64,000 nt of DNA from Nitrospinales bacterium (GTDB lineage: Bacteria > Nitrospinota > Nitrospinia > Nitrospinales > VA-1): assembly GCA_965262115.1 (NCBI GenBank), contig OZ253496.1, positions 2,208,001 to 2,272,000 of the forward strand, given 5' to 3'. This document shows positions 1 through 64,000 of this stretch, one piece after another. The position numbers were made by a program, and so were the translations under genes. The notes under the pieces are model-generated. The model saw only the letters and a program-made list of their open reading frames with translations. It was not told where the DNA came from and searched no databases. Positions within the stretch are counted from its first letter, which is position 1. Each line of letters starts with the position of its first letter.

Positions 1-2
1 CC

Positions 3-443
3 TCAACCATCGACTATATTTTCCGGGAACTGGCGATTACTTATCTGGGCAGGACCGATCTGGCTCAGGTGACTCCGGATGATTTGCGGGCCGACTCCAT
101 CGGCAAAAAGAATCAGCAATCCAGTGACGATGATGCCGGGTTCGGCTCCAATGGGTCGTCGTCGGGTTCGTTATCACCGGAGACTTCCACGAGCACCGAA
201 ACGGCACCAAAGATGTCCCATGCAATCGCAAAGGCTCCGTCCAATGGAAATGGCAATGGTGCCTCGGCGGCGGATGCTCTTAAAAATTCTCCGTCTGCGG
301 GAGTTGCGTCCGCGACGGCCGTGATTGCCAAACTAAAAGGCTATGAAGGCGATGCCTGTCAGGAATGCGGAAGCTTGACATTGGTTCGAAACGGAACCTG
401 TTTGAAGTGCATGACTTGTGGAGCGACATCAGGTTGCTCCTGA
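3..443 (+). CDS. nrdJ: Class II (B12-dependent) ribonucleotide reductase, C-terminal part (runs off the window's 5' end)
   Basis: Frame open from base 3: STIDYIFRELAITYLGRTDLAQV, ending in the zinc ribbon GYEGDACQECGSLTLVRNGTCLKCMTCGATSGCS typical of NrdJ. Confidence 0.9.
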   Translation, partial: STIDYIFRELAITYLGRTDLAQVTPDDLRADSIGKKNQQSSDDDAGFGSNGSSSGSLSPETSTSTETAPKMSHAIAKAPSNGNGNGASAADALKNSPSAGVASATAVIAKLKGYEGDACQECGSLTLVRNGTCLKCMTCGATSGCS

Positions 444-481
444 TTCACCCTCCCACCTGAATAGAATGTTTGCAGGGGTTC

Positions 482-516
482 AGCCAGCGAGTTCTTCGCT
501 GGCTTCTCTTGTTTTT
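482..516 (+). terminator. Intrinsic terminator between convergent genes
   Basis: 9-bp stem AGCCAGCGA-gttct-TCGCTGGCT followed by a T-rich tract, 39 bp after the nrdJ stop. Confidence 0.7.
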
Positions 517-526
517 CATCCCGGTT

Positions 527-1408
527 TTATCTTTTTTGCACCAGAGATTTTGCGCAACGAAACCCAAATGTTGGGTTATTCATTTTAAGATCGACGTGGT
601 TGCGAAATGAAATGCGCGCCTGTCTTTTATCGCTGGTCCATCCCCCGCCTTTGACAATGCTGGTTCCAGGCTGGGGCCGTTCAGATTTTTTATCGTCCAC
701 CCATTCCCAGACGTTCCCGGTCATATCCATCACACCGCTGGCACTGGCGCCAGATAGAAAAGAGCCTACCGGTGCGGCAAACAGGTGCCCGTCTTTTTCC
801 CCCAGTAAATTGGAGCGTTCAGGAAGAAACATCTCTCCCCAGGGATAAGTGAAGTTACTGACACCCCGAGCGGCGGCTTCCCATTCTTCTTCCCGCGGCA
901 GGCGTTTGCCTGCCCACCGGCAATACTGACTCGCTTGAATCCAGTTGATGCCCATGGCCGGGCAGTTCGGGCAGTCTTTTCCACCCACGAAGGGTTTTTC
1001 GTCATAGGCAGATTGGTATTTGCGAAATTGAGTGACGGTGATTTCTGTCCGGTCGATGTAAAATGCCGTCAGATTTGTGAATGGCGATTGGTTTTCACTC
1101 AGCGTTCCACGGCTAGACAGTTCCTTCTTACCGACACGGTATTTGCCCACATTGATGAGGATCATCAAAGCCTGGTCTTTTTCGCTCAAGAGAGTCGGGA
1201 GTAAAGAAGTTTGCATTGAACCGCGTACAATGGGATCTGACGGCTTGAGGGTAGGCCTCGGTTTGGCGGATTTTGATGGACGGTTTTGTTTTTGTGCTGA
1301 TTGTTCTGTCGGGTGAGCTTTTCGGTAGCGTTTTCGGTGCTTTTTGCTGGCAGGGGCGCAGGCGCTGACCCAGGCGAACAGGAGGATGAAAAGTATTAAT
1401 GGCCTCAA
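527..1408 (-). CDS. FGE-sulfatase (SUMF1/NirV-like) domain lipoprotein
   Basis: Lipobox-like VSAC; motifs FYIDRTEIT, KRLPREEEWEAAARG, MTGNVWEW, GFRC. Confidence 0.85.
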   Translation of the reverse strand: MRPLILFILLFAWVSACAPASKKHRKRYRKAHPTEQSAQKQNRPSKSAKPRPTLKPSDPIVRGSMQTSLLPTLLSEKDQALMILINVGKYRVGKKELSSRGTLSENQSPFTNLTAFYIDRTEITVTQFRKYQSAYDEKPFVGGKDCPNCPAMGINWIQASQYCRWAGKRLPREEEWEAAARGVSNFTYPWGEMFLPERSNLLGEKDGHLFAAPVGSFLSGASASGVMDMTGNVWEWVDDKKSERPQPGTSIVKGGGWTSDKRQARISFRNHVDLKMNNPTFGFRCAKSLVQKR

Positions 1409-1821
1409 GGCTTCTCCTTGTTCATGATGGAATCCATTTTTCCCTTGAGTCGGCGGTATTTCCCATAGCTTTTTTCGGCATCCTCTTTTTTGCCCATCAG
1501 TTCATAGGTGTAGCCCAGGCTGTACCAGGCATTGTAGTGGGTGGGGTCGATCTGGATGGCTGACTTGAAAGCCTTCTCTGCGTCTTCATATTTTTTTTCA
1601 AGATTATAGATTCCTCCCAACCCATAATGCCCGTCAATATTTTTAGGGTCTTTTTCTACGGCCTTTAAGAAAGATTCCCCTGCGCTGTCATATCGCCCCT
1701 GCTTGGAATACTCAATGCCTTCCTGGACATATTGGGCACTCGTCTTTTCCCCGCATTGGGTTAAAATGAGTCCGGTGAGGACAATGGCAAAACATTTCAG
1801 TAGTGGTTTGAGATGGATCAT
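1405..1821 (-). CDS. TPR-repeat lipoprotein
   Basis: Hydrophobic leader ending LTQC; about three TPR repeats (HYGLGGIY, AWYSLGYTY); 4-bp overlap with the next gene. Confidence 0.85.
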   Translation of the reverse strand: MIHLKPLLKCFAIVLTGLILTQCGEKTSAQYVQEGIEYSKQGRYDSAGESFLKAVEKDPKNIDGHYGLGGIYNLEKKYEDAEKAFKSAIQIDPTHYNAWYSLGYTYELMGKKEDAEKSYGKYRRLKGKMDSIMNKEKP

Positions 1822-1979
1822 GGCAGGGACCGGATTGAAAAGAAGTAGAGAAAATAAAAAACGAACTCAATGAACAGCTCCGCCGCAAGCGGACGAGGTA
1901 TCCTATTATAAGCACTATTTAAAAAAAACACGGCAAGCTACGGGCAATAAAACCCACTTGTGGGTTCAATATAACACCA

Positions 1980-3116
1980 ATGCTTCTTCCCTCTTATAGA
2001 AAAAAATTCATGTCTTTTATTAATCTTGTAATAGGGATCTTTAAGCTCTGGCGATTCATGGATGCCCGGCAAAAACAATTCCAGAAGAGGAGAGGCGTTT
2101 CTCCCGAGGAGAGCAAGTCCTTGGAACTTGTGCTGGAAACCTGTTCTGCTTGTCGCAAGGGAAATTTTTCATGTCAGGAAGAGATTTTACCGGACACTCT
2201 GCATCTGGTTTCCCGCCTTGCAGCTATTTATCATCCCGATGAGAAAAAGCCATTGGAAAAAGCCCGCATTGGAAATGTGCTCGCTGCCTTTCTGGAAATG
2301 AATCGTCGAATTTTGGATATGCTGGAGCTCCCCGGTCTGGAAAGACTGACTCAGTTTCGTCTCCGTGAGGTGGTTCCCGGTTTTGCTGCTAATAAAAATA
2401 ATGCGGACCCGTCATGGGTTCCGGCCTTCTTCCGGCTCCGGGTGATGCGAGCGCTTCAGGTTCAATGGCTCCTGTCAGCGGGTGAAGCTGCAATAAAAGT
2501 CTATGGCGAACACCGGGCCGACGAAATCCCCGAGCCCGAAATCCTGCTCAATGAAATGGATCAATTGCAGGAAGAAACGGAACGGTCTTTGCCGGATGAG
2601 GTTCGTGATATCGTCGAGGCATCGAGAAAAAATATTTTGTTTTCGGTGAAACCGCTACCGTGGGCTGAAGTGAAATTGCTTTTTATTTCTCTGGCCAAAA
2701 ACATTGCCAAAGCCTGGCACCCTGAATCCTCAGCGCCGTTATATGAAGCGCGGGTTTATGATTTGCTGAACACTCTTGCGGATTATCTGGAATGGGTCGG
2801 CAATTTAAGCCAGAAACCGGTGCTGAACAAAATGCTTGGGTTGCGGATATCCCATTTAACCGGGGCCAGGGAGGTGGCGGTCCCTTTTGCCAATAGCAAA
2901 CTCTTTGATTGGGTGCAGAAATATCAGGTTGGGCGGACGGCGAAATGGTCGAGAACCATTTTTAAAACTTTGCAGAAGAAACAACCGGCAATCCTGTTTC
3001 GCGATGTGGCGATAGGGGTTGTCAAGGAAGGCGGCAAACGATGGTTGATCCTTTACCTGCACGATAAAATCGCCGGTGAGACAAACAAACTGTACAAGGC
3101 CACCCCGTTTGCATGA
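1980..3116 (+). CDS. Hypothetical protein (start may be ATG 2058)
   Basis: 378-codon ORF with a CxxC near the N-terminus; its C-terminus has a paralogous remnant at about 9140-9248. Confidence 0.7.
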   Translation: MLLPSYRKKFMSFINLVIGIFKLWRFMDARQKQFQKRRGVSPEESKSLELVLETCSACRKGNFSCQEEILPDTLHLVSRLAAIYHPDEKKPLEKARIGNVLAAFLEMNRRILDMLELPGLERLTQFRLREVVPGFAANKNNADPSWVPAFFRLRVMRALQVQWLLSAGEAAIKVYGEHRADEIPEPEILLNEMDQLQEETERSLPDEVRDIVEASRKNILFSVKPLPWAEVKLLFISLAKNIAKAWHPESSAPLYEARVYDLLNTLADYLEWVGNLSQKPVLNKMLGLRISHLTGAREVAVPFANSKLFDWVQKYQVGRTAKWSRTIFKTLQKKQPAILFRDVAIGVVKEGGKRWLILYLHDKIAGETNKLYKATPFA

Positions 3117-3177
3117 CCCTGAGTCTTCAAAGCATTATCATAAACATTTGAAACTTGAGAATGGCTCTTTTAACAAG

Positions 3178-3467
3178 GAGACCTTTGCATAACCCCGGAT
3201 TACCCCTTCTACCCGTTCCGGGCATGAATTTAGCGTAGGGGATATCACAGGCTCACGAAGGTTAGGGAAATACCCGTGCCGGGCATGAAGACTAATGTTG
3301 GGGATATTAAAAATATCACGTCTTCGTCGCCTTCGGCTCCTCAAGGATGACAAACCGGTGTTTCTTGTCATTCTGAACGCAGTGAAGACGTGATGTTTCA
3401 CCTAAGCTCTCGTGCCCCGAAAGGGTAATCTCGCTTTTCTGTTTTTTTCGACTTACGCAAAGGTCTC
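3178..3467. mobile_element. MITE copy 1 (290 bp)
   Basis: TIRs GAGACCTTTGCATAA / TTACGCAAAGGTCTC (14/15 match); perfect 9-bp target duplication TTTAACAAG at 3169-3177 and 3468-3476. Confidence 0.9.
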
Positions 3468-3534
3468 TTTAACAAGTGGAACAATGGCCAAGGTTTGTGC
3501 AAATTGAAAAAAAGCGTTCAGTCATCCATTTGGC

Positions 3535-5130
3535 TTGCCAGTATCTGGGGCCGGTGATAGTCTTTTCTTTAATCAAGTGAGATCATTTGTTCCCATAAAA
3601 GGGTCCAAGATGCCTTTTCTTTCTACAACCCTCCGGTTTTATTTAATTGCCAGCCTTATGTGCCTGTCGCTGGTTTCCTCCTCTTCCGGCGTCGAATCCA
3701 GCAAGGTAGAAAAAATGATCGAAGAATCCGAGTCCCAAACGGGGACGGAGTTGTTGGTGGAAAATAGAGGAAAAGCTCTCTATTACAAGTTCTGCATTCC
3801 TTGCCATGGAGCGAAAGGCAACGGAAAGGGCAAGGCCTCTTATTATTTATTCCCCAAACCCAGAAACTTAAACCTGGGAATTTTCAAATTCCATTCCACC
3901 AGAACCAATACCCTCCCGCTCAACGAAGACCTTTATAAAACTATTCAAAACGTAATTCCCGGGACTGCTATGCCACCCTGGATCGATGTTTTAAGTGAGG
4001 AGGAAATTCATCTCCTGGCAGAATTCATTAAAACCTTTTCCAGACGCTTCAGCATGGAGCTGCCTGACTACGAAATTCCCGTCAGTCTGGAACCTCCCTT
4101 TGACAAGTTATCCATAGCCAACGGAAGGATCATATATAAGCAACTAAGGTGTGGCCGATGCCATGGGAACGAGGGCGATAGCGAGGATCGGCTTTCAGGT
4201 TCTATTCAAGAGTTCGGTGGCAACCTGTCTTTCGTTTACGACCTGCGTCGGCCCGACCAATACAAGGCTGGGGCGGCAGGACCCGATATCTACCTAACCC
4301 TTATTACCGGATTGGACGGTTCCCCGATGAATGCTTATGAATACATGAGTGATAGGGAGCTATGGGACCTGGTTCATTATTTACAATCTCTTTTTGTCAT
4401 ACAAAATTCCAAACCCGCACTTACCGACCGGAAAATTTATTCACAAACCATTGAGGAGAAGATCGACCTAAAACCCGATAGCTCAATCTGGAACGGCGTT
4501 GTTTCTTTTGAGATCAGCCTGACCCCGGTGAGAGCCCGTAAAAATCCAATCACCCGGTTGACCGTTCAATCCGTTCACAATGATAAAGAAATTGCCTTTC
4601 GTCTGGAATGGGAGGATCCCATACCCAATGGTGCCATTAACGGCACCTATTTGGACCAGAGCGCGGTTCAGTTTGCCCTCAATCAGGACAATATTTCAGA
4701 CGGTCCTTTTTTTGGAATGGGGGAGAGAAACAAACCCGTCAATATCTGGCATTGGAGAGCGGACGTGCGGCAGAAGATTTATAATGGTGACAATCTCAAA
4801 CCAAACCGGTCTCATTCCATTTTGCAGCCGCAAAGCGGATTACTGCTGAATCCATTCATGGAGTCCTCCGTCGAAGAAATAAACTCCGAGGGATTTGGAA
4901 CACTTAGCCTTCAACCCGTGGAAGATCAGCAGTTAAAAGGTATGGGCCAATGGAAAAATGGCCGCTGGAGTGTGGTGTTCTCACGCGACATAAAAACCCC
5001 GAGCCGATGGGACATTAAGTTTTCAAGTGAAAAACCGGTTTTGCTGGCCTTTGCTCTTTGGGATGGTGACAACAAAGATAAAAACGCCAACAAAATGGTT
5101 AGTTTCTGGAATATATTGACCTTAAAATAA
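3535..5130 (+). CDS. Exported diheme c-type cytochrome fused to an ethylbenzene-dehydrogenase-gamma/DOMON-like heme b domain (probable start 3610)
   Basis: Signal peptide; CIPCH and CGRCH heme motifs; C-terminal FRLEWED, FFGMG, VNIWHWRA, GRWSVVFSR, AFALWDG. Confidence 0.85.
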   Translation: MPVSGAGDSLFFNQVRSFVPIKGSKMPFLSTTLRFYLIASLMCLSLVSSSSGVESSKVEKMIEESESQTGTELLVENRGKALYYKFCIPCHGAKGNGKGKASYYLFPKPRNLNLGIFKFHSTRTNTLPLNEDLYKTIQNVIPGTAMPPWIDVLSEEEIHLLAEFIKTFSRRFSMELPDYEIPVSLEPPFDKLSIANGRIIYKQLRCGRCHGNEGDSEDRLSGSIQEFGGNLSFVYDLRRPDQYKAGAAGPDIYLTLITGLDGSPMNAYEYMSDRELWDLVHYLQSLFVIQNSKPALTDRKIYSQTIEEKIDLKPDSSIWNGVVSFEISLTPVRARKNPITRLTVQSVHNDKEIAFRLEWEDPIPNGAINGTYLDQSAVQFALNQDNISDGPFFGMGERNKPVNIWHWRADVRQKIYNGDNLKPNRSHSILQPQSGLLLNPFMESSVEEINSEGFGTLSLQPVEDQQLKGMGQWKNGRWSVVFSRDIKTPSRWDIKFSSEKPVLLAFALWDGDNKDKNANKMVSFWNILTLK

Positions 5131-5136
5131 AGACTT

Positions 5137-5880
5137 ATGAAACACCGCTTATCGGAGGCAGAAAAACTTCATTTATTTTTTTTAATCGCGGGGATCAGCT
5201 TCCTAATCTTTTTTCCATTTTCAAAAGGCCAGGCCGCGGAAAAGGGAAACCTGGAGCTGATTCCTTCAGGTGAATTTTTCATGGGAACGGAGGATGGAAC
5301 GGAATCCGAACGGCCCATTCACAAAGTGAACTTGGAGGCATTCAAAATAGGCCGTTACGAAGTGACCAATTTGCAATTTGAAACCTTTGATCCTGACCAC
5401 ACCCGTAGCGTTGCTTCCGCTTGCGACCAATGCCCCGTTACGCTGGTTACATGGATGGAGGCCAATGATTATTGCAAACATCAAGGGGATCGTCTTCCCA
5501 CAGAAGCGGAGTGGGAGCGAGCCGCCAGAGGGCCCGAAGAGTTTTCCTATTCCTTCGGATCGAAGGCGGATACTTCCAAAGCCAATTATGGGAACGAATT
5601 TAAAGCGGGTGCCAAACCCGTCCACTCCTTTCAACCTAATGGTTTTGGCTTATACAATATGAGCGGAAATGTCTGGGAGTGGGTGCACAATTGGTTTTCA
5701 TTCTACCCTCAACCATCGGGTTCTACCGTTAGAGAAAACAAAAAGTCAGGAGAAAAACTTCTCCGCGGGGGAAGCTGGTACAATAAGGCTTATTACGTTC
5801 ATGCTGGAATGCGCTTCACATTGAAACCAGGAACGATGTTGAACTCAGTCGGTTTTCGTTGCGCCCGTGAGGCCGGATGA
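5137..5880 (+). CDS. Exported FGE-sulfatase-domain protein
   Basis: Signal peptide; FFMG, YEVTN, RLPTEAEWERAARG, MSGNVWEW, GFRC. Confidence 0.88.
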   Translation: MKHRLSEAEKLHLFFLIAGISFLIFFPFSKGQAAEKGNLELIPSGEFFMGTEDGTESERPIHKVNLEAFKIGRYEVTNLQFETFDPDHTRSVASACDQCPVTLVTWMEANDYCKHQGDRLPTEAEWERAARGPEEFSYSFGSKADTSKANYGNEFKAGAKPVHSFQPNGFGLYNMSGNVWEWVHNWFSFYPQPSGSTVRENKKSGEKLLRGGSWYNKAYYVHAGMRFTLKPGTMLNSVGFRCAREAG

Positions 5881-5933
5881 ATCCTTTTACTCATCGTCCA
5901 CATTAAATTAATTTTTAAAACAAGTGCGAGGCA

Positions 5934-6842
5934 GTGTCCAATATAAAAATTCCTTCTTCATGGCACCTCCCAGAAAACCAGATTACTCTGGAAGAGGTGT
6001 ACCTGAACCGAAGAAGCTTTCTAGAGCAAATAGGAAAGGCGACGGCTGGCGCCTTGGCGCTTTCCGTGCTTCCCAGTTTTTTGTCGCCGACACAGGCTTC
6101 CGAGAATCCTCAAGATCGCATAACGCCGGAAAACCTGGTCACCCGTTACAATAATTTTTATGAATTCGGCACCAACAAGGAAAGCATACAGTATCTAGCC
6201 AAAAAACTGCCTCAGGAAAACTGGACTCTGAAAATCGCTGGGCAAGTCGCAAAACCACGAATGCTTGACTTGGAAAAATTTTTGCGGGGGATGTCGTTGG
6301 AACAACGTGTCTACAGATTACGATGCGTTGAAACCTGGTCGGCAATTATCCCGTGGACTGGTTTTCCCCTTCGCGATCTGATCAAGGCATTGGATCCGCT
6401 TTCCACCGCACGCTTTATCAAGTTCCAGACGTTTCTCAATCCCAATGTGGCGGCAGGTCAAAAAGAGCGGTTTTGGGAGCCCTGGCCCTATACCGATGGA
6501 TTGAGCATGACCGAAGCGATGCACCCTTTGGCATTTCTGGCCGTAGGCATCTATGGCCATCCCCTACCTCCCCAAAATGGAGCTCCCATTCGTCTGGTGG
6601 TTCCCTGGAAGTATGGATTCAAGAGCATCAAATCCATCGCTTCCATGGAGTTTGTCCGCGAGGCTCCCACTACATTCTGGCAGACAACTGCTCCATTGGA
6701 TTATGATTTCTGGTCCAATGTTAATCCCAACGTTCCCTATGCCCGCTGGGACCAACATTATGAAACCCTGCTCGGCAAAAACCAAAAAGTAAAAACTCTC
6801 CTTTACAATGGTTATGCCCACGAAGTTAGCGGCTTGTATTAA
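5934..6842 (+). CDS. msrP: Periplasmic molybdo-enzyme methionine sulfoxide reductase, catalytic subunit
   Basis: Tat motif NRRSFL; YNNFYEFG, LRCVETWS (Mo-ligand Cys), QNGAPIRLVVPWKYGFKSIKSI. Confidence 0.93.
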   Translation: MSNIKIPSSWHLPENQITLEEVYLNRRSFLEQIGKATAGALALSVLPSFLSPTQASENPQDRITPENLVTRYNNFYEFGTNKESIQYLAKKLPQENWTLKIAGQVAKPRMLDLEKFLRGMSLEQRVYRLRCVETWSAIIPWTGFPLRDLIKALDPLSTARFIKFQTFLNPNVAAGQKERFWEPWPYTDGLSMTEAMHPLAFLAVGIYGHPLPPQNGAPIRLVVPWKYGFKSIKSIASMEFVREAPTTFWQTTAPLDYDFWSNVNPNVPYARWDQHYETLLGKNQKVKTLLYNGYAHEVSGLY

Positions 6843-6855
6843 AGGGATCCAAAAA

Positions 6856-7509
6856 TCAATCTGGCTTGCGCTTGGTGACCGGCGGCTTGCAGAACTTTTC
6901 TATATCTTCCGGCCGGGCCCGAACAGCCTTCACCCGCCACTCATTTGTGGAAATGGAAATACGTGCCCAGAAGTCTCCTAATCGTCCCATATCCCAGTTT
7001 GAAATTCGCAGCGGCCCCCAATATTTTTGCAATCGCTCAAAAATAAGGTTGTTATGAAAGCTGATCATTTGCTGACTTTTCACTACCCGTTCGAGCAGTG
7101 GAAAAAAATCCCGCCCATGAATAGCGACACCCTTCAATTCCAGACCGCGCAACATTTCGAGTCCGGAACCTGAAATCATTTTCAGGCGTAATGCGCCACC
7201 ATTCCGGAAAGAACGGACGGGCCATTGCTCTTCCGCCAAAGGGGCGGCGACCTGATAATCTCCCTCCGGCACACCCTCCTTCTCAATCGAGCTTAGGAAC
7301 TTTGCATCCAATTTTCCCTTCGCTCCCACACCCAAAAAGCAAACTCTCTCGAGTTGAATGCTCTTGGTCTTCAATGACAAATCGCCTGGAAAATCGGTTT
7401 TCCCTGTTAGCCTGACAACAATTTCCGCTCCCATGCAGGCAACCGGGTTTAAACCAGTCATAGATAAAACCGTCAAACCAATCACAATCGACTTGAATTG
7501 CATTGTCAA
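6856..7509 (-). CDS. Exported protein, possible degenerate L,D-transpeptidase (YkuD-like) fold
   Basis: Signal-like N-terminus; PEGDY...AIHG...GPLRISNWD pattern. Confidence 0.6.
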   Translation of the reverse strand: MTMQFKSIVIGLTVLSMTGLNPVACMGAEIVVRLTGKTDFPGDLSLKTKSIQLERVCFLGVGAKGKLDAKFLSSIEKEGVPEGDYQVAAPLAEEQWPVRSFRNGGALRLKMISGSGLEMLRGLELKGVAIHGRDFFPLLERVVKSQQMISFHNNLIFERLQKYWGPLRISNWDMGRLGDFWARISISTNEWRVKAVRARPEDIEKFCKPPVTKRKPD

Positions 7510-7567
7510 GTCATCCTCCGTAGATTCATTTCCGCAACATTGAGAAACTTCCTGTTGTCATCCATGC

Positions 7568-8700
7568 TCACATTTTTTTTTCAATGAAAATAAAATTTTT
7601 CTTAAAGGCATTCGATGAAATTTTCAATTCCATCGAATCATCCTCAACAGTTTTTTCAGGGAGACGGCCAGGTTTTGCAGGCCCGGGCAAACCAGATAAA
7701 ATTTGGAGCAGATAGGACGATTTAACGGCAAAACTGGCTCTTTTTGGAGCTTCCTCCATATATGTGAAAGTCTTTTTTGCGAAGTGATGGGTGAGCACCA
7801 TTCCTATTACCTGGCCCTTTTCGTTTAAAAGCGGTCCACCGCTATGATCCTCTTTGACCTGTAAATCCAGCTGAAATACTTTCGTACTCTTCTCTACCGC
7901 ATTTTTTTAAGAATGGTTCCCTGGAATAGGGGTGTGTCGGGATGGGGCAATTTGGAAAAATCGACAGCGTATACCGGATCTCCGACTTCAAGGTGAGAAT
8001 CATCTCCAAAAAATAAAATCCTCGAGGACCTGCTTTCAGGGTGGGTCAATTTTAATACGGCAATATTATAAATTACAAATTCCTTGACCAACTCCAGCGG
8101 TGCCGTAGTGCCATCCATGAACCTGGCGCGAAATTTCTTTGCATCCCCCAATACATGATAAGGGGTAATGACCTGTCCAATATTTCCGATCTGAAAACCA
8201 ACGCCGGTAGTTTGCCATCCGGGATCCGCATGGAGTTGAATACCAATTCCGAAATCTTCAGGGGTTAACCCCAGTTCTTTATAGGCCTTCTCCAGATTTC
8301 TTCGCACGATGGTTAGATTTTTCTTAGCCTTCTCATCCTTGCGATTCTGGTAATGTTTTTCCGCTTTTCTGAAATGATCAATGGCTTCCACGCCTTGTCC
8401 CTTGGAAAAATAGAGAACGCCCAAGGCATGGTGAGCCTCCGCAAAATCCGGTTTGATCTCCAAGGCTTGAAGATAGGCCTGTTGAGAAGCTTCTGACTTT
8501 CCGTCAACAGAAAGATCAAATCCTTTCCGATACAAATCTGCGGCAGTATTGGCCTCACCGATCCCTACAGAAAATATCAAACCAGACAGCAAAACAAACA
8601 TTAGTAGAATTCTTTGTCTGATTGTAACCATGAGGGCATCAAACTCCCAGAGAGAGTGAGAATACAATGAAATCATCTTAATGAAATGTGGCCCGGTCAT
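7568..8700 (-). pseudogene. TPR + trypsin-like serine protease, split by one frameshift in an A7 run (plus-strand T run 7902-7908)
   Basis: ORF 8700-7894 has TPRs and TGVGF/ITPYHV; one extra A continues into KNAVEKSTKVFQLDLQVKEDHSGGPLLNEKGQVIGM, which joins ORF 7801-7568. Confidence 0.75.
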
Positions 8701-8981
8701 TTATATTTTTCTGCGCAGGAGCTGCCGGGGGTTTTGAGGCAGCAATAGTAATCGTACTGGATATAATTTTGATACAGAGCCAGGTTTTCTGCCTTCATCC
8801 GGCATTGTGAGATGCCGGTCACGGTGTCGACTTTTTTCTCATGGCCTTCTTTATCGATGAGATAGACATCGAAGATTTCTTTTTCCAGGTCTTTCCCGCA
8901 AGCCGAAAACAAAAATAGACACAGCATCACTGTGGCATAAGTCTTGATCTTTGAGGTTTTACATAGACTGAAGTTTCGCAT
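8697..8981 (-). CDS. Small Cys-rich lipoprotein
   Basis: Lipobox LFSAC and four downstream Cys. Confidence 0.65.
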   Translation of the reverse strand: MRNFSLCKTSKIKTYATVMLCLFLFSACGKDLEKEIFDVYLIDKEGHEKKVDTVTGISQCRMKAENLALYQNYIQYDYYCCLKTPGSSCAEKYK

Positions 8982-9116
8982 AGCTCACCCTCAGTTATTT
9001 TAACCGATATTCCGGGCTAGGGTTCTTCAATAATATTGGGGCGATCCGGGTCTATTTTTTTAAGGTCAGGAAACTCTCATGCTTTGCTGCCACACAGGGA
9101 ACTCCGATTTGCGTGA

Positions 9117-9248
9117 CCCCGAGTTTTTAAATCACTTTATAGATACCCGAAATTTGAGAGTTGGTTCCTTTTTTTACACGACAAAATCGCCGAGGAAACG
9201 AACAAACTGTACAAAGCCCTGCCCGATGCAAATGAGAACCGCCCATAA
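9117..9248 (+). pseudogene. Remnant of a paralog of the 1980-3116 gene (C-terminus)
   Basis: WFLFLHDKIAEETNKLYKALP versus WLILYLHDKIAGETNKLYKATP; DNA similarity visible between 3060-3105 and 9177-9222. Confidence 0.7.
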
Positions 9249-9441
9249 ACAGAGACGGGTAATATGGATTGCCCTTTCCCTCCAGAAAATAAGAGGTTAA
9301 CCTTCAAATTGAGGCAAAGCTACAGGCGGGAGGCTTTCCTTAATGGTGGGAGAGGAAAAGAGGGTCGAAATAAACACTCCAAAATATTTTTATTTTGGTT
9401 AGAATGAGGTTGCTTGGAAAATTTTTAAAGGATTCGCACAA

Positions 9442-10095
9442 TTGAAGCCAAAATTGAACATTGAAACTCTAATTAAAGAAGCTTCTGTTTTTTCCGAAAG
9501 CGAGAGCAAACATGACGAACCATCGCTTTTTGGTGTTACCGATGGCAAAGCAGTTGGAACATATTTGGAACATAAATTTTCCGACTACCTGGAAAATATT
9601 TATACCTATCAGTCGGGAAATTCTACTTTGGGTATAGATTTCCCGGATCTCGAGGTAGACATAAAGGTAACCAGCATTAAGCAACCTCAATCCTCCTGCC
9701 CTTTTAAATCTGCACAACAAAAAATTTATGGTCTTGGATACCATTTATTGGTTTTTGTTTATGAGAAAATCGATAACCATAGCAAAAAAACATGCAAGCT
9801 GGATATTCAACACAACATATTTGTAAATAAAGAAAGAACAGCCGATTTTTAGATGACAAAAGGAATAACTGATATATTGAAAAATGATGGCAACGCAGAT
9901 GATCTTGCGGCGTTTGTTCAGGAAAAAAATCTTCCAGTCGATGACATAGGTGCAAGAGATTTGGCAGAGGAGATTCTGAGTAATCCACCCAAACAGGGTT
10001 ATTTAACCATCTCTAATGCCCTCCAGTGGCGGTTGCAATATGGACGAGTGATTCAAGAAGCTGGAGAAGTTGAAGGCGTGGATAGGGTAAGATAA
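9442..10095 (+). pseudogene. Putative type II restriction endonuclease with an in-frame TAG at 9850-9852
   Basis: PD-(D/E)xK-like GIDFPDLEVDIKVT; the two ORFs are contiguous in one frame (ERTADF*MTKGI); 5 bp upstream of a DNA methyltransferase. Confidence 0.75.
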
Positions 10096-10100
10096 AGGCT

Positions 10101-11645
10101 ATGGCATCGAAAAAAACAAAAGAAATTTGGGAGTTTGGAGATTTTCAGACACCATGTGAACTTGCACATTTAGCGACAAAGGTTGTTAGCAAATTTGGCT
10201 TCAAACCTCTTTCTATAGTGGAGCCAACATGTGGACGTGGTGCCTTTTTGTTTGCCGCGCTTGATATATTTCATGAGGCTAAATCGTTTGTGGGTATCGA
10301 TATTAATGATTTTCACTTAGATTGTTTGCAGGAACAAATAATTAAAAAATATCCAAATGCCCCAGTAAAAATATTTAATGCTGATTTTTTTTCTTTTGAT
10401 TGGGCAAAATTCTTGGAGAATTTGCCCGAACCCTTTTTGATACTTGGGAATCCGCCTTGGGTGACAAGTTCAGAGTTGGGAATGCTTCAAAGTTCAAATA
10501 TCCCGGAGAAATCAAATTTTCAAGCAATGAATGGTCTCGAAGCTCTTACAGGAAAGAGCAATTTTGACATTTCTGAATGGATGCTTATAAAGCAGTTAGA
10601 GTGGTTAAAGAACCGAAATGGTCAGATTGCGATACTTTGCAAAACGGCTGTAGCTAGAAAAGTTCTCAATTATGCGTGGAAACACGATTATCCGCTGAGA
10701 ACCGCACGTTTTTATAAAATTGACGCAATGAAATATTTTGGCGCCTCTGTTGATGCGTGTTTTTTCTTAATGGATTGTGCTGAAGTAAATGGCAGCTTCT
10801 CTAAAAATTGTGATATTTATGAAACTCTAACTGACTCTGAACCTTCTTATGCCATTGGTTATCATGACGGCAGTGTTGTGTCAGATGAAGAGTTGTACCT
10901 AAAAAGTAAATTTTTACAGGGTGCAGATAAAAACTATATTTGGCGCTCTGGGGTTAAGCATGATTGCGCCAAGGTGATGGAATTGACACGTTCACCGGAT
11001 GGTTTTCTTAACGGTTTTGGAGAATTAACCCATTTAGAGGGGAAATATGTTTTTCCACTTTTTAAAAGCTCAGATATTGCAAACGGCCATGTCAGCAATT
11101 GCCGCAAATATGTCTTGGTCACGCAACAATTTATTGGGGAAAACACAGCGCATATAAAAAGAGATGCTCCCAAAACATGGAATTATTTGGAGCGGAACTC
11201 AACATTACTTGGCAAACGTGCTAGCTCAATTTACCGTGATCGTCCACCGTTCTCGATATTTGGTGTTGGCGATTACACTTTTACCCCATGGAAAGTAGCT
11301 ATATCAGGTTTTTACAAAAGTTTAGACTTTAAAGTAATTGGTTCTATTGAGGATAGGCCGGCAATATTTGATGACACCATATATTTTCTACCGGCTTGGT
11401 CAGAGGAAGAGGCAAGTTTTCTTGCAGAAATCTTAAATTAAAAGCTAGCTAATGAATTTTTGACTTCGATGATTTTTTGGAGTGATAAACGGCCTATTAC
11501 TATTGATTTATTGAAACGTCTCAATCTGCACACCCTTGCTCGAAAATTGGGTCGAGAAAATGAATATCAATCTTTTATTGCAATGCGCTTGATCCCACCC
11601 TCATTGGAAGACCAACCACAACAAGTCCTACCTTTTTCTATGTAG
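10101..11645 (+). pseudogene. Amino-DNA (N6-adenine-type) methyltransferase with an in-frame TAA at 11439-11441
   Basis: Motif I VEPTCGRGAF, motif IV GNPPW; frame continues EILN*KLANEFLTSMIFWSDKRPIT to 11645. Confidence 0.8.
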
Positions 11646-11681
11646 AAACAATAATTATATTGAGGCTTATTGCCTTCACGG

Positions 11682-12515
11682 CTAGTGGTGAAGTAGATAA
11701 GAGACTCTCACACCACTGGTGTAGACATCGGCCCAGTGTGAAGCTTTTTTCTGGTCGGGGGTGAGCAGGTCATGATAGGTGCAGGGCCGGGTCTGGTATT
11801 CCTTCCAGTCGATTCGGGTGTAGCTCATTCCTAACGACTGGAACCAGATTTCGAGAAGCGCCGGTGTGGGTAGAGTGATGAGGCTGAGTTCTTTGTTGCG
11901 GTGCGGAAACGAATGCGGCAGGCGATAGTCTTTCTTTTCCGGCTGGGTCAGGGCGGTGAGCATCAGTGGCAGTTTAATATTTTCTTCATCGATGGATTTA
12001 TAAACCTCTGGCGCGTCTTTCCCTTGAATGGCGGCGTAGGCGGCGGTGAAGGTGTCGAGTAGCACCGTTTCTTTCGCCACTTTCTGCATGAGTTTCAACA
12101 GTCGATAAGGCTCGACCATATAATAGAGCGTGCCGAGACAGAGCACGGTATCAAAACTCCCCTCCTCAAGATTCTCCAGATAAGCAAACGCGTCATTAAC
12201 TCTAAGGTTAAAGCTGGATCCAGGAACCTCTAATTGTCGAAACAGTTCCTGACCCCGCTCGATGGTTTTTTCTTCCGTGTCGATCCCCTGAACAAATTCG
12301 GCGCCGAGTTCGAGAGCTGCGTAGGCGAACGTTCCCATATGTGAGCCGATGTCGAGAATTCTTTTGCCCTTTATACAATCCCGATTGCGAGTCAGCAAGT
12401 GATCGATCCGGGCATTCAGGCATTCAAAGTTGTAGGGAATGGCCCAGCGGGTTTGCCGGGTTTCGGTGGTCAAAAAGGGAGAGTCTTTGCTGATGACAAC
12501 GGGAATATTTTTCAT
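11682..12515 (-). CDS. Class I SAM-dependent methyltransferase
   Basis: ILDIGSHMG, FDTVLCLGTLYY. Confidence 0.85.
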   Translation of the reverse strand: MKNIPVVISKDSPFLTTETRQTRWAIPYNFECLNARIDHLLTRNRDCIKGKRILDIGSHMGTFAYAALELGAEFVQGIDTEEKTIERGQELFRQLEVPGSSFNLRVNDAFAYLENLEEGSFDTVLCLGTLYYMVEPYRLLKLMQKVAKETVLLDTFTAAYAAIQGKDAPEVYKSIDEENIKLPLMLTALTQPEKKDYRLPHSFPHRNKELSLITLPTPALLEIWFQSLGMSYTRIDWKEYQTRPCTYHDLLTPDQKKASHWADVYTSGVRVSYLLHH

Positions 12516-12564
12516 GATTTTTTAATGGATCTAGTCTGCATATTGCCAAGAGGTTGTAAATCAC

Positions 12565-12625
12565 CCCAGCCCCTCTTTAAAAAAGAGGGGTTCATTGAGC
12601 CTCCTTCTTTTAAAGGAAGGGGACA
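12565..12625. repeat. Palindromic intergenic repeats (CCCCTCTTT-AAAAAAGAGGGG type)
   Basis: Two adjacent hairpins; a related sequence lies at 61141-61200. Confidence 0.55.
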
Positions 12626-12994
12626 ATCTTGTAAAGCACTAACTTTAAAGGGTTTAGTAGCTGCGGAGGAACTTGGGGGCGGTTTGATTATAAGTTGTTG
12701 ATTTTATTGGTTTGATCTGCTTTAATGATTTATGTTATTGAAATATTGGTCTTTATTTTTATAGTGAGGGTGTAAAAAGCGGCTGAAAAAGTTCAAATAT
12801 TCATAACTTGTTGAAATTATTACTAGTGCCTTATTTGCACCCACCACTTGCCGTGGGAGCAGACAGTAATGGCCTGTCAAGCCGAGGCCAGGGTTGCTCG
12901 CAGGGGAAAGCCAGTGCGCATTACAGGCGGAGGTTCTCCGCAAATGTAATGCTTTCGCGCTTGTTTTGTCACGGTGTTCGCCGATAATAACGCC

Positions 12995-13840
12995 CCCCCC
13001 GACCGAGCGTGAACGCGCAGGCATGACCTGATGGCGAAGCTCAATCAGGCTTACGACGGCTTGGATGAGGGGGCTATACGCGCCATCATGCTGGAGTGGG
13101 AAGCGGAAGAGCCTATCCACGAAAAGTTGGATTTGGATGAACAGTTGGTTCGGGTGGTGGGCCAGATCGCCCGGGTGCGCAAACGCTTGCATGAAATTTC
13201 CGATGAATTAGAAGACTTGACGCTGACTGAAATGTTTCAACTGAAAAAAATATCGAGTCTGCCGAGTTGGAGGGGCGTGACCTGCTTCAGGAAATCGCCA
13301 AAGGCTCAATACAACCTCGGTGTGGTCTATTTCAATGGCGTCGGGGTTCCCTGCGATCACGAGGAGGCTTTTAAATGGTTCGCCAAGGCGGCCGAAAAAG
13401 GTTCTGCTCCGGGCCAGGGTTTTCTGGGAGTGATGCATGAGAAGGGACTGGGTGTAGACCAGAATGATGAAATGAGTTTGCACTGGTACCAGAAGGCGGC
13501 GGAACAAGAAGACAGCACGGCGTAATTCAACCTTGCCAGAATGTATCATCAGGGAAAAGGTACCGGCAAGGCCGCAAAATGGTATCGGAAATCCACTCCG
13601 AAAAATGCGGAGAAAGAATGGGACAGCCCGTCAGGAAGAATGAATATTGGATGGTTGCGCCTGGCCGCCGAGCATGGCCACAGCTCAGCTCAATATTATC
13701 TCGGATTGATGTACCGCAATGGACGGGGCACCCCCGTCAACTTTGAGGAAGCCATCCACTGGCTCCGCCGTTCCGCCGAACAAGACCACTCGCCTGCTGT
13801 CGGCGCCCTGCAAAAACTTGAGCACTCCCTAAAAGGATAA
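12995..13840 (+). pseudogene. Degraded J-domain-like/coiled-coil + Sel1-repeat protein
   Basis: LMAKLNQAYD segment; Sel1 repeats AQYNLGVVYFNGVG, A*FNLARMYHQGKG (TAA 13523-13525) and AQYYLGLMYRNGRG. Confidence 0.7.
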
Positions 13841-13956
13841 GCTAAACCCGTCTGCTGTAAGGTTTATCCTTTAACGCGACTTTAGTTTGTGTTACGATTT
13901 GCATGTCTTTTTATATATGATTATCTATATACTTCAATATAAAGATTAGGGGATTT

Positions 13957-14820
13957 ATGGGTCGATACCAAAGGGGCTGGATCGGGTTGGTTTTATTTCT
14001 ATCCATTGGATCAGGGAGTCCGCCTGCAACCAACGCGGGAACAGGATTGCGGATCCAAGTCGTCGGGTCGACCACGGTTTTACCGGTAGCTTCACGAGTA
14101 GCACAAAAGTTCATGGAATCGTCATCAAGTCGGATTCTGGTCAACGCCGGAGGCTCGGGGGTGGGCATTCATTCTGTGGCCGGCGGCCGCGCTGATATTG
14201 GCATGGCTTCGCGCGCAATCTCCCAAGATGAAAAGAAACGATTTGAAAAGTCCCACCTAAAAATCTACCCGGTAGGACTCGATGCCGTGGCCTGTGTGGT
14301 CTCTTCGGAAATTTATCAGGCTGGGGTTCGGCAATTAACACCCCAACAGATTGCCGGTATATATTTAGGAAAAATCCGCAATTGGAAGGAGGTCGGGGGA
14401 CCGGATCGGCAAATTGTTGTCGTTGATAAGGAGCGACATCGGGGAACCCGCCATGTGTTCATGCAATATATTTTCGGCAACGCGTCGCAAAGAACACCGG
14501 GAACGCTTCTGGTTACCGGATCGAATAATGAAGAGCAGGCCAAGATCGCGCAAAGCGATGCTGCCATTGGCATGCTGTCCTTTGCCTGGATCAACGATGA
14601 TGTGAAAGCGGTATCGCTCTTGGATCAGGAAAAAGAAATTTTACCGACATGGGAAACAGTTCGGCGGGGAAACTATCCCATTGTTCGAAAATTGAATTTT
14701 ATAACGGCCGGGAAACCGGAAAGTGAAATTAAAGCTTTCATAGGTTTTGTCAAAGGCCCGGAAGGTCAGAAAATTGTTGAAGAGAGCGGTTACATACCGA
14801 TCGGAAATTTCCAGCCATGA
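13957..14820 (+). CDS. pstS: Phosphate ABC transporter substrate-binding protein
   Basis: GSTTVLP, GGSGVG, DIGMASR, YPIVRKL. Confidence 0.92.
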   Translation: MGRYQRGWIGLVLFLSIGSGSPPATNAGTGLRIQVVGSTTVLPVASRVAQKFMESSSSRILVNAGGSGVGIHSVAGGRADIGMASRAISQDEKKRFEKSHLKIYPVGLDAVACVVSSEIYQAGVRQLTPQQIAGIYLGKIRNWKEVGGPDRQIVVVDKERHRGTRHVFMQYIFGNASQRTPGTLLVTGSNNEEQAKIAQSDAAIGMLSFAWINDDVKAVSLLDQEKEILPTWETVRRGNYPIVRKLNFITAGKPESEIKAFIGFVKGPEGQKIVEESGYIPIGNFQP

Positions 14821-15701
14821 AAGCTGATTTCGGGCGGGGTCTTTTCGGCACTCATCATTCAGAACCGGTGGGTTGGGTTTTTGCCTCCATGAATTTTATT
14901 TTTTTCTTATGCGCCGTGGGTCTCGGTCTTTTTCTGGTTGTGGAGTCGGTTCCGATTCTGCGTTCGGAGGGATGGGGCTTCTTGCTGGGAGAAAACTGGT
15001 GGGTGGGCGAAACGCTTGGCGCCTTGCCTATGATTTGCGGTTCCCTGATCGTTACTGGCCTGGCGATATTTCTGGTATTGCCGGTGGCTCTTTCCGGCGC
15101 TTTGTTCACTTCCGAATATCTGCCGTCTTCCTTCAGGAGAAGGGTGAAAGGGATCATGGAATTGTTGGCCGGTGTGCCCGGCATTATTTACGGTCTGCTG
15201 GGTGTTTCTTTTTTGACTGTTGGGGTCAAGGATGTATTAAACCTGCTTGATGGAAACACCCTCTTCACCGCCGGTTTCCTGTTGGCGATTATGATTTTAC
15301 CGACGGTCTTGACTTTGTCGGAAGATGCCCTCCATTCGGTTCCTTCGGAATTTCGTGAAGCCGCCGAAAGCCTGGGTCTCACTAAACTGCAAATCGCCTT
15401 GTGGGTGGTTTTACCCCAATCTCTGCCGGGCATCGTGGGAGCGGTGCTGTTGGGAATAGGACGGGCGATGGGAGAAACGATTGCGGTGATGCTGGTGATT
15501 GGCAGTCTCGACCGGGTGCCCGGATTCAACCTTTTTGTTTCAGGCCAAACCATTCCTTCCAAACTGGGCCGTGAGGCGGTGGAAGCTCTGGGCAGTGGAC
15601 TGCACTGGAGCGCGCTGATGGGTTTGGGTTTGACCCTTTTTATCATGGTGGCGGTCTTAACATTTTTCGGAAACCTTTTTGTCAGGCGGAGCAGTCAGTG
15701 A
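14817..15701 (+). CDS. pstC: Phosphate ABC transporter permease
   Basis: ELLAGVPGIIYG, GRAMGETIAV. Confidence 0.92.
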   Translation: MKADFGRGLFGTHHSEPVGWVFASMNFIFFLCAVGLGLFLVVESVPILRSEGWGFLLGENWWVGETLGALPMICGSLIVTGLAIFLVLPVALSGALFTSEYLPSSFRRRVKGIMELLAGVPGIIYGLLGVSFLTVGVKDVLNLLDGNTLFTAGFLLAIMILPTVLTLSEDALHSVPSEFREAAESLGLTKLQIALWVVLPQSLPGIVGAVLLGIGRAMGETIAVMLVIGSLDRVPGFNLFVSGQTIPSKLGREAVEALGSGLHWSALMGLGLTLFIMVAVLTFFGNLFVRRSSQ

Positions 15702-16546
15702 ATGCGATAACGGCGGAGAAAATGGTGCTGGCGTTTATTGGATGTGTCACTTTTTTAATTGTGGCTCTGCTGTTTTCCATTCTCGCTATCATGTTTATCA
15801 AAGGATTGCCCGCGATGCATGGCGGGTTCCTTTTTGATGAGTCGAGAGATTTTGGGCGTGCGGGCGGTATTTTTTACCAGTCTGCAGGAACGCTGATTCT
15901 GATGGGGGTTGCGGTTTTATGGAGCTTGCCGATGGCCTTGGGGTCGGTGCTTTTCCAGACGGAATACCTTGAGTCTGGAAAATTTAAAACTTTTTTAACC
16001 CAGTTGACTTATATTCTCAATGCCACGCCGACGATTTTGTTTGGGTTGGTGGGTTATCTGTTTTTTGGGGTTTACCTGAAGGCAGGCGTTTCATGGGTGA
16101 CGGGCTCGTTAATTCTGGCGGTGATGATTCTGCCGACTTTGCAGGTGAGCATCCGTGAGGCAGTGGAAGCCTTGCCGGAAAAATACCGTGAGGCGGGGAT
16201 GGCACTGGGGCTTTCAAGACCTGCACAAATCTGGCGCATTATCCTTCCGCAGAGTTTTTATGGAATGGTGACGGGGGTTTTGTTGGGGTTGGCCCGAGCC
16301 GCCGGAGAAACAGCGGCGATTATGTTCACGGCGACCACCTTTTCCGGCATTCGATTTCCGCAATCGTTTTCTGATCCGGTCCCCACTTTGCAGACTCATA
16401 TTCTGGTTCTGGCCCAGGAAGCGGCCAACCCGGAATCTATCGCCCAAGCCTGGGGTGCTGGCCTGGTGTTGCTGGGTCTGGTATTCTTGTTGACGCTGGC
16501 GGCCTGGGCATTCAGGACCCGGATGGTTATGGAGTCGGAACTATGA
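15698..16546 (+). CDS. pstA: Phosphate ABC transporter permease
   Basis: PTILFGL, ARAAGETA. Confidence 0.92.
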   Translation: MNAITAEKMVLAFIGCVTFLIVALLFSILAIMFIKGLPAMHGGFLFDESRDFGRAGGIFYQSAGTLILMGVAVLWSLPMALGSVLFQTEYLESGKFKTFLTQLTYILNATPTILFGLVGYLFFGVYLKAGVSWVTGSLILAVMILPTLQVSIREAVEALPEKYREAGMALGLSRPAQIWRIILPQSFYGMVTGVLLGLARAAGETAAIMFTATTFSGIRFPQSFSDPVPTLQTHILVLAQEAANPESIAQAWGAGLVLLGLVFLLTLAAWAFRTRMVMESEL

Positions 16547-17286
16547 TCCAATTTAAAAATTTCTCCGCTGCTTTTGGCGAAAGAAAAATTCTTCAAGAAC
16601 TAACCTTCAGCCTGCCTGCAAACTCCATCACCAGTATTATTGGAGCATCTGGTTCGGGAAAAACCACTCTCCTGCGCGTTCTTTGCCGGATGAATGACCG
16701 CATTGAAAATTTTCGTATTGAGGGAAGCGTTTTTGTCGATGGAATGGATGTTTACCGATCCGGTACTGATGTCTATGCGTTGAGAAGAAAGGTCGGCATG
16801 ATTTTTCAAAAGCCCTGTGTGTTTCCAAAAAGCATTATAGACAATGTTATTTTTGGAGTCAGGAAGAAAATTTCCAAAAAGGATTACCCGGACGTGGCAG
16901 AGAAAGTATTGCGTGAAGTGTTTCTCTGGGAGGAAGTCAAAGACCGGCTCGGGGAGAAAGCCACCAGGCTTTCCCAGGGGCAACAACAACGGCTCACTCT
17001 GGCCCGTACGTTGGCAGTAGGGCCGGAGGTTTTGCTGATGGATGAGCCGACCTCCTCCCTGGACCCTAAATCAACCGCAGCGATTGAAAAACTGGTTCAA
17101 TCTTTAAAGAACAGACATACCATATTGTGGGTCACGCACCAGCACGATCAGGCCCAATCCATCGCCGATCAGGTTCTGGTTATTGAGAAAGGTCAGGTTC
17201 TCCCTTTAAGCGTCCCAATCGTGCGACCGGCAAAACCCGCCTCTTTCACCAGTGTCTTGCAGAACGTGCAGGGGTATCCCGAATAA
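16543..17286 (+). CDS. pstB: Phosphate ABC transporter ATPase
   Basis: GASGSGKT, VGMIFQKP, LSQGQQQR, LLMDEPTSSLDP. Confidence 0.92.
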   Translation: MIQFKNFSAAFGERKILQELTFSLPANSITSIIGASGSGKTTLLRVLCRMNDRIENFRIEGSVFVDGMDVYRSGTDVYALRRKVGMIFQKPCVFPKSIIDNVIFGVRKKISKKDYPDVAEKVLREVFLWEEVKDRLGEKATRLSQGQQQRLTLARTLAVGPEVLLMDEPTSSLDPKSTAAIEKLVQSLKNRHTILWVTHQHDQAQSIADQVLVIEKGQVLPLSVPIVRPAKPASFTSVLQNVQGYPE

Positions 17287-17360
17287 AAACTCCCCCTCTT
17301 TCAATCAGCTTTCCAACCACCTATAATTGAACCATCATGATTTTTTAATGAGGCGGGGGT

Positions 17361-18938
17361 TTGACTAAAAAGAAAACCAGAAAAAAACAGGAGTTTTCAT
17401 CCTTCACCAGCGGGGATAAGGGACTTTCAACGCTGGGGGAAAAGCTCAAGAGCAGTGATCCCGATTTGGTGGAACGGTTTGAGGCCATTCGAGGCATTGA
17501 ACTGACGGTGCCAAGGTTGGCGCAGGTCATCGAAGACCTTCTGCCTTACCCCTGGGATGATATTGAATTGTTTGAGGAGGCGATCAAACTCACGGCCCAG
17601 GGATTTTATGGGGAAGCGGTTGCAGTTTGCGTTGACGTATTGCGCCTTAGCCCCAACGCCTATCCTGCCTACCATCTTCTGGGACATATTTTCGGGGCGA
17701 TGGGGAATCCTCGGGAAGAAATTGAGCATTATCGCAAGGCCGTCCGGCTCAAACCCAATTACCCGCAAATCTATTTTGATCTGGCTACGGCCTATTGGGT
17801 TTCCGGCAAGGAAAAAAAATCGTTCGTCACCTTAAAAAAAACCATACCGATGGCGTCAGATTTTGCGGTGGCGGATTATTGGCTGACTTTCATCTTTGAC
17901 CGGTTGGGAAGAAACCGTGATATCTATCAGGTTTCTGAAAAGGATGCTGTGGTGGCGACCGAGACCTTCGCCCATATTTGCGGGCTTCTTGGCGCCGCGT
18001 TTCTGGAGTATGGCTATCATGCCTCGGCCCGCCAGGCTTTTAAGAAGGCGGTACGGGTGTATTCGGAATTTGCCGAAGGCCATTATCAGTTAGGGGCGCT
18101 TCATCTTAAAAAACTGCGGAACCCCAAACGAGCAGAAAAATATTTAGAGGTGTCAGAGCAACTTTATATTCGCCAGAATGATTTTCCAAGGGCGACTCTG
18201 GCACACCAGTTATACCGGTCTAAGGATGAGGTGCATGATAAAAACAAGGCTTCCGAAGAATGGTTGAAAGAAGGGTTGCGGCTCCAGGGGTTGGGCCGGT
18301 ATCAGGGGGCGGTGGATGCCTATCGGATGGCTCAGGGTTTTAAATCTAATTTTATTGATGCCTTCTACAATGTGGGGGTGGCTTATGGCTGTATGGAGGA
18401 AAATGGCATGGATGCCCTGCATAAGGCCGTATGGGTTTTCAAAAAGGCGATAGATATCAATCCGGAATTTATTCACTCCTATACGGCACTGGGTGCATCT
18501 TATATCAAGCAGGGCGAGTTAGAGTTAGCCATTCATGTGCTGACCCGAGCTGTGGGTGTCGACCCTGAAGACTCAAATGTTTATTATTATCTGGGAATTG
18601 CCTGCCGCATGAACACGCAAATTTCCCAGGCTGTGGATTATATGAGGCAGGCCGTAGCTCTTAAACCCCATTCGGTCCAGATGCAATTTTATTTCGGGTT
18701 GTCTCTTATGGACTTGGAACTGTTTGATGAAGCCTGTGCGACGTTTCGGGAAGTGGTGCGGATTAAACCTGATTTTGCCGAAGGGCATTTAGTGTTGGGA
18801 AAATTATATCGCGAAAAATTATCGGATCAGGACAAGTCACTGCAACATTTAAAAAAGGCCGAAAAACTTTTTGTGAAACTGGAAGATTATCAGCGGGTTG
18901 GGCAGATTCGTCAGCTTCTCATCCGCCGTTCTGCATGA
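17361..18938 (+). CDS. TPR-repeat protein
   Basis: Many TPR repeats (AYHLLG, GHYQLG, AFYNVG, SYTALG, YYYLG). Confidence 0.88.
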   Translation: MTKKKTRKKQEFSSFTSGDKGLSTLGEKLKSSDPDLVERFEAIRGIELTVPRLAQVIEDLLPYPWDDIELFEEAIKLTAQGFYGEAVAVCVDVLRLSPNAYPAYHLLGHIFGAMGNPREEIEHYRKAVRLKPNYPQIYFDLATAYWVSGKEKKSFVTLKKTIPMASDFAVADYWLTFIFDRLGRNRDIYQVSEKDAVVATETFAHICGLLGAAFLEYGYHASARQAFKKAVRVYSEFAEGHYQLGALHLKKLRNPKRAEKYLEVSEQLYIRQNDFPRATLAHQLYRSKDEVHDKNKASEEWLKEGLRLQGLGRYQGAVDAYRMAQGFKSNFIDAFYNVGVAYGCMEENGMDALHKAVWVFKKAIDINPEFIHSYTALGASYIKQGELELAIHVLTRAVGVDPEDSNVYYYLGIACRMNTQISQAVDYMRQAVALKPHSVQMQFYFGLSLMDLELFDEACATFREVVRIKPDFAEGHLVLGKLYREKLSDQDKSLQHLKKAEKLFVKLEDYQRVGQIRQLLIRRSA

Positions 18939-18941
18939 TAG

Positions 18942-20216
18942 TTGTTTATGTCTGAAAATATTTCCAGGGTAAAAATATGTTTCCTTCTGACCGGGGTTTT
19001 GTTTCTTGCCCTGACTTCGGCCAAGGCGAACTCTGCCACCAGCGCCGAGTTGAAAAACCTGACGGCTGACGAAATGTCCTTCCTGGCCCTTAAAGATTCC
19101 ATGTACTACCATTTTGATGAGTGGTTCTCCCGGTTTCAGGGAGAAATCAACCGTCTGGAGTCTGCGGTGCCTTCTCTGGAAAACCGGGTGGAGCTGATGA
19201 AGTTTCATTTCAATTATGCAGGCTTGTTAGGGGAGCTTTGTCACACGCTGGCTTTCACCAGTAAATATCAGGATGAAAAAATAGCTGCGAAATTTCTGTA
19301 TCACAGTAGGCGGGTGAAAGATATGGCCCATGATGTTCTGGACGATGCCGCCGTGACGCCGGGTCAGGAAGCACAAGCGAATTTGTTCCTGGGTGCGGCA
19401 GAAGGTTATATTGGTATCTTTGAATATGGGCAGGGCAACCTCATCCAAGCTCTAATCAATGGGTTTCAGGCCGATACCCATCTTGAAAAGGCTCTCCTTC
19501 TAAACCCCAAACTTGTTGATGCCTATTTCGGTCTGGGAATGTATCGTTATGGAAACAGCCGACTGGGAGGATTTGGCAACCTGATCATGCAGGGCGGAAG
19601 AGACCACCGTCTCGTTGGCCTGAACCATATTGAGCATGCCATTTTAAATGGCGGGGCAACGCAACCGCTGGCATTAAAAACCCTGGCATGGTTTTATATT
19701 TCTGAACAAATCAATCCGGCAAACAAGGGGCTTCCCCCTGAAAACCCTTTATCACAAAAGAAGACCCGACAAAACGCCATCGGACTGTTGATCGATTTAG
19801 AAAATCGCTATTTCAAACAACCGGTGCCTCATCCCCATTTTCAGGGTAATAAGGAACTGGCCATCATGAAAGCGCTCCAGTCTGTGCTGGATAAGGATTA
19901 TGCCAAGGCCGGTATTGAGTTTAAAAAGGTGCTGCAAATTGTTGACCATTTGCAGAACCGGGGATTCCAAATCAACCCGCAACTGACGCAATCGGTGGAG
20001 GCGGGCATCAATTTTTGTGAGTTGATGTTATTGCAGACATCGGAAGGGGAAGAAAAACGTTCCGCCTGTATAAAGGTTAACGAGCAGATGAATTTTTTAA
20101 ACGGCGGAGGCTCTATGGTCGAATACGATTCTAAAAAAATCCGCCGGGAGCTTCACGCAGTATTTTCGGAGGCTTTACAGCAAATGGCTGAAAAGTTAAA
20201 TTGTGAGCAGGGTTAA
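18942..20216 (+). CDS. Exported helical (TPR-like) hypothetical protein
   Basis: Signal peptide ending SAKA; LEKALLLNPKLVDAYFGLG. Confidence 0.8.
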   Translation: MFMSENISRVKICFLLTGVLFLALTSAKANSATSAELKNLTADEMSFLALKDSMYYHFDEWFSRFQGEINRLESAVPSLENRVELMKFHFNYAGLLGELCHTLAFTSKYQDEKIAAKFLYHSRRVKDMAHDVLDDAAVTPGQEAQANLFLGAAEGYIGIFEYGQGNLIQALINGFQADTHLEKALLLNPKLVDAYFGLGMYRYGNSRLGGFGNLIMQGGRDHRLVGLNHIEHAILNGGATQPLALKTLAWFYISEQINPANKGLPPENPLSQKKTRQNAIGLLIDLENRYFKQPVPHPHFQGNKELAIMKALQSVLDKDYAKAGIEFKKVLQIVDHLQNRGFQINPQLTQSVEAGINFCELMLLQTSEGEEKRSACIKVNEQMNFLNGGGSMVEYDSKKIRRELHAVFSEALQQMAEKLNCEQG

Positions 20217-20319
20217 CGGGTAAGGATTTGGAGTTTTCTTTTAAAGTATTTTGGAAATGGGCATTAAAAAAACCGGAACCCGAAGGAAACCAACAAGACT
20301 TCTGACAATTCGCATATCT

Positions 20320-20937
20320 TTAAAACGAATGCCTGAATCCGAGTTAAAAGTTGTGGCTATCCGCCGTGGCGGTAGCGGTATATTTGCTGCCGGTGTAGTC
20401 AATTTTATAATCCAGATCGGTCATGCCTGTGTAGCGGTAGCCAAAGATCAATTCGTTGCGGCTGTGCACTTCATAACTTATTCCGGCCAAAAATTGATAA
20501 GCGAACTCCGTTCCTTCCGCCTCTTCTTCCCAGCCGATGCCGATGCCCGCACCCAGATAGGGTGTGATCATGGTGTTGTTTTGTATATCGTAAACCAGAT
20601 TAGACATAATAATGTGGGTATTAGTTTTTTCATCCAACCTAGAGGTGGGAAGGATCAGATTCCCCAGCGTTAAATCGCCAATATCATTTTTTCTGTAGGA
20701 GTATTCAAGCTCTGCCCGCCAGCCGTTGCCGAATTTTTTACCGGAGGCCACGGAAAGCCCAAAGCCGGTATCTAACTCCAGACCTGCTTTGACGCCACCA
20801 CTCTCCAGCGTGGAATCTTCCGCAACCGCAACCATTCCCGAAAGTCTGACATAGGTAGAATTATCTTTATTCCCAGCCAAAGCCAGCGATGGGAACAGCA
20901 ACAAGGCACAAACAACGATGGATATAATCTGTTTCAT
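20320..20937 (-). pseudogene. Small outer-membrane beta-barrel (Opa/OmpW-like) with a premature TAA that removes the last strand
   Basis: Start MKQIISIV at 20937 after a GGAG RBS; WRAELEYSYR, PYLGAGIG; ends DSHNF*LGFRHSF*, with the terminal Phe after the first stop (20344-20346). Confidence 0.7.
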
Positions 20938-21019
20938 TTCTATCTCCGATAAAATTATACAGTTTTGTCTTTTATTTTTTCGTAAGTCCGCAACCCGCCC
21001 AACCCCAGCATAGCGAGCA

Positions 21020-21375
21020 ACACTCTTTTTCAGATAAATTCGCCTAATGTGTTTATCACTACTGGGCTTAAATTTCGTTTTCTGATTCTCCCATTTAGTT
21101 GCAGCCATTCTCTGTACACCCATCACACCTGCAAGCTCATCGGCTGTATAGCCAAGAGACTTCCTTCCCTGTCAGGTTTTTTGGTTTCAATGCAAGCATA
21201 AAACCAATCATTAGGTGCAAATCTTCTGAAGGTGCAAATCTTCTGAGCATGGCACCTCCCATTCCTGCTCTCCGCATTTTGAACAGGTGTAATTAGGGAT
21301 GTTAGCTAGCGTTATATTGTCTAGCCCAGATTGGGTATATTTATAGTTACCCTTTCCTTACTCTAAGCATTTCAT
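21020..21375 (-). pseudogene. MqsA/YgiT-type zinc-finger + HTH antitoxin, decayed
   Basis: AGGAG RBS, MKCLE*GKGNYKYTQSGLDNITL...CSKCGE...LTGKEV.../GYTADELAGVMGV...KWE; 17-bp tandem duplication at 21213-21246. Confidence 0.7.
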
Positions 21376-21398
21376 TATTGTCTCCTTTTTTGCCTCAT

Positions 21399-21728
21399 TT
21401 AAACTACTTTCCAATAACGGTAATGAGTCTTACCTTTCGCGGGTTTCTTGCTTATTACTTCAAAAACTACTTTTAACGCTTCTCCCGGGTGTTCAATCCT
21501 ATATGTCCAAGCCCCTGTCCTTATATGGGGCTCGGGAGGATTAAAAACAAAGCCCGGCTTTCCTAATGCTAAAACATCATTGGCATCGAACCCATGCTCT
21601 TTCATTTTTTTAGGTGCATGAGGCCCCCAAATAATAGAACCTAGGCCACAAGTAGCCTTAAAAACATTACAGGCCTGAGTTGTTGATAGTGGTTTTGGTT
21701 TGCCTGTAGGTCTAGTCAATTTCTTCAT
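21399..21728 (-). CDS. Putative RelE-fold (DUF4258-like) toxin, C-terminus possibly frameshifted
   Basis: HAPKKMKEHGF...WTYRIE...LKVVFE; directly upstream of the MqsA-like remnant. Confidence 0.55.
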   Translation of the reverse strand: MKKLTRPTGKPKPLSTTQACNVFKATCGLGSIIWGPHAPKKMKEHGFDANDVLALGKPGFVFNPPEPHIRTGAWTYRIEHPGEALKVVFEVISKKPAKGKTHYRYWKVV

Positions 21729-21820
21729 GATGTATCATAAATATACATTACTTATCGTGATTGTAAATAGGAATATTAGGGATTTCTAGGGATATTTCAT
21801 TCGAAACGGATGAATCAGTT

Positions 21821-22639
21821 CTACCATTCCTCCTTTCCGAGTGGAATTTTCATGTTTCCATCGGGGCTAGTCAACTCGGTCCACGATCTTCTTCCGCCTT
21901 GGGATGCATAATAGTCTCCATCGCTTCCCCACCCTCCCTCAAGGGGGGTTGGAGAACGGATTATTTGGACTCCATTACATTCAACTATTAAATATCCTGT
22001 AACATCATCTTTTAAAGCTTTCTCTATCAGGGTAGGCCCCATTTTTCTCGGGTAAATTCGCCAGTCATCTTCTTGCAAGGTTTCAGCAAGGTATTTTTTA
22101 ATGTCTGGTGATAACGGTTCCTTGACCACTTGCACTGTATTTCCGTCAGTGATGTAACGGTCGTTTTTCCCGTTGATATCCATGGCGCGAATGGCATCGG
22201 AGACTGCATAGGCCGGTGTGACAAAATAAATCGATTGGCTGTTGGGAGAAAAGGTTTTGCTCATAAAAGAATAAATCACTTTCTCTACATCTTTCTCTTC
22301 TACCCGTGGCTCAAGGAGCATTCGTTTGGATTTGCTTTCAAGATTAATGAGCCACAGTTGATCGCTGGGGCATTCCCATACTACTTCTTGTTCACATTCC
22401 TTGATCGCGCCTTCTATTTCTCGGTTAAAGGCAATCCACTTGCCGTTAGGGGACAGGATCGGTTTGCTGTCCCTGCCCTTGCTTGTGAGTTGCGTGACCT
22501 TATCGTTAGACTGGAAAAAAATATTGCCCTTCTCTTCAAAGACGCCCGGTTTTTCACTTTCGGCCTGTGTTGAAAACAAAAAGAGAGAAGTGAGTAAAAC
22601 GCACAGAACCCAAATTTTTATCCGCATAAAAATCTCCAA
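21821..22639 (-). CDS. Exported protein with TolB/PD40-like repeats
   Basis: Signal peptide; PILSPNGKWIAF, FSPNSQSIYF. Confidence 0.75.
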   Translation of the reverse strand: MEIFMRIKIWVLCVLLTSLFLFSTQAESEKPGVFEEKGNIFFQSNDKVTQLTSKGRDSKPILSPNGKWIAFNREIEGAIKECEQEVVWECPSDQLWLINLESKSKRMLLEPRVEEKDVEKVIYSFMSKTFSPNSQSIYFVTPAYAVSDAIRAMDINGKNDRYITDGNTVQVVKEPLSPDIKKYLAETLQEDDWRIYPRKMGPTLIEKALKDDVTGYLIVECNGVQIIRSPTPLEGGWGSDGDYYASQGGRRSWTELTSPDGNMKIPLGKEEW

Positions 22640-22826
22640 CTATTCAGCCTGATAAAAACCACGGCAAAACCAAGCCCCTTATAATATAGAAGAAAAGTAA
22701 AGGTATCAATCAGTCAAGTTCTTAAATCTATATGAGTTTTGGGAAATTATCATGAGGGTGTTGAACTCCGCCGGATTCTCAGTGTAAGGTATCTCAGCAT
22801 GATCCGACCAACCAGAAAGTTTAACT

Positions 22827-23782
22827 TTGATGAATCGATTAATGCCGATGCTGACAGGGAGTTATTTATTTAAAGGATTATGCGGACTATTTGCGTTCAT
22901 CGCGCTTTGCGGATTTGATACCTCCCGGCACAGTAATCCCGTCGATGGTATTTATGATGGGGGGGGGGGGGGCCGGGTAAGGACGGAATCCCCGCCATCC
23001 TCCACCCGAAGTTCATATCTGCGAAAGAAGCCGATAAAACGTTTAAAAAAAAACATGACCGTGTTCTGGGGTACGTTAATAACGGTCAGGCGAGGGGGGC
23101 GTGCCCCATTAAAATCCTGAACTGGCATGAAATTGTCAATGATCGTGTTGGCGGGACATTGATAGTTGTGACTTGTTGCCCTCTTTGTGGCACCGGGATG
23201 GTGTTTGATCCCCAAGTGAAGGGACGCAAGCTCACTTTTGGAGTTTTGGGTACGCTCTACCAAAGCGATATGTTGCTTTACGACCATCAAACGGAAAGCC
23301 TCTGGTCGCAAATTAAATCGGAGGCGGTGACTGGCAAACTGACCGGTGCCAGTTTAAAACTTCTTCCTTCCAAGCATACGAACTGGGCGAGTTGGAAAGC
23401 CAATCATCCGGGAACCCGGGTCTTATCTGATAAAACGGGCTACTGGCGTGATTATGACCGCGATCCTTATCAGGGCTATGAAACCAGTGAGCGACTGATG
23501 CTCAATGTGGACCAGAAGAGCTGGGAATACCATCCCAAGGAAAAAATGATCGGTATAGAATTAGGCGGAGTCACTAAAGCCTACCCTTTTTCTGAGTTGA
23601 ATAAATTGAAATCGCCTGTCAAGGATGTTCTGGGAAAAACACCCATCCGTATTTTTTATGACCACAGATCAAAAACGGCGTTCATTCGGGACGAAAAAAA
23701 CGGGGAGATACCTTCCGTCGTAGGGTTTTGGTCTGCCTGGTACGCGTTTCACCCTGAAACTCGTATATTTTCTGCCAAGTAA
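22827..23782 (+). pseudogene. DUF3179-family exported protein, out of frame at a G14 tract (22959-22972)
   Basis: N-terminal signal then GFDTSRHSNPVDGIYDGG; second frame open from 22973: PGKDGIPAI...ILNWHEIVND...CPLCGTG...LWSQ...WYAFHP. Confidence 0.85.
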
Positions 23783-23796
23783 TTTTTTGTTTGGAA

Positions 23797-24201
23797 TCAG
23801 GAAGATTCTGCCTTGTGCAGGACGAGAGAGGCGGAGTTGATGCAGTAGCGAAGCCCGGTAGGGTCCGGACCGTCTTCAAAGACATGGCCCAGATGGCAAT
23901 CGCATTTGCTACACAACACTTCAGTCCTACGCATAAAGAAAAGAGTGTCCTGTTCGGTGGCAATACTTTCGGGGCGGAGAGGCTCGTAATAACTCGGCCA
24001 CCCGGTGCCTGAATCAAATTTAGCGATGGAAGAAAACAGAGGCGTATCGCAACATACGCAATGATAGTTTCCCCGGTCATGACAGTCCCAATGCTTTCCG
24101 GAGAAGGCCTGCTCGGTTCCTTTTTTCCGACAGATTTTAAACTGTTCTTCGGTCAGAATTTCCCGCCACTCGCTTTCGGTTTTTGTGATTTTTTCCGACA
24201 A
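23797..24201 (-). CDS. msrB: Peptide methionine-(R)-sulfoxide reductase
   Basis: KFDSGTGWPSY, HLGHVFEDGP, GLRYCINS; two CxxC motifs. Confidence 0.95.
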   Translation of the reverse strand: MSEKITKTESEWREILTEEQFKICRKKGTEQAFSGKHWDCHDRGNYHCVCCDTPLFSSIAKFDSGTGWPSYYEPLRPESIATEQDTLFFMRRTEVLCSKCDCHLGHVFEDGPDPTGLRYCINSASLVLHKAESS

Positions 24202-24215
24202 ATCCTGTTGCCTCC

Positions 24216-24509
24216 CTAAAAAGTTCTGATTAATTTTTTTTCTGCGATCAATCGTTTAATTTTTTCTTTTACTTCAGGACTCATATTTATGTCCTCGAGA
24301 ACTTTGGATTCATCCTTTCCCATCGACCGGGTTATCCTGCAGATGATTTCCAATTGTTTCCGATATATTTCGCAAAGCTCGCATATGGCAAGATGCATTT
24401 TAAGCCGGATCCTGCTCAAAAAAGTGAGAGGATGGTCCTGGCTTTCCGAAATAAGTGGATAGACATCCTTGCATGCCATTTTAAGCGTTTTTAGCATTCC
24501 ATTCATCAT
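24216..24509 (-). CDS. Zinc-binding anti-sigma factor (ZAS/zf-HC2)
   Basis: C...HLAICELC (HxxxCxxC) immediately downstream of an ECF sigma. Confidence 0.8.
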   Translation of the reverse strand: MMNGMLKTLKMACKDVYPLISESQDHPLTFLSRIRLKMHLAICELCEIYRKQLEIICRITRSMGKDESKVLEDINMSPEVKEKIKRLIAEKKLIRTF

Positions 24510-24521
24510 AAAATCCTATCC

Positions 24522-25082
24522 CTATTTTGCGTTGAGCCAGTTCGACTCCAGGCAAAGTTTGAGCTGGTTTCTGGCACGGTGCAATATGACCCACAAATTA
24601 GTCGGTTTTATATTGAATTCTTTACAGATTTCGTCGGAACTCAACCCATCCATTTCTTTCAGGACAAAGACCCGGTGAAATTTTTCCGGCAACCCTTTCA
24701 TGCATTTAGCCAGAATCTGGGCAAGTTCTTTATTTTCAGCGGCTTTTTCATGGTCCACGTTCCAGTTCACCGGCTTGGGAACCATATGTTCGGCGGCATC
24801 AAAATGAATCCGGTCGGATTCCTCTGCAGTCAAATCGATGGAAATATTCTTTTTGGAGCTTCTAAAATAATCCATGGTTTTATGTTTCAGGATTCCGAAT
24901 AGCCAAGTTTTTTCCGATGATCTACCGGCAAAGCTGTGTTGTGATTTTAATGCGGCAAAAAATGTGGCCTGAACCAGCTCTTCAGCGGCCTCAGGGTCTT
25001 TCACCCTGACAAGCGTAAAGCGGTACATCATATCCGCATAGTTTTCCACCCATTGTTGTGGTTCTAAAGTCTCTTGGCTCAT
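24522..25082 (-). CDS. ECF RNA polymerase sigma factor
   Basis: AEELVQATF, KTWLFGI, VFVLKEMDGLS..EIC, LHRARNQL. Confidence 0.92.
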   Translation of the reverse strand: MSQETLEPQQWVENYADMMYRFTLVRVKDPEAAEELVQATFFAALKSQHSFAGRSSEKTWLFGILKHKTMDYFRSSKKNISIDLTAEESDRIHFDAAEHMVPKPVNWNVDHEKAAENKELAQILAKCMKGLPEKFHRVFVLKEMDGLSSDEICKEFNIKPTNLWVILHRARNQLKLCLESNWLNAK

Positions 25083-25106
25083 AATTCTCGGTGATCGGGA
25101 TTAGAC

Positions 25107-25457
25107 TTGAACGTGATAGAAGGAGCCCATATACTTGGCCTTATGGAAGAGCCATCCACAGATTCCGGGGAATGCGCCAGAATCCTGAAAGCACTGGGGG
25201 ATGAAGCCCGATTAAAAATCGTCCAGTTGTTACTTAAAGGGGAAAAGAGTGTTTCCGAAATTGTTCGGTCTTTATGCATGGGGCAACCACAAGCCTCCCA
25301 TCATCTTTCCATATTAAGAGCCTCGGGCCTGGTTGGCACCCGAAGAGAAGGCAATAAGGTTATCAATTTTATCCATCCGGGTAAATATTTTTTAAATAAA
25401 AAAGAGACGGGGCTGGATCTGGGTTGTTGCTCCGTAAACTTCGACACCCACCACTAG
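25107..25457 (+). CDS. ArsR/SmtB family transcriptional regulator
   Basis: KALGDEARLKI, SVSEI, ASHHLSILRASGLV; C-terminal GCC. Confidence 0.88.
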   Translation: MNVIEGAHILGLMEEPSTDSGECARILKALGDEARLKIVQLLLKGEKSVSEIVRSLCMGQPQASHHLSILRASGLVGTRREGNKVINFIHPGKYFLNKKETGLDLGCCSVNFDTHH

Positions 25458-25630
25458 GCGTGGGGCCAACGAGCAATAGCTTAGATTGGCTGGCGAACTC
25501 TTTCTCGGCTTAACGAGCCCTTGGTGTCTGCCTCCCCTGTCAAAGGGGCTAGCCGCGGGGCCAACTAGCGACCCACTCCCGTCGGAGGGTGCGATACTCC
25601 TTCATTAACTTCATGCCCCGCAGGGATAAA
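25458..25630. repeat. Composite intergenic repeat
   Basis: GGCGTGGGGCCAAC..CAATAGCTT also at 58981; ACCCACTCCCGT.GGAGGG also at about 30710. Confidence 0.65.
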
Positions 25631-25663
25631 TTGGAAGGATTCTTTCATCTGGCAACCGCACAC

Positions 25664-26647
25664 TCAGTGCAAGGGGCCTTTGCTCACTGGCTTCACGCCT
25701 AGTGGTTCTTTGATGGCTACCTCATAAAACTGCTTCACAAATGATTTGAACAGTTTGACCGGATTGAATGAAATATCTATCGGGTAAGCCTGTTTGAAAT
25801 CCTCAACAGCGAAAGTCCGGTAATCTGTGATCCCTGAAATCTCCATGTTTTCCAAATGAAACTGGCCGAACTGTTTGAGCCTTGCTGCTTCCAAAGCATA
25901 AACCCTGTCCAGAGGAATGTTTAACAGATCGGCAAAAACCCGGTCGAGAGCGGTCATGTCTTTCGATGCCCCCATCACTCCAAGGGGGTAGGGCGTTCCG
26001 TTGATCGGGCCTTGCCCCTGCATGGCCTGAATACCATCGGCGATGGTCAGGCAGGGGTTGACGTGACGAGCAATATCTATCAGCATTTTCCCGAACTTAA
26101 GCTTGTCGTTTTTAACCAGGCAATGAAGGGCCGGCTTGCGTTTGCCGATCACCAATCCGAACAGGTTTTTAATGCCCAGCGTCATGGTCATCTGGCAATG
26201 CGATTTAACTTTTGGGAGATTAATGATTTGGTCATAGTGTTCCAGGCAACCGGCTATTTTCAGATGCGGAACCTGTTCTGTATTTTCGAATGGGATAGGG
26301 TCGGTCAAGGGCAGGATCTGCGCGCCATATTTTTTTTCCAGAAAGCCATACCCGGCTTTGTCAGCCACCGCCGATAAACTGCCCAGAGCGGGACTATCGC
26401 TGACAACGATTTGTTGGACCGACAGGTCCTTAAGAACCCGGCACACTGCCTCCACCACCACGGGGTGAGTGGTGACACAGCGTTCGGGTTTGAACCCCCG
26501 TAAAAGATTGGGTTTCAAAAGAACCCTCTGACCTAGGCCGAACAGGGCTGCTTCAGGGTCCAGGACTTTCAGAGAGTTCCGGACAAACTGCTCCACGTTC
26601 TCCAGTGAATAATCTTCAATTTTTTGTAAGTGGACTTTTGATTTCAT
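25664..26647 (-). CDS. DUF362-domain protein
   Basis: VLLKPNLL, TTHP, INLPKVKSH, KNLFG, GQGP. Confidence 0.88.
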   Translation of the reverse strand: MKSKVHLQKIEDYSLENVEQFVRNSLKVLDPEAALFGLGQRVLLKPNLLRGFKPERCVTTHPVVVEAVCRVLKDLSVQQIVVSDSPALGSLSAVADKAGYGFLEKKYGAQILPLTDPIPFENTEQVPHLKIAGCLEHYDQIINLPKVKSHCQMTMTLGIKNLFGLVIGKRKPALHCLVKNDKLKFGKMLIDIARHVNPCLTIADGIQAMQGQGPINGTPYPLGVMGASKDMTALDRVFADLLNIPLDRVYALEAARLKQFGQFHLENMEISGITDYRTFAVEDFKQAYPIDISFNPVKLFKSFVKQFYEVAIKEPLGVKPVSKGPLH

Positions 26648-26716
26648 GAAAAGCTCTTTAAAGTTTTTGGCATTATAACCTCTTTATGACGGTTAAACAT
26701 GCGAATTTGGAGGTTT

Positions 26717-29700
26717 TCAGGAGGGGGAATATAGCACTTTATAGATGCCCATATTTCTCAGCACATGTTTGACATAGCGGCGGGTTTCAGGGTAGGGGAT
26801 GGATTCGATGAATACGTCCTGATCGCTCAAATGTCCGAATCGTTTCAGCCATTTCTTCAGGACATGGGGGCCGGCATTGTATGAAATCAGAATATGCATC
26901 CCGTTTTTGTTGAACCGTTTTTTCAACTGGCTGACATATTTCACACCCAGCCGGATGTTCAGATCAGGATCAAAGAGGGCATCGGTCTCAAAAGGTTTTT
27001 TCAATTTTGTTTTCGGGTAAAGTTCTTTTCCGGTGGCTGGCATGATTTGCATGAGCCCGCGAGCACCGGCAGGGGAAAGTGCCTGACTGTCAAAAAGACT
27101 TTCCTGGCGGATAATGCCGTTCACGAAAAAGGGGTCGACCTTGCGCGATTTGGCATAGGCCAGAACTGCTTCTTCGTAGGCGAGAGGAAAAAAATGCTTC
27201 CAGAATTTTGAAGAAATATTTTTCTCTTTGGCTTTGGTGGCGAAGTCTTTGTATAGATGTAAAAGCCTGAGTGATTCTGCATAGCCCTGCGCCTGATGAT
27301 AAAGCTGGGAAAGCCACAAAACCCCGGTCAGGTTTTTCCGCACAGTTTTTTGTAATTCTCCAATTTCGTTGCGGGCTTCCTGCGTCAATCCAAGCGTAGC
27401 CAGTTCGTTGGCCCGGATGTGATGAAACTTTTCCCGCTCGCTGAGAGGCCGTCCCAGTTGCAGGCTTTCTTCTTTGGAAGATGACTTTTGTTGGGGCGTT
27501 TCGAGTTTGACATCCAAGGCCAGGAGCCTGTCTTTAGCGCGGATGCCGTGAAACGTGTAGGGGTAAAGCTCAGCGACTTTGGCATACAAATCGCGGGCCA
27601 CATCTTTTTTGTTCAGTTTTTCTGCCGATTTGGCGCTCCAATACAAGTTGTATTCGATAAACGATTTATCAGGGAATCGAGTGGCCGCGTCCTGGAACTT
27701 GTTGAAGGCTTGTTCAAATTTTCCATCGAGATAATGGACCCAACCCAGCCGCCAGCCGGCCCACTGCGCATAACCTTCATTAGGATATTTTTCCAAAGCG
27801 GTCTTGTAGTTTTTTAGCGCTTCAGGAAAGTTTTTGCGTTCTTCATAAATCTTTCCGAGAAAAAACTGCGCCTTCACTGCCAACTCTGTTGAAGGGGCGT
27901 CCTGCGTGACTTCCTTAAAATATTTGGCCCCCGCCATCGGTTGGCCCAGGTTCCAAAAGTTTCTGCCGATGTCGAATTTGGCGTTTTGCACCTTGGCGTG
28001 GTGAGGATATGTTTTCAAAAATTGTTTTAAAACTTTGTTGGCTTTTTTACGATCTCTAAGTCCTCCATGCGCCCGGGCCAGGAAAAAATAAAATCGTCCC
28101 GGTAAAAGCTTGTTTTTCTTTTGCAGTTTCTGGCCTTCCTGAATGATTTCTTTGTAACGCACGTTTTCAAACAACCCTTGAATGCGGTTGGTGTACTCTC
28201 TTAAAGTTAGCGGAACCTCTTTAACCGCTTGCAAAGCCGACAGATGCTTGAGTGCCATTTCTGCCTCAGGCGTCTGATCATGGTTGGGATATTGGATGTG
28301 AAGTTTGCGGAAATTCAAATAAGCTTCGGCTGGTTTTCCGGACTGTTCCTGAGTCCTTGCCAGTTGGAAAATCAGGTCAGGCAGAAATTCGCAAAACTTG
28401 CGGCGGCTGAAATCCTTAGTGATCGACCGGATAGTTTCTTCCAGCGTTTTCATTCCTGCTTCTGTATTCTGCAACCGGATTTGTGCATGGGCAAGAATCA
28501 GTTGGAGTTTGGCATAGAGAAGGGTGTTTGGGCTGTGCTTGAGGAGTTCGAGAGTGTTGTCGCGGGCTTTTTCATGTTTGCCTGCTTGCACCTGTGCCTG
28601 GATTAAATGGAAGCGGATATAATCTTCCACCTCTTTGTAATTTTTGCTCAATGGTTCGAGAAGCTTTATGGTTTCTTCCGGCTTTCCCTGTTCGGCGTGA
28701 ATGAGGGCGAGTAAAAACCGGGCGCGTTTGGCTTCCATTGAACCTGGTTTTTGATTTTGCAGTGCAAGAAGGCTGTTTTTAGCCTTGCTCCAATGTTTTT
28801 TCTGGAAAAGTTTTTTAGCCTTTTCATAGTGCGTAGGCTTGGCTTCGCCTGTTTGTGCAAAGCCCAGGAACATGGCCAGGAAGCAGGCGGCGACTTTGGG
28901 TAGAAGGGAAAGCAGTTTATCCGCCATGGTTTTGGGCGTGTCTTTGGAGCCCACCGGCAGTTTATCGGCGTTATTCATTTTTCTGAACCAGGTCAACTGT
29001 TTTTTAGCGTAGTGCCGGGTTTCCCTTTTAATCTCATAGGTGGCGCGGTCCAGATCCAAACTGCCTTGAAGATATTGAATCATTTGTGCGTAACCGATGC
29101 TTTTGCAGGGTTTCAGATCCGGACTGTAGCCACGCTCCAAAATGCTTTGAACTTCTCGGGCAAGCCCGTCCTTAATCATTTTGTCCACACGCTGATCGAT
29201 TTGGGAATATAGCTCGGTCCGGTCACTCTCCAGAATGAAGGTGTGGATAGGGAACTGGCTTGCGGTCGGGGAGTCGCTTTCATGAAATTCCGAAAAACGT
29301 TTTCCCGTGTCGAGATAAACCTCTAAAGCGCGTTCGATGCGCAGGGAGTCTGTTTCAGAAATTTTTGTGGCATATTCAGGGTCAACGCGTTGGAGCTCCT
29401 GATAAACTTTTTCAACGCCCTGGTCACGAATGTCCTGCCGGATTTTTTCCCGGATTTCGGGAGAGGCTCCTTCGGCGCAATCGTAATCTTCGGTCAGGAC
29501 CTTTATATAGAGTCCGGTGCCGCCAACCAGAATAGGAATTTTATTACGACTCATGAGTTCGCGAATGATTTCCAAGGCCCGTGTTTTAAAATCGAAAGCG
29601 TTAAACTCTTCATCAGGTTCGAGAATATCGATCAAATGATGGGGGGTCTCCTCCCTCACTGCCAGCGGAGGTTTAGCGGTGCCGATGTCGAAATATTTAT

Positions 29701-29815
29701 AGACCTGCAACGAATCGGCGCTGATGATTTCCGTGTCCAGCTTTCGGGCAAGGGCCAGAGCTGTTTCACTTTTTCCCGAATTCGTTGGGCCGGTTAATAT
29801 AATTAAAGGAAGCAT
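26717..29815 (-). CDS. miaA: tRNA dimethylallyltransferase fused to a signal-like segment, TPR repeats and a soluble lytic transglycosylase domain (1032 aa)
   Basis: GPTNSGKS, SADSLQVY, IGTAKP, VGGTGLY, YAKKQLTWF; then a hydrophobic segment, TPRs and SLT motifs RQES, GLMQIM, SYNAG, ETRRYV with no intervening stop. Confidence 0.9.
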   Translation of the reverse strand: MLPLIILTGPTNSGKSETALALARKLDTEIISADSLQVYKYFDIGTAKPPLAVREETPHHLIDILEPDEEFNAFDFKTRALEIIRELMSRNKIPILVGGTGLYIKVLTEDYDCAEGASPEIREKIRQDIRDQGVEKVYQELQRVDPEYATKISETDSLRIERALEVYLDTGKRFSEFHESDSPTASQFPIHTFILESDRTELYSQIDQRVDKMIKDGLAREVQSILERGYSPDLKPCKSIGYAQMIQYLQGSLDLDRATYEIKRETRHYAKKQLTWFRKMNNADKLPVGSKDTPKTMADKLLSLLPKVAACFLAMFLGFAQTGEAKPTHYEKAKKLFQKKHWSKAKNSLLALQNQKPGSMEAKRARFLLALIHAEQGKPEETIKLLEPLSKNYKEVEDYIRFHLIQAQVQAGKHEKARDNTLELLKHSPNTLLYAKLQLILAHAQIRLQNTEAGMKTLEETIRSITKDFSRRKFCEFLPDLIFQLARTQEQSGKPAEAYLNFRKLHIQYPNHDQTPEAEMALKHLSALQAVKEVPLTLREYTNRIQGLFENVRYKEIIQEGQKLQKKNKLLPGRFYFFLARAHGGLRDRKKANKVLKQFLKTYPHHAKVQNAKFDIGRNFWNLGQPMAGAKYFKEVTQDAPSTELAVKAQFFLGKIYEERKNFPEALKNYKTALEKYPNEGYAQWAGWRLGWVHYLDGKFEQAFNKFQDAATRFPDKSFIEYNLYWSAKSAEKLNKKDVARDLYAKVAELYPYTFHGIRAKDRLLALDVKLETPQQKSSSKEESLQLGRPLSEREKFHHIRANELATLGLTQEARNEIGELQKTVRKNLTGVLWLSQLYHQAQGYAESLRLLHLYKDFATKAKEKNISSKFWKHFFPLAYEEAVLAYAKSRKVDPFFVNGIIRQESLFDSQALSPAGARGLMQIMPATGKELYPKTKLKKPFETDALFDPDLNIRLGVKYVSQLKKRFNKNGMHILISYNAGPHVLKKWLKRFGHLSDQDVFIESIPYPETRRYVKHVLRNMGIYKVLYSPS

Positions 29816-30503
29816 AAATCTTTTCCATTTCATTTGAATAGGCACCATCTTCATTATAGACCGCCAGCACAGGGGCCACGCTAAATTCGGCTTTTTTTCC
29901 TTTAAGGGCGGAAACCAGAACGATTTTTGCCGGAGCTTGATAATTGCCATGGACAAAACGTGCTTGGTTGGGATATAAATTTTTGCATTCCAGTTCCCGC
30001 ATGAGTTCGCCCAGTCGCTTGGGCGGATAGGCCAAGCTTATCTGTCCGCCTTTTTTCAGTAGCGGAGCAGATTTCTCCAGCAGGGAACTCATGCTGAGGG
30101 ACAGTTCGTGCCGGGCCAGGGCTTTGCCGGAATCGGGATTGGTCTGTCCCGTCTGAACCTTACGGTAAGGCGGATTGGAAACAATATGGTCAAAAGATTC
30201 GGGCTGCAGGTTTTCTGCTTCTTTCAGGAAATCACCTTGAATGAGAGTAATCTGCTGATCCATTGCATTTTTGTGAATATTTTTTTGTGCATGGGTGCAA
30301 TCCTGAATTTCAATGGCGGTTACTTCAAGCGTCGGTTGCCGGTGAACTATCAATAGAGGAATGATGCCGCAACCGGTGCCGATATCGAGCACCGACTGAT
30401 CCGGCAACAAGGGCATGAAATTGGCCAGCAGAAATGGTTCGATGGAATAGCGGTAGCCGGTATTTTCCTGGTCAATGACCAGTTCGGTTTTGGTGCTGTT
30501 CAC
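29766..30503 (-). CDS. tRNA1(Val) A37 N6-methyltransferase family (TrmN6/YfiC-like)
   Basis: YRYSIEPFLLA, LDIGTGCGII, NPPY, ARHE. Confidence 0.85.
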   Translation of the reverse strand: MNSTKTELVIDQENTGYRYSIEPFLLANFMPLLPDQSVLDIGTGCGIIPLLIVHRQPTLEVTAIEIQDCTHAQKNIHKNAMDQQITLIQGDFLKEAENLQPESFDHIVSNPPYRKVQTGQTNPDSGKALARHELSLSMSSLLEKSAPLLKKGGQISLAYPPKRLGELMRELECKNLYPNQARFVHGNYQAPAKIVLVSALKGKKAEFSVAPVLAVYNEDGAYSNEMEKIYASFNYINRPNEFGKK

Positions 30504-30812
30504 AATGGCGTCGCCAAATAACGGTTTTACAACGAAATTTCGATTAAAGTTTAACCCATGTCCGAGGGGGTGGCAACCTTTTGTGGTTCTGAACTATTTG
30601 TTTATTAAGAAGTAATTGTTGTAATAGGGCCCGGTCCCCATGTTCATGAAGAGGGGGTTTTCCTGAAACCCCAATTGTTTCGCTCGGAGTACCTCCGCTG
30701 GTAACTAGCACCCACTCCCGTGGGAGGGAACTAGCTTTATCCGCCTAGATAACCCTTTGCTAGCCTGTTAACGCTATTGCAGTCGGCCCCATGCCGAGTG
30801 GAAGGAGAGAGA

Positions 30813-31050
30813 ATGGATTTTTTAGTGGAAGAACAGGTCTGGGCGATAGCGATGGTTGTTGTGGGCTCTTTTATCCTCAGTCTATGCGCCAAATGGGGAA
30901 AAGCACATGAGGAAGCCTTTAAGGACCCGCGCGATTACTACGGTAAAACTAAAGGAGATGAAACCCAAATCTACGCGGGGAAACATCATGACTGTGGTGG
31001 GTGGTGGCCTGTGCTTCGGCGGCATGACCCTCTTCTTGATACATATCTAA
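30813..31050 (+). pseudogene. Small two-TM membrane protein with a probable frameshift near 30980
   Basis: GGAG RBS + MDFLVEEQVWAIAMVVVGSFIL...; second hydrophobic helix NIMTVVGGGLCFGGMTLFLIHI lies in the next frame. Confidence 0.45.
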
Positions 31051-31218
31051 CTACTAGCCGTAAGGGCAAACTAACCCCGGTGAGCCGCCGATGGTAGCAC
31101 TGCATTGCCCATATAGCGGACGGAACACTCAAGCGCAACACTTTAGTAATCCTCCCCCTGATAACTCGAACAATAGGAGCACGTTTTGTTCGATGGAGCC
31201 GAGGGGGTTACTTAAATT

Positions 31219-31281
31219 GTCATCGCCACGAAGCGGCGTGGCGATCCAGTCTCTGGATTGCTTCGTTGCACTCGCAATGAC
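31219..31281. repeat. REP-like inverted pair (GTCATCGC...GCAATGAC)
   Basis: Inverted ends with inner ATCCAG/CTGGAT; related halves at 32073-32110 and 61045-61075. Confidence 0.75.
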
Positions 31282-31356
31282 AAGCTAAACCCTCTCCCAA
31301 CCTACCCTTGTCAGAGGAAAAACTTATCTTTGCTCATTTGCGTTTGCTACATTTTA

Positions 31357-31617
31357 TTATCTATAGGATTCTCTGCGGTGCAGGACACCGATTATGTCGA
31401 TGATTTTTTCTTCTTGCTGGATGGAATAGAGAATCCGGAAATCGCCGACACGGATTCTCCAGAGGTTCTTTTTACCTTTTAGTTTAATGCAACCTTGGGG
31501 GCGGGGTGTTTTGGCTAGGGACTCAATCTTTGGGAAAATTCTTGCAACAGTGGGGGAATCCAGTTTTTCCAGTTCTTGACGGGCGGATCGGGCAAAGGTG
31601 ATGGAAAAATCACTCAA
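31357..31617 (-). CDS. RelE/ParE family toxin
   Basis: ARQELEKL, PRPQGCIKLKG, WRIRVGDFRILY, HRRESY. Confidence 0.92.
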   Translation of the reverse strand: MSDFSITFARSARQELEKLDSPTVARIFPKIESLAKTPRPQGCIKLKGKKNLWRIRVGDFRILYSIQQEEKIIDIIGVLHRRESYR

Positions 31618-31801
31618 CCAGATTGCCTCCGTTTTTTAGTTTTTCTTTCACCGCTTCCAGGGTTTCACGGGGTTCGTGGGCTCTCTGGTCGGCAATCAGG
31701 CTGTCTTCCAGATCCTCCCAGAGTTGGCCGTGTTGTTTCAGGTCGATAACCACTGCCTTTTTTTTGCCCTTGTCATCGATAATATATTCAATGCCTTCCA
31801 T
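31610..31801 (-). CDS. Cognate antitoxin
   Basis: MEGIEYIIDDKGKKKAVVID...LEDSL; AAGG RBS; overlaps the toxin start. Confidence 0.8.
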   Translation of the reverse strand: MEGIEYIIDDKGKKKAVVIDLKQHGQLWEDLEDSLIADQRAHEPRETLEAVKEKLKNGGNLVE

Positions 31802-31889
31802 CAGCTTTCCTTTCTCTGGACATTTTTGATAGTCCCGATATTTTACATGAGTATTGCTGGATTGAGAAAGAAAAGTTGTAATGACAAAC

Positions 31890-32150
31890 CCCTGAATGTG
31901 AATACCCCTACGGGGCATGAAGTCTAAGGTTAGTCATCACATCACCCCAGCCCTTCTGGTATCTCTTCATTAAGTCTTCATGCCCGGAACGGGTACTTTG
32001 AAAAAGAGGGAACCAACCCGAGATGCTTCGACAGGTTTATCCTCCGAGGGCCTCAGGATGACAAACCAAATTCTGGATCGCCGCACCGCTTTTAGCGGTT
32101 CGCGATGACAAGGCAACCCCCTCAATCCCCCTTGCAGGGGGAGGATTTTA
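31890..32150. repeat. Cluster of palindromic repeat modules shared with the MITE cargo
   Basis: TACCCCTACGGGGCATGAA...CATCAC, TTCATGCCCGGAACGGGTA, CTCAGGATGACAAAC, CCCCCTTGCAGGGGG. Confidence 0.75.
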
Positions 32151-32183
32151 TCTGTGTGAATTCGTGGTTAATTGAGTCCAGCG

Positions 32184-33382
32184 TCACGCTGGCCAGGGGA
32201 GGTACTCCCGCCAGGATTTTTTGGCGGTTAGAATTATGGCAATAGGTTCTTTTTCGTAAACGATGGGGTATTGCCGGAGCGTCACAAGACACCCGTCCGC
32301 CGTTGCTGTGATCTCTTCCCGTCTTTTGCCGCTATAAATGTCGCGGATTTCTCCTATCTTTTGTCCGGCTTGGACGGCGGTTCCCACCTTCACTTCTTTG
32401 AGAAACATTCCTGCTGTGCCGGCAAGAACGGCGACCTCATCCCCAGGTTGATAAAACCGGGGTTTGATATTTTCCTCAGGTTTTATTTTTCTTTTATCTT
32501 TCAGGATTTTCTCGGCAACCATAAAACTCACGATGCCCTGGAACAGGGCTTCGCATTGCTGAACGTTCAGGGTGCGGGGTGAGCCGGCTGACAGGGTGAC
32601 GGTGATGATATCGTGTGCGTACCACTGATGAACAAGCTGACTTTTGAGGTTTCATTTAACTTGCGCACGGTATCGATTTGCAGGTCGCGGGTCAGCTTTT
32701 TGATTCTTCCATCCAGCGTGCCGGTCTGTTGAAGCAGGTTGAGGATGCCGAGAACAATCTGCTCGCAATAATTTTTGTTAATGCGCAGGCAGATTCCGGT
32801 TTCGATGACGAGAGCGGGTATTTTGGCCTGGTTCAGGCTGTAACCGAGAGTGGACTCAAAAATCTCTGCATGGGGATGGACCCAGATCAGATCGACGTTG
32901 CAAAATTTTGCCAGCGGCACGAGTTTTTTTTCAAAATCATTGATGATTCTAATTTGCGGCAGTTCCATCAGATGAAGATTACTGGAATGAATATCCACCG
33001 CCAGACCGGAGTTGGACTTTAAATCTTCCAACAGGATTTTCGATATCTCACTGGGCAAAGAGGGTGTGTTTGCTTGGCCGAAGGTGCGATTGATATCGAC
33101 GGAAAAAAAAGGCCACAGTCGGGTTCCTGTTTCAAGGGCCTGCTGATTGACTGCCGGATAAATGTAGACCTAGCCTTTGAAGGCATTCTGTTCTTCCAGA
33201 TTTTTCAGGGTCTCTATCAGCTGGTGACAGATATAAAGTCCTTCCAGTTCATCGCCGTGCAGGCCGGCAATCAGCGAGACGCGCTTGACCGGCTTTGGTA
33301 AATTGGAGGCAAATGTGTGGCGGATGATTTCCACCGGCGGCCCAACCGGGGTTTCAACGGAGAAGATACATTGGCTTAGCAT
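32184..33382 (-). pseudogene. Succinylglutamate desuccinylase/aspartoacylase (M14-like) chimeric pseudogene
   Basis: AGLHGDELEG, DINRTF, VDIHS; in-frame TAG at 33170-33172; junction near 32715 to a second paralog; frameshift near 32640; biotinyl-like C-terminal domain. Confidence 0.8.
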
Positions 33383-33460
33383 GAGAAAGACCGGTTAATC
33401 TGCTGAATCGTTGCAGGTTTGACATTGGTTTCAACGGAGAAGATACATTGGCTTAGCATG
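33350..33460. repeat. 34-bp perfect direct repeat flanking a 43-bp unique insert
   Basis: GGTTTCAACGGAGAAGATACATTGGCTTAGCATG at 33350-33383 and 33427-33460. Confidence 0.95.
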
Positions 33461-33469
33461 GAAGTGAGA

Positions 33470-34924
33470 TCAGGAGCCGTTGGACTTGTGATTTTTGGGC
33501 GAAATTTTCATGGAGTCAATTTTTCTTTTGAGGGTATTGCGGTTGATGCCCAGAGCCTTGGCGGTGGCGACCTGTTTGCCGGAATATTTGCTTAGAAGAA
33601 TTTCAAAAAGGTATTTTTCAATTTTTTGTACGAGGGTTTCATAAATCGTCCCTTCTTCATGGTTGTTAAGAAGAAAGTCCTTCAGCAACCGGTTCAGGCG
33701 TTCATCCCATTGTCCTTCATCGTCGATGGTGACGTCTTCCTGCAGGTGTGGCGGCAGGTGTTCCGGCAGGATGGGGCCGGAAAAGGCCAGCATCAACGCG
33801 CGTTTGATGACGTTTTCAAGTTCGCGGATGTTGCCGCTCCAGTGATAACCGCCGAGGATGCGTTCGACATCGGGGGAGAGATAGACCTTGCCGCATGAAA
33901 GCGAATCGGCGTATCGGTGGATGAAATGATTGGCCAGCAGGGGTACATCTTCCAGCCGTTCTCTTAACGGTGGCATATCAATATGGATGACGTTGAGGCG
34001 GTGATACAGGTCTTCGCGAAACTGTTTCAGGTCCATCATGTCTGCCAGGTTCTGGTTGGTCGCGGCAATGACCCGGACATTAACGGTGATCGGATTTTTG
34101 CCTCCCACCCGGTAGAATTCATTGTTTTGCAGAACGCGGAGGATTTTGGCTTGCAGGGGCAGTTCCATATCGCCGATTTCATCAAGAAACAGGGTGCCTC
34201 TATCGGCCTGCTGAAATTTCCCGATCTTGGTCTCTATGGCCCCGGTGAAAGCACCGCGCTCGTGACCGAACAGCTCCGACTCCAAAAGTTCGCGCGAGAT
34301 GGCAGCGCAGTTGATGCAAATAAAGGGCTGGTCCTTGCGGTGCGAGTACTGATGGAGCGTACTGGCCACCATTTCCTTACCGGTTCCGCTTTCTCCGGTA
34401 ATCAGTACCGACAAGTCGGAGCCCGCCGACTTACCGATGGTTTTAAAAATTTCCTGCATGCGTTTGCTCTTGCCTATGATCGAGGATATGGCATCTTGCG
34501 CGCCGGCTTCCTGATTCTGGTCGGATAAGTCGGAGGTCGGTGCGGAAACGGACCGGGCAGTTTCCGCCTTGTCGATCAAGCGGAAAATCTCTTCGAAATC
34601 GAACGGCTTGGTGATGTAGTCGTAGGCTCCCAGCCGCATGGCCTCGATGGTGTTGTTCATGGTGTCCTGAGCGGTCATCATCACCACTTTCAAGTCGGGA
34701 GAAACCTTCCGGGTATGTTCGAGAAGTTGCAGTCCGTCGGTATCCTCCATGAATATGTCGGAAAACATCATCAGGTATTGGTTGGCAGCCAGCTTTTTCA
34801 GTGCTTCCTGCCCGGATGAGGCGGTGTGGACGCGATAGTTTTTCTTTTCCAGTCCTTTTTTCAAGACCCAGAGAATGTTTTGCTCGTCATCGACGATGAG
34901 GATTTTATTTTGTTTGTCTGTCAT
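33470..34924 (-). CDS. ntrC: Sigma-54-dependent response regulator (NtrC-like)
   Basis: Receiver domain, GESGTGKE, GAFTGA, LFLDEIGD, Fis-type HTH LGINRNTL. Confidence 0.8.
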   Translation of the reverse strand: MTDKQNKILIVDDEQNILWVLKKGLEKKNYRVHTASSGQEALKKLAANQYLMMFSDIFMEDTDGLQLLEHTRKVSPDLKVVMMTAQDTMNNTIEAMRLGAYDYITKPFDFEEIFRLIDKAETARSVSAPTSDLSDQNQEAGAQDAISSIIGKSKRMQEIFKTIGKSAGSDLSVLITGESGTGKEMVASTLHQYSHRKDQPFICINCAAISRELLESELFGHERGAFTGAIETKIGKFQQADRGTLFLDEIGDMELPLQAKILRVLQNNEFYRVGGKNPITVNVRVIAATNQNLADMMDLKQFREDLYHRLNVIHIDMPPLRERLEDVPLLANHFIHRYADSLSCGKVYLSPDVERILGGYHWSGNIRELENVIKRALMLAFSGPILPEHLPPHLQEDVTIDDEGQWDERLNRLLKDFLLNNHEEGTIYETLVQKIEKYLFEILLSKYSGKQVATAKALGINRNTLKRKIDSMKISPKNHKSNGS

Positions 34925-34936
34925 GTTTCTATCTTA

Positions 34937-36019
34937 TCATCTCTGCCCGCTGGGAAGAAATACTTGCACCGTGGTGCCTAATCCCTTTTCGGAGGTGATT
35001 TTGATTTTTCCATAATGGTCTTTGACGATTTTCAGGGAAATAGGAAGCCCTAAACCGCTGCCCTTTTTTTTCGTGGTGTGAAAGGGGGTGAACAGTTTTT
35101 TCCGGGTTTCCTCATCCATACCTTCTCCTGAGTCGATGATTTCGACCACGATATTTTGTTGTGGGATGGGAGAAGAGGCGGTTTTGACGGCATATCCTGA
35201 ACTGACCCGGGTGATGATCTGGATTCTGCCGCCTTTTCTCGATGCTTCGATGGCATTTTTGATGAGGTTGAGAAACACCTGCTTCAATTGGTCTTCATCG
35301 GCCTCAATGAGGGGTAGGCTGGGATCATAAATTTGCTCAAACCGGCCCTTTTTGCGGGTGAGGCTGTCTTTTTCGAGCACCAGGATTTCTTCCAGAACTT
35401 TATGGATATTGGTGCTTTTCAGTTTCAGGTTGAGAGGTCGGGTCAGGTTCATCATTCTCTTGATCATTCTGTCTATCCGGTCCACTTCGGAAACCACGAT
35501 ATCGAGATATTCCTGATGCGATTTGTTTTTGATTTCCTGGCGCAGAAGCTGGGCCGATCCGCGGATACCCCCTAAAGGGTTGCGAATTTCATGGGCCATG
35601 CCCATTGCGATCTCTCCCAGCTTGTTGAGTTGATCTGCTGGTCTTTGTCGTTCCTCCAGTTCCCGAATCAGGGCCATGTTTTTGACCAGTATGGTCACCC
35701 CCTGAATGGAGTCGTCGGTCTCCAGATAGGGCGACAGGGTCAGATTAGCCGGGAACCGGGAAGAGGGGATGTTGCGCATGCCTTCTGCCTCCACATCGTG
35801 GTAGCAGGCTCCGGTTACCAGAACTTTGCGGACTGTGTCGAGTATACGCGACTGGCGGGGGAACAATTCTTCCAGACTGCGGTGGATGAACGAGTCGCGG
35901 GACCGGTGAAACATGTCCTCGATGGCCAGATTGCTCTCCTGAATGGTCAACGCCGGGGAAATGAGCAGAACCCCGTCTATGATGGAATAAAAAATATTCT
36001 GGTGCAGGCGGTCATTCAT
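34937..36019 (-). CDS. ntrB: PAS sensor histidine kinase (NtrB-like)
   Basis: Cytoplasmic PAS domain, AHEIRNPLGGIRGSAQLL, YDPSLP, GSGLGL. Confidence 0.8.
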   Translation of the reverse strand: MNDRLHQNIFYSIIDGVLLISPALTIQESNLAIEDMFHRSRDSFIHRSLEELFPRQSRILDTVRKVLVTGACYHDVEAEGMRNIPSSRFPANLTLSPYLETDDSIQGVTILVKNMALIRELEERQRPADQLNKLGEIAMGMAHEIRNPLGGIRGSAQLLRQEIKNKSHQEYLDIVVSEVDRIDRMIKRMMNLTRPLNLKLKSTNIHKVLEEILVLEKDSLTRKKGRFEQIYDPSLPLIEADEDQLKQVFLNLIKNAIEASRKGGRIQIITRVSSGYAVKTASSPIPQQNIVVEIIDSGEGMDEETRKKLFTPFHTTKKKGSGLGLPISLKIVKDHYGKIKITSEKGLGTTVQVFLPSGQR

Positions 36020-36034
36020 GGTGCCAGAGCCAAT

Positions 36035-36412
36035 TTATTTAGAGCCTTTGGCCGTTTTGGATTTTCCCCCGGAATAAGGATTTTTGGGCGAGGGCTTTTT
36101 AACCGGGGCCGCAGGTTCAGGGGTTTTGGAGGTTTCCGTAGCAGTCGCGGGTGCCGGGGTTTCGGTATCGGTTTTGCCCTGTTTGCTTTCTTTTTCCCAG
36201 CCCTTCTTGCGTGCTTCGGAAGGGTATTCAGAAGTATACCATCCCGAACCTTTAAGGATAAACCCGGAAGCGGAAACCAGACGGCGGACTTTTCCGTTAT
36301 CTTTATCGTCGCAACCCAAGCCATTGCAGGTCTTTAAAGGTTTGGCGGACATGGCTTGCATGGCCTCAAAGACGGCTCCGCATTTGTCACATTCGTATTC
36401 GTAAATCGGCAT
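36035..36412 (-). CDS. FmdB-family zinc-ribbon protein
   Basis: MPIYEYECDKCG...FILKGSGWY. Confidence 0.9.
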   Translation of the reverse strand: MPIYEYECDKCGAVFEAMQAMSAKPLKTCNGLGCDDKDNGKVRRLVSASGFILKGSGWYTSEYPSEARKKGWEKESKQGKTDTETPAPATATETSKTPEPAAPVKKPSPKNPYSGGKSKTAKGSK

Positions 36413-36493
36413 AACTCAAAATCTCCGGCGTTTGCAGTATAGGGATTGAAAATTATATGATTCAAAAGCGGAAATGGCAGGGTTTTGTTTAGC

Positions 36494-37411
36494 CTATACC
36501 CGGGTGAGCCATTTCTGGAATTTGGGGTGGCCCCCGCGAACCACTTCAAAAAATGTTTTCTGAATCCGGTCGGTGATCGGGCCCTTTTTGCCCAAGCCGA
36601 TAGCGCGGTTGTCGATCTCGCGGACGGGTGTGATCTCGGCGGCGGTTCCGGACAAAAAGACCTCTTCCGCGATATACAGTTCATCACGGGTGATGGTTCT
36701 TTCTTCCAGAGCAATCCCCAGATCGGCACATATTTCAACGACGGAGTCGCGGGTGATCCCATCCAGATTGGAGCAGGACAAACAGGGTGTGTGTAATTTT
36801 CCCTTGGAATAGATGAAAATATTTTCTCCCGATCCTTCTGAAACGTAGCCCGAAGGGTCGAGAAGGATGGCCTCGTCGTAACCGTCGCGAACAGCTTCGG
36901 CTTTGGCCAGGATAGAGTTTATGTAGTAACCGCAGGCTTTGGCTTTGGTCATGGTGACATTGACATGGTGCCGGGTGAAGGAAGACAGGCGGACACGGAT
37001 GCCCTTGTCGAGGCCATCCTCTCCCAGATAGGCGCCCCAGGGCCAGGCGGCGATGGCGCAACGGACATCAACCCCTTTCGGGTTGAGCCCCATTTTGTTA
37101 TCGCCCAGAAATATGATGGGCCGGATATAACATTTCTCCAGTTTATTTTCCCGGACAACGCTGAGGGTCGCGTCAAAAATGTCTTTGTTGGAAAAAGACA
37201 CTTTAATGCCGAGAATGACGGCAGATTGAAACAGCCGGTCGATATGTTCCTGCAGGCGGAAAATGGCCGGTCCGTTATCTTTGGAGTTGTAGCAACGAAT
37301 ACCTTCGAAGACGCCGAATCCGTAATGCAGAGTATGAGTGAGGACATGAACATTGGCTTCGTGCCAAGGGACCATTTTTCCATCAAGCCAGATTTTTTCA
37401 GATTTTTCCAA
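36494..37411 (-). CDS. ilvE: Branched-chain amino acid aminotransferase
   Basis: [36 protein letters not shown]. Confidence 0.95.
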
Positions 37412-37511
37412 AATTGCCTCTTTTGTGAGCAGGTTTAACAGGTCAGGGATAAAACAGGTTAAAGATAGATATTATTGGGCCTTAGGCATAAAATCAAGCC
37501 AAATAAATGCA

Positions 37512-37540
37512 TTGACATGTTAAAATAGGTTTGTTAATTT
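37512..37540 (+). promoter_or_regulatory. Sigma-70 promoter of the tRNA pair
   Basis: TTGACA, 17-bp spacer, TAATTT preceded by TG. Confidence 0.7.
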
Positions 37541-37567
37541 CTCTCCTTTCGCTTTTTATTTAAGAAT

Positions 37568-37640
37568 GAGCCGCTAGCTCAGTTGGTAGAGCACTTGACT
37601 TTTAATCAAGTGGTCGAAGGTTCGATCCCTTCGCGGCTCA
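37568..37640 (+). tRNA. tRNA-Lys(UUU), CCA not encoded
   Basis: Acceptor GAGCCGC/GCGGCTC, anticodon arm CTTGA-CTTTTAA-TCAAG, GTTCGAT T-loop. Confidence 0.96.
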
Positions 37641-37669
37641 TTTCTTTTTCCCTCATTTTAGAATTGGAA

Positions 37670-37747
37670 GTCCCCATCGTCTAGCCTGGCCCAGGACACC
37701 GGCCTTTCACGCCGGCGACGCGGGTTCGAATCCCGCTGGGGACGCCA
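37670..37747 (+). tRNA. tRNA-Glu(UUC)
   Basis: Acceptor GTCCCCA/TGGGGAC, anticodon arm CCGGC-CTTTCAC-GCCGG, ends in CCA. Confidence 0.96.
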
Positions 37748-37854
37748 GTTTTCCTGTCTCAGAGCTTCCGGTTTGGCTTGATATGCCATCTATGCGCGGG
37801 AAGACCGTAGAAACTTGTTGAAATAGTAATGGGCCATGATCAAATACGGGTACA

Positions 37855-37985
37855 TGATCTTGCTCAGTAAAAGTGGACACGAAGAAATCGATGGATATAA
37901 TTATTTTTGGAGGTGTTTTATTAAAGCAGTCCGTTTAGTGGTAGAGGGAGGCAGGCTGATTTCCGAGGTGGTTCGGGAGCTTTAC
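37855..37985 (+). mobile_element. IS3-family left-end remnant
   Basis: TGATCTTGCTCAGTAAAAGTGGACAC end followed by the OrfA-like fragment KAVRLVVEGGRLISEVVREL. Confidence 0.65.
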
Positions 37986-38225
37986 CAGAAAATGGTCAGG
38001 ATGGGTATCTGGGGCAGCCCCTAATGTTATTCTTGCTCATAGTGGCGTACCTCTTTGGTTGTTTTGGTGTTTTAGTAACAACCAGTCAACCAGATACGCC
38101 GCTTTTTTGCAGCCACCTAAACACCAGATTCAGTTATAACTCACAAAGAGGCGGTCCCCTATGGCAACAGCAATTATTTAATGAGAAACCTCTATGGGCC
38201 AATTAGTGATGTCATTGAAAAAAAA

Positions 38226-39458
38226 TTATAACTCCAATATATCGTTAATAAGTTTTATAATTTTTTCTACTGCATCACCATTGCCAAAAGAATTGGTTAT
38301 AGTTTGAGTTTTCTGCATAGTGGTTATTACATCAGGCAATTCGCTGGGGGAGCCAATCTCTTCTATTCCGTCATAATGCAATATGGGCAAAAAACTCTTT
38401 TCTCCCGTCTGATTTAGCACGATAACTGGTTTACCTGAATTATAAGCACCAACTAATATGGTCGAAGAAAAACCCATAACAATGTCGACCACTTGTAAAT
38501 ATTCTAAAAACTTATGGTTTTCAACAAAACAGGCGTTATTCTGATCGCACCACCGCCTGAAATGATTTTCATCTTGAGAAGAGTGACATTTGACCAAAAG
38601 ACCATAATCTAAATCTTTAAGTTGATTACTTATGTTGTCCAAATTCCTAAAAGTTGTTGTTTCATCTCTTTCAATATGAGTAAAGGCATCACCTGTTAAA
38701 ATCGTCAATTGGTCGTTCCATAAAAGATACTTTTTATTCCCATTAAGATTAAGAGATGCTTTGATTTTTTGTATTTTTAAATCTGTTAATTTTTGCCTTA
38801 AATGAATAAACTTATCAAAATCAGGATTTCCAGTAATATGAATTTTAGATTTTTCTACGCCGTATTTAACGACTAGATTATTTTTGGCCGTATCATCTAC
38901 TACGCAAATATAATCTGCATCAAGTTTATATCTTTCAAAATGGCAAAAAAGATCCGGGATTTGCAAAGTTGGAATGTCTTGCTCCTTTGCCAGTTTAACC
39001 GCTTCTTTTTCAGTTCTGTGAGAGTTTGTTGTAATCAAACAGTCTGTCTTTATTGATTGGAAAATACGTCTAACTAATGTTTTTGGTTCAAATATGGCTC
39101 GACCGGCAAGCTTGTACTCAGTAAGAGCTTTATCAAAGGATTTATATTTTTGTACAAGGTCATAAAATGATAATCCCAGATAGGCAATAGTTTCTTCCTT
39201 ATCCACAAGGCATTTATCTTGATCCATATTCTCAAACAGAAACTCGCCGTATTTGAGTATTTCACTATCCTGTTTATGGATAAAATTCTTCGCTGAAAGA
39301 CACTCAAAACCATTTTTTTTGTACAACTCTATAGCTGTTGTTAAACCGATTACCTTGGTGGTATAACCCAAATCAATAGCTCGTTTTAGTAACGGCATTA
39401 AAATAAAAGCATGTGCGCCACCATAAGAAATAAAAAGTAGCGTTTTACTCCTCCTCAT
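38226..39458 (-). CDS. GT-B-fold glycosyl/ulosonate transferase-like protein
   Basis: SYGGAH, IHITGNPDFD, VKCHS, FSSTILVG..GKPVI. Confidence 0.65.
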   Translation of the reverse strand: MRRSKTLLFISYGGAHAFILMPLLKRAIDLGYTTKVIGLTTAIELYKKNGFECLSAKNFIHKQDSEILKYGEFLFENMDQDKCLVDKEETIAYLGLSFYDLVQKYKSFDKALTEYKLAGRAIFEPKTLVRRIFQSIKTDCLITTNSHRTEKEAVKLAKEQDIPTLQIPDLFCHFERYKLDADYICVVDDTAKNNLVVKYGVEKSKIHITGNPDFDKFIHLRQKLTDLKIQKIKASLNLNGNKKYLLWNDQLTILTGDAFTHIERDETTTFRNLDNISNQLKDLDYGLLVKCHSSQDENHFRRWCDQNNACFVENHKFLEYLQVVDIVMGFSSTILVGAYNSGKPVIVLNQTGEKSFLPILHYDGIEEIGSPSELPDVITTMQKTQTITNSFGNGDAVEKIIKLINDILEL

Positions 39459-40129
39459 ACATAGTGCTGTGCTAAAGCTTGTGCTATTTTGAGTTCTTTG
39501 TTGGTATTAATATCTAAGACTTCTTTAATACCAATTTCAAATAGGAAGGGATTTTTTCCGAAGAAATAGGAGTTTTCCAGCATTTGTTTATGTGGTTGTA
39601 TAAAGATGCCTCCATCTTGAGCATACAACACTGGTAAATCTTTTGCCAATGTGTGAGTTTTGGCATAAGGATTATAATTCAACGGTGTCCTGTCTGCTGT
39701 CCAAAAATGCTCCTGAACCTTATAAACAGACAACAAAGAATCATTTTGCTTGCCATCATATATGCGCTCGAAAATTTCAATCGCTGCATCATAGGTACTA
39801 GTGATAATAAAAGGATTTGTACAATGCGCCCAAATAACAATATCGGTGTCTATTTCTTTAACAAGATTGTGAATCATTTTCTGGGCACTTTGTTCATAAT
39901 GATATTCCTCTTCAATAACAATTTCTGCGCCATATTTTTTTGCCTCCGCTATCACTTTTTGACTTTTTGTGCCAACAACGACTCTATCAATATATCGAGA
40001 ACTCTTAAGCTGGATAGTCTTATGACCCAGAAGGCTTTCTCCAAGCAACAACTGAAAATTTTTATCTTTTATTCTTTTGCTATCATCTTTTGCGGGGATA
40101 ATTGCAACAACTTCTTTATTATTAATCAT
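39455..40129 (-). CDS. Acylneuraminate cytidylyltransferase family (NeuA-like)
   Basis: AIIPAKDDSKRIKDKN, HCTNPF, LDINT. Confidence 0.85.
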   Translation of the reverse strand: MINNKEVVAIIPAKDDSKRIKDKNFQLLLGESLLGHKTIQLKSSRYIDRVVVGTKSQKVIAEAKKYGAEIVIEEEYHYEQSAQKMIHNLVKEIDTDIVIWAHCTNPFIITSTYDAAIEIFERIYDGKQNDSLLSVYKVQEHFWTADRTPLNYNPYAKTHTLAKDLPVLYAQDGGIFIQPHKQMLENSYFFGKNPFLFEIGIKEVLDINTNKELKIAQALAQHYV

Positions 40130-41564
40130 TTATGCCCTTGTTTTTCAAAGAAAGATTGCTTTGTATAATCAGCCCGAGTGCCAAACTAAACAATAACTGG
40201 TATATTTCCACATGGTCTATAAAAAACTCAGTTACTTGAGACGTTAATAGTAGTAGTAATATTTTTTGATAGCCTATCGTCAACCTTTCGCGAGGTAAAG
40301 GGTTAAATTGAAGAAGTATAAAATAGGCATATATCGACGAACCAACCAGTCCGCATTCAACCAACAGCCAAAAATATATGGAGTGTAGTCCATAGATATT
40401 CGGAGAAGAGTCGGTAGGGTATCTAACTAAAAACCTGCCTATATTTTCTTGAAACATACCTGTTCCCGCGCCAAAAAATTTATGATCGCCAAACAGCTCA
40501 AGCGCAACTGACCATATTTCAATTCTATAATTGAAGACATTTTTGACCCATTGCAGAAATGCACTATCCCCCCCCGTCATGCATACTACTGTTAAAGACG
40601 TTGCCATGGCAACCGCAGTTGTAACATACAGCCCAGGCGAGATACGCTTCAACACATAGCAGGTAGGCACCAATAACATTGCCATAGATGAACCGCTAAT
40701 GATGGTGCCCAAAACTAAAATGAGTAGATGCAGCTTTCTGGCGCGAATCGCCACACCCGAAAACAAAACGAAACCGAATAGAACGCCTGATATTAATCCC
40801 AGATGATTAGGATTTAAATAGAAGGAGCTTATTTTCCAGCCATAGTACTCATGTAGAAAAGTAACGTCCCCGTTATAATAGAAAAGCAGGTCAATAAGAC
40901 CAATTAAAATGAAAGATGCATTGTATCTAATTATTGTATTTAGCCAACGACAAACTAATGCCTGACCGCACTTGGATATTACAATAATGAAATAATAAAT
41001 GACTCCATATTGCAGTAAAAATAGTATGGCATATAGAAAAGGTTTATAAAGAGAGTAAGACATCGCAACTGCCATTAAGTAGACGGCAAAAATCATCAAA
41101 CTATCTACTTCTTTTCTAAAAGGCTTGCCAAACCTATAGACCAACCCAACCAGCCCGTAGAAAATAACACCTGTCTTGTCAATATCCTGAGGAAGAAATG
41201 AAGCCAGAATAACTCCCCAAAAAAATATATGTATCGTTGCATTTTCAATAAATTTGAAAGATTTTGAGTTGTTGTTTCTTATCATTAAAAGGAGACCTTT
41301 GCGTAAGTCGAAAAAAAACAGAAAAGCGAGAGCCCCTGCGGGGCACGAAAGCTTGGGTGAAACATCACGGCGTTCAGAATGACAATACAAGGTCATTTTG
41401 TCATTCTGAGGAACAACGTATTTCGTCATCCTTGAGGAGCCGAAGGCGACGAAGGATCCGGGGTTATGCAATCTCATTCGAAAGAGGGTCACCGTGTATT
41501 TCTTCAATTTTCGGATCACTAAAAAACGAGATGTAAGATTTATCTGATCCAGGGAAAGACTCAT
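40122..41564 (-). CDS. O-antigen polymerase/ligase (Wzy-like) carrying an in-frame MITE insertion; alternative start 41285
   Basis: Multi-TM protein; NPNHLG, RIEIW, FFGAGTG, LHSIY. Confidence 0.8.
   Translation of the reverse strand: MSLSLDQINLTSRFLVIRKLKKYTVTLFRMRLHNPGSFVAFGSSRMTKYVVPQNDKMTLYCHSERRDVSPKLSCPAGALAFLFFFDLRKGLLLMIRNNNSKSFKFIENATIHIFFWGVILASFLPQDIDKTGVIFYGLVGLVYRFGKPFRKEVDSLMIFAVYLMAVAMSYSLYKPFLYAILFLLQYGVIYYFIIVISKCGQALVCRWLNTIIRYNASFILIGLIDLLFYYNGDVTFLHEYYGWKISSFYLNPNHLGLISGVLFGFVLFSGVAIRARKLHLLILVLGTIISGSSMAMLLVPTCYVLKRISPGLYVTTAVAMATSLTVVCMTGGDSAFLQWVKNVFNYRIEIWSVALELFGDHKFFGAGTGMFQENIGRFLVRYPTDSSPNIYGLHSIYFWLLVECGLVGSSIYAYFILLQFNPLPRERLTIGYQKILLLLLTSQVTEFFIDHVEIYQLLFSLALGLIIQSNLSLKNKGIND
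41292..41475. mobile_element. MITE copy 2 (184 bp, reverse orientation, one TIR with a 3-bp deletion)
   Basis: GAGACCTTTGCGTAAGTCG...GGGTTATGCAATCTC; flanks ATTAAAAG / ATTCGAAAG (degenerate duplication). Confidence 0.85.
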
Positions 41565-41617
41565 TGTGCCTATTTTATTCCTCGTTACAGTACAAATCTT
41601 TCATATTGGCCGAAAGA

Positions 41618-43399
41618 TTAGCAAGCATCCACAAGCTCCCTAAACCAAATCTCCAATGCCATCAATGCCCTGATTTCACGCGTGTTGTTTTCCACGCCTT
41701 GACAGTGATTATCCAGCAAATCAGCCACATAGCCATAATTCAATAAGCTTCTATCAGTGCTACGTTTGGATAATAATAAATCCTGGCATAATTCAAACAA
41801 ATCTGTTTTTAACCACTGTCCAACAGGCACGGTAAACATTTGTTTTTTTCTATAGGCGATCTCTTCGCCGATTAAGGGTGTTACTGCTTTTTTATAAATA
41901 TATTTGGTTACGCCTTGCGCCAGTTTCAAATGACCTGGCATGGCAAAAGCCAACTCTATCATTCGATAGTCTAAAAAGGGGGCACGATTCTCTATTGAGA
42001 CCGCCATACCCATGCGGTCAGGCTTGACCAGGTTATTACCTGATAATAGCAACAGGGTGTCAATATGGAGCATTTGATTGATACGGTCCATATTGCTGGC
42101 TTTATTGTAAAGCGGCTGAAGCATATCAGACACATCTACATCGTCAAGTTGTTTTATAAACTCGACAGAGAATAATTGACGGCGGGCATTGCTGGAGAAT
42201 AAGGAAATATTGTCCTGATAATATTTCTGAAAATCCCCGTCAGATAATTCTTCTACTTCAGGGGTAAAAAAATCACGATATTTATCATAGCCCGCGAATA
42301 ATTCATCAGCCCCATCACCTGTCAGCACCACTTTAACTTGTTCCGAGGCCAGACTCGCGACTTTATAAGTAGGCAAAAAAGACACGTCACCATGAGGCTG
42401 GTCACAGTGATAAGTCGCCATAGGCCATAAGTCGATCAGGTTCGGCTGGACTTTTTGCATGGTGTGCTTTGTGCCAAATCTATCTGCTACTTGCTGCGCA
42501 TAAGGCGACTCGTCATATTGGGGATCATGAAAGCCAATCGAAAAAGTATTAACGGGCTGGCTCAGATGACGACTCATTAACCCAACCACGGTACTGGAAT
42601 CAATGCCGCCTGATAAAAAAGCCCCAAATGGCACATCTGATCTGAGGCGGATACGAACCGCGTCATCAAGAGTTTGATTAAAATCTTCTATCCATTGTGT
42701 CTCACTTTTGGTCTCACACTTTATCCTGGTTAAATCCCACCAACAGAATAGTTCAACACCTTGTCGTGTTATTTTCAGCCAGTGTCCAGGCATTATATGC
42801 TCAACGCCTGCAAACATAGTTAAAGGCGGCGGTACATAATTAAACGCCAAAAATTGATTGAGCGCCTGGGGGTTGAGTTTTTTACCGTTCGAGCACTGCA
42901 GGATTGATTTAATCTCTGAAGCAAATAATACTCTGCCATTTTGATTAGAAAAATACAGCGGCTTTTCTCCCACTCTATCTCGGATTAAATATAGACTGTC
43001 AATGCGCCTGTCATAGAGCGCAATAGCAAACATACCATTAAGCTTTGATATGCCATCGATACCATCACGCTCATATAGCCGCAGTATGACTTCGGTGTCA
43101 CAATGGGTTCGACAATAGTACCCTTGGCTTTTTAATCCTGCCGCTAATTCTATATAGTTGAAAATTTCACCATTTTGCACAACAACAATACTGCCATCAT
43201 CTGAGATAAAGGGTTGCTGACCATGCTCTACATCTAAAATAGCCAACCGCTGATTGCCTAATGCCACAGCCCCAGGCTTGTCATGATAACAACTATAGCC
43301 ATCTGGACCCCGATGCTCAATCTTATCGCCCATAGCTTTTAATTGCTCTGATGAAAGTGGTTGCTTGTTGTTATCAAAATAACCAAAAACACCACACAT
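41618..43399 (-). CDS. asnB: Asparagine-synthase-like glutamine amidotransferase of the polysaccharide locus
   Basis: MCG start, HRGPDG, NGEIFN, LSGGIDSS, TGDGADELFAGY. Confidence 0.85.
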   Translation of the reverse strand: MCGVFGYFDNNKQPLSSEQLKAMGDKIEHRGPDGYSCYHDKPGAVALGNQRLAILDVEHGQQPFISDDGSIVVVQNGEIFNYIELAAGLKSQGYYCRTHCDTEVILRLYERDGIDGISKLNGMFAIALYDRRIDSLYLIRDRVGEKPLYFSNQNGRVLFASEIKSILQCSNGKKLNPQALNQFLAFNYVPPPLTMFAGVEHIMPGHWLKITRQGVELFCWWDLTRIKCETKSETQWIEDFNQTLDDAVRIRLRSDVPFGAFLSGGIDSSTVVGLMSRHLSQPVNTFSIGFHDPQYDESPYAQQVADRFGTKHTMQKVQPNLIDLWPMATYHCDQPHGDVSFLPTYKVASLASEQVKVVLTGDGADELFAGYDKYRDFFTPEVEELSDGDFQKYYQDNISLFSSNARRQLFSVEFIKQLDDVDVSDMLQPLYNKASNMDRINQMLHIDTLLLLSGNNLVKPDRMGMAVSIENRAPFLDYRMIELAFAMPGHLKLAQGVTKYIYKKAVTPLIGEEIAYRKKQMFTVPVGQWLKTDLFELCQDLLLSKRSTDRSLLNYGYVADLLDNHCQGVENNTREIRALMALEIWFRELVDAC

Positions 43400-43956
43400 C
43401 AGTTGCCACCTCTGAAAATAAATAGTTGTTTAAGCGTTAATAGCATTATCCATATGTCGAATGACATCGACATTTTATCAACATATTCAAGGTCAAGATG
43501 TGTACGCTGTTCAGGTGTGCCACTTGAGCGAATCACCGCTTGCGCCAGACCAGCAATACCAGGGCGCACAGAATTGCGTTTGTCCCACTCCTGTTGAGTA
43601 TAGTTGTCTCTTTGTTGCGCGACATTGGGGCGCGGCCCGATCAGGCTCATGTCACCTTTAATAACATTGAATAACTGCGGCAGTTCATCCAGGCTGGTTT
43701 TACGAATTAAGCGACCAATGCTTGTGATTCTGGGATCGTTTGCCCGGGTGAAGTAAGCGCCATCACCTGCGTCAACGACCATACTGCGAAATTTATAAAT
43801 CGTAAAATCGTGTCCATAAAGCCCCACCCTCTTTTGTTTGAATAGCACTGGACCTTGGAATTTTAACTTAATCGATAAAGCCACAATCACCATCAATGGT
43901 AAAATAAACGGTAATGCTGCTAACACAAGGGTTGAGTCAAACAAACGCTTTGTCAT
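43399..43956 (-). CDS. Initiating phosphoglycosyl (sugar) transferase
   Basis: [33 protein letters not shown]. Confidence 0.92.
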
Positions 43957-44771
43957 ACTTTGTCCGCTATAAAACTCGCCACTTTGGTTTGTAGACTTTT
44001 ACAATCAGCCATCACTTGCGTGCTACTGCGTAATTTCAGCTTGTCCACCGCCATCAGTAATTTTTCTAATTCATTTTTCAAATGAAGCTTTGTCTGCGAT
44101 ATAGGCATGTCATCACTATAATGATGAAATGCGCGCGATAATATGACACAGATGGACCCCAGTCTCAGGTGCTCTGCCAAAACCAATTCTCCCGGGATAA
44201 TGCCCTCGCCGACTCTGGCAACACCCCCAAAACCAAAAGGCAAACCTGCCGCTTGAATGGTTTTGGCCAATTGATCGACCAAGCCATTGGCCAGCGGCTC
44301 AAACATAAATTGTAACCGCATATCCAAATGCAGGTCATTTAATCCTATATAAATCTCACTCACGCCTTGAATGGTCACAATTTCACCGATAGTTTGGGCC
44401 GCATTATAGGTTTCAACCAAAGGCATAACCTTTGCGCGACCATTCACCAAGTGAGAAAAATATCGAACCTCGTCGGCGCGATGAAACATCGGCAGCATGA
44501 GTATATCAGCCCCAAGCGCAATGGCTTCATCAACCTCATCTTTAGTGTGGTCATGCAATGGATTGAGGCGGACCAGTAATTCTGCTTGCGTCAAATTTGC
44601 CTTAACTTTGGCAATATCTGCCATGGTATGCTGGCTAATCAAGGTGTCCAAATGACCTTGGCGCGCTTGTTTGCCTAGTTGCTCCAAGTCAACAAATATT
44701 CGTTCAACTCCACAAGATTGCGCATACTGTGCCAATGTTGGATCATTGGTTATTAACATAAACTTAATCAT
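43953..44771 (-). CDS. HpcH/HpaI aldolase/citrate lyase family protein
   Basis: IFVDLE, LVRLNP, MLPM, PLVET, IGLNDL. Confidence 0.8.
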   Translation of the reverse strand: MIKFMLITNDPTLAQYAQSCGVERIFVDLEQLGKQARQGHLDTLISQHTMADIAKVKANLTQAELLVRLNPLHDHTKDEVDEAIALGADILMLPMFHRADEVRYFSHLVNGRAKVMPLVETYNAAQTIGEIVTIQGVSEIYIGLNDLHLDMRLQFMFEPLANGLVDQLAKTIQAAGLPFGFGGVARVGEGIIPGELVLAEHLRLGSICVILSRAFHHYSDDMPISQTKLHLKNELEKLLMAVDKLKLRSSTQVMADCKSLQTKVASFIADKV

Positions 44772-44778
44772 ATAAGCC

Positions 44779-46260
44779 CTATTTGACTTTAAACTTGTCC
44801 CTGAACTCTTGATGAAACAAAGCCATCACAAATAATGATAATAACCCAACCAAACCAGCCAGCAATAGCGACAACCATGCCGACGCGTCAAGTTTGTCAA
44901 TCCATTGGCTTATACAGAGTGATAAACTCATGGCACAGACAAGACCCATAAGGAATGTTCTATCAAATAAAACTTGCCACCAATTAAGTGGTTTTATTTT
45001 GAGAAATATCAGTTGTAGAATACATATAAAACCATAGCTAATAACCATCCCCCACATTAAGGCTTGCAGTCCTTGGCCAAATAGATATATCTGGCTGATC
45101 ACAATAAAAAATATCAGTCCTAAGCCATTGATAAGCAGAGGAGTTTTTGTGTCTTTTTGCGCGTTAAATACAGCAGTCAAAAAACCCGATAACCCTTGCA
45201 ATGGAAGAGCGACCAAGCCGATTGTGGTTAATGTTGCCACTAAGACCACACGGGAATTATTCATATTGCCATAACCATAAACAATTTGAGCATAAGCATC
45301 CCCCAAAGATATCAAAATGATAGCCGCTATCAAAGCAATCCCTAAAGTTATTTGCACGCCATATTTAACAAGCTTTCGATGCAAGGCCAAATTATGGACA
45401 AAACTCTGCGTCAGTCTAGGAAACAAAACAACAGACAAAACAGTCACCGCTATGGTCAATGGAAACTCAACCAAACGGGTCGCGTAAGTAAATAGCGCTA
45501 CGCTACCCTGCTCGTTATAAGATGCCATAGCTCTAGCCATAACTGGGAAAAGTAGTAGCGCGCTACCAGACAGCATCACTTGAACGTAACGAATGAATAG
45601 TGCTTTATTAACCTGATTTGGCGTAAGGCTGACCCAGGGACTCCAAGAGATATGCACCTGCAATAACTGGCTGAGTAAGCGCAATAGTCCGCCGAGTAAT
45701 ACAAAAGCAACGATTAATCGCAAAGACCCATATCCAAGATAAACCAGCAATAGTCCAATAATAATAGTGCTATTGATAATCAAAGTACCTAATGACGCAA
45801 CAGCAAATCTATTCTGGGCGTGAAGATAGGCAGTAACAATGCCTGATAATATGGTTAAAGGCATCAACCAAATAACCCAACCAAGCGCGGTGCCAGCCTG
45901 TATGGTTTGTATTCGCGCAAACCCAGGTGCTAATAAAGTAACCAATATATTTGATTGCCAGCACAACACCGCGCTTATAACGAGAAATACAGTGCCAAAC
46001 AACAACAATGACTGATATAGCAAACCACATGCCTTACCAGGGTGCTGGGTAAATTCAGGCACCAGGGCAGCACCAAGTGCCCCACCCATTAATATATTGA
46101 CCAGAATATCGGGAACAGTTAACATCAGAACCACAATATCGGCCTGTGCGCTTACGCCATAAGTCGTGGCAATGAACACCTCCCGGACAAAGCCAGATAA
46201 CCGCCCCAACAAAAGCCCGATATTTAAACCCAGGGATGATAGTAATAGTACCTTGATCAT
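44779..46260 (-). CDS. MurJ/MviN-like flippase
   Basis: GRLSGFVRE, GALGAALVP, RLVEFP, DTKTP. Confidence 0.85.
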   Translation of the reverse strand: MIKVLLLSSLGLNIGLLLGRLSGFVREVFIATTYGVSAQADIVVLMLTVPDILVNILMGGALGAALVPEFTQHPGKACGLLYQSLLLFGTVFLVISAVLCWQSNILVTLLAPGFARIQTIQAGTALGWVIWLMPLTILSGIVTAYLHAQNRFAVASLGTLIINSTIIIGLLLVYLGYGSLRLIVAFVLLGGLLRLLSQLLQVHISWSPWVSLTPNQVNKALFIRYVQVMLSGSALLLFPVMARAMASYNEQGSVALFTYATRLVEFPLTIAVTVLSVVLFPRLTQSFVHNLALHRKLVKYGVQITLGIALIAAIILISLGDAYAQIVYGYGNMNNSRVVLVATLTTIGLVALPLQGLSGFLTAVFNAQKDTKTPLLINGLGLIFFIVISQIYLFGQGLQALMWGMVISYGFICILQLIFLKIKPLNWWQVLFDRTFLMGLVCAMSLSLCISQWIDKLDASAWLSLLLAGLVGLLSLFVMALFHQEFRDKFKVK

Positions 46261-46558
46261 GCTGTCTCTAGTTTTACCTTATTCCCTGTGGAACAATTCA
46301 TAGTTTAATGTTTTTCGAAGTCAATGGCTGAGCTTAAATTCTCAGACCGTTTTAACCTGCTTATCCGTTATATTTTCAAAGCTACTACTTATCATGTCAA
46401 CGCAAAGCTGAAATGTCTCCTGCTTTGTTTGACTATACAGGTGCCTGGCCGTGCTTTATAGATGACGATGTTTGCGCAGTGATCTATACGACCGATGCCA
46501 TAGAAGCCTTGATCAGCGTGGTTTGCAGATCTCTTAACAATTTTCAGCTGGATTTCTG

Positions 46559-48472
46559 CTACCCTTTTCCATAAGAATATTTCATAAGTATCTGCTGCCT
46601 CTCTTCGTCATCAAGGTTATGCCATGATTTGAGTCCGGCCATTATTTCCTCAGCTTCTGACCATTCGCAAAAATTCTCGTGAGCTTCTAAAATCATTGGG
46701 TGTTCGGTGCTGGTGATGTGATCGCCGATGAAGAGTTCTTCGTGGATTTTTTCCCCTTTTTGCAGCCCAATATATTGAATCTCAATGCTTGATGCCTCCA
46801 TACCGCTTTCTCCAGTTTTCAATGTATGCCCTGACAAGTAAATCAGTTGTTTTGCTAGAGAAAGGATTGAGACAGGATCCCCCATTTCCAGTGCAAAGGT
46901 ACTGCAACAATGACTACCCATAGAGCCTGCTTGTATTACAAGTTGACTGGCTTCTGGAATGGTCATGAAATATCGAGTGGCTTCTGGATGGGTGATGGTA
47001 ATGGGACCACCAAAGGCTATCTGTTGCTGAAATAAAGGCACTACAGAACCGGAAGAACCTAACACATTGCCAAAGCGCACTATGGTAAAGCGTGTAGCTT
47101 TTTGCCCGCTTATGCGCTCTATTCCACCTTTTTGGGCGAGTCCTTGTACTATTTGTTCAGCAATTCTTTTGGTTGCCCCCATGACGCTGGTTGGGCGAAC
47201 AGCCTTATCGGTGGATATGAGGATAAAACGTTCCACATTCAGATTAAGAGCTGCCTGGGCAATATTATAGGTGCCGAATATGTTATTGAGTACGCTCTCC
47301 TCAATGTTGTTTTCGATAAGGGCTACATGTTTGTAGGCGGCGGCATGGTAGACGGTGTCGATTGTGAAATTTTTGATGGTTTCTTCTACATGCCGTTTAT
47401 TGGTGACAGAGCCAAGGATGGGAATGATCCTGGCGTTACAGTCTGTACTTGCGCATAGGTTGACTAATTCAGCGTTAACTTTGTAGAGGTTGAGCTCTGA
47501 GTGGTCAAACAAAACGATAAGGACGGGGTCCAGCGCCAGAGCTTGGCGGCAGAGTTCAGAGCCTATTGATCCACCGGCGCCGGTTACCAGTATCTTTTTA
47601 TTGGTGATGCAGATGGCAAGAAGCTTCCGATTTGGCGCCACTACTTTACGCACCAACAAATTGGTGATATCGACCTCTCTCAGATCATCTATCGCCACCG
47701 CCCGGGAAACAATATCACCGAGTGAAGGTATTGTCCTGACAGCCACATTTTTATCTTCAAGATATTTCAACAACTCTTTACGCACGTCGCGGGGCATTTC
47801 AGGCATCGCCAGCAGGACTTCCAAAGTGCTGGTCGGGGCACGAATTTTCGCAATTTCGGAACGACCACCCAGGACTTTCAAATTTTGGATATAGTGACCA
47901 TGCAACGTAAGATCATCGTCAATAATGCCTAAAATCTGAATATCTTTGCTATACGATAAAGATGAGGCTAGCTCCAGTCCAACTCTTCCCGCACCATATA
48001 TCAGTACGCTCTTCCTGGGTTGAGTGGTAGTGACAGCGGGCTCCGATAATAGCCAACGGGCTATCTGCCGACTGCCACCCATATTCAAGAACATGGTCAT
48101 CCAAAAAAGTATGGGCATAGAACGGGGAAACCCAACGTCAACGCCGGCATAGAAGGGAAGAAAAGTAATTGCGACCAACAGTAATAATAGAACCAGCACC
48201 CCTGCGGCTTGGGCAATTGTCAGCATGGACCTATGCCCTATGAAACGTATTACTGTCCGATATAAGCCAAACTTGACAAAAACAGGGAGAGCTAAAAGGG
48301 GAGCCGCGATAAATAACCAAATTTGGCCCTGGGTTGGCCAGAACCACTCACCCAGACGTAAGGCAAACGCTAGCCACAATGAAAATATCACCAGAAAGAT
48401 GTCCGCCACAATCATTATGGCGAATTTTTTGTTTCGGCTGAGGAATGAAATATACTTGAAAAAATTATGCAT
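46559..48472 (-). CDS. Membrane-bound UDP-GlcNAc 4,6-dehydratase (CapD/PglF/WbpM family)
   Basis: TGAGGSIGSE, HAAAYKHV, STDKAV, MGATK, RFGNVLGSSGS. Confidence 0.92.
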   Translation of the reverse strand: MHNFFKYISFLSRNKKFAIMIVADIFLVIFSLWLAFALRLGEWFWPTQGQIWLFIAAPLLALPVFVKFGLYRTVIRFIGHRSMLTIAQAAGVLVLLLLLVAITFLPFYAGVDVGFPRSMPILFWMTMFLNMGGSRQIARWLLSEPAVTTTQPRKSVLIYGAGRVGLELASSLSYSKDIQILGIIDDDLTLHGHYIQNLKVLGGRSEIAKIRAPTSTLEVLLAMPEMPRDVRKELLKYLEDKNVAVRTIPSLGDIVSRAVAIDDLREVDITNLLVRKVVAPNRKLLAICITNKKILVTGAGGSIGSELCRQALALDPVLIVLFDHSELNLYKVNAELVNLCASTDCNARIIPILGSVTNKRHVEETIKNFTIDTVYHAAAYKHVALIENNIEESVLNNIFGTYNIAQAALNLNVERFILISTDKAVRPTSVMGATKRIAEQIVQGLAQKGGIERISGQKATRFTIVRFGNVLGSSGSVVPLFQQQIAFGGPITITHPEATRYFMTIPEASQLVIQAGSMGSHCCSTFALEMGDPVSILSLAKQLIYLSGHTLKTGESGMEASSIEIQYIGLQKGEKIHEELFIGDHITSTEHPMILEAHENFCEWSEAEEIMAGLKSWHNLDDEERQQILMKYSYGKG

Positions 48473-48654
48473 TGGTCAGGATTCAATGGAGGAAAATAAA
48501 GCCGAGGAAAGAGTCTGTAGCTACAGGCAATTTAAATTTCAGGAAAATGCCAGGCGATGCAAATATCTCTACTCAGCTCATAAACAATTAGTGGGCGGAG
48601 GACTCTGTTGCAGAGGAAGAGAATTTTTTCTTTTCCCGCATTTGGGCCATCGAA

Positions 48655-48792
48655 TTAGTTAAAAAAGCTAGAACGATACCAACTGGCTATAACCTCCAGT
48701 AAATCCACAAGACTTATTTCATCTTCCGGAGGATACCATGAGCTTCGAATGTGATCGGGCTGGGTAGTCGAGAGTTGTTCTTTTTCTGTCAT
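48655..48792 (-). pseudogene. N-terminal fragment of a Wzz chain-length regulator
   Basis: YPPEDEISLVDLLEVI followed by a stop within 10 codons. Confidence 0.6.
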
Positions 48793-49004
48793 AAACAGGT
48801 TTTGATGAGTACGAATGGTTAATAAATGCGGCCTTCTTAGCGGGCAGGCATATATATTGGCGGATACCCTCTCCAAGATGTTTACCGCTTACTAAAGACC
48901 AATCCAGTCTTGTCGGGACGATTCGGACATCGTGGTATGATACCAAGAAATCGGTATGATGGTAGCAGAAACTTTATTGCGCTCCTGATTGAGGTGCCGG
49001 CCAA

Positions 49005-49247
49005 ATGGACAGGCGAATTGCAGGGTTTCATCAGGATGAGGAAAGCTTCTGGGTGGCAGAGTTGGAATGCGGGCACAATCAGCATGTCCGGCATCGTCCG
49101 CCCATGGTTATCCGCCACTGGGTGAATCGTGAAAAAGGTCGACAGGAAAGGCTGGGGACCCTTCTGGCCTGTAAAGCCTGTGACTCCGAGTGTTCCGACG
49201 GAGGATGTCAGGCAACCAGCCCGCCATTTTCCCAGGATCCCGAATAA
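49005..49247 (+). CDS. DUF3565-family protein
   Basis: GFHQDEE..WVAELECGHNQHVRHRPP...CKAC. Confidence 0.85.
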   Translation: MDRRIAGFHQDEESFWVAELECGHNQHVRHRPPMVIRHWVNREKGRQERLGTLLACKACDSECSDGGCQATSPPFSQDPE

Positions 49248-49867
49248 ATATTGCCGTTTGCCAGGATATAGACGCCCTGCCCATGAGGTAAATCATTCTG
49301 GAATTCTCCCTGGTAGCGATCCCCGTTTGCGTAGATATATTTTCCCTTGCCGTGGAGCATGTCGTTGAGGAGGCTCCCTTCGTACTGGTCGCCGTTGTCA
49401 TAGACCAGCTTTCCCAAGCCATTGGGTTTTCCATATTTAAATTCACCGGTATAAACATAGCCTTGGGAAGAGGTGAAGGTTCCCCTGCCATGCATCTGGT
49501 CCTGGAACATTTGCCCCTCATATTTATCCCCATTGGGCCAGGCTCGGATTTCAAATCCGGGAACGGATTCGGATTTTTGGGAGTCTGACTCGGGGGTGGT
49601 TTTTGCGGATTTCCGGGAAGTCCGCGTATATCGCTTTCCCTTCCAGCCTGGAGCTTCACTGTATTTGCGGCTGATGTGAGCATCGCTGATTTTTTTGTAG
49701 GCGGCCGTGATCTTCTGGAACATTTCATGGGCCTTCTTTTGCAGGCGTGGCGATTCTGCGGGGAACCGATCCGGGTGCCAGATCTTGACCTGGACTTTGT
49801 AGGCCCGTTTTACATCTTCAATAGACGCGCCGGGTTTGAGCTTTAATATTTTAAAATACTGTTCCAT
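49208..49867 (-). CDS. DnaJ-domain + MORN-repeat protein
   Basis: WHPDRF J-domain; repeats of NGDxYEG...HGxG. Confidence 0.9.
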   Translation of the reverse strand: MEQYFKILKLKPGASIEDVKRAYKVQVKIWHPDRFPAESPRLQKKAHEMFQKITAAYKKISDAHISRKYSEAPGWKGKRYTRTSRKSAKTTPESDSQKSESVPGFEIRAWPNGDKYEGQMFQDQMHGRGTFTSSQGYVYTGEFKYGKPNGLGKLVYDNGDQYEGSLLNDMLHGKGKYIYANGDRYQGEFQNDLPHGQGVYILANGNIYSGSWENGGLVA

Positions 49868-50073
49868 GATGGACCGAAGTGGAAGTTGGGGACAAGAATG
49901 TTGATGATTTGAAATCCTGACTTAAACATCAGGTCGCTAATGAATGAACCATTCTTCAGTCCCTTCATGGCCTTCATGATGCCTTTTATCCGCCTCCCAG
50001 GCTTCCAACACATAGTCTATATGGGGGAACGGGTTTTTTTGTAAAATATTCCAGGGTGCTTCCACACTCGAAT

Positions 50074-50200
50074 GAGACCTTTGCATAAGTCGAAAAACCG
50101 GAAAAGCGGGATTCTTCACTGCGTTCAGAATGACAAGAAACGCCAGTTTGTCATTCTGAGGAACAAGGTGACGAAGAATCTCGGGTTACGCAAAGCTCTC
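50074..50200. mobile_element. MITE copy 3 (127 bp)
   Basis: GAGACCTTTGCATAA...TTACGCAAAGCTCTC; perfect 9-bp duplication CACTCGAAT at 50065-50073 and 50201-50209. Confidence 0.9.
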
Positions 50201-50229
50201 CACTCGAATGAGCAGGCGTGATGCAATAT

Positions 50230-51444
50230 CTATTCGGCCCTGGGGGCTTTTTTTACTTGAGTTAGAGAGAGTCCCATTAAAAAATATAGCAACATTGCAA
50301 CTTCCGAGTCATAGATATTGGTCTCGAAAAAACCTCCAACTATAAAACCAAGAACCGTTGCTGAGGAGCCCAACAATAGACCCTCGACATTGCCCTGAGA
50401 CGTTTCCTTATGCAAAATCCGCCGGCGCTTAAAGATTTCAATGAAATATGTTGCCCAGATTGAAAGCCAGGTCCCCAGCCCTACAACTCCAGTATCCACC
50501 AGCAATTGCAGTATATTATTGTGCATTCCCATTAAACGCGCAACATATCCGGAAGAATCCGGATATTGAGAATGAATTGAATCCACACATTTAAAGCTGC
50601 ACCCTGTGACAGGGTGGTCCTTGAAAATTTTCCATCCTACTTTCCACAAAGACACCCTTATCTGTAATCCTCCATTTTCCATGTCTGTCATAGTAAGCAT
50701 GCGATCTTTAAGACCTGCAGGAGCAAATAATAGGCCTGCCAGCAATAATGGAATGATCAAAAGATATTTTTTGCTACAGAAGAACAGAAGAAATACTGTC
50801 CCCGTAAAAAAACCAAGCCAGGCTTGTCTTGTTAAAGTCAACAGAAGACAAAGGCTGATAATCCCCAGACTCCCCAATACCCAATATTCTTTGGGCTTGT
50901 GAAACAAAAACCTTCCCAATGCCATCAACCCCGCAAGCATTAAAACTCCTGAAAAAGTAGATGGCATGCTCATTGTGCCCAGGAGCCGTTGGGGTGAATA
51001 ATAACCCTGTGCCCAAAATGGAAAGAGCCCATTCAAAGCCGCAACAACTCCGGCGGCAATAACCAGCCCAATTAATAAGTCCCTTTGTTTTTCATCCTGA
51101 GCCGTATTAGCCACCCAAAAGAATATGACAAATTGAAGTAGTTTTTTTAGGTGCTTCAAACTGCTTTCCAAATCAACCGCAGTTATTAACGCTAAAAAAC
51201 AGGCCAGGCAAAAACACAAGATGGCAATACCAACCAGCGTACCTCTCAGTTCTTTCCATGATTTGGTCAAGTGGGCCTTAAGCAGCCATGCAAATGCTCC
51301 AATAGCAAATGATATCTGGGTGACGCTAATAGAAAACATGGAGAAAACGGCAAACGTGCACAAGGAAAATTGAATCAGTTTGTCCAGGACTGGAACCACA
51401 CGGCCTGTTCCGGATGAGTTAGTGTCAGGTAGAAGTTTTTCCAC
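50230..51444 (-). CDS. O-antigen ligase family protein
   Basis: Multi-TM protein; TLTRQAWLG, RVSLW, HPVTG, MHNNILQ. Confidence 0.88.
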   Translation of the reverse strand: MEKLLPDTNSSGTGRVVPVLDKLIQFSLCTFAVFSMFSISVTQISFAIGAFAWLLKAHLTKSWKELRGTLVGIAILCFCLACFLALITAVDLESSLKHLKKLLQFVIFFWVANTAQDEKQRDLLIGLVIAAGVVAALNGLFPFWAQGYYSPQRLLGTMSMPSTFSGVLMLAGLMALGRFLFHKPKEYWVLGSLGIISLCLLLTLTRQAWLGFFTGTVFLLFFCSKKYLLIIPLLLAGLLFAPAGLKDRMLTMTDMENGGLQIRVSLWKVGWKIFKDHPVTGCSFKCVDSIHSQYPDSSGYVARLMGMHNNILQLLVDTGVVGLGTWLSIWATYFIEIFKRRRILHKETSQGNVEGLLLGSSATVLGFIVGGFFETNIYDSEVAMLLYFLMGLSLTQVKKAPRAE

Positions 51445-51631
51445 TTTCTAAAATGAGGGGTTGCGCGATCTTCGCATATTTGCCGACGATTGAAAAAAGG
51501 GCTTTACGCTACCAGCAAAAGCCCTTTCTTCGAAAATCGAGTATAGTTATGAACTACAGTCAGGTTCAATCCAAAAAATATTTTACATGGAATATTAACA
51601 AAATTGGGAAGGGATATCCAAAGATATTCAG

Positions 51632-52516
51632 TTACTTGAGCGCTGAGTTCAGACATTCCTGTAATGCATCCTGCCACTGGGGCATTTCATGGTGGAAGAC
51701 CTGTTTTAATTTTCTGTTCGAAAGCAGTGAATTTCTGGGGCGAACCGCAGGAGTGGGATATTCGATAGTGGGGATGGGAACTACTTCTGTGCCTTCTAAA
51801 AAGCCAGAAAGTTCAAGGATTTTATTTGCAAAACCAAACCAACTGGTCTTCCCGCCACACGACATATTAAAAATTCCTGAATGGGAAAATACTTGGGATT
51901 TTGGAGTGCTTTCTTTTAGGCATTGTTTCAGGATTTGCGCTGTACCCTTGGCAATAGCCCGTGCCCATGTGGGGCCTCCTGTCTGATCATCAACAACTTT
52001 TATCTGCTTTCTGGTTTGAGCCAGTTTTTGCATAGTGAGAAGAAAATTGTTACCTCTCAAGCTATACACCCAACCGGTTCTAAGTATGATATGGGGAATG
52101 CCAGCTTGAATCACACCTTTTTCCCCAGTCAGCTTGGACTTTCCATAAACATTTAAGGGGCAGATGGGATCCTCTTCTTTATAAGGGGATGTCGATTTCC
52201 CATCAAAAACATAATCAGTGGAATAGTGAATCATCCCCGCGCCTATTTTTTTGGCTTCCTCGGCGATCACTCCTGGCGCGATTCCATTGACGGTCATGGC
52301 CAGTTCAGGCTCCGACTCTGCTTTATCCACTGCGGTGTAAGCAGCAGCATTTATAATAATATTCGGCTCGATCTCCTGAATGATAGAGCCCAGGGTTTCC
52401 GGTTTGGAAAGGTCCATCTCGTTTCTACTCATCACAAAAACAGTTCCCAGCTTAGAGAGCGAGTGGTTCAACTCCCAGCCCACTTGTCCGTTTTTTCCTG
52501 TCAGAAGAATTTTCAT
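51632..52516 (-). CDS. rfbD: dTDP-4-dehydrorhamnose reductase
   Basis: GKNGQVG, AAYTAVDKAE, STDYVFDG, YGKSK. Confidence 0.95.
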   Translation of the reverse strand: MKILLTGKNGQVGWELNHSLSKLGTVFVMSRNEMDLSKPETLGSIIQEIEPNIIINAAAYTAVDKAESEPELAMTVNGIAPGVIAEEAKKIGAGMIHYSTDYVFDGKSTSPYKEEDPICPLNVYGKSKLTGEKGVIQAGIPHIILRTGWVYSLRGNNFLLTMQKLAQTRKQIKVVDDQTGGPTWARAIAKGTAQILKQCLKESTPKSQVFSHSGIFNMSCGGKTSWFGFANKILELSGFLEGTEVVPIPTIEYPTPAVRPRNSLLSNRKLKQVFHHEMPQWQDALQECLNSALK

Positions 52517-52556
52517 GAATGGAATGCTTTTGTGGAAGATGCGTGGAGTAAAGAGA

Positions 52557-53861
52557 TTAAGCTTTGATAATCTTTTTGGATTTTATACCTTTGCAGGCGT
52601 TGCGAGTATCAATAACGATTTTTGAATTTTTTACGATATTTTCGTAGTTGTAATCCGAGTGGTTTATCAAGATAGCAGTCAGATCATATGAGCCTAAATC
52701 ATTTAAGGGCACGCTTTTTCCCCCTATAAGTTTTTCATGCTCTCTGGTTTGTTTGATTTCCGGGATGAACGGGTCGTTGTAGTCAACATGCGCGCCCTGT
52801 TTTTGCAGTAAATTGATTATTTTATAAGTGACAGATTCGCGTTCGTCATCTACGTTTTTCTTGTAGGCCAGCCCCAATAACAAAATACGACAATCACTTA
52901 TTTTCTTTTCTGCTCGATTTAGTGCAGACAATATTTTTTCTACCACATAGTCGGGCATGGATATATTCACTTCTCCAGCCAGTTCTATGAACCGAGTCGT
53001 TACCCCATATTCACGGGCTTTCCAGGTTAAATAGAAAGGGTCTATGGGGATGCAATGCCCTCCAAGACCAGGGCCCGGATAAAAAGGCATATATCCGAAA
53101 GGTTTGGTTTTTGCCGCTTCAATGACTTCCCACACATCTATGTCCATTTTTTCGAAGATTACTTTAAGTTCATTGACCAAAGCAATGTTCACGGCGCGGA
53201 AAATATTTTCCATCAGCTTTGTTGCTTCTGCTGTTTTAGTGCTCGAAACTGGGACCAATTTTTTAATAATTGTTCCATAAAGGGCAGAAGCAGTTTCCAT
53301 AGCTATTTCAGAATCCGCCCTAATTACTTTTGGGATGTCCGCTGTCTGGAAACTTGGATTGTTGGGGTCTTCACGTTCTGCAGAGTAAGCTACAAAAAAA
53401 TCTTGCCCTTGTTTCAAGTTGTTAGACGACTCCAATTCAGGGATCAGCACTTCTTCTGTTGTTCCTGGATAGGTGGTCGATTCCAGAACTATCAAAGTGT
53501 CTCGGGACAAATGCGGAGATATTTTTTGGGCCGTACTTATGATAAAACTCATGTCCGGCTCTCGCTGTTTTGTTAAAGGTGTTGGGACGCATAAAAGAAT
53601 GCAATCTAAATCTGATATAAGGGAGAAATCCGTGCTTGCCGCAAACCGATCCTCTCTAATCAGGGAATGAATATCCTCGGAAGGGATATGCTTGATATAA
53701 CTTCCTCCTTTCATCAATTGCTCAATTTTCTTTGTATCGATATCTAACCCTGTAACAGAAAAGCCAGCTTTGCCAAAAGCTAGGGCGAGGGGAAGCCCTA
53801 CATAGCCCAAGCCAACTACTCCGACTCTAGCGTCTTTGTTTTTGATTTTTTCTATGAGCAA
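52557..53861 (-). CDS. UDP-N-acetylhexosamine 6-dehydrogenase (WbpA-like)
   Basis: GLGYVGLP, ESTTYPG, GPGLGGHCIPIDP. Confidence 0.9.
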   Translation of the reverse strand: MLIEKIKNKDARVGVVGLGYVGLPLALAFGKAGFSVTGLDIDTKKIEQLMKGGSYIKHIPSEDIHSLIREDRFAASTDFSLISDLDCILLCVPTPLTKQREPDMSFIISTAQKISPHLSRDTLIVLESTTYPGTTEEVLIPELESSNNLKQGQDFFVAYSAEREDPNNPSFQTADIPKVIRADSEIAMETASALYGTIIKKLVPVSSTKTAEATKLMENIFRAVNIALVNELKVIFEKMDIDVWEVIEAAKTKPFGYMPFYPGPGLGGHCIPIDPFYLTWKAREYGVTTRFIELAGEVNISMPDYVVEKILSALNRAEKKISDCRILLLGLAYKKNVDDERESVTYKIINLLQKQGAHVDYNDPFIPEIKQTREHEKLIGGKSVPLNDLGSYDLTAILINHSDYNYENIVKNSKIVIDTRNACKGIKSKKIIKA

Positions 53862-53964
53862 GAGATTTCCTTAGATTGATTTGTGATGTTAAAGGTTGAC
53901 AACATTTATCTCTGCGTTGGACAGCTAATATTCTAACAAGAGAGCTTATTAACAATCTCCTGCT

Positions 53965-54975
53965 TTATGAAGGATGGTAATAAGCCATATACCATTCGAT
54001 AAACTTTTTAATCCCTGATTCAATAGAATATTTTGGGGCATACCCAAAATCATGGACGAGACTATGAACATCAGCATGAGATTTTAAAAAATCACCATCC
54101 TGCATGGGCATCAGGTTTAATTTGGCTTTCATCCTGAGATTTTTTTCGATTTCATGAATGTAGTCCATCAACTTAACTGGTGCATTGGACCCTATATTGT
54201 AAAGCCTGTAAGGTGCAGATGATGTGGCCGGATTAGGTTTGTCACTATTCCAGTTGGGATCTGGTTTGGGTGATTTGTTGGCTATTTTTATGACTCCTTC
54301 TACGATATCGTCAATATAAGTGAAATCGCGTTCCATATCTCCGCGGTTATAAACATCGATGGGTTGTGAAGCCAAAATAGCTTTCGTAAATAAAAATAAG
54401 GCCATATCGGGTCTTCCCCAGGGACCATAAACGGTAAAAAACCTGAGTCCAGTTGTGGGGATTCCATAAAGATGGGAATAGGAATGAGCCATCAGTTCAT
54501 TGGCTATTTTTGTGGCTCCGTAAAATGAAACAGGGTGGCTGACGTTATCTTCAACAGCAAACGGATATTTTGTACTGAGTCCGTATGCTGAGCTGGAAGA
54601 AGCATAGATAAGATGTTCTACCGCGTTGTAGCGGCAGCCCTCTAGGATGTTGAACGTTCCTACAATATTTCTTTGAACATAGACTTCCGGGTGCTGGATT
54701 GAGTAACGAACGCCAGCCTGCGCGGCAAGATGAATTACCTTTTGAGGCTCTTCTTTTTGAAATAATTGTTCAATCGCTTCTTTGTCTTCCAGATTGTTTT
54801 CGTAGAATGCGAATTGTTCGTGATCTTTAAGGATTTTCAAGCGGTCTTTTTTTAGATTAATGTCATAGTAGTCATTGAGATTGTCCAGTCCGATCACCTC
54901 GTGGCCAGAATCGAGCAATCGTTTAGAAACGTGAAAGCCAATAAAGCCCGCCGTTCCAGTAACTAAGATTTTCAT
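53965..54975 (-). CDS. UDP-uronate 4-epimerase (NAD-dependent)
   Basis: GTAGFIG, HLAAQAGVRYS, YGATK, YGPWGRPDMA. Confidence 0.9.
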   Translation of the reverse strand: MKILVTGTAGFIGFHVSKRLLDSGHEVIGLDNLNDYYDINLKKDRLKILKDHEQFAFYENNLEDKEAIEQLFQKEEPQKVIHLAAQAGVRYSIQHPEVYVQRNIVGTFNILEGCRYNAVEHLIYASSSSAYGLSTKYPFAVEDNVSHPVSFYGATKIANELMAHSYSHLYGIPTTGLRFFTVYGPWGRPDMALFLFTKAILASQPIDVYNRGDMERDFTYIDDIVEGVIKIANKSPKPDPNWNSDKPNPATSSAPYRLYNIGSNAPVKLMDYIHEIEKNLRMKAKLNLMPMQDGDFLKSHADVHSLVHDFGYAPKYSIESGIKKFIEWYMAYYHPS

Positions 54976-55049
54976 AATCGGATTAAGTTTTTACTTATCA
55001 AGGGAACGATGTTTCTTTGTGGTGGTCGATTTCCTAACATATCCAGTAT

Positions 55050-55928
55050 TTATTTTTCTCTAGAAATCATACGCATAAGATATTGACCATATCTATTTTT
55101 ATTCAGTGATCGAGCGAGTTTTTCCAGATCTTCTGCTGTGATCCAACCTTTACTGTAAGCAATTTCTTCGGGACAACAGACCATCAGTCCTTGCCGCCGT
55201 TGAATGGTTTCTATAAAGTTGGCGGCATCCAGCAGGGATTCATGAGAGCCTGTATCCAGCCAGGCGAACCCGCGACTCATCTTCTCAACGGATAGTCGCG
55301 ATTGCTCAAGATATACCCGGTTGACATCGGTGATCTCCAGTTCCCCCCGTGCCGATGGTTTAATGGAAGAGGCGATGTCGACAACCTGATTGTCATAAAA
55401 ATATAGTCCGGTAATGGCATAATTTGATTTAGGTTCAAGAGGTTTTTCCTCAACGCTGGCGACTTTATTATCAGGACCAAACTCGGCCACCCCATAATTT
55501 TGCGGGTCCTTCATCCAATAGCCGAAAACGGTGGCACCCGTTTTCTGTTTCCGGGCCTTCTCCATGAGTTCGGGTAGCTCGTGACCATAAAATATATTAT
55601 CACCAAGGATCAAACTGCATCCATCTTTGCCGATAAAGTTTTTCCCAATGATGAATGCCTGAGCCAGACCATCAGGACTGGGCTGGACTCCATAACTGAT
55701 ATTGGCTCCCCACTGGCTTCCATCTTTCAACAATTCTTTGAATAGAGGCTGGTCTTGAGGCGTGGTGATGATAAAGATATCCCGGATATCAGCCAGCAGG
55801 AAGGTGCAGAGCGGATAATAGATCATCGGTTTGTCATAGAGAGGCATCAACTGCTTACTGACAACCTGGGTCAATGGATAGAGCCGGGTTCCCGAGCCTC
55901 CCGCTAAAATGATTCCTTTGTTGATCAT
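55050..55928 (-). CDS. rfbA: Glucose-1-phosphate thymidylyltransferase
   Basis: [28 protein letters not shown]. Confidence 0.96.
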
Positions 55929-55940
55929 ATTGAATGTTCT

Positions 55941-57002
55941 TTAGGATTTTTCAAGACCCAAACGTTCCCCTCTGTAGGCGCCAGACATGACCCGGCTTGT
56001 CCAGTCCTTGTTGTCCAGATACCAGATCACGGTTTTTCTTAAGCCGGTTTCAAAGGATTCCTTGGGAACCCAGCCCAGTTGATTTTGAATCTTGCTTGCG
56101 TCAATGGCATAGCGCCGATCATGCCCTGGACGGTCCTCGACAAATCTGATCAGATTTTTATGCGGTCGGTGTGGAGAGTCCGGTACCTTTTCATCCAGGA
56201 TATGGCATAGAGTCTCGATAACGTCCAGATTGGTTTTTTCATTATGCCCGCCAATATTATAAACCTGCCCTACGGTTCCTTTTTCTAGAACTTCGAGAAT
56301 GGCCCGGCAATGATCCTCAACATACAGCCAGTCCCTTATCTGCTTTCCGTCCCCGTATACAGGAAGGGGTTCCCCGGACAAGGACTTGTTAATCATCAGC
56401 GGCAGGAGTTTCTCGGGAAACTGATAGGGGCCATAGTTATTAGAACAATTGGTGGTTAGTGTCGGAAGGTTAAATGTTTTGTGATAAGCTCTCACCAGAT
56501 GGTCGGAGGAGGCTTTGGATGCGGCATACGGCGAGTTCGGGGCGTATGCAGTTTCTTCCGTAAACAAGCCGGTTCCTCCCAAAGATCCATAAACTTCATC
56601 GGTAGAAATATGCAGGAACCTGAAATTGCCCTTTCGGGTTTTGTCTAATCCTTGCCAGTACCCACAGGCGGTTTCCAGAAGCTCAAAGGTTCCCACTACG
56701 TTAGTTTGAATGAAGTCTCCCGGTGTTTCAATGGATCGGTCGACATGCGATTCGGCGGCAAAATGAACCACCGCATCGATTTCATGTCCTCCAAATAATG
56801 TTCTTAATTTGTTTTTGTCGCAGATATCACCCTGTACAAACTCATAATTACTGTCACCTTCTACTGATGCTAGAGTGTCGAGATTTGCCGCATAGGTCAG
56901 TTTGTCATAATTGATTATTTTTACCTGCCCGGTTTTCATCAGGTTCAAGATAAAGTTTCCACCGATAAAACCGGCACCACCCGTAACAAAAAATGTTTTC
57001 AT
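55941..57002 (-). CDS. rfbB: dTDP-glucose 4,6-dehydratase
   Basis: TGGAGFIG, AAESHVDRS, STDEVYG, YAASK; start taken at MKTFFVTG. Confidence 0.95.
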   Translation of the reverse strand: MKTFFVTGGAGFIGGNFILNLMKTGQVKIINYDKLTYAANLDTLASVEGDSNYEFVQGDICDKNKLRTLFGGHEIDAVVHFAAESHVDRSIETPGDFIQTNVVGTFELLETACGYWQGLDKTRKGNFRFLHISTDEVYGSLGGTGLFTEETAYAPNSPYAASKASSDHLVRAYHKTFNLPTLTTNCSNNYGPYQFPEKLLPLMINKSLSGEPLPVYGDGKQIRDWLYVEDHCRAILEVLEKGTVGQVYNIGGHNEKTNLDVIETLCHILDEKVPDSPHRPHKNLIRFVEDRPGHDRRYAIDASKIQNQLGWVPKESFETGLRKTVIWYLDNKDWTSRVMSGAYRGERLGLEKS

Positions 57003-57142
57003 TTTTGTAAAAACCTGTCGGAAGGTGATAAAACAAGGTTTGCAGGAAACGCTTCGACTATCTCTGAGAAGTATAAGTGGTTGAATCCATACATTCAAGC
57101 TAATGCAACTGATAAAAACATTGTTTTAAATAATTCAGGATT

Positions 57143-57361
57143 ATGATGCGCTCTCCATCCATTGCAGTCGTTGTTGTTAATTGGAACTCAGGCCAATACC
57201 TGGAAAAATGTTTGCAAAGTCTTAAGGGTCAGGCTTTGCCTCCAACCCGGGTCCTGGTGGTGGATAATGCCAGTACAGATGGTTCTATGGATGGGCTTAA
57301 GCAAAAATTTAGTGATTGGGAATTTATACACTTGGCAAAAAATACAGGTTTTGCTTTATAA
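57143..57361 (+). pseudogene. Truncated GT2 glycosyltransferase
   Basis: VVVVNWN, VVDNASTDG, NTGFA then stop after 72 aa. Confidence 0.8.
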
Positions 57362-57681
57362 TCCAGTGGCCGATCAGATTAAATCCATAATCCTTAAAAC
57401 GCAAAACAAGCCATGATTGACGAGATTGATTATTTCCCCCGAAGAGACCGACATAATAAAAAGAAAAAAGTGGACTCGGGGTGGGGAGACCTGAAAAAAC
57501 AAAAATCTGAACAGGACAATAAAGCCCAGGATGAAAATAAGGAAAGTAGCAAGAAATCTCCTGTCAGGCAGAAAAAAACCATCAAATAAGACCCATCAAA
57601 ATTACCGGTTTGGACTGGTACCCCTCCGCTGTTATAATACCCGCTCATTCAACTTCAATTTTCCACGACAGGAGCCGGATA

Positions 57682-58971
<1,290 letters not shown>

Positions 58972-59078
58972 CCGCTACTCGGCGTGGGGCCAACAACAAT
59001 AGCTTGTTACCGCTTTCAAATTGCGTTGGCGGCTTAATGGGGCCGAGATAACCTTTTGCTTGCCTGGGAAAGCTGTTG

Positions 59079-60611
59079 CTAGTTACCACCGGGCGTTGCC
59101 CGGAGTTCTGACTTTAAAATTTTCCCGGTTGCGGTTTTTGGCAGGGACTCCATGAACTGAAAAAGGTCGGGGATCATGAAGGTGGGCAATTTCTCCCGGC
59201 ACAGTTCTTTCAGTTCCTGTTCGGTGGCTTGAGTCCCTTCACGCAAAACGGCAAACACTTTTACTTTTTCTCCCACCCGTTCATCAGCAATGCCCACAGC
59301 CGCCACTTCGATGATTGCAGGATGATTCATTAAAGCGTTTTCAATCGCCAGGGGTGATACGTTTTCCCCGGCACGAATTATAAGGTCTTTAATCCTGCCG
59401 ACAGAAATAAACAGCCTGCCCTTTTCATCGAGATGACCCAGGTCCCCGGTTCTGAACCAGCCATCGGCTGAAATGGTTGTTTCATCGGGCTTGTTCCAGT
59501 AACCTTTCATCACCGTTTCGCCGCGCACCCGGATCTCGCCGACTTCTCCCTGTTTGACCGGTTTCCCGGACTCATTGACTATTTCCAGTTCGACGTTGGG
59601 CAGGACGGGGCCGACTGAGCCAGGCACACTGCCGTCTTTCATCGTGTTCACGGCGATCACCGGCGATGTCTCGGTCAATCCATAACCTTCGATGACGGTG
59701 ACGCCCAATCCTTCTTCCACTTTTTTCAGCAGGGCCTCAGGCAGAGACGCGCCGCCGGAGATGCAATAGCGCAAGGACGAAACGTCATATCCTCCACGTG
59801 CATAAAGTTGCACAAGAAAAGAGTAAATGGTCGGCACCAGCGGTAAAATTGTCGCTTTGTGTTGGGCGATGGATTCCAATATGGTTTTAGGTTGAAACTG
59901 TTTCAGTAAAATAAGGGTGGCTCCCGAACGCAATAATACCAGTGCCATGATGTTTCCAAACGAATGGAACAGGGGCAGGGCGACGATCACTTTATCTTCC
60001 GGGGTAAACTGCAGATGCTCTAAAAACCCGGTGCAGTTGGTGTCGAACTGGTTCTCTTCCAGCATGACCCCTTTGGGTTTGGCGGTGGTGCCGGATGTGT
60101 AGAGGATGACATCGGGGAGGCTTTCGCCTCTTTTATGTTTCGTTAGAGAATCACTGGGGTCACCCAGAGCTATGAATTCGTCCCATTTCAGAGTTCCTTC
60201 TCCCACTTGTGTCGGGTCCGCCGGACCCACAAGGATTTTGTTGACAAAGAATTTGAAAAAGGAAGTGACTTCGGGTTTGACGAAGGCTGAGTCGACGATC
60301 AGGGTATCGATCCCCGCGTCCTGAGTGATGTAGACCATATCTTCCGGCTTCAGCATGAAGTTAAAAGGAATGACAGGAACGCCTTTGAGCAACGCGGCAA
60401 AAAAAGCAATGAGATATTCTTTCTGGTTCAGGCATAGCAAGCCGATTTTGCTGTTGGCGCCCAGTTCGAGTCTGGACAAGGCGCTGGCGAACCGTTCGAT
60501 CTGGGAAGCAAAATCGCCATAGCTTAAGGCAGTGTCTCCCTCGATAATCGCCGGGTGAGCCGGATTCTTTTTAGCGTGGGTTTTCAGGTATTGGTAAAAA
60601 GACAATTTCAA
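59079..60611 (-). CDS. Long-chain fatty acid--CoA ligase
   Basis: YTSGTTAKPKG, LPLFHSFG, EGYGLTETSP, TGDLG, PKTATGKI. Confidence 0.92.
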   Translation of the reverse strand: MKLSFYQYLKTHAKKNPAHPAIIEGDTALSYGDFASQIERFASALSRLELGANSKIGLLCLNQKEYLIAFFAALLKGVPVIPFNFMLKPEDMVYITQDAGIDTLIVDSAFVKPEVTSFFKFFVNKILVGPADPTQVGEGTLKWDEFIALGDPSDSLTKHKRGESLPDVILYTSGTTAKPKGVMLEENQFDTNCTGFLEHLQFTPEDKVIVALPLFHSFGNIMALVLLRSGATLILLKQFQPKTILESIAQHKATILPLVPTIYSFLVQLYARGGYDVSSLRYCISGGASLPEALLKKVEEGLGVTVIEGYGLTETSPVIAVNTMKDGSVPGSVGPVLPNVELEIVNESGKPVKQGEVGEIRVRGETVMKGYWNKPDETTISADGWFRTGDLGHLDEKGRLFISVGRIKDLIIRAGENVSPLAIENALMNHPAIIEVAAVGIADERVGEKVKVFAVLREGTQATEQELKELCREKLPTFMIPDLFQFMESLPKTATGKILKSELRATPGGN

Positions 60612-60715
60612 AATCCCTTGTTCAAGGAAATAATTTAAAAGGTATTATACCCCTGCGGAGCCTGAAGGCTAGCCTGGATTCAGTATGAATATTTTTATGC
60701 ATGAAATGAAAAACA

Positions 60716-60991
60716 TTATTGAACCACCCTCACCTCAGTCCTCTCCCCTGGGGGTAGACGTGATATCTCTCCTAAACATTCGTGCCCTGCAAGGGTAAGG
60801 TTGGGATGAGGGGGATGACATGGATGGAGTCTGTTGGTAGCGTTGATGTAATCGCGCAGAATCATTTTTCCGGTTTCTGCATCCCCGGCCAGTACGCTCT
60901 CAATACTTTCTTTGAGGAGTCCAGTGCGAAACTTTGAGTCCTTGAGCGCGCGCGCCTGAATGGTTTCTTTAAAATTTTTCGTTATAGCCAT
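60716..60991 (-). pseudogene. Addiction-module antidote-type regulator truncated by a palindromic repeat
   Basis: ITKNFKETIQARA...GDAETGKMILRDYINAT, after which the frame runs into repeat DNA at about 60725-60830. Confidence 0.6.
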
Positions 60992-61242
60992 GATTCATGA
61001 TGGTAGCATATAGGTTACTTTATTGTGAGTTTGATGATTAAAGTCTGGATTGCTTCACTCTGCTCGCAAAGACGATTTCAATAGAACCCCTGGTTGTAAA
61101 TTACCCCGGCCATCGAACGAAACGTGTTCCTATTGCTCAATTTTAAAAAAGAGGGGTAATAACGCAACCCCCCTGGTCCCCTTATCAGGGGGGATTTGGT
61201 GAAACCTCTTCAAGCCGAGAAAACTGCTGTTTACAGATAACG

Positions 61243-62151
61243 CTACGGCCCCATTTCCCCCGGGCGTTGCCCGGCCCACCGGGCGAAGAAACCGTTAGGA
61301 AGATTGAATCCGGATGATTGATCGGGGATGAACATTTCTCCCGTCTCGAAATTCCCGGTTTGGTGTGACGGGAAATAAGTCCGCAGCATATTTTCGAGAG
61401 TGAGTGCAGAGAATCCGGGCGAATGCGTGGTGAACAGCAAAAATGCCGGAGAATCGATGAGGATGTTCTGGCAGGCTTCCATGAATTTGGGCAGCATATT
61501 TTCGATGTTCCAGACTTCTCCTTTTGGTCCTCGTCCAAAAGAGGGCGGGTCCATGATGATGGCGTCATATTTCTTGCCGCGTCGGTGTTCTCTCTGCATA
61601 TATTTCATGGCGTCATCGACAATCCAGCGTACCGGACGGTCGTCCAGTCCGGAAAGTTCGAGATTGCGCCGGGCCCAGGTGACCGAGGCTTTGGAAGCGT
61701 CAATATGGGTGACGTGAGCCCCGGCCGAGGCCGCCGCAATGGTGCTGGCGCCGGTGTAGCCAAAAACATTAAGTACTTGTATTTTTGTGCCGTTAAGCTG
61801 TTTAAGCCGATCCATGATCCATAGCCAGTTGAGGGCCTGTTCGGGGAAAATTCCGATATGTCCGAATCCTGTGGGTTGGACTTTGAAGACGAGGTTATGG
61901 AACTGAATGGTCCATCCATCCTCAGGGAGCGGGGTGAAAAACTTCCATTTGCCGCCTGTATCTTTACCTTTAAAATATTTGTATTCTCCTTCCGCCTTTT
62001 TCCATTCTTTGGGAGAAAGGGATTTGGGCCAGATGGCCTGGGGTGCGGGACGGATGAAACGGTGTGGGCCTAATTGTTCGAGCTTCTGGAATAATCCAGT
62101 ATCGAGTAGCTGGTAGTCGAGGGGATAGTTTTGTGTTGGCGAATGGCCCAT
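61243..62151 (-). CDS. Class I SAM-dependent methyltransferase (RlmI/RlmK-like)
   Basis: HIGIFPEQ, LNVFGYTG, IMDPPSFGRG. Confidence 0.88.
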   Translation of the reverse strand: MGHSPTQNYPLDYQLLDTGLFQKLEQLGPHRFIRPAPQAIWPKSLSPKEWKKAEGEYKYFKGKDTGGKWKFFTPLPEDGWTIQFHNLVFKVQPTGFGHIGIFPEQALNWLWIMDRLKQLNGTKIQVLNVFGYTGASTIAAASAGAHVTHIDASKASVTWARRNLELSGLDDRPVRWIVDDAMKYMQREHRRGKKYDAIIMDPPSFGRGPKGEVWNIENMLPKFMEACQNILIDSPAFLLFTTHSPGFSALTLENMLRTYFPSHQTGNFETGEMFIPDQSSGFNLPNGFFARWAGQRPGEMGP

Positions 62152-62228
62152 AAATGTTGAAAACCTTTAAGCACTGCTATAGGATAATAATTTCAAGGTC
62201 TTACTATTAACAAATGCCCTGTTTGGAG

Positions 62229-62436
62229 GAGACCTTTGCATAACCCAAGATTTACCCCTGCGGGGCACGAAGTTTAAGGAAAAACATCACGTCTTCGTTG
62301 CAATAGCTCCTCAGAATGACAAAATAGCCTTTTATTGTCATGCTGAGCTAGTGATACTCGACCTTTGCCTTCTTGCCCCGGAGGGGTGTGTCGAAGCATC
62401 TCGCTTTTCTGCTTTATAGACTTACGCAAAGGTCTC
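62229..62436. mobile_element. MITE copy 4 (208 bp)
   Basis: GAGACCTTTGCATAA...TTACGCAAAGGTCTC; perfect 9-bp duplication TGTTTGGAG at 62220-62228 and 62437-62445. Confidence 0.92.
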
Positions 62437-62439
62437 TGT

Positions 62440-63798
62440 TTGGAGGGGGATTATATCAGAATTTCGTTTCACAGATTAAATCAGCCTGTTTTTCCACTCG
62501 TCTTATTGACTCTTCTCCTGGTTGCGTGTTCTTCCTCCGAAGACAACGCCCCACAGGTTAAGAAGAAGGAATTCGCGCTCCCGGTCCAGGTCGGCAAAGT
62601 CGTCTACATGGATGTGGCGGACGAAGTGCGCGCGGTGGGAAATATCGAGGCCGAAAAGAGAGTGGTGGTCAATGCGGAAGTCAGGGGAAAAATTACCCGG
62701 ATCGCGGTGGAAGAGGGGATGAAGGTGAAGGAGGGTGATTTGCTGGCGCAGATTGATCCGAGAGAATATGAACTGGTCCACGAAAGATTGAGGGCCGATC
62801 TCTCCTCCGTTCAAAAGGAGTATCAAAAAGCCCAGGGAGGGTTGCGCCCGGAAGACAAACAAAGGCTGGAAGCCAGAATGCATGCCGCTGAAAGCGCCTT
62901 GAATCTGGCCCATATAGAATTGACCCGTGCCGAAAAGTTGGTGACGGAAAAAGTGATGCCGCAGTCGGGACTCGACACGGCCAAAGACAAGGTTCGTCAG
63001 GCCGATGAGTTTTTAAAGGCCAGCAAGGCGGAACTGGCCGCTGGGATGAAAGGGCGCAGTGAGGATATTGAAAAGCTGGAATCGGAAATACAGTCGATCC
63101 GTAAACAGGTTGCCGTAGCCCAACTGAATCTTTCAAAAGTAAATATCGAGGCTCCTTTCGAAGACATCATCATCGCCAAGGAAATTGAGCAGGGCGCTTT
63201 TGCCGAGGCGGGAACCTCTGTCGTGAGAATGATTGGTTCCTCTCGCCTGAAAGCGGTTCTGGAAATGCCGCAGAGCTACAGGAACAAATTGAAAAAGCTC
63301 AAAGGCGCGGAATTTCTGGTGCGGGAACTGGGTTTGAAGTTTGAGCATCGCAGAAACCTGGCGCGGCTCATCCGGGTCATTCCCGACGCCAACATATACT
63401 CCGGCAATATCAAAGTGCAAATCGATTTGCCTGATCCCGACCCTTCTCTGTTCCCAGGACTGACCTTGGAAAGTACCCTGAGTTTTGGTGTTCGTAAAAA
63501 CGTATTGCATGTGCCGGCGGTATCTCTGGTTATTGGCGAGAAAGGCACCGTTGTTTATGTCGTAAAAGACGGTCACGCTCATCTTGTTCCGGTCAGGGCC
63601 TTCAAGGAGCGAAATGATTTTGTGGAGATCGAGGATTTCACTCACCAGCTTGGACTGAAAGCCGATCTCATCCTGCGTGGTTCCGGCGCGGTATTCCCGG
63701 ACGCGAAAGTGTTTTTGACCAACCCTGAACCAAAAACGAAAACTCCGTTCAACTCGGCAGACCAAAAAACATCGTCCGCTAACACCCCGGAGACCTGA
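62440..63798 (+). CDS. RND efflux periplasmic adaptor lipoprotein (start codon uncertain)
   Basis: Lipobox LVAC; VEEGMKVKEGDLLAQID, long coiled coil, IEAPF. Confidence 0.88.
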   Translation: MEGDYIRISFHRLNQPVFPLVLLTLLLVACSSSEDNAPQVKKKEFALPVQVGKVVYMDVADEVRAVGNIEAEKRVVVNAEVRGKITRIAVEEGMKVKEGDLLAQIDPREYELVHERLRADLSSVQKEYQKAQGGLRPEDKQRLEARMHAAESALNLAHIELTRAEKLVTEKVMPQSGLDTAKDKVRQADEFLKASKAELAAGMKGRSEDIEKLESEIQSIRKQVAVAQLNLSKVNIEAPFEDIIIAKEIEQGAFAEAGTSVVRMIGSSRLKAVLEMPQSYRNKLKKLKGAEFLVRELGLKFEHRRNLARLIRVIPDANIYSGNIKVQIDLPDPDPSLFPGLTLESTLSFGVRKNVLHVPAVSLVIGEKGTVVYVVKDGHAHLVPVRAFKERNDFVEIEDFTHQLGLKADLILRGSGAVFPDAKVFLTNPEPKTKTPFNSADQKTSSANTPET

Positions 63799-64000
63799 TG
63801 AAACTCATTGATCAGTCCATCCGAAACTACCACACGGTTACGGTGATCATCGTTATGGCCCTGGTGGGGGGTGTCTTATGTTTCCAGACCCTGCCCCGGC
63901 AGTTGGCCCCCACCGTTGACAAACCGGAGATTGAGGTCAATACCGAATACCTGGGCCTTTCCCCTGATGAAGTGGAACGCAATATCACGCGTCGCTTGGA
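63798..64000 (+). CDS. RND efflux permease (AcrB family), N-terminal part running off the window
   Basis: TGATG overlap; MKLIDQSIRN...LPRQLAPTVDKPEIEVNTEYLGLSPDEVERNITRRL. Confidence 0.88.
   Translation, partial: MKLIDQSIRNYHTVTVIIVMALVGGVLCFQTLPRQLAPTVDKPEIEVNTEYLGLSPDEVERNITRRL

Follow-up and report, generated by a model that had tools for sequence, protein, structure and literature searches.

A miaA–slt gene fusion conserved in Nitrospinales, with a signal-peptide-like segment between its two enzymes

The window, a 64,000-nucleotide stretch of contig OZ253496.1 (GCA_965262115.1) from a Nitrospinales bacterium, carries on its reverse strand a gene in which the tRNA prenyltransferase MiaA is joined to a lytic transglycosylase of the Slt type. 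Translation of positions 29815–26717 gives 1032 residues without an internal stop (P0001), as the first-pass annotation had reported; the most likely start is the ATG at 29815, and full-length homologues align from residue 1. The MiaA domain (28898..29815, residues 1–306) includes the P-loop at residues 9–16, D34 and, at its end in the predicted structure, a last strand at 283–287 and a last helix at 294–304. Next comes a hydrophobic h-region (28856..28894, residues 308–320), whose 13 residues form the hydropathy maximum of the whole protein. A polar c-region (28841..28855, residues 321–325) ends in G-E-A, with a signal peptidase I site predicted by rule at A325/K326. Beyond it lie a TPR-like helical solenoid equivalent to the U domain of Slt70 (27518..28840, residues 326–766) and then linker helices with the SLT catalytic domain (26732..27448, residues 790–1028), where catalytic E905 is encoded at 27101–27103. 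Pfam recognizes IPPT at residues 37–279 (E = 1.9e-85), TPRs and SLT at residues 885–1000 (E = 1.5e-27), which bears out the earlier description of TPRs followed by an intact SLT domain with its catalytic glutamate.

The neighbouring genes lie on the same strand. Upstream, a TrmN6-like SAM methyltransferase gene (29766..30503) overlaps the miaA start by 50 nt, an arrangement also found in sister-order loci L040 and L041. The first-pass annotation read this neighbour as a second A37-modifying gene; the overlap stands, but a role at A37 is only plausible, with the best NCBIfam match (TrmN, NF047853) at 79 bits against a cut-off of 350. Downstream is a DUF362 gene (25664..26647), which commonly occupies this place in families f1 and f4.

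Comparison of assemblies and relatives indicates that the miaA–slt fusion is real and old. Contigs from four runs in four studies cover at least 28604–29300, across the junction, and contain no insertion, deletion or joint there, so the read-level check proposed earlier, carried out here on assembled contigs rather than raw reads, gave no sign of a break. Two of these contigs are identical to the window and may be its source, and the other two differ by 14 and 15 substitutions. The proposed search for the same architecture in relatives was equally clear: the junction is stop-free in all 73 Nitrospinales loci, from four families and 21 genera. With the frame shared by the contigs of four studies and 73 loci, we rule out an assembly or sequencing artefact.

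The MiaA half scores 307 bits against TIGR00174 (NCBIfam, cut-off 149) and 287 bits against PF01715 (Pfam, cut-off 23.6), and its P-loop, D-S-x-Q, G-T-A-K and R-Q-x-T-W motifs are all recognizable. G9, K15, D34, S35, Q37, G45 and K48 are invariant in 69 of 69 loci and Q273, T275 and W276 in 73 of 73; residue 272 is lysine in this genome versus arginine in 72 of the 73 loci. Since the alignment with E. coli MiaA (2zm5) extends to residue 304 of the fused protein, the residues from Met297 onward belong to the last helix of MiaA itself. The first-pass annotation was right that MiaA is complete but ended it too early, at the TWF motif, as the domain reaches approximately residue 305 (28901). The fold is shared in full, final strand and helix included, with MiaA of E. 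coli (PDB 2zm5, 3foz) and B. halodurans (2qgn, 3exa), with TM-scores of 0.79–0.81 between the predicted model and the E. coli chains. Stand-alone MiaA is a soluble protein of about 300–330 amino acids, whereas Nitrospinales MiaA has no stop of its own and is continuous with a hydrophobic segment followed by an enzyme of periplasmic type. The fused MiaA is the single IPPT match in this genome (94% complete), which also encodes miaB, and on this basis we infer that it forms i6A37 on tRNA from DMAPP.

The Slt half carries the Glu-Ser, G-x-M-Q and Y-N-A-G motifs of SLT (PF01464), and E905, S906, G920, M922, Q923, Y979–G982, E1010 and T1011 are invariant in all 71 loci, which fits action on peptidoglycan. 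Foldseek comparison of the model returned 1qte (TM-score 0.58) and 6fbt (0.51, both by target length), with a solenoid ahead of the catalytic domain. Slt70-type enzymes of E. coli (1qsa, 1qte) and P. aeruginosa (5ohu, 6fbt) likewise combine a helical solenoid with a C-terminal SLT domain bearing the catalytic glutamate. Scores fell below the equivalog cut-offs for both PRK11619 (Slt; 121 of 536 bits) and the nearest NCBIfam model, BB0259 (NF047373; 178 of 234 bits). A flagellar role is unlikely here, since FlgI was not found in this genome (94% complete). The usual Slt signal peptide is N-terminal, as in sister-order orthologues, whereas in the fusion the signal-like segment (residues 308–325) lies 300 residues inside the protein.

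Nitrospinales is an order of nitrite-oxidising bacteria, and a major group among them. Matches to the fused protein across the order fall to 36% identity, and 115 of 120 listed homologues are 1000–1070 amino acids long. Several short MiaA frames in the order were considered as unfused forms and rejected: G074, G064 and G075 are truncated where their contigs stop, and in G094 the frame shifts within MiaA but the junction is open. In sister orders, all 15 miaA loci examined end in a stop and stand alone; 10 of them are followed by a separate TPR-SLT gene, mostly overlapping or near the stop, and those slt genes with their start on the contig have an N-terminal hydrophobic signal. Because the sister-order slt adjoins or overlaps the miaA stop, the fusion likely arose by losing that stop, most probably within a closely coupled miaA–slt operon. 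In a quick tree, the 31 fused MiaAs included formed one clade (SH-aLRT 99), and the sequences considered here indicate that the fused form has a single origin. None of the 73 loci has gone back to two genes, a pattern that may reflect selection for the fused state instead of neutral persistence. Elsewhere, in all 68 miaA loci listed from other lineages, the frame does not exceed 360 codons and the examined flanks contain no SLT match. Among the best 150 matches of 1.84 billion representatives, we found no independent fusion in other lineages; these matches included 14 full-length fused clusters at 1075–1741 bits, with full-length stand-alone proteins at 539 bits or less. Three long matches (P0236, P0225 and P0184) lack IPPT and were discarded as further fusions, although rare fusions may occur outside Nitrospinales. 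Our literature search found no description of a miaA–slt fusion.

The segment that links the two enzymes is likely the transglycosylase's former signal peptide. The best 15-mer hydropathy of the protein falls at the junction in all 71 complete frames. Across the 73 loci, the h-run has a median of 14 residues (range 10–23), and the 10 residues N-terminal of it have zero or positive net charge in every case. Signal peptides of 71 stand-alone Slt-like proteins have the same median h-run and a similar best 12-residue hydropathy (2.71 versus 2.64 in the fused proteins). Judged by a home-made (−3,−1) rule, a cleavage site is present in 71 of 73 loci under the loose form and 60 of 73 under the strict form (Ala at −1), compared with 59 and 34 of the 71 stand-alone Slt relatives. 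Shuffled sequences averaged 50 and 29, and none of 1000 shuffles was as high as observed, though these figures overstate the case because the loci are kin (20 come from one genus). Ala occupies −1 in one or more members of 20 of the 21 genera; the strict rule failed in 13 of 73 loci, including four of five in genus g19 and three of five in genus g7, and the loose rule failed in two. Identity between 20 genera is 15% in the c-region and 24% in the h-region versus 57% in the MiaA core, which we interpret as the rule being kept while the letters drift. We note that the rule discriminates poorly on single sequences: in this genome, its strict form accepts 81 of the 196 hydrophobic segments at N-termini and 22 of the 66 internal ones, and this within-genome benchmark did not tell signal peptides from anchors. 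In addition, one control window out of 69 within the mature part matched the strict rate. Positive charge after a signal h-run can slow export, and 21 of the 73 loci carry a net positive charge over the 20 residues that follow it. In the structural model the segment is not confidently packed (pLDDT below 50 at residues 307–327). A lipoprotein route through signal peptidase II was rejected, as a lipobox Cys follows the h-region in 0 of 73 loci, and a Tat route likewise, with a twin arginine before the h-region in 1 of 73.

We consider it probable that the gene encodes one precursor, which the buried signal directs to export and signal peptidase I then divides into a periplasmic Slt and a MiaA that is tail-tethered or released. 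MiaA would fold first, in the cytoplasm, and SRP or SecA would capture the h-region on emergence. The h-region would then insert N-in/C-out, SecYEG would export the 707-residue TPR-SLT portion, and LepB would cleave after A325. MiaA (residues 1–325) would remain at the inner membrane by its short tail, unless freed by RseP. LepB, RseP and Ffh are all encoded in this genome. The first-pass annotation correctly saw one polypeptide with an internal signal-like helix; of the two readings it offered, cleavage fits the comparative data better. Its suggestion that the fusion sets the ratio of tRNA modification to wall remodelling draws no support from any result, nor does any result point to a regulatory link; only 1:1 synthesis is fixed, and the sister-order genes are already adjacent or overlapping. 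Most likely the fusion was tolerated since its signal remained functional, and it therefore need have no regulatory function.

An uncleaved signal anchor, with cytoplasmic MiaA and a transglycosylase tethered in a single-pass inner-membrane protein, seems unlikely. The segment could serve as an anchor if uncut, since most loci have 18–21 residues from the start of the h-run to −1 and the median best 19-residue hydropathy is 2.04. The N-side charge also fits, and uncut preproteins are described as remaining anchored through their signal peptide in the part of PMC9360617 consulted. However, the h-run is no longer than in stand-alone signal peptides, and a site that is never cut would be expected to decay, yet the (−3,−1) pattern persists at such low c-region identity. 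A separate Slt preprotein made by in-frame initiation, with full-length chains mainly supplying MiaA, would leave MiaA still without its own stop and is decidedly improbable. The ATG at 28925..28927 encodes Met297 and is indeed followed by the junction sequence that the first-pass annotation quoted; from Met297 the protein does resemble a normal 29-residue signal peptide, and the first-pass annotation began one there, at 28927. This site lies inside MiaA's last helix at a mostly Leu or Ile position (Leu 52, Ile 16, Met 4 and Val 1 among 73 loci), and start codons are scarce, so it is rejected as a general internal start. Between W276+5 and the h-region, 58 of 73 loci have no ATG and 31 have no ATG, GTG or TTG; 13 have none of the three from W276 onward. 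The Met297 column contains 13 TTG codons (8.9 ± 2.7 expected) and, ranked by start-like codons, comes 19th among 73 Leu columns. Genus g7 speaks for internal initiation, with an ATG one codon before the Met297 position and AGGA about 10 nt upstream in five of five loci. Absence of a Shine-Dalgarno at the internal ATG is weak evidence, since just 30% of the 1805 ORFs in a crude gene call are preceded by one (versus 12% of random 17-mers). Conservation of synonymous sites at the junction (5–11 per genus) did not exceed the gene mean in five of six genera, with genus g11 slightly more conserved (0.32 versus 0.37), which speaks against both internal initiation and a hidden RNA signal.

Cleavage might also be conditional, as in RsiV, with envelope state controlling the cut and hence MiaA location or stability and the i6A37 level, but we regard this as a long shot. 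The fusion is never lost in 73 loci and four families, access of signal peptidase to its site is gated in the case of RsiV (PMC7593790, in the part consulted), and E. coli MiaA level affects frameshifting and stress resistance according to the consulted part of PMC13602947. Against this, the junction has no conserved sequence besides its signal features, adjacent separate genes in sister orders account for the origin without regulatory gain, and the sequence holds no sensor except the enzyme itself. A trans-envelope switch, in which the tethered transglycosylase senses the wall and gates cleavage and, through it, whether the sole MiaA is released or stable, is a similarly speculative idea that we think improbable; if true, it would tie UNN-codon decoding to cell-wall remodelling and give a reason for Nitrospinales to retain the fusion. 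A wholly cytoplasmic chain, a programmed frameshift freeing MiaA or an assembly artefact is very unlikely indeed. In this genome, both the +1 and the −1 frame do reach a stop soon after the MiaA core, but no conserved exit stop was found: L024 has no stop over 200 codons in the −1 frame, and L050 first stops at codon 79 (+1) and codon 46 (−1). The invariant SLT catalytic motifs count against a cytoplasmic chain, and the shared frame against an artefact.

Databases label the 1030-amino-acid protein MiaA only. Correcting this annotation matters because the label hides the single large Slt of genomes like this one. If the precursor is cut as predicted, it would be a naturally occurring bacterial polyprotein, present throughout an order, whose single chain yields two unrelated enzymes for two different compartments, and a Sec signal peptide would work, and be cut, behind a 300-residue folded enzyme. 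Since the separate-gene state survives in sister orders, the origin, cost and reversibility of the fusion are testable.

The cytochrome b-c1 precursor FbcH of Bradyrhizobium japonicum is encoded by one gene and has an internal signal-like segment with an Ala-X-Ala site, giving two mature proteins. The fusion shares with it two families in one conserved frame, an internal h-region and a conserved (−3,−1) site. FbcH, however, joins two subunits of one membrane complex, whereas the fusion joins soluble-type enzymes of unrelated pathways and different compartments, and its cleavage is predicted. Two further proteins serve as precedents for the proposed route: membrane-bound RsiV of B. subtilis is cut by signal peptidase and then RasP (PMC7593790), and RodZ of E. 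coli is targeted by SecA through an internal segment (PMC9360617). As far as the consulted parts of these two sources describe them, both resemble the fusion in having a cytoplasmic N-terminal part, one internal hydrophobic segment and an exported C-terminal part. In RsiV, cleavage forms a gated step of signalling and destroys the protein, in contrast to the predicted processing of the fusion, and RodZ is a membrane protein for which cleavage is not among the features described in that portion of PMC9360617. In the same accounts, neither has a 300-residue housekeeping enzyme ahead of the segment, unlike the Nitrospinales fusion.

The fused gene occupies a single 1032-codon frame on the reverse strand (29815-26717), in which MiaA (residues 1-306) is followed by an h-region (308-320), a c-region (321-325), TPR repeats and an SLT domain. 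Translation, Pfam and TIGR00174 bore out the stop-free MiaA-TPR-SLT frame described in the first-pass annotation: Pfam placed the IPPT family at residues 37-279 (E 1.9e-85), found the TPR repeats, and placed SLT at residues 885-1000 (E 1.5e-27), and the MiaA half scored 307 bits against TIGR00174 (cut-off 149). A structure predicted with AlphaFold2 from an 88-sequence alignment (mean pLDDT 84, pTM 0.65) showed a MiaA fold up to residue 304, low confidence at 307-327, then a helical solenoid and the SLT domain, with E. coli MiaA and Slt70-type enzymes as best Foldseek matches. By fold and motif, both halves are ordinary members of their families. Neither has the usual family form: MiaA is not stand-alone, and Slt is without an N-terminal signal. 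Assembled contigs of four runs from four studies crossed the junction in frame with no insertion, deletion or joint; two matched the window at every base, and the window may derive from them, while the other two carried 14 and 15 base differences.

The window's own genome (one contig, 94% complete) contained no other IPPT match. Its two other SLT genes differed in build from the fused gene, and no second TPR-SLT gene was found there at E 1e-25. Beyond genera g1 and g20, a second TPR-SLT gene with frames of ~800-950 codons is present in many genomes (for example, G034:C1:2315150-2316376 and G031:C1:675455-676717). Elsewhere in the window, 22827-23782 (+) appears to be a broken gene, with a short ORF (22827-23120) followed by an ORF lacking a clear N-terminus (23159-23782).

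The architecture recurred throughout Nitrospinales. Within Nitrospinota, 110 of 120 genomes had a MiaA match (the window's order accounts for 96 of 102, the remaining orders for 14 of 18), and the junction was open in all 73 order loci read, which represent part of those 96 genomes and span four families and 21 genera (20 loci from the window's genus). Short MiaA frames in G074, G064 and G075 were contig ends, and G094 (59% complete) had a frameshift within MiaA with an open junction (L048, G094:C6:12962-13845); among the short frames of the survey, locus-level examination covered these four. The L048 frameshift, near residues 123-140 of miaA, left the slt part and junction intact and is possibly an assembly error. 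One genome with 5% contamination held two diverged full-length copies (L056 and L057, on G071:C12 and C39), which could reflect duplication or a mixed bin. Residue 272 (28998-29000, reverse strand), in the R-Q-x-T-W motif, is Lys in the window's genome versus Arg in 72 of 73 loci; at 29000-29001, two of the four junction-crossing contigs do not match the window.

Searches with the fused protein gave 428 matches; 115 of the 120 matches listed were 1000-1070 aa long, and their sources were named as Nitrospina, Nitrospinaceae or Nitrospinota. Full-length matches inside the order extended down to 36% identity. Of 76 loci from named genomes, eight were fused, and each of these eight belonged to Nitrospinales, Nitrospinaceae, Nitrospinota or Ca. 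Nitromaritima. A search of 1.84 billion cluster representatives placed 14 full-length fusions at 1075-1741 bits, and no full-length stand-alone protein scored above 539; within the best 150 matches, every MiaA-bearing one above 400 aa fell in the top, fused group. Frames at 68 miaA loci of other lineages were all at most 360 codons, in a scan that took in 5 of the collection's 64 parts. The long protein is recorded as MiaA in NCBI and JGI.

In sister orders, a stop closed miaA in 15 of 15 loci (14 from the phylum survey plus L174). A separate TPR-SLT gene followed in ten (families f7, f8, f9), and slt was located elsewhere in five (f5, f6). With slt starts inferred, one base was common to the miaA stop and slt start in L044, and an in-frame slt ATG overlapped the final 8-17 nt of miaA in six f9 loci. 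Stand-alone Slt proteins had a hydrophobic N-terminal signal wherever the start fell on the contig. A quick MiaA tree without bootstrap had 57 rows. Its 31 fused rows (up to two from each genus, genera g12 and g17 omitted) formed one clade (SH-aLRT 99); the others were 14 separate miaA and 12 from other lineages. On these sequences, the fusion is real, of single origin and order-wide. The nearest sister of the fused clade, weakly supported (85), was f6, where slt lies elsewhere, so ancestral miaA-slt adjacency is inferred from f7-f9. In the simplest history, a methyltransferase-miaA-slt operon would have lost its miaA stop once, setting the slt signal peptide directly behind the last MiaA helix. 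The methyltransferase-miaA overlap (29766-29815) is 50 nt, as in L040 and L041, two f5 genomes with stand-alone miaA; in L043 (919-3750, G118), two additional genes separate methyltransferase and miaA, unlike in relatives.

No RNA dataset appeared among the sequencing runs listed as containing the window's DNA. The fusion may be expressed in N. gracilis Nb-211. A supplementary table of PMC11428151 places a gene named 'tRNA dimethylallyltransferase' between an ArsR regulator and a gene named tRNA1Val methyltransferase, with no slt listed beside it; for axenic cultures it reports 51-55 TPM during exponential growth and 120-145 TPM in stationary phase. The gene order equals the window's less DUF362, which suggests that this gene is the miaA-slt fusion.

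The first-pass annotation pointed to an internal ATG (28927, Met297) ahead of the signal-like segment, and this codon did not hold up as a general start. E. coli MiaA aligned through residue 304, beyond Met297, and the Met297 column held Leu in 52 loci, Ile in 16, Met in 4 and Val in 1; Met297 is not a conserved start. From five residues past W276, the Trp of the R-Q-x-T-W motif, to the h-region, 58 of 73 loci lacked ATG and 31 lacked ATG, GTG and TTG alike; 13 had none of the three from W276 on. TTG at the Met297 column occurred 13 times versus 8.9 +/- 2.7 expected. No conserved signal was found at the junction in other-frame stops or synonymous sites.

The signal-like helix proposed in the same annotation was retained, with an uncharged run in all 73 loci (median 14 residues, range 10-23). 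The junction was the most hydrophobic 15-mer of the entire protein in 71 of 71 complete frames, and net charge over the ten residues ahead was positive in 69 loci and neutral in 4. By a home-made (-3,-1) cleavage rule, a site followed the run in 71 (loose) or 60 (strict) of 73 loci. Shuffled junctions gave 50 and 29, and 0 of 1000 shuffles reached the observed values, statistics taken over related, non-independent loci; control windows reached the observed rates in 0 of 69 (loose) and 1 of 69 (strict). The strict rule separated single proteins of the window's genome poorly (81 of 196 N-terminal vs 22 of 66 internal segments). In genus g7, it was missed in three of five loci. Stand-alone Slt representatives had an N-terminal hydrophobic segment in 81 of 89 cases, and the 71 without a lipobox had the same h length as the fused proteins and satisfied the rules in 59 (loose) and 34 (strict). 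Between-genus identity differed by region: MiaA core 57%, h-region 24%, c-region 15%, catalytic end 52%. As judged from these alignments, the junction is conserved in chemistry, not in start codons, other-frame stops or synonymous sites.

SLT motifs were invariant across relatives, so peptidoglycan fits as substrate. tRNA and DMAPP are cytoplasmic. MiaA requires both (PMC13602947). Because MiaA has no stop and there is no general internal start, the chain would presumably have to pass through the inner membrane, with the h-region as its crossing point. According to PMC9360617, the preferred SRP substrate has 12-17 hydrophobic residues, an internal segment can be enough for targeting by SecA, signal peptidase I obeys the Ala-X-Ala rule, and E. 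coli RseP breaks down signal peptides; the window's genome encodes LepB, RseP and Ffh. Signal peptidase I is predicted to cut after A325, which would leave MiaA a ~19-residue tail from which RseP might free it.

We consider such cleavage probable. An uncut anchor seems unlikely, since without cutting the site would be expected to decay, given 15% c-region identity, and the segment should have lengthened, whereas its h length matches that of stand-alone signals. Initiation inside the gene in addition to the fused product is quite improbable: all five g7 loci (L076, L081-L084) carry an ATG at W276+20, one codon before the Met297 column, with AGGA ~10 nt upstream, a possible lineage-specific start, but Lys/Glu-Asp codons also explain the AGGA, and the absence of ATG ahead of the h-region in most loci counts against internal initiation as a general mechanism. 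Gated cleavage is less probable again, and cytoplasmic, frameshift or artefact readings are jointly the most remote. There is no evidence for a regulatory link between the two halves.

A further in-frame fusion lies elsewhere in the window's genome (G000:C1:2163156-2164319 (+), L091:5157-6320): an ORF resembling an HNH nuclease (family assigned by eye) continues into a small protein that has a signal-like segment, and an integrase-like gene is adjacent. Another 12 genomes of the genus carry the small protein in frames of 114-147 codons, and it is broken in G006. This fusion has the same shape as MiaA-Slt but, in contrast to it, is likely a strain-level accident.

No description of a miaA-slt fusion was found in the literature searched, which included few subscription papers. 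With cleavage as predicted, the fusion would be a new form of internally signalled polyprotein. The B. japonicum FbcH precursor is one of its closest working parallels. RsiV is another, being cut by signal peptidase and then by RasP, according to PMC7593790.
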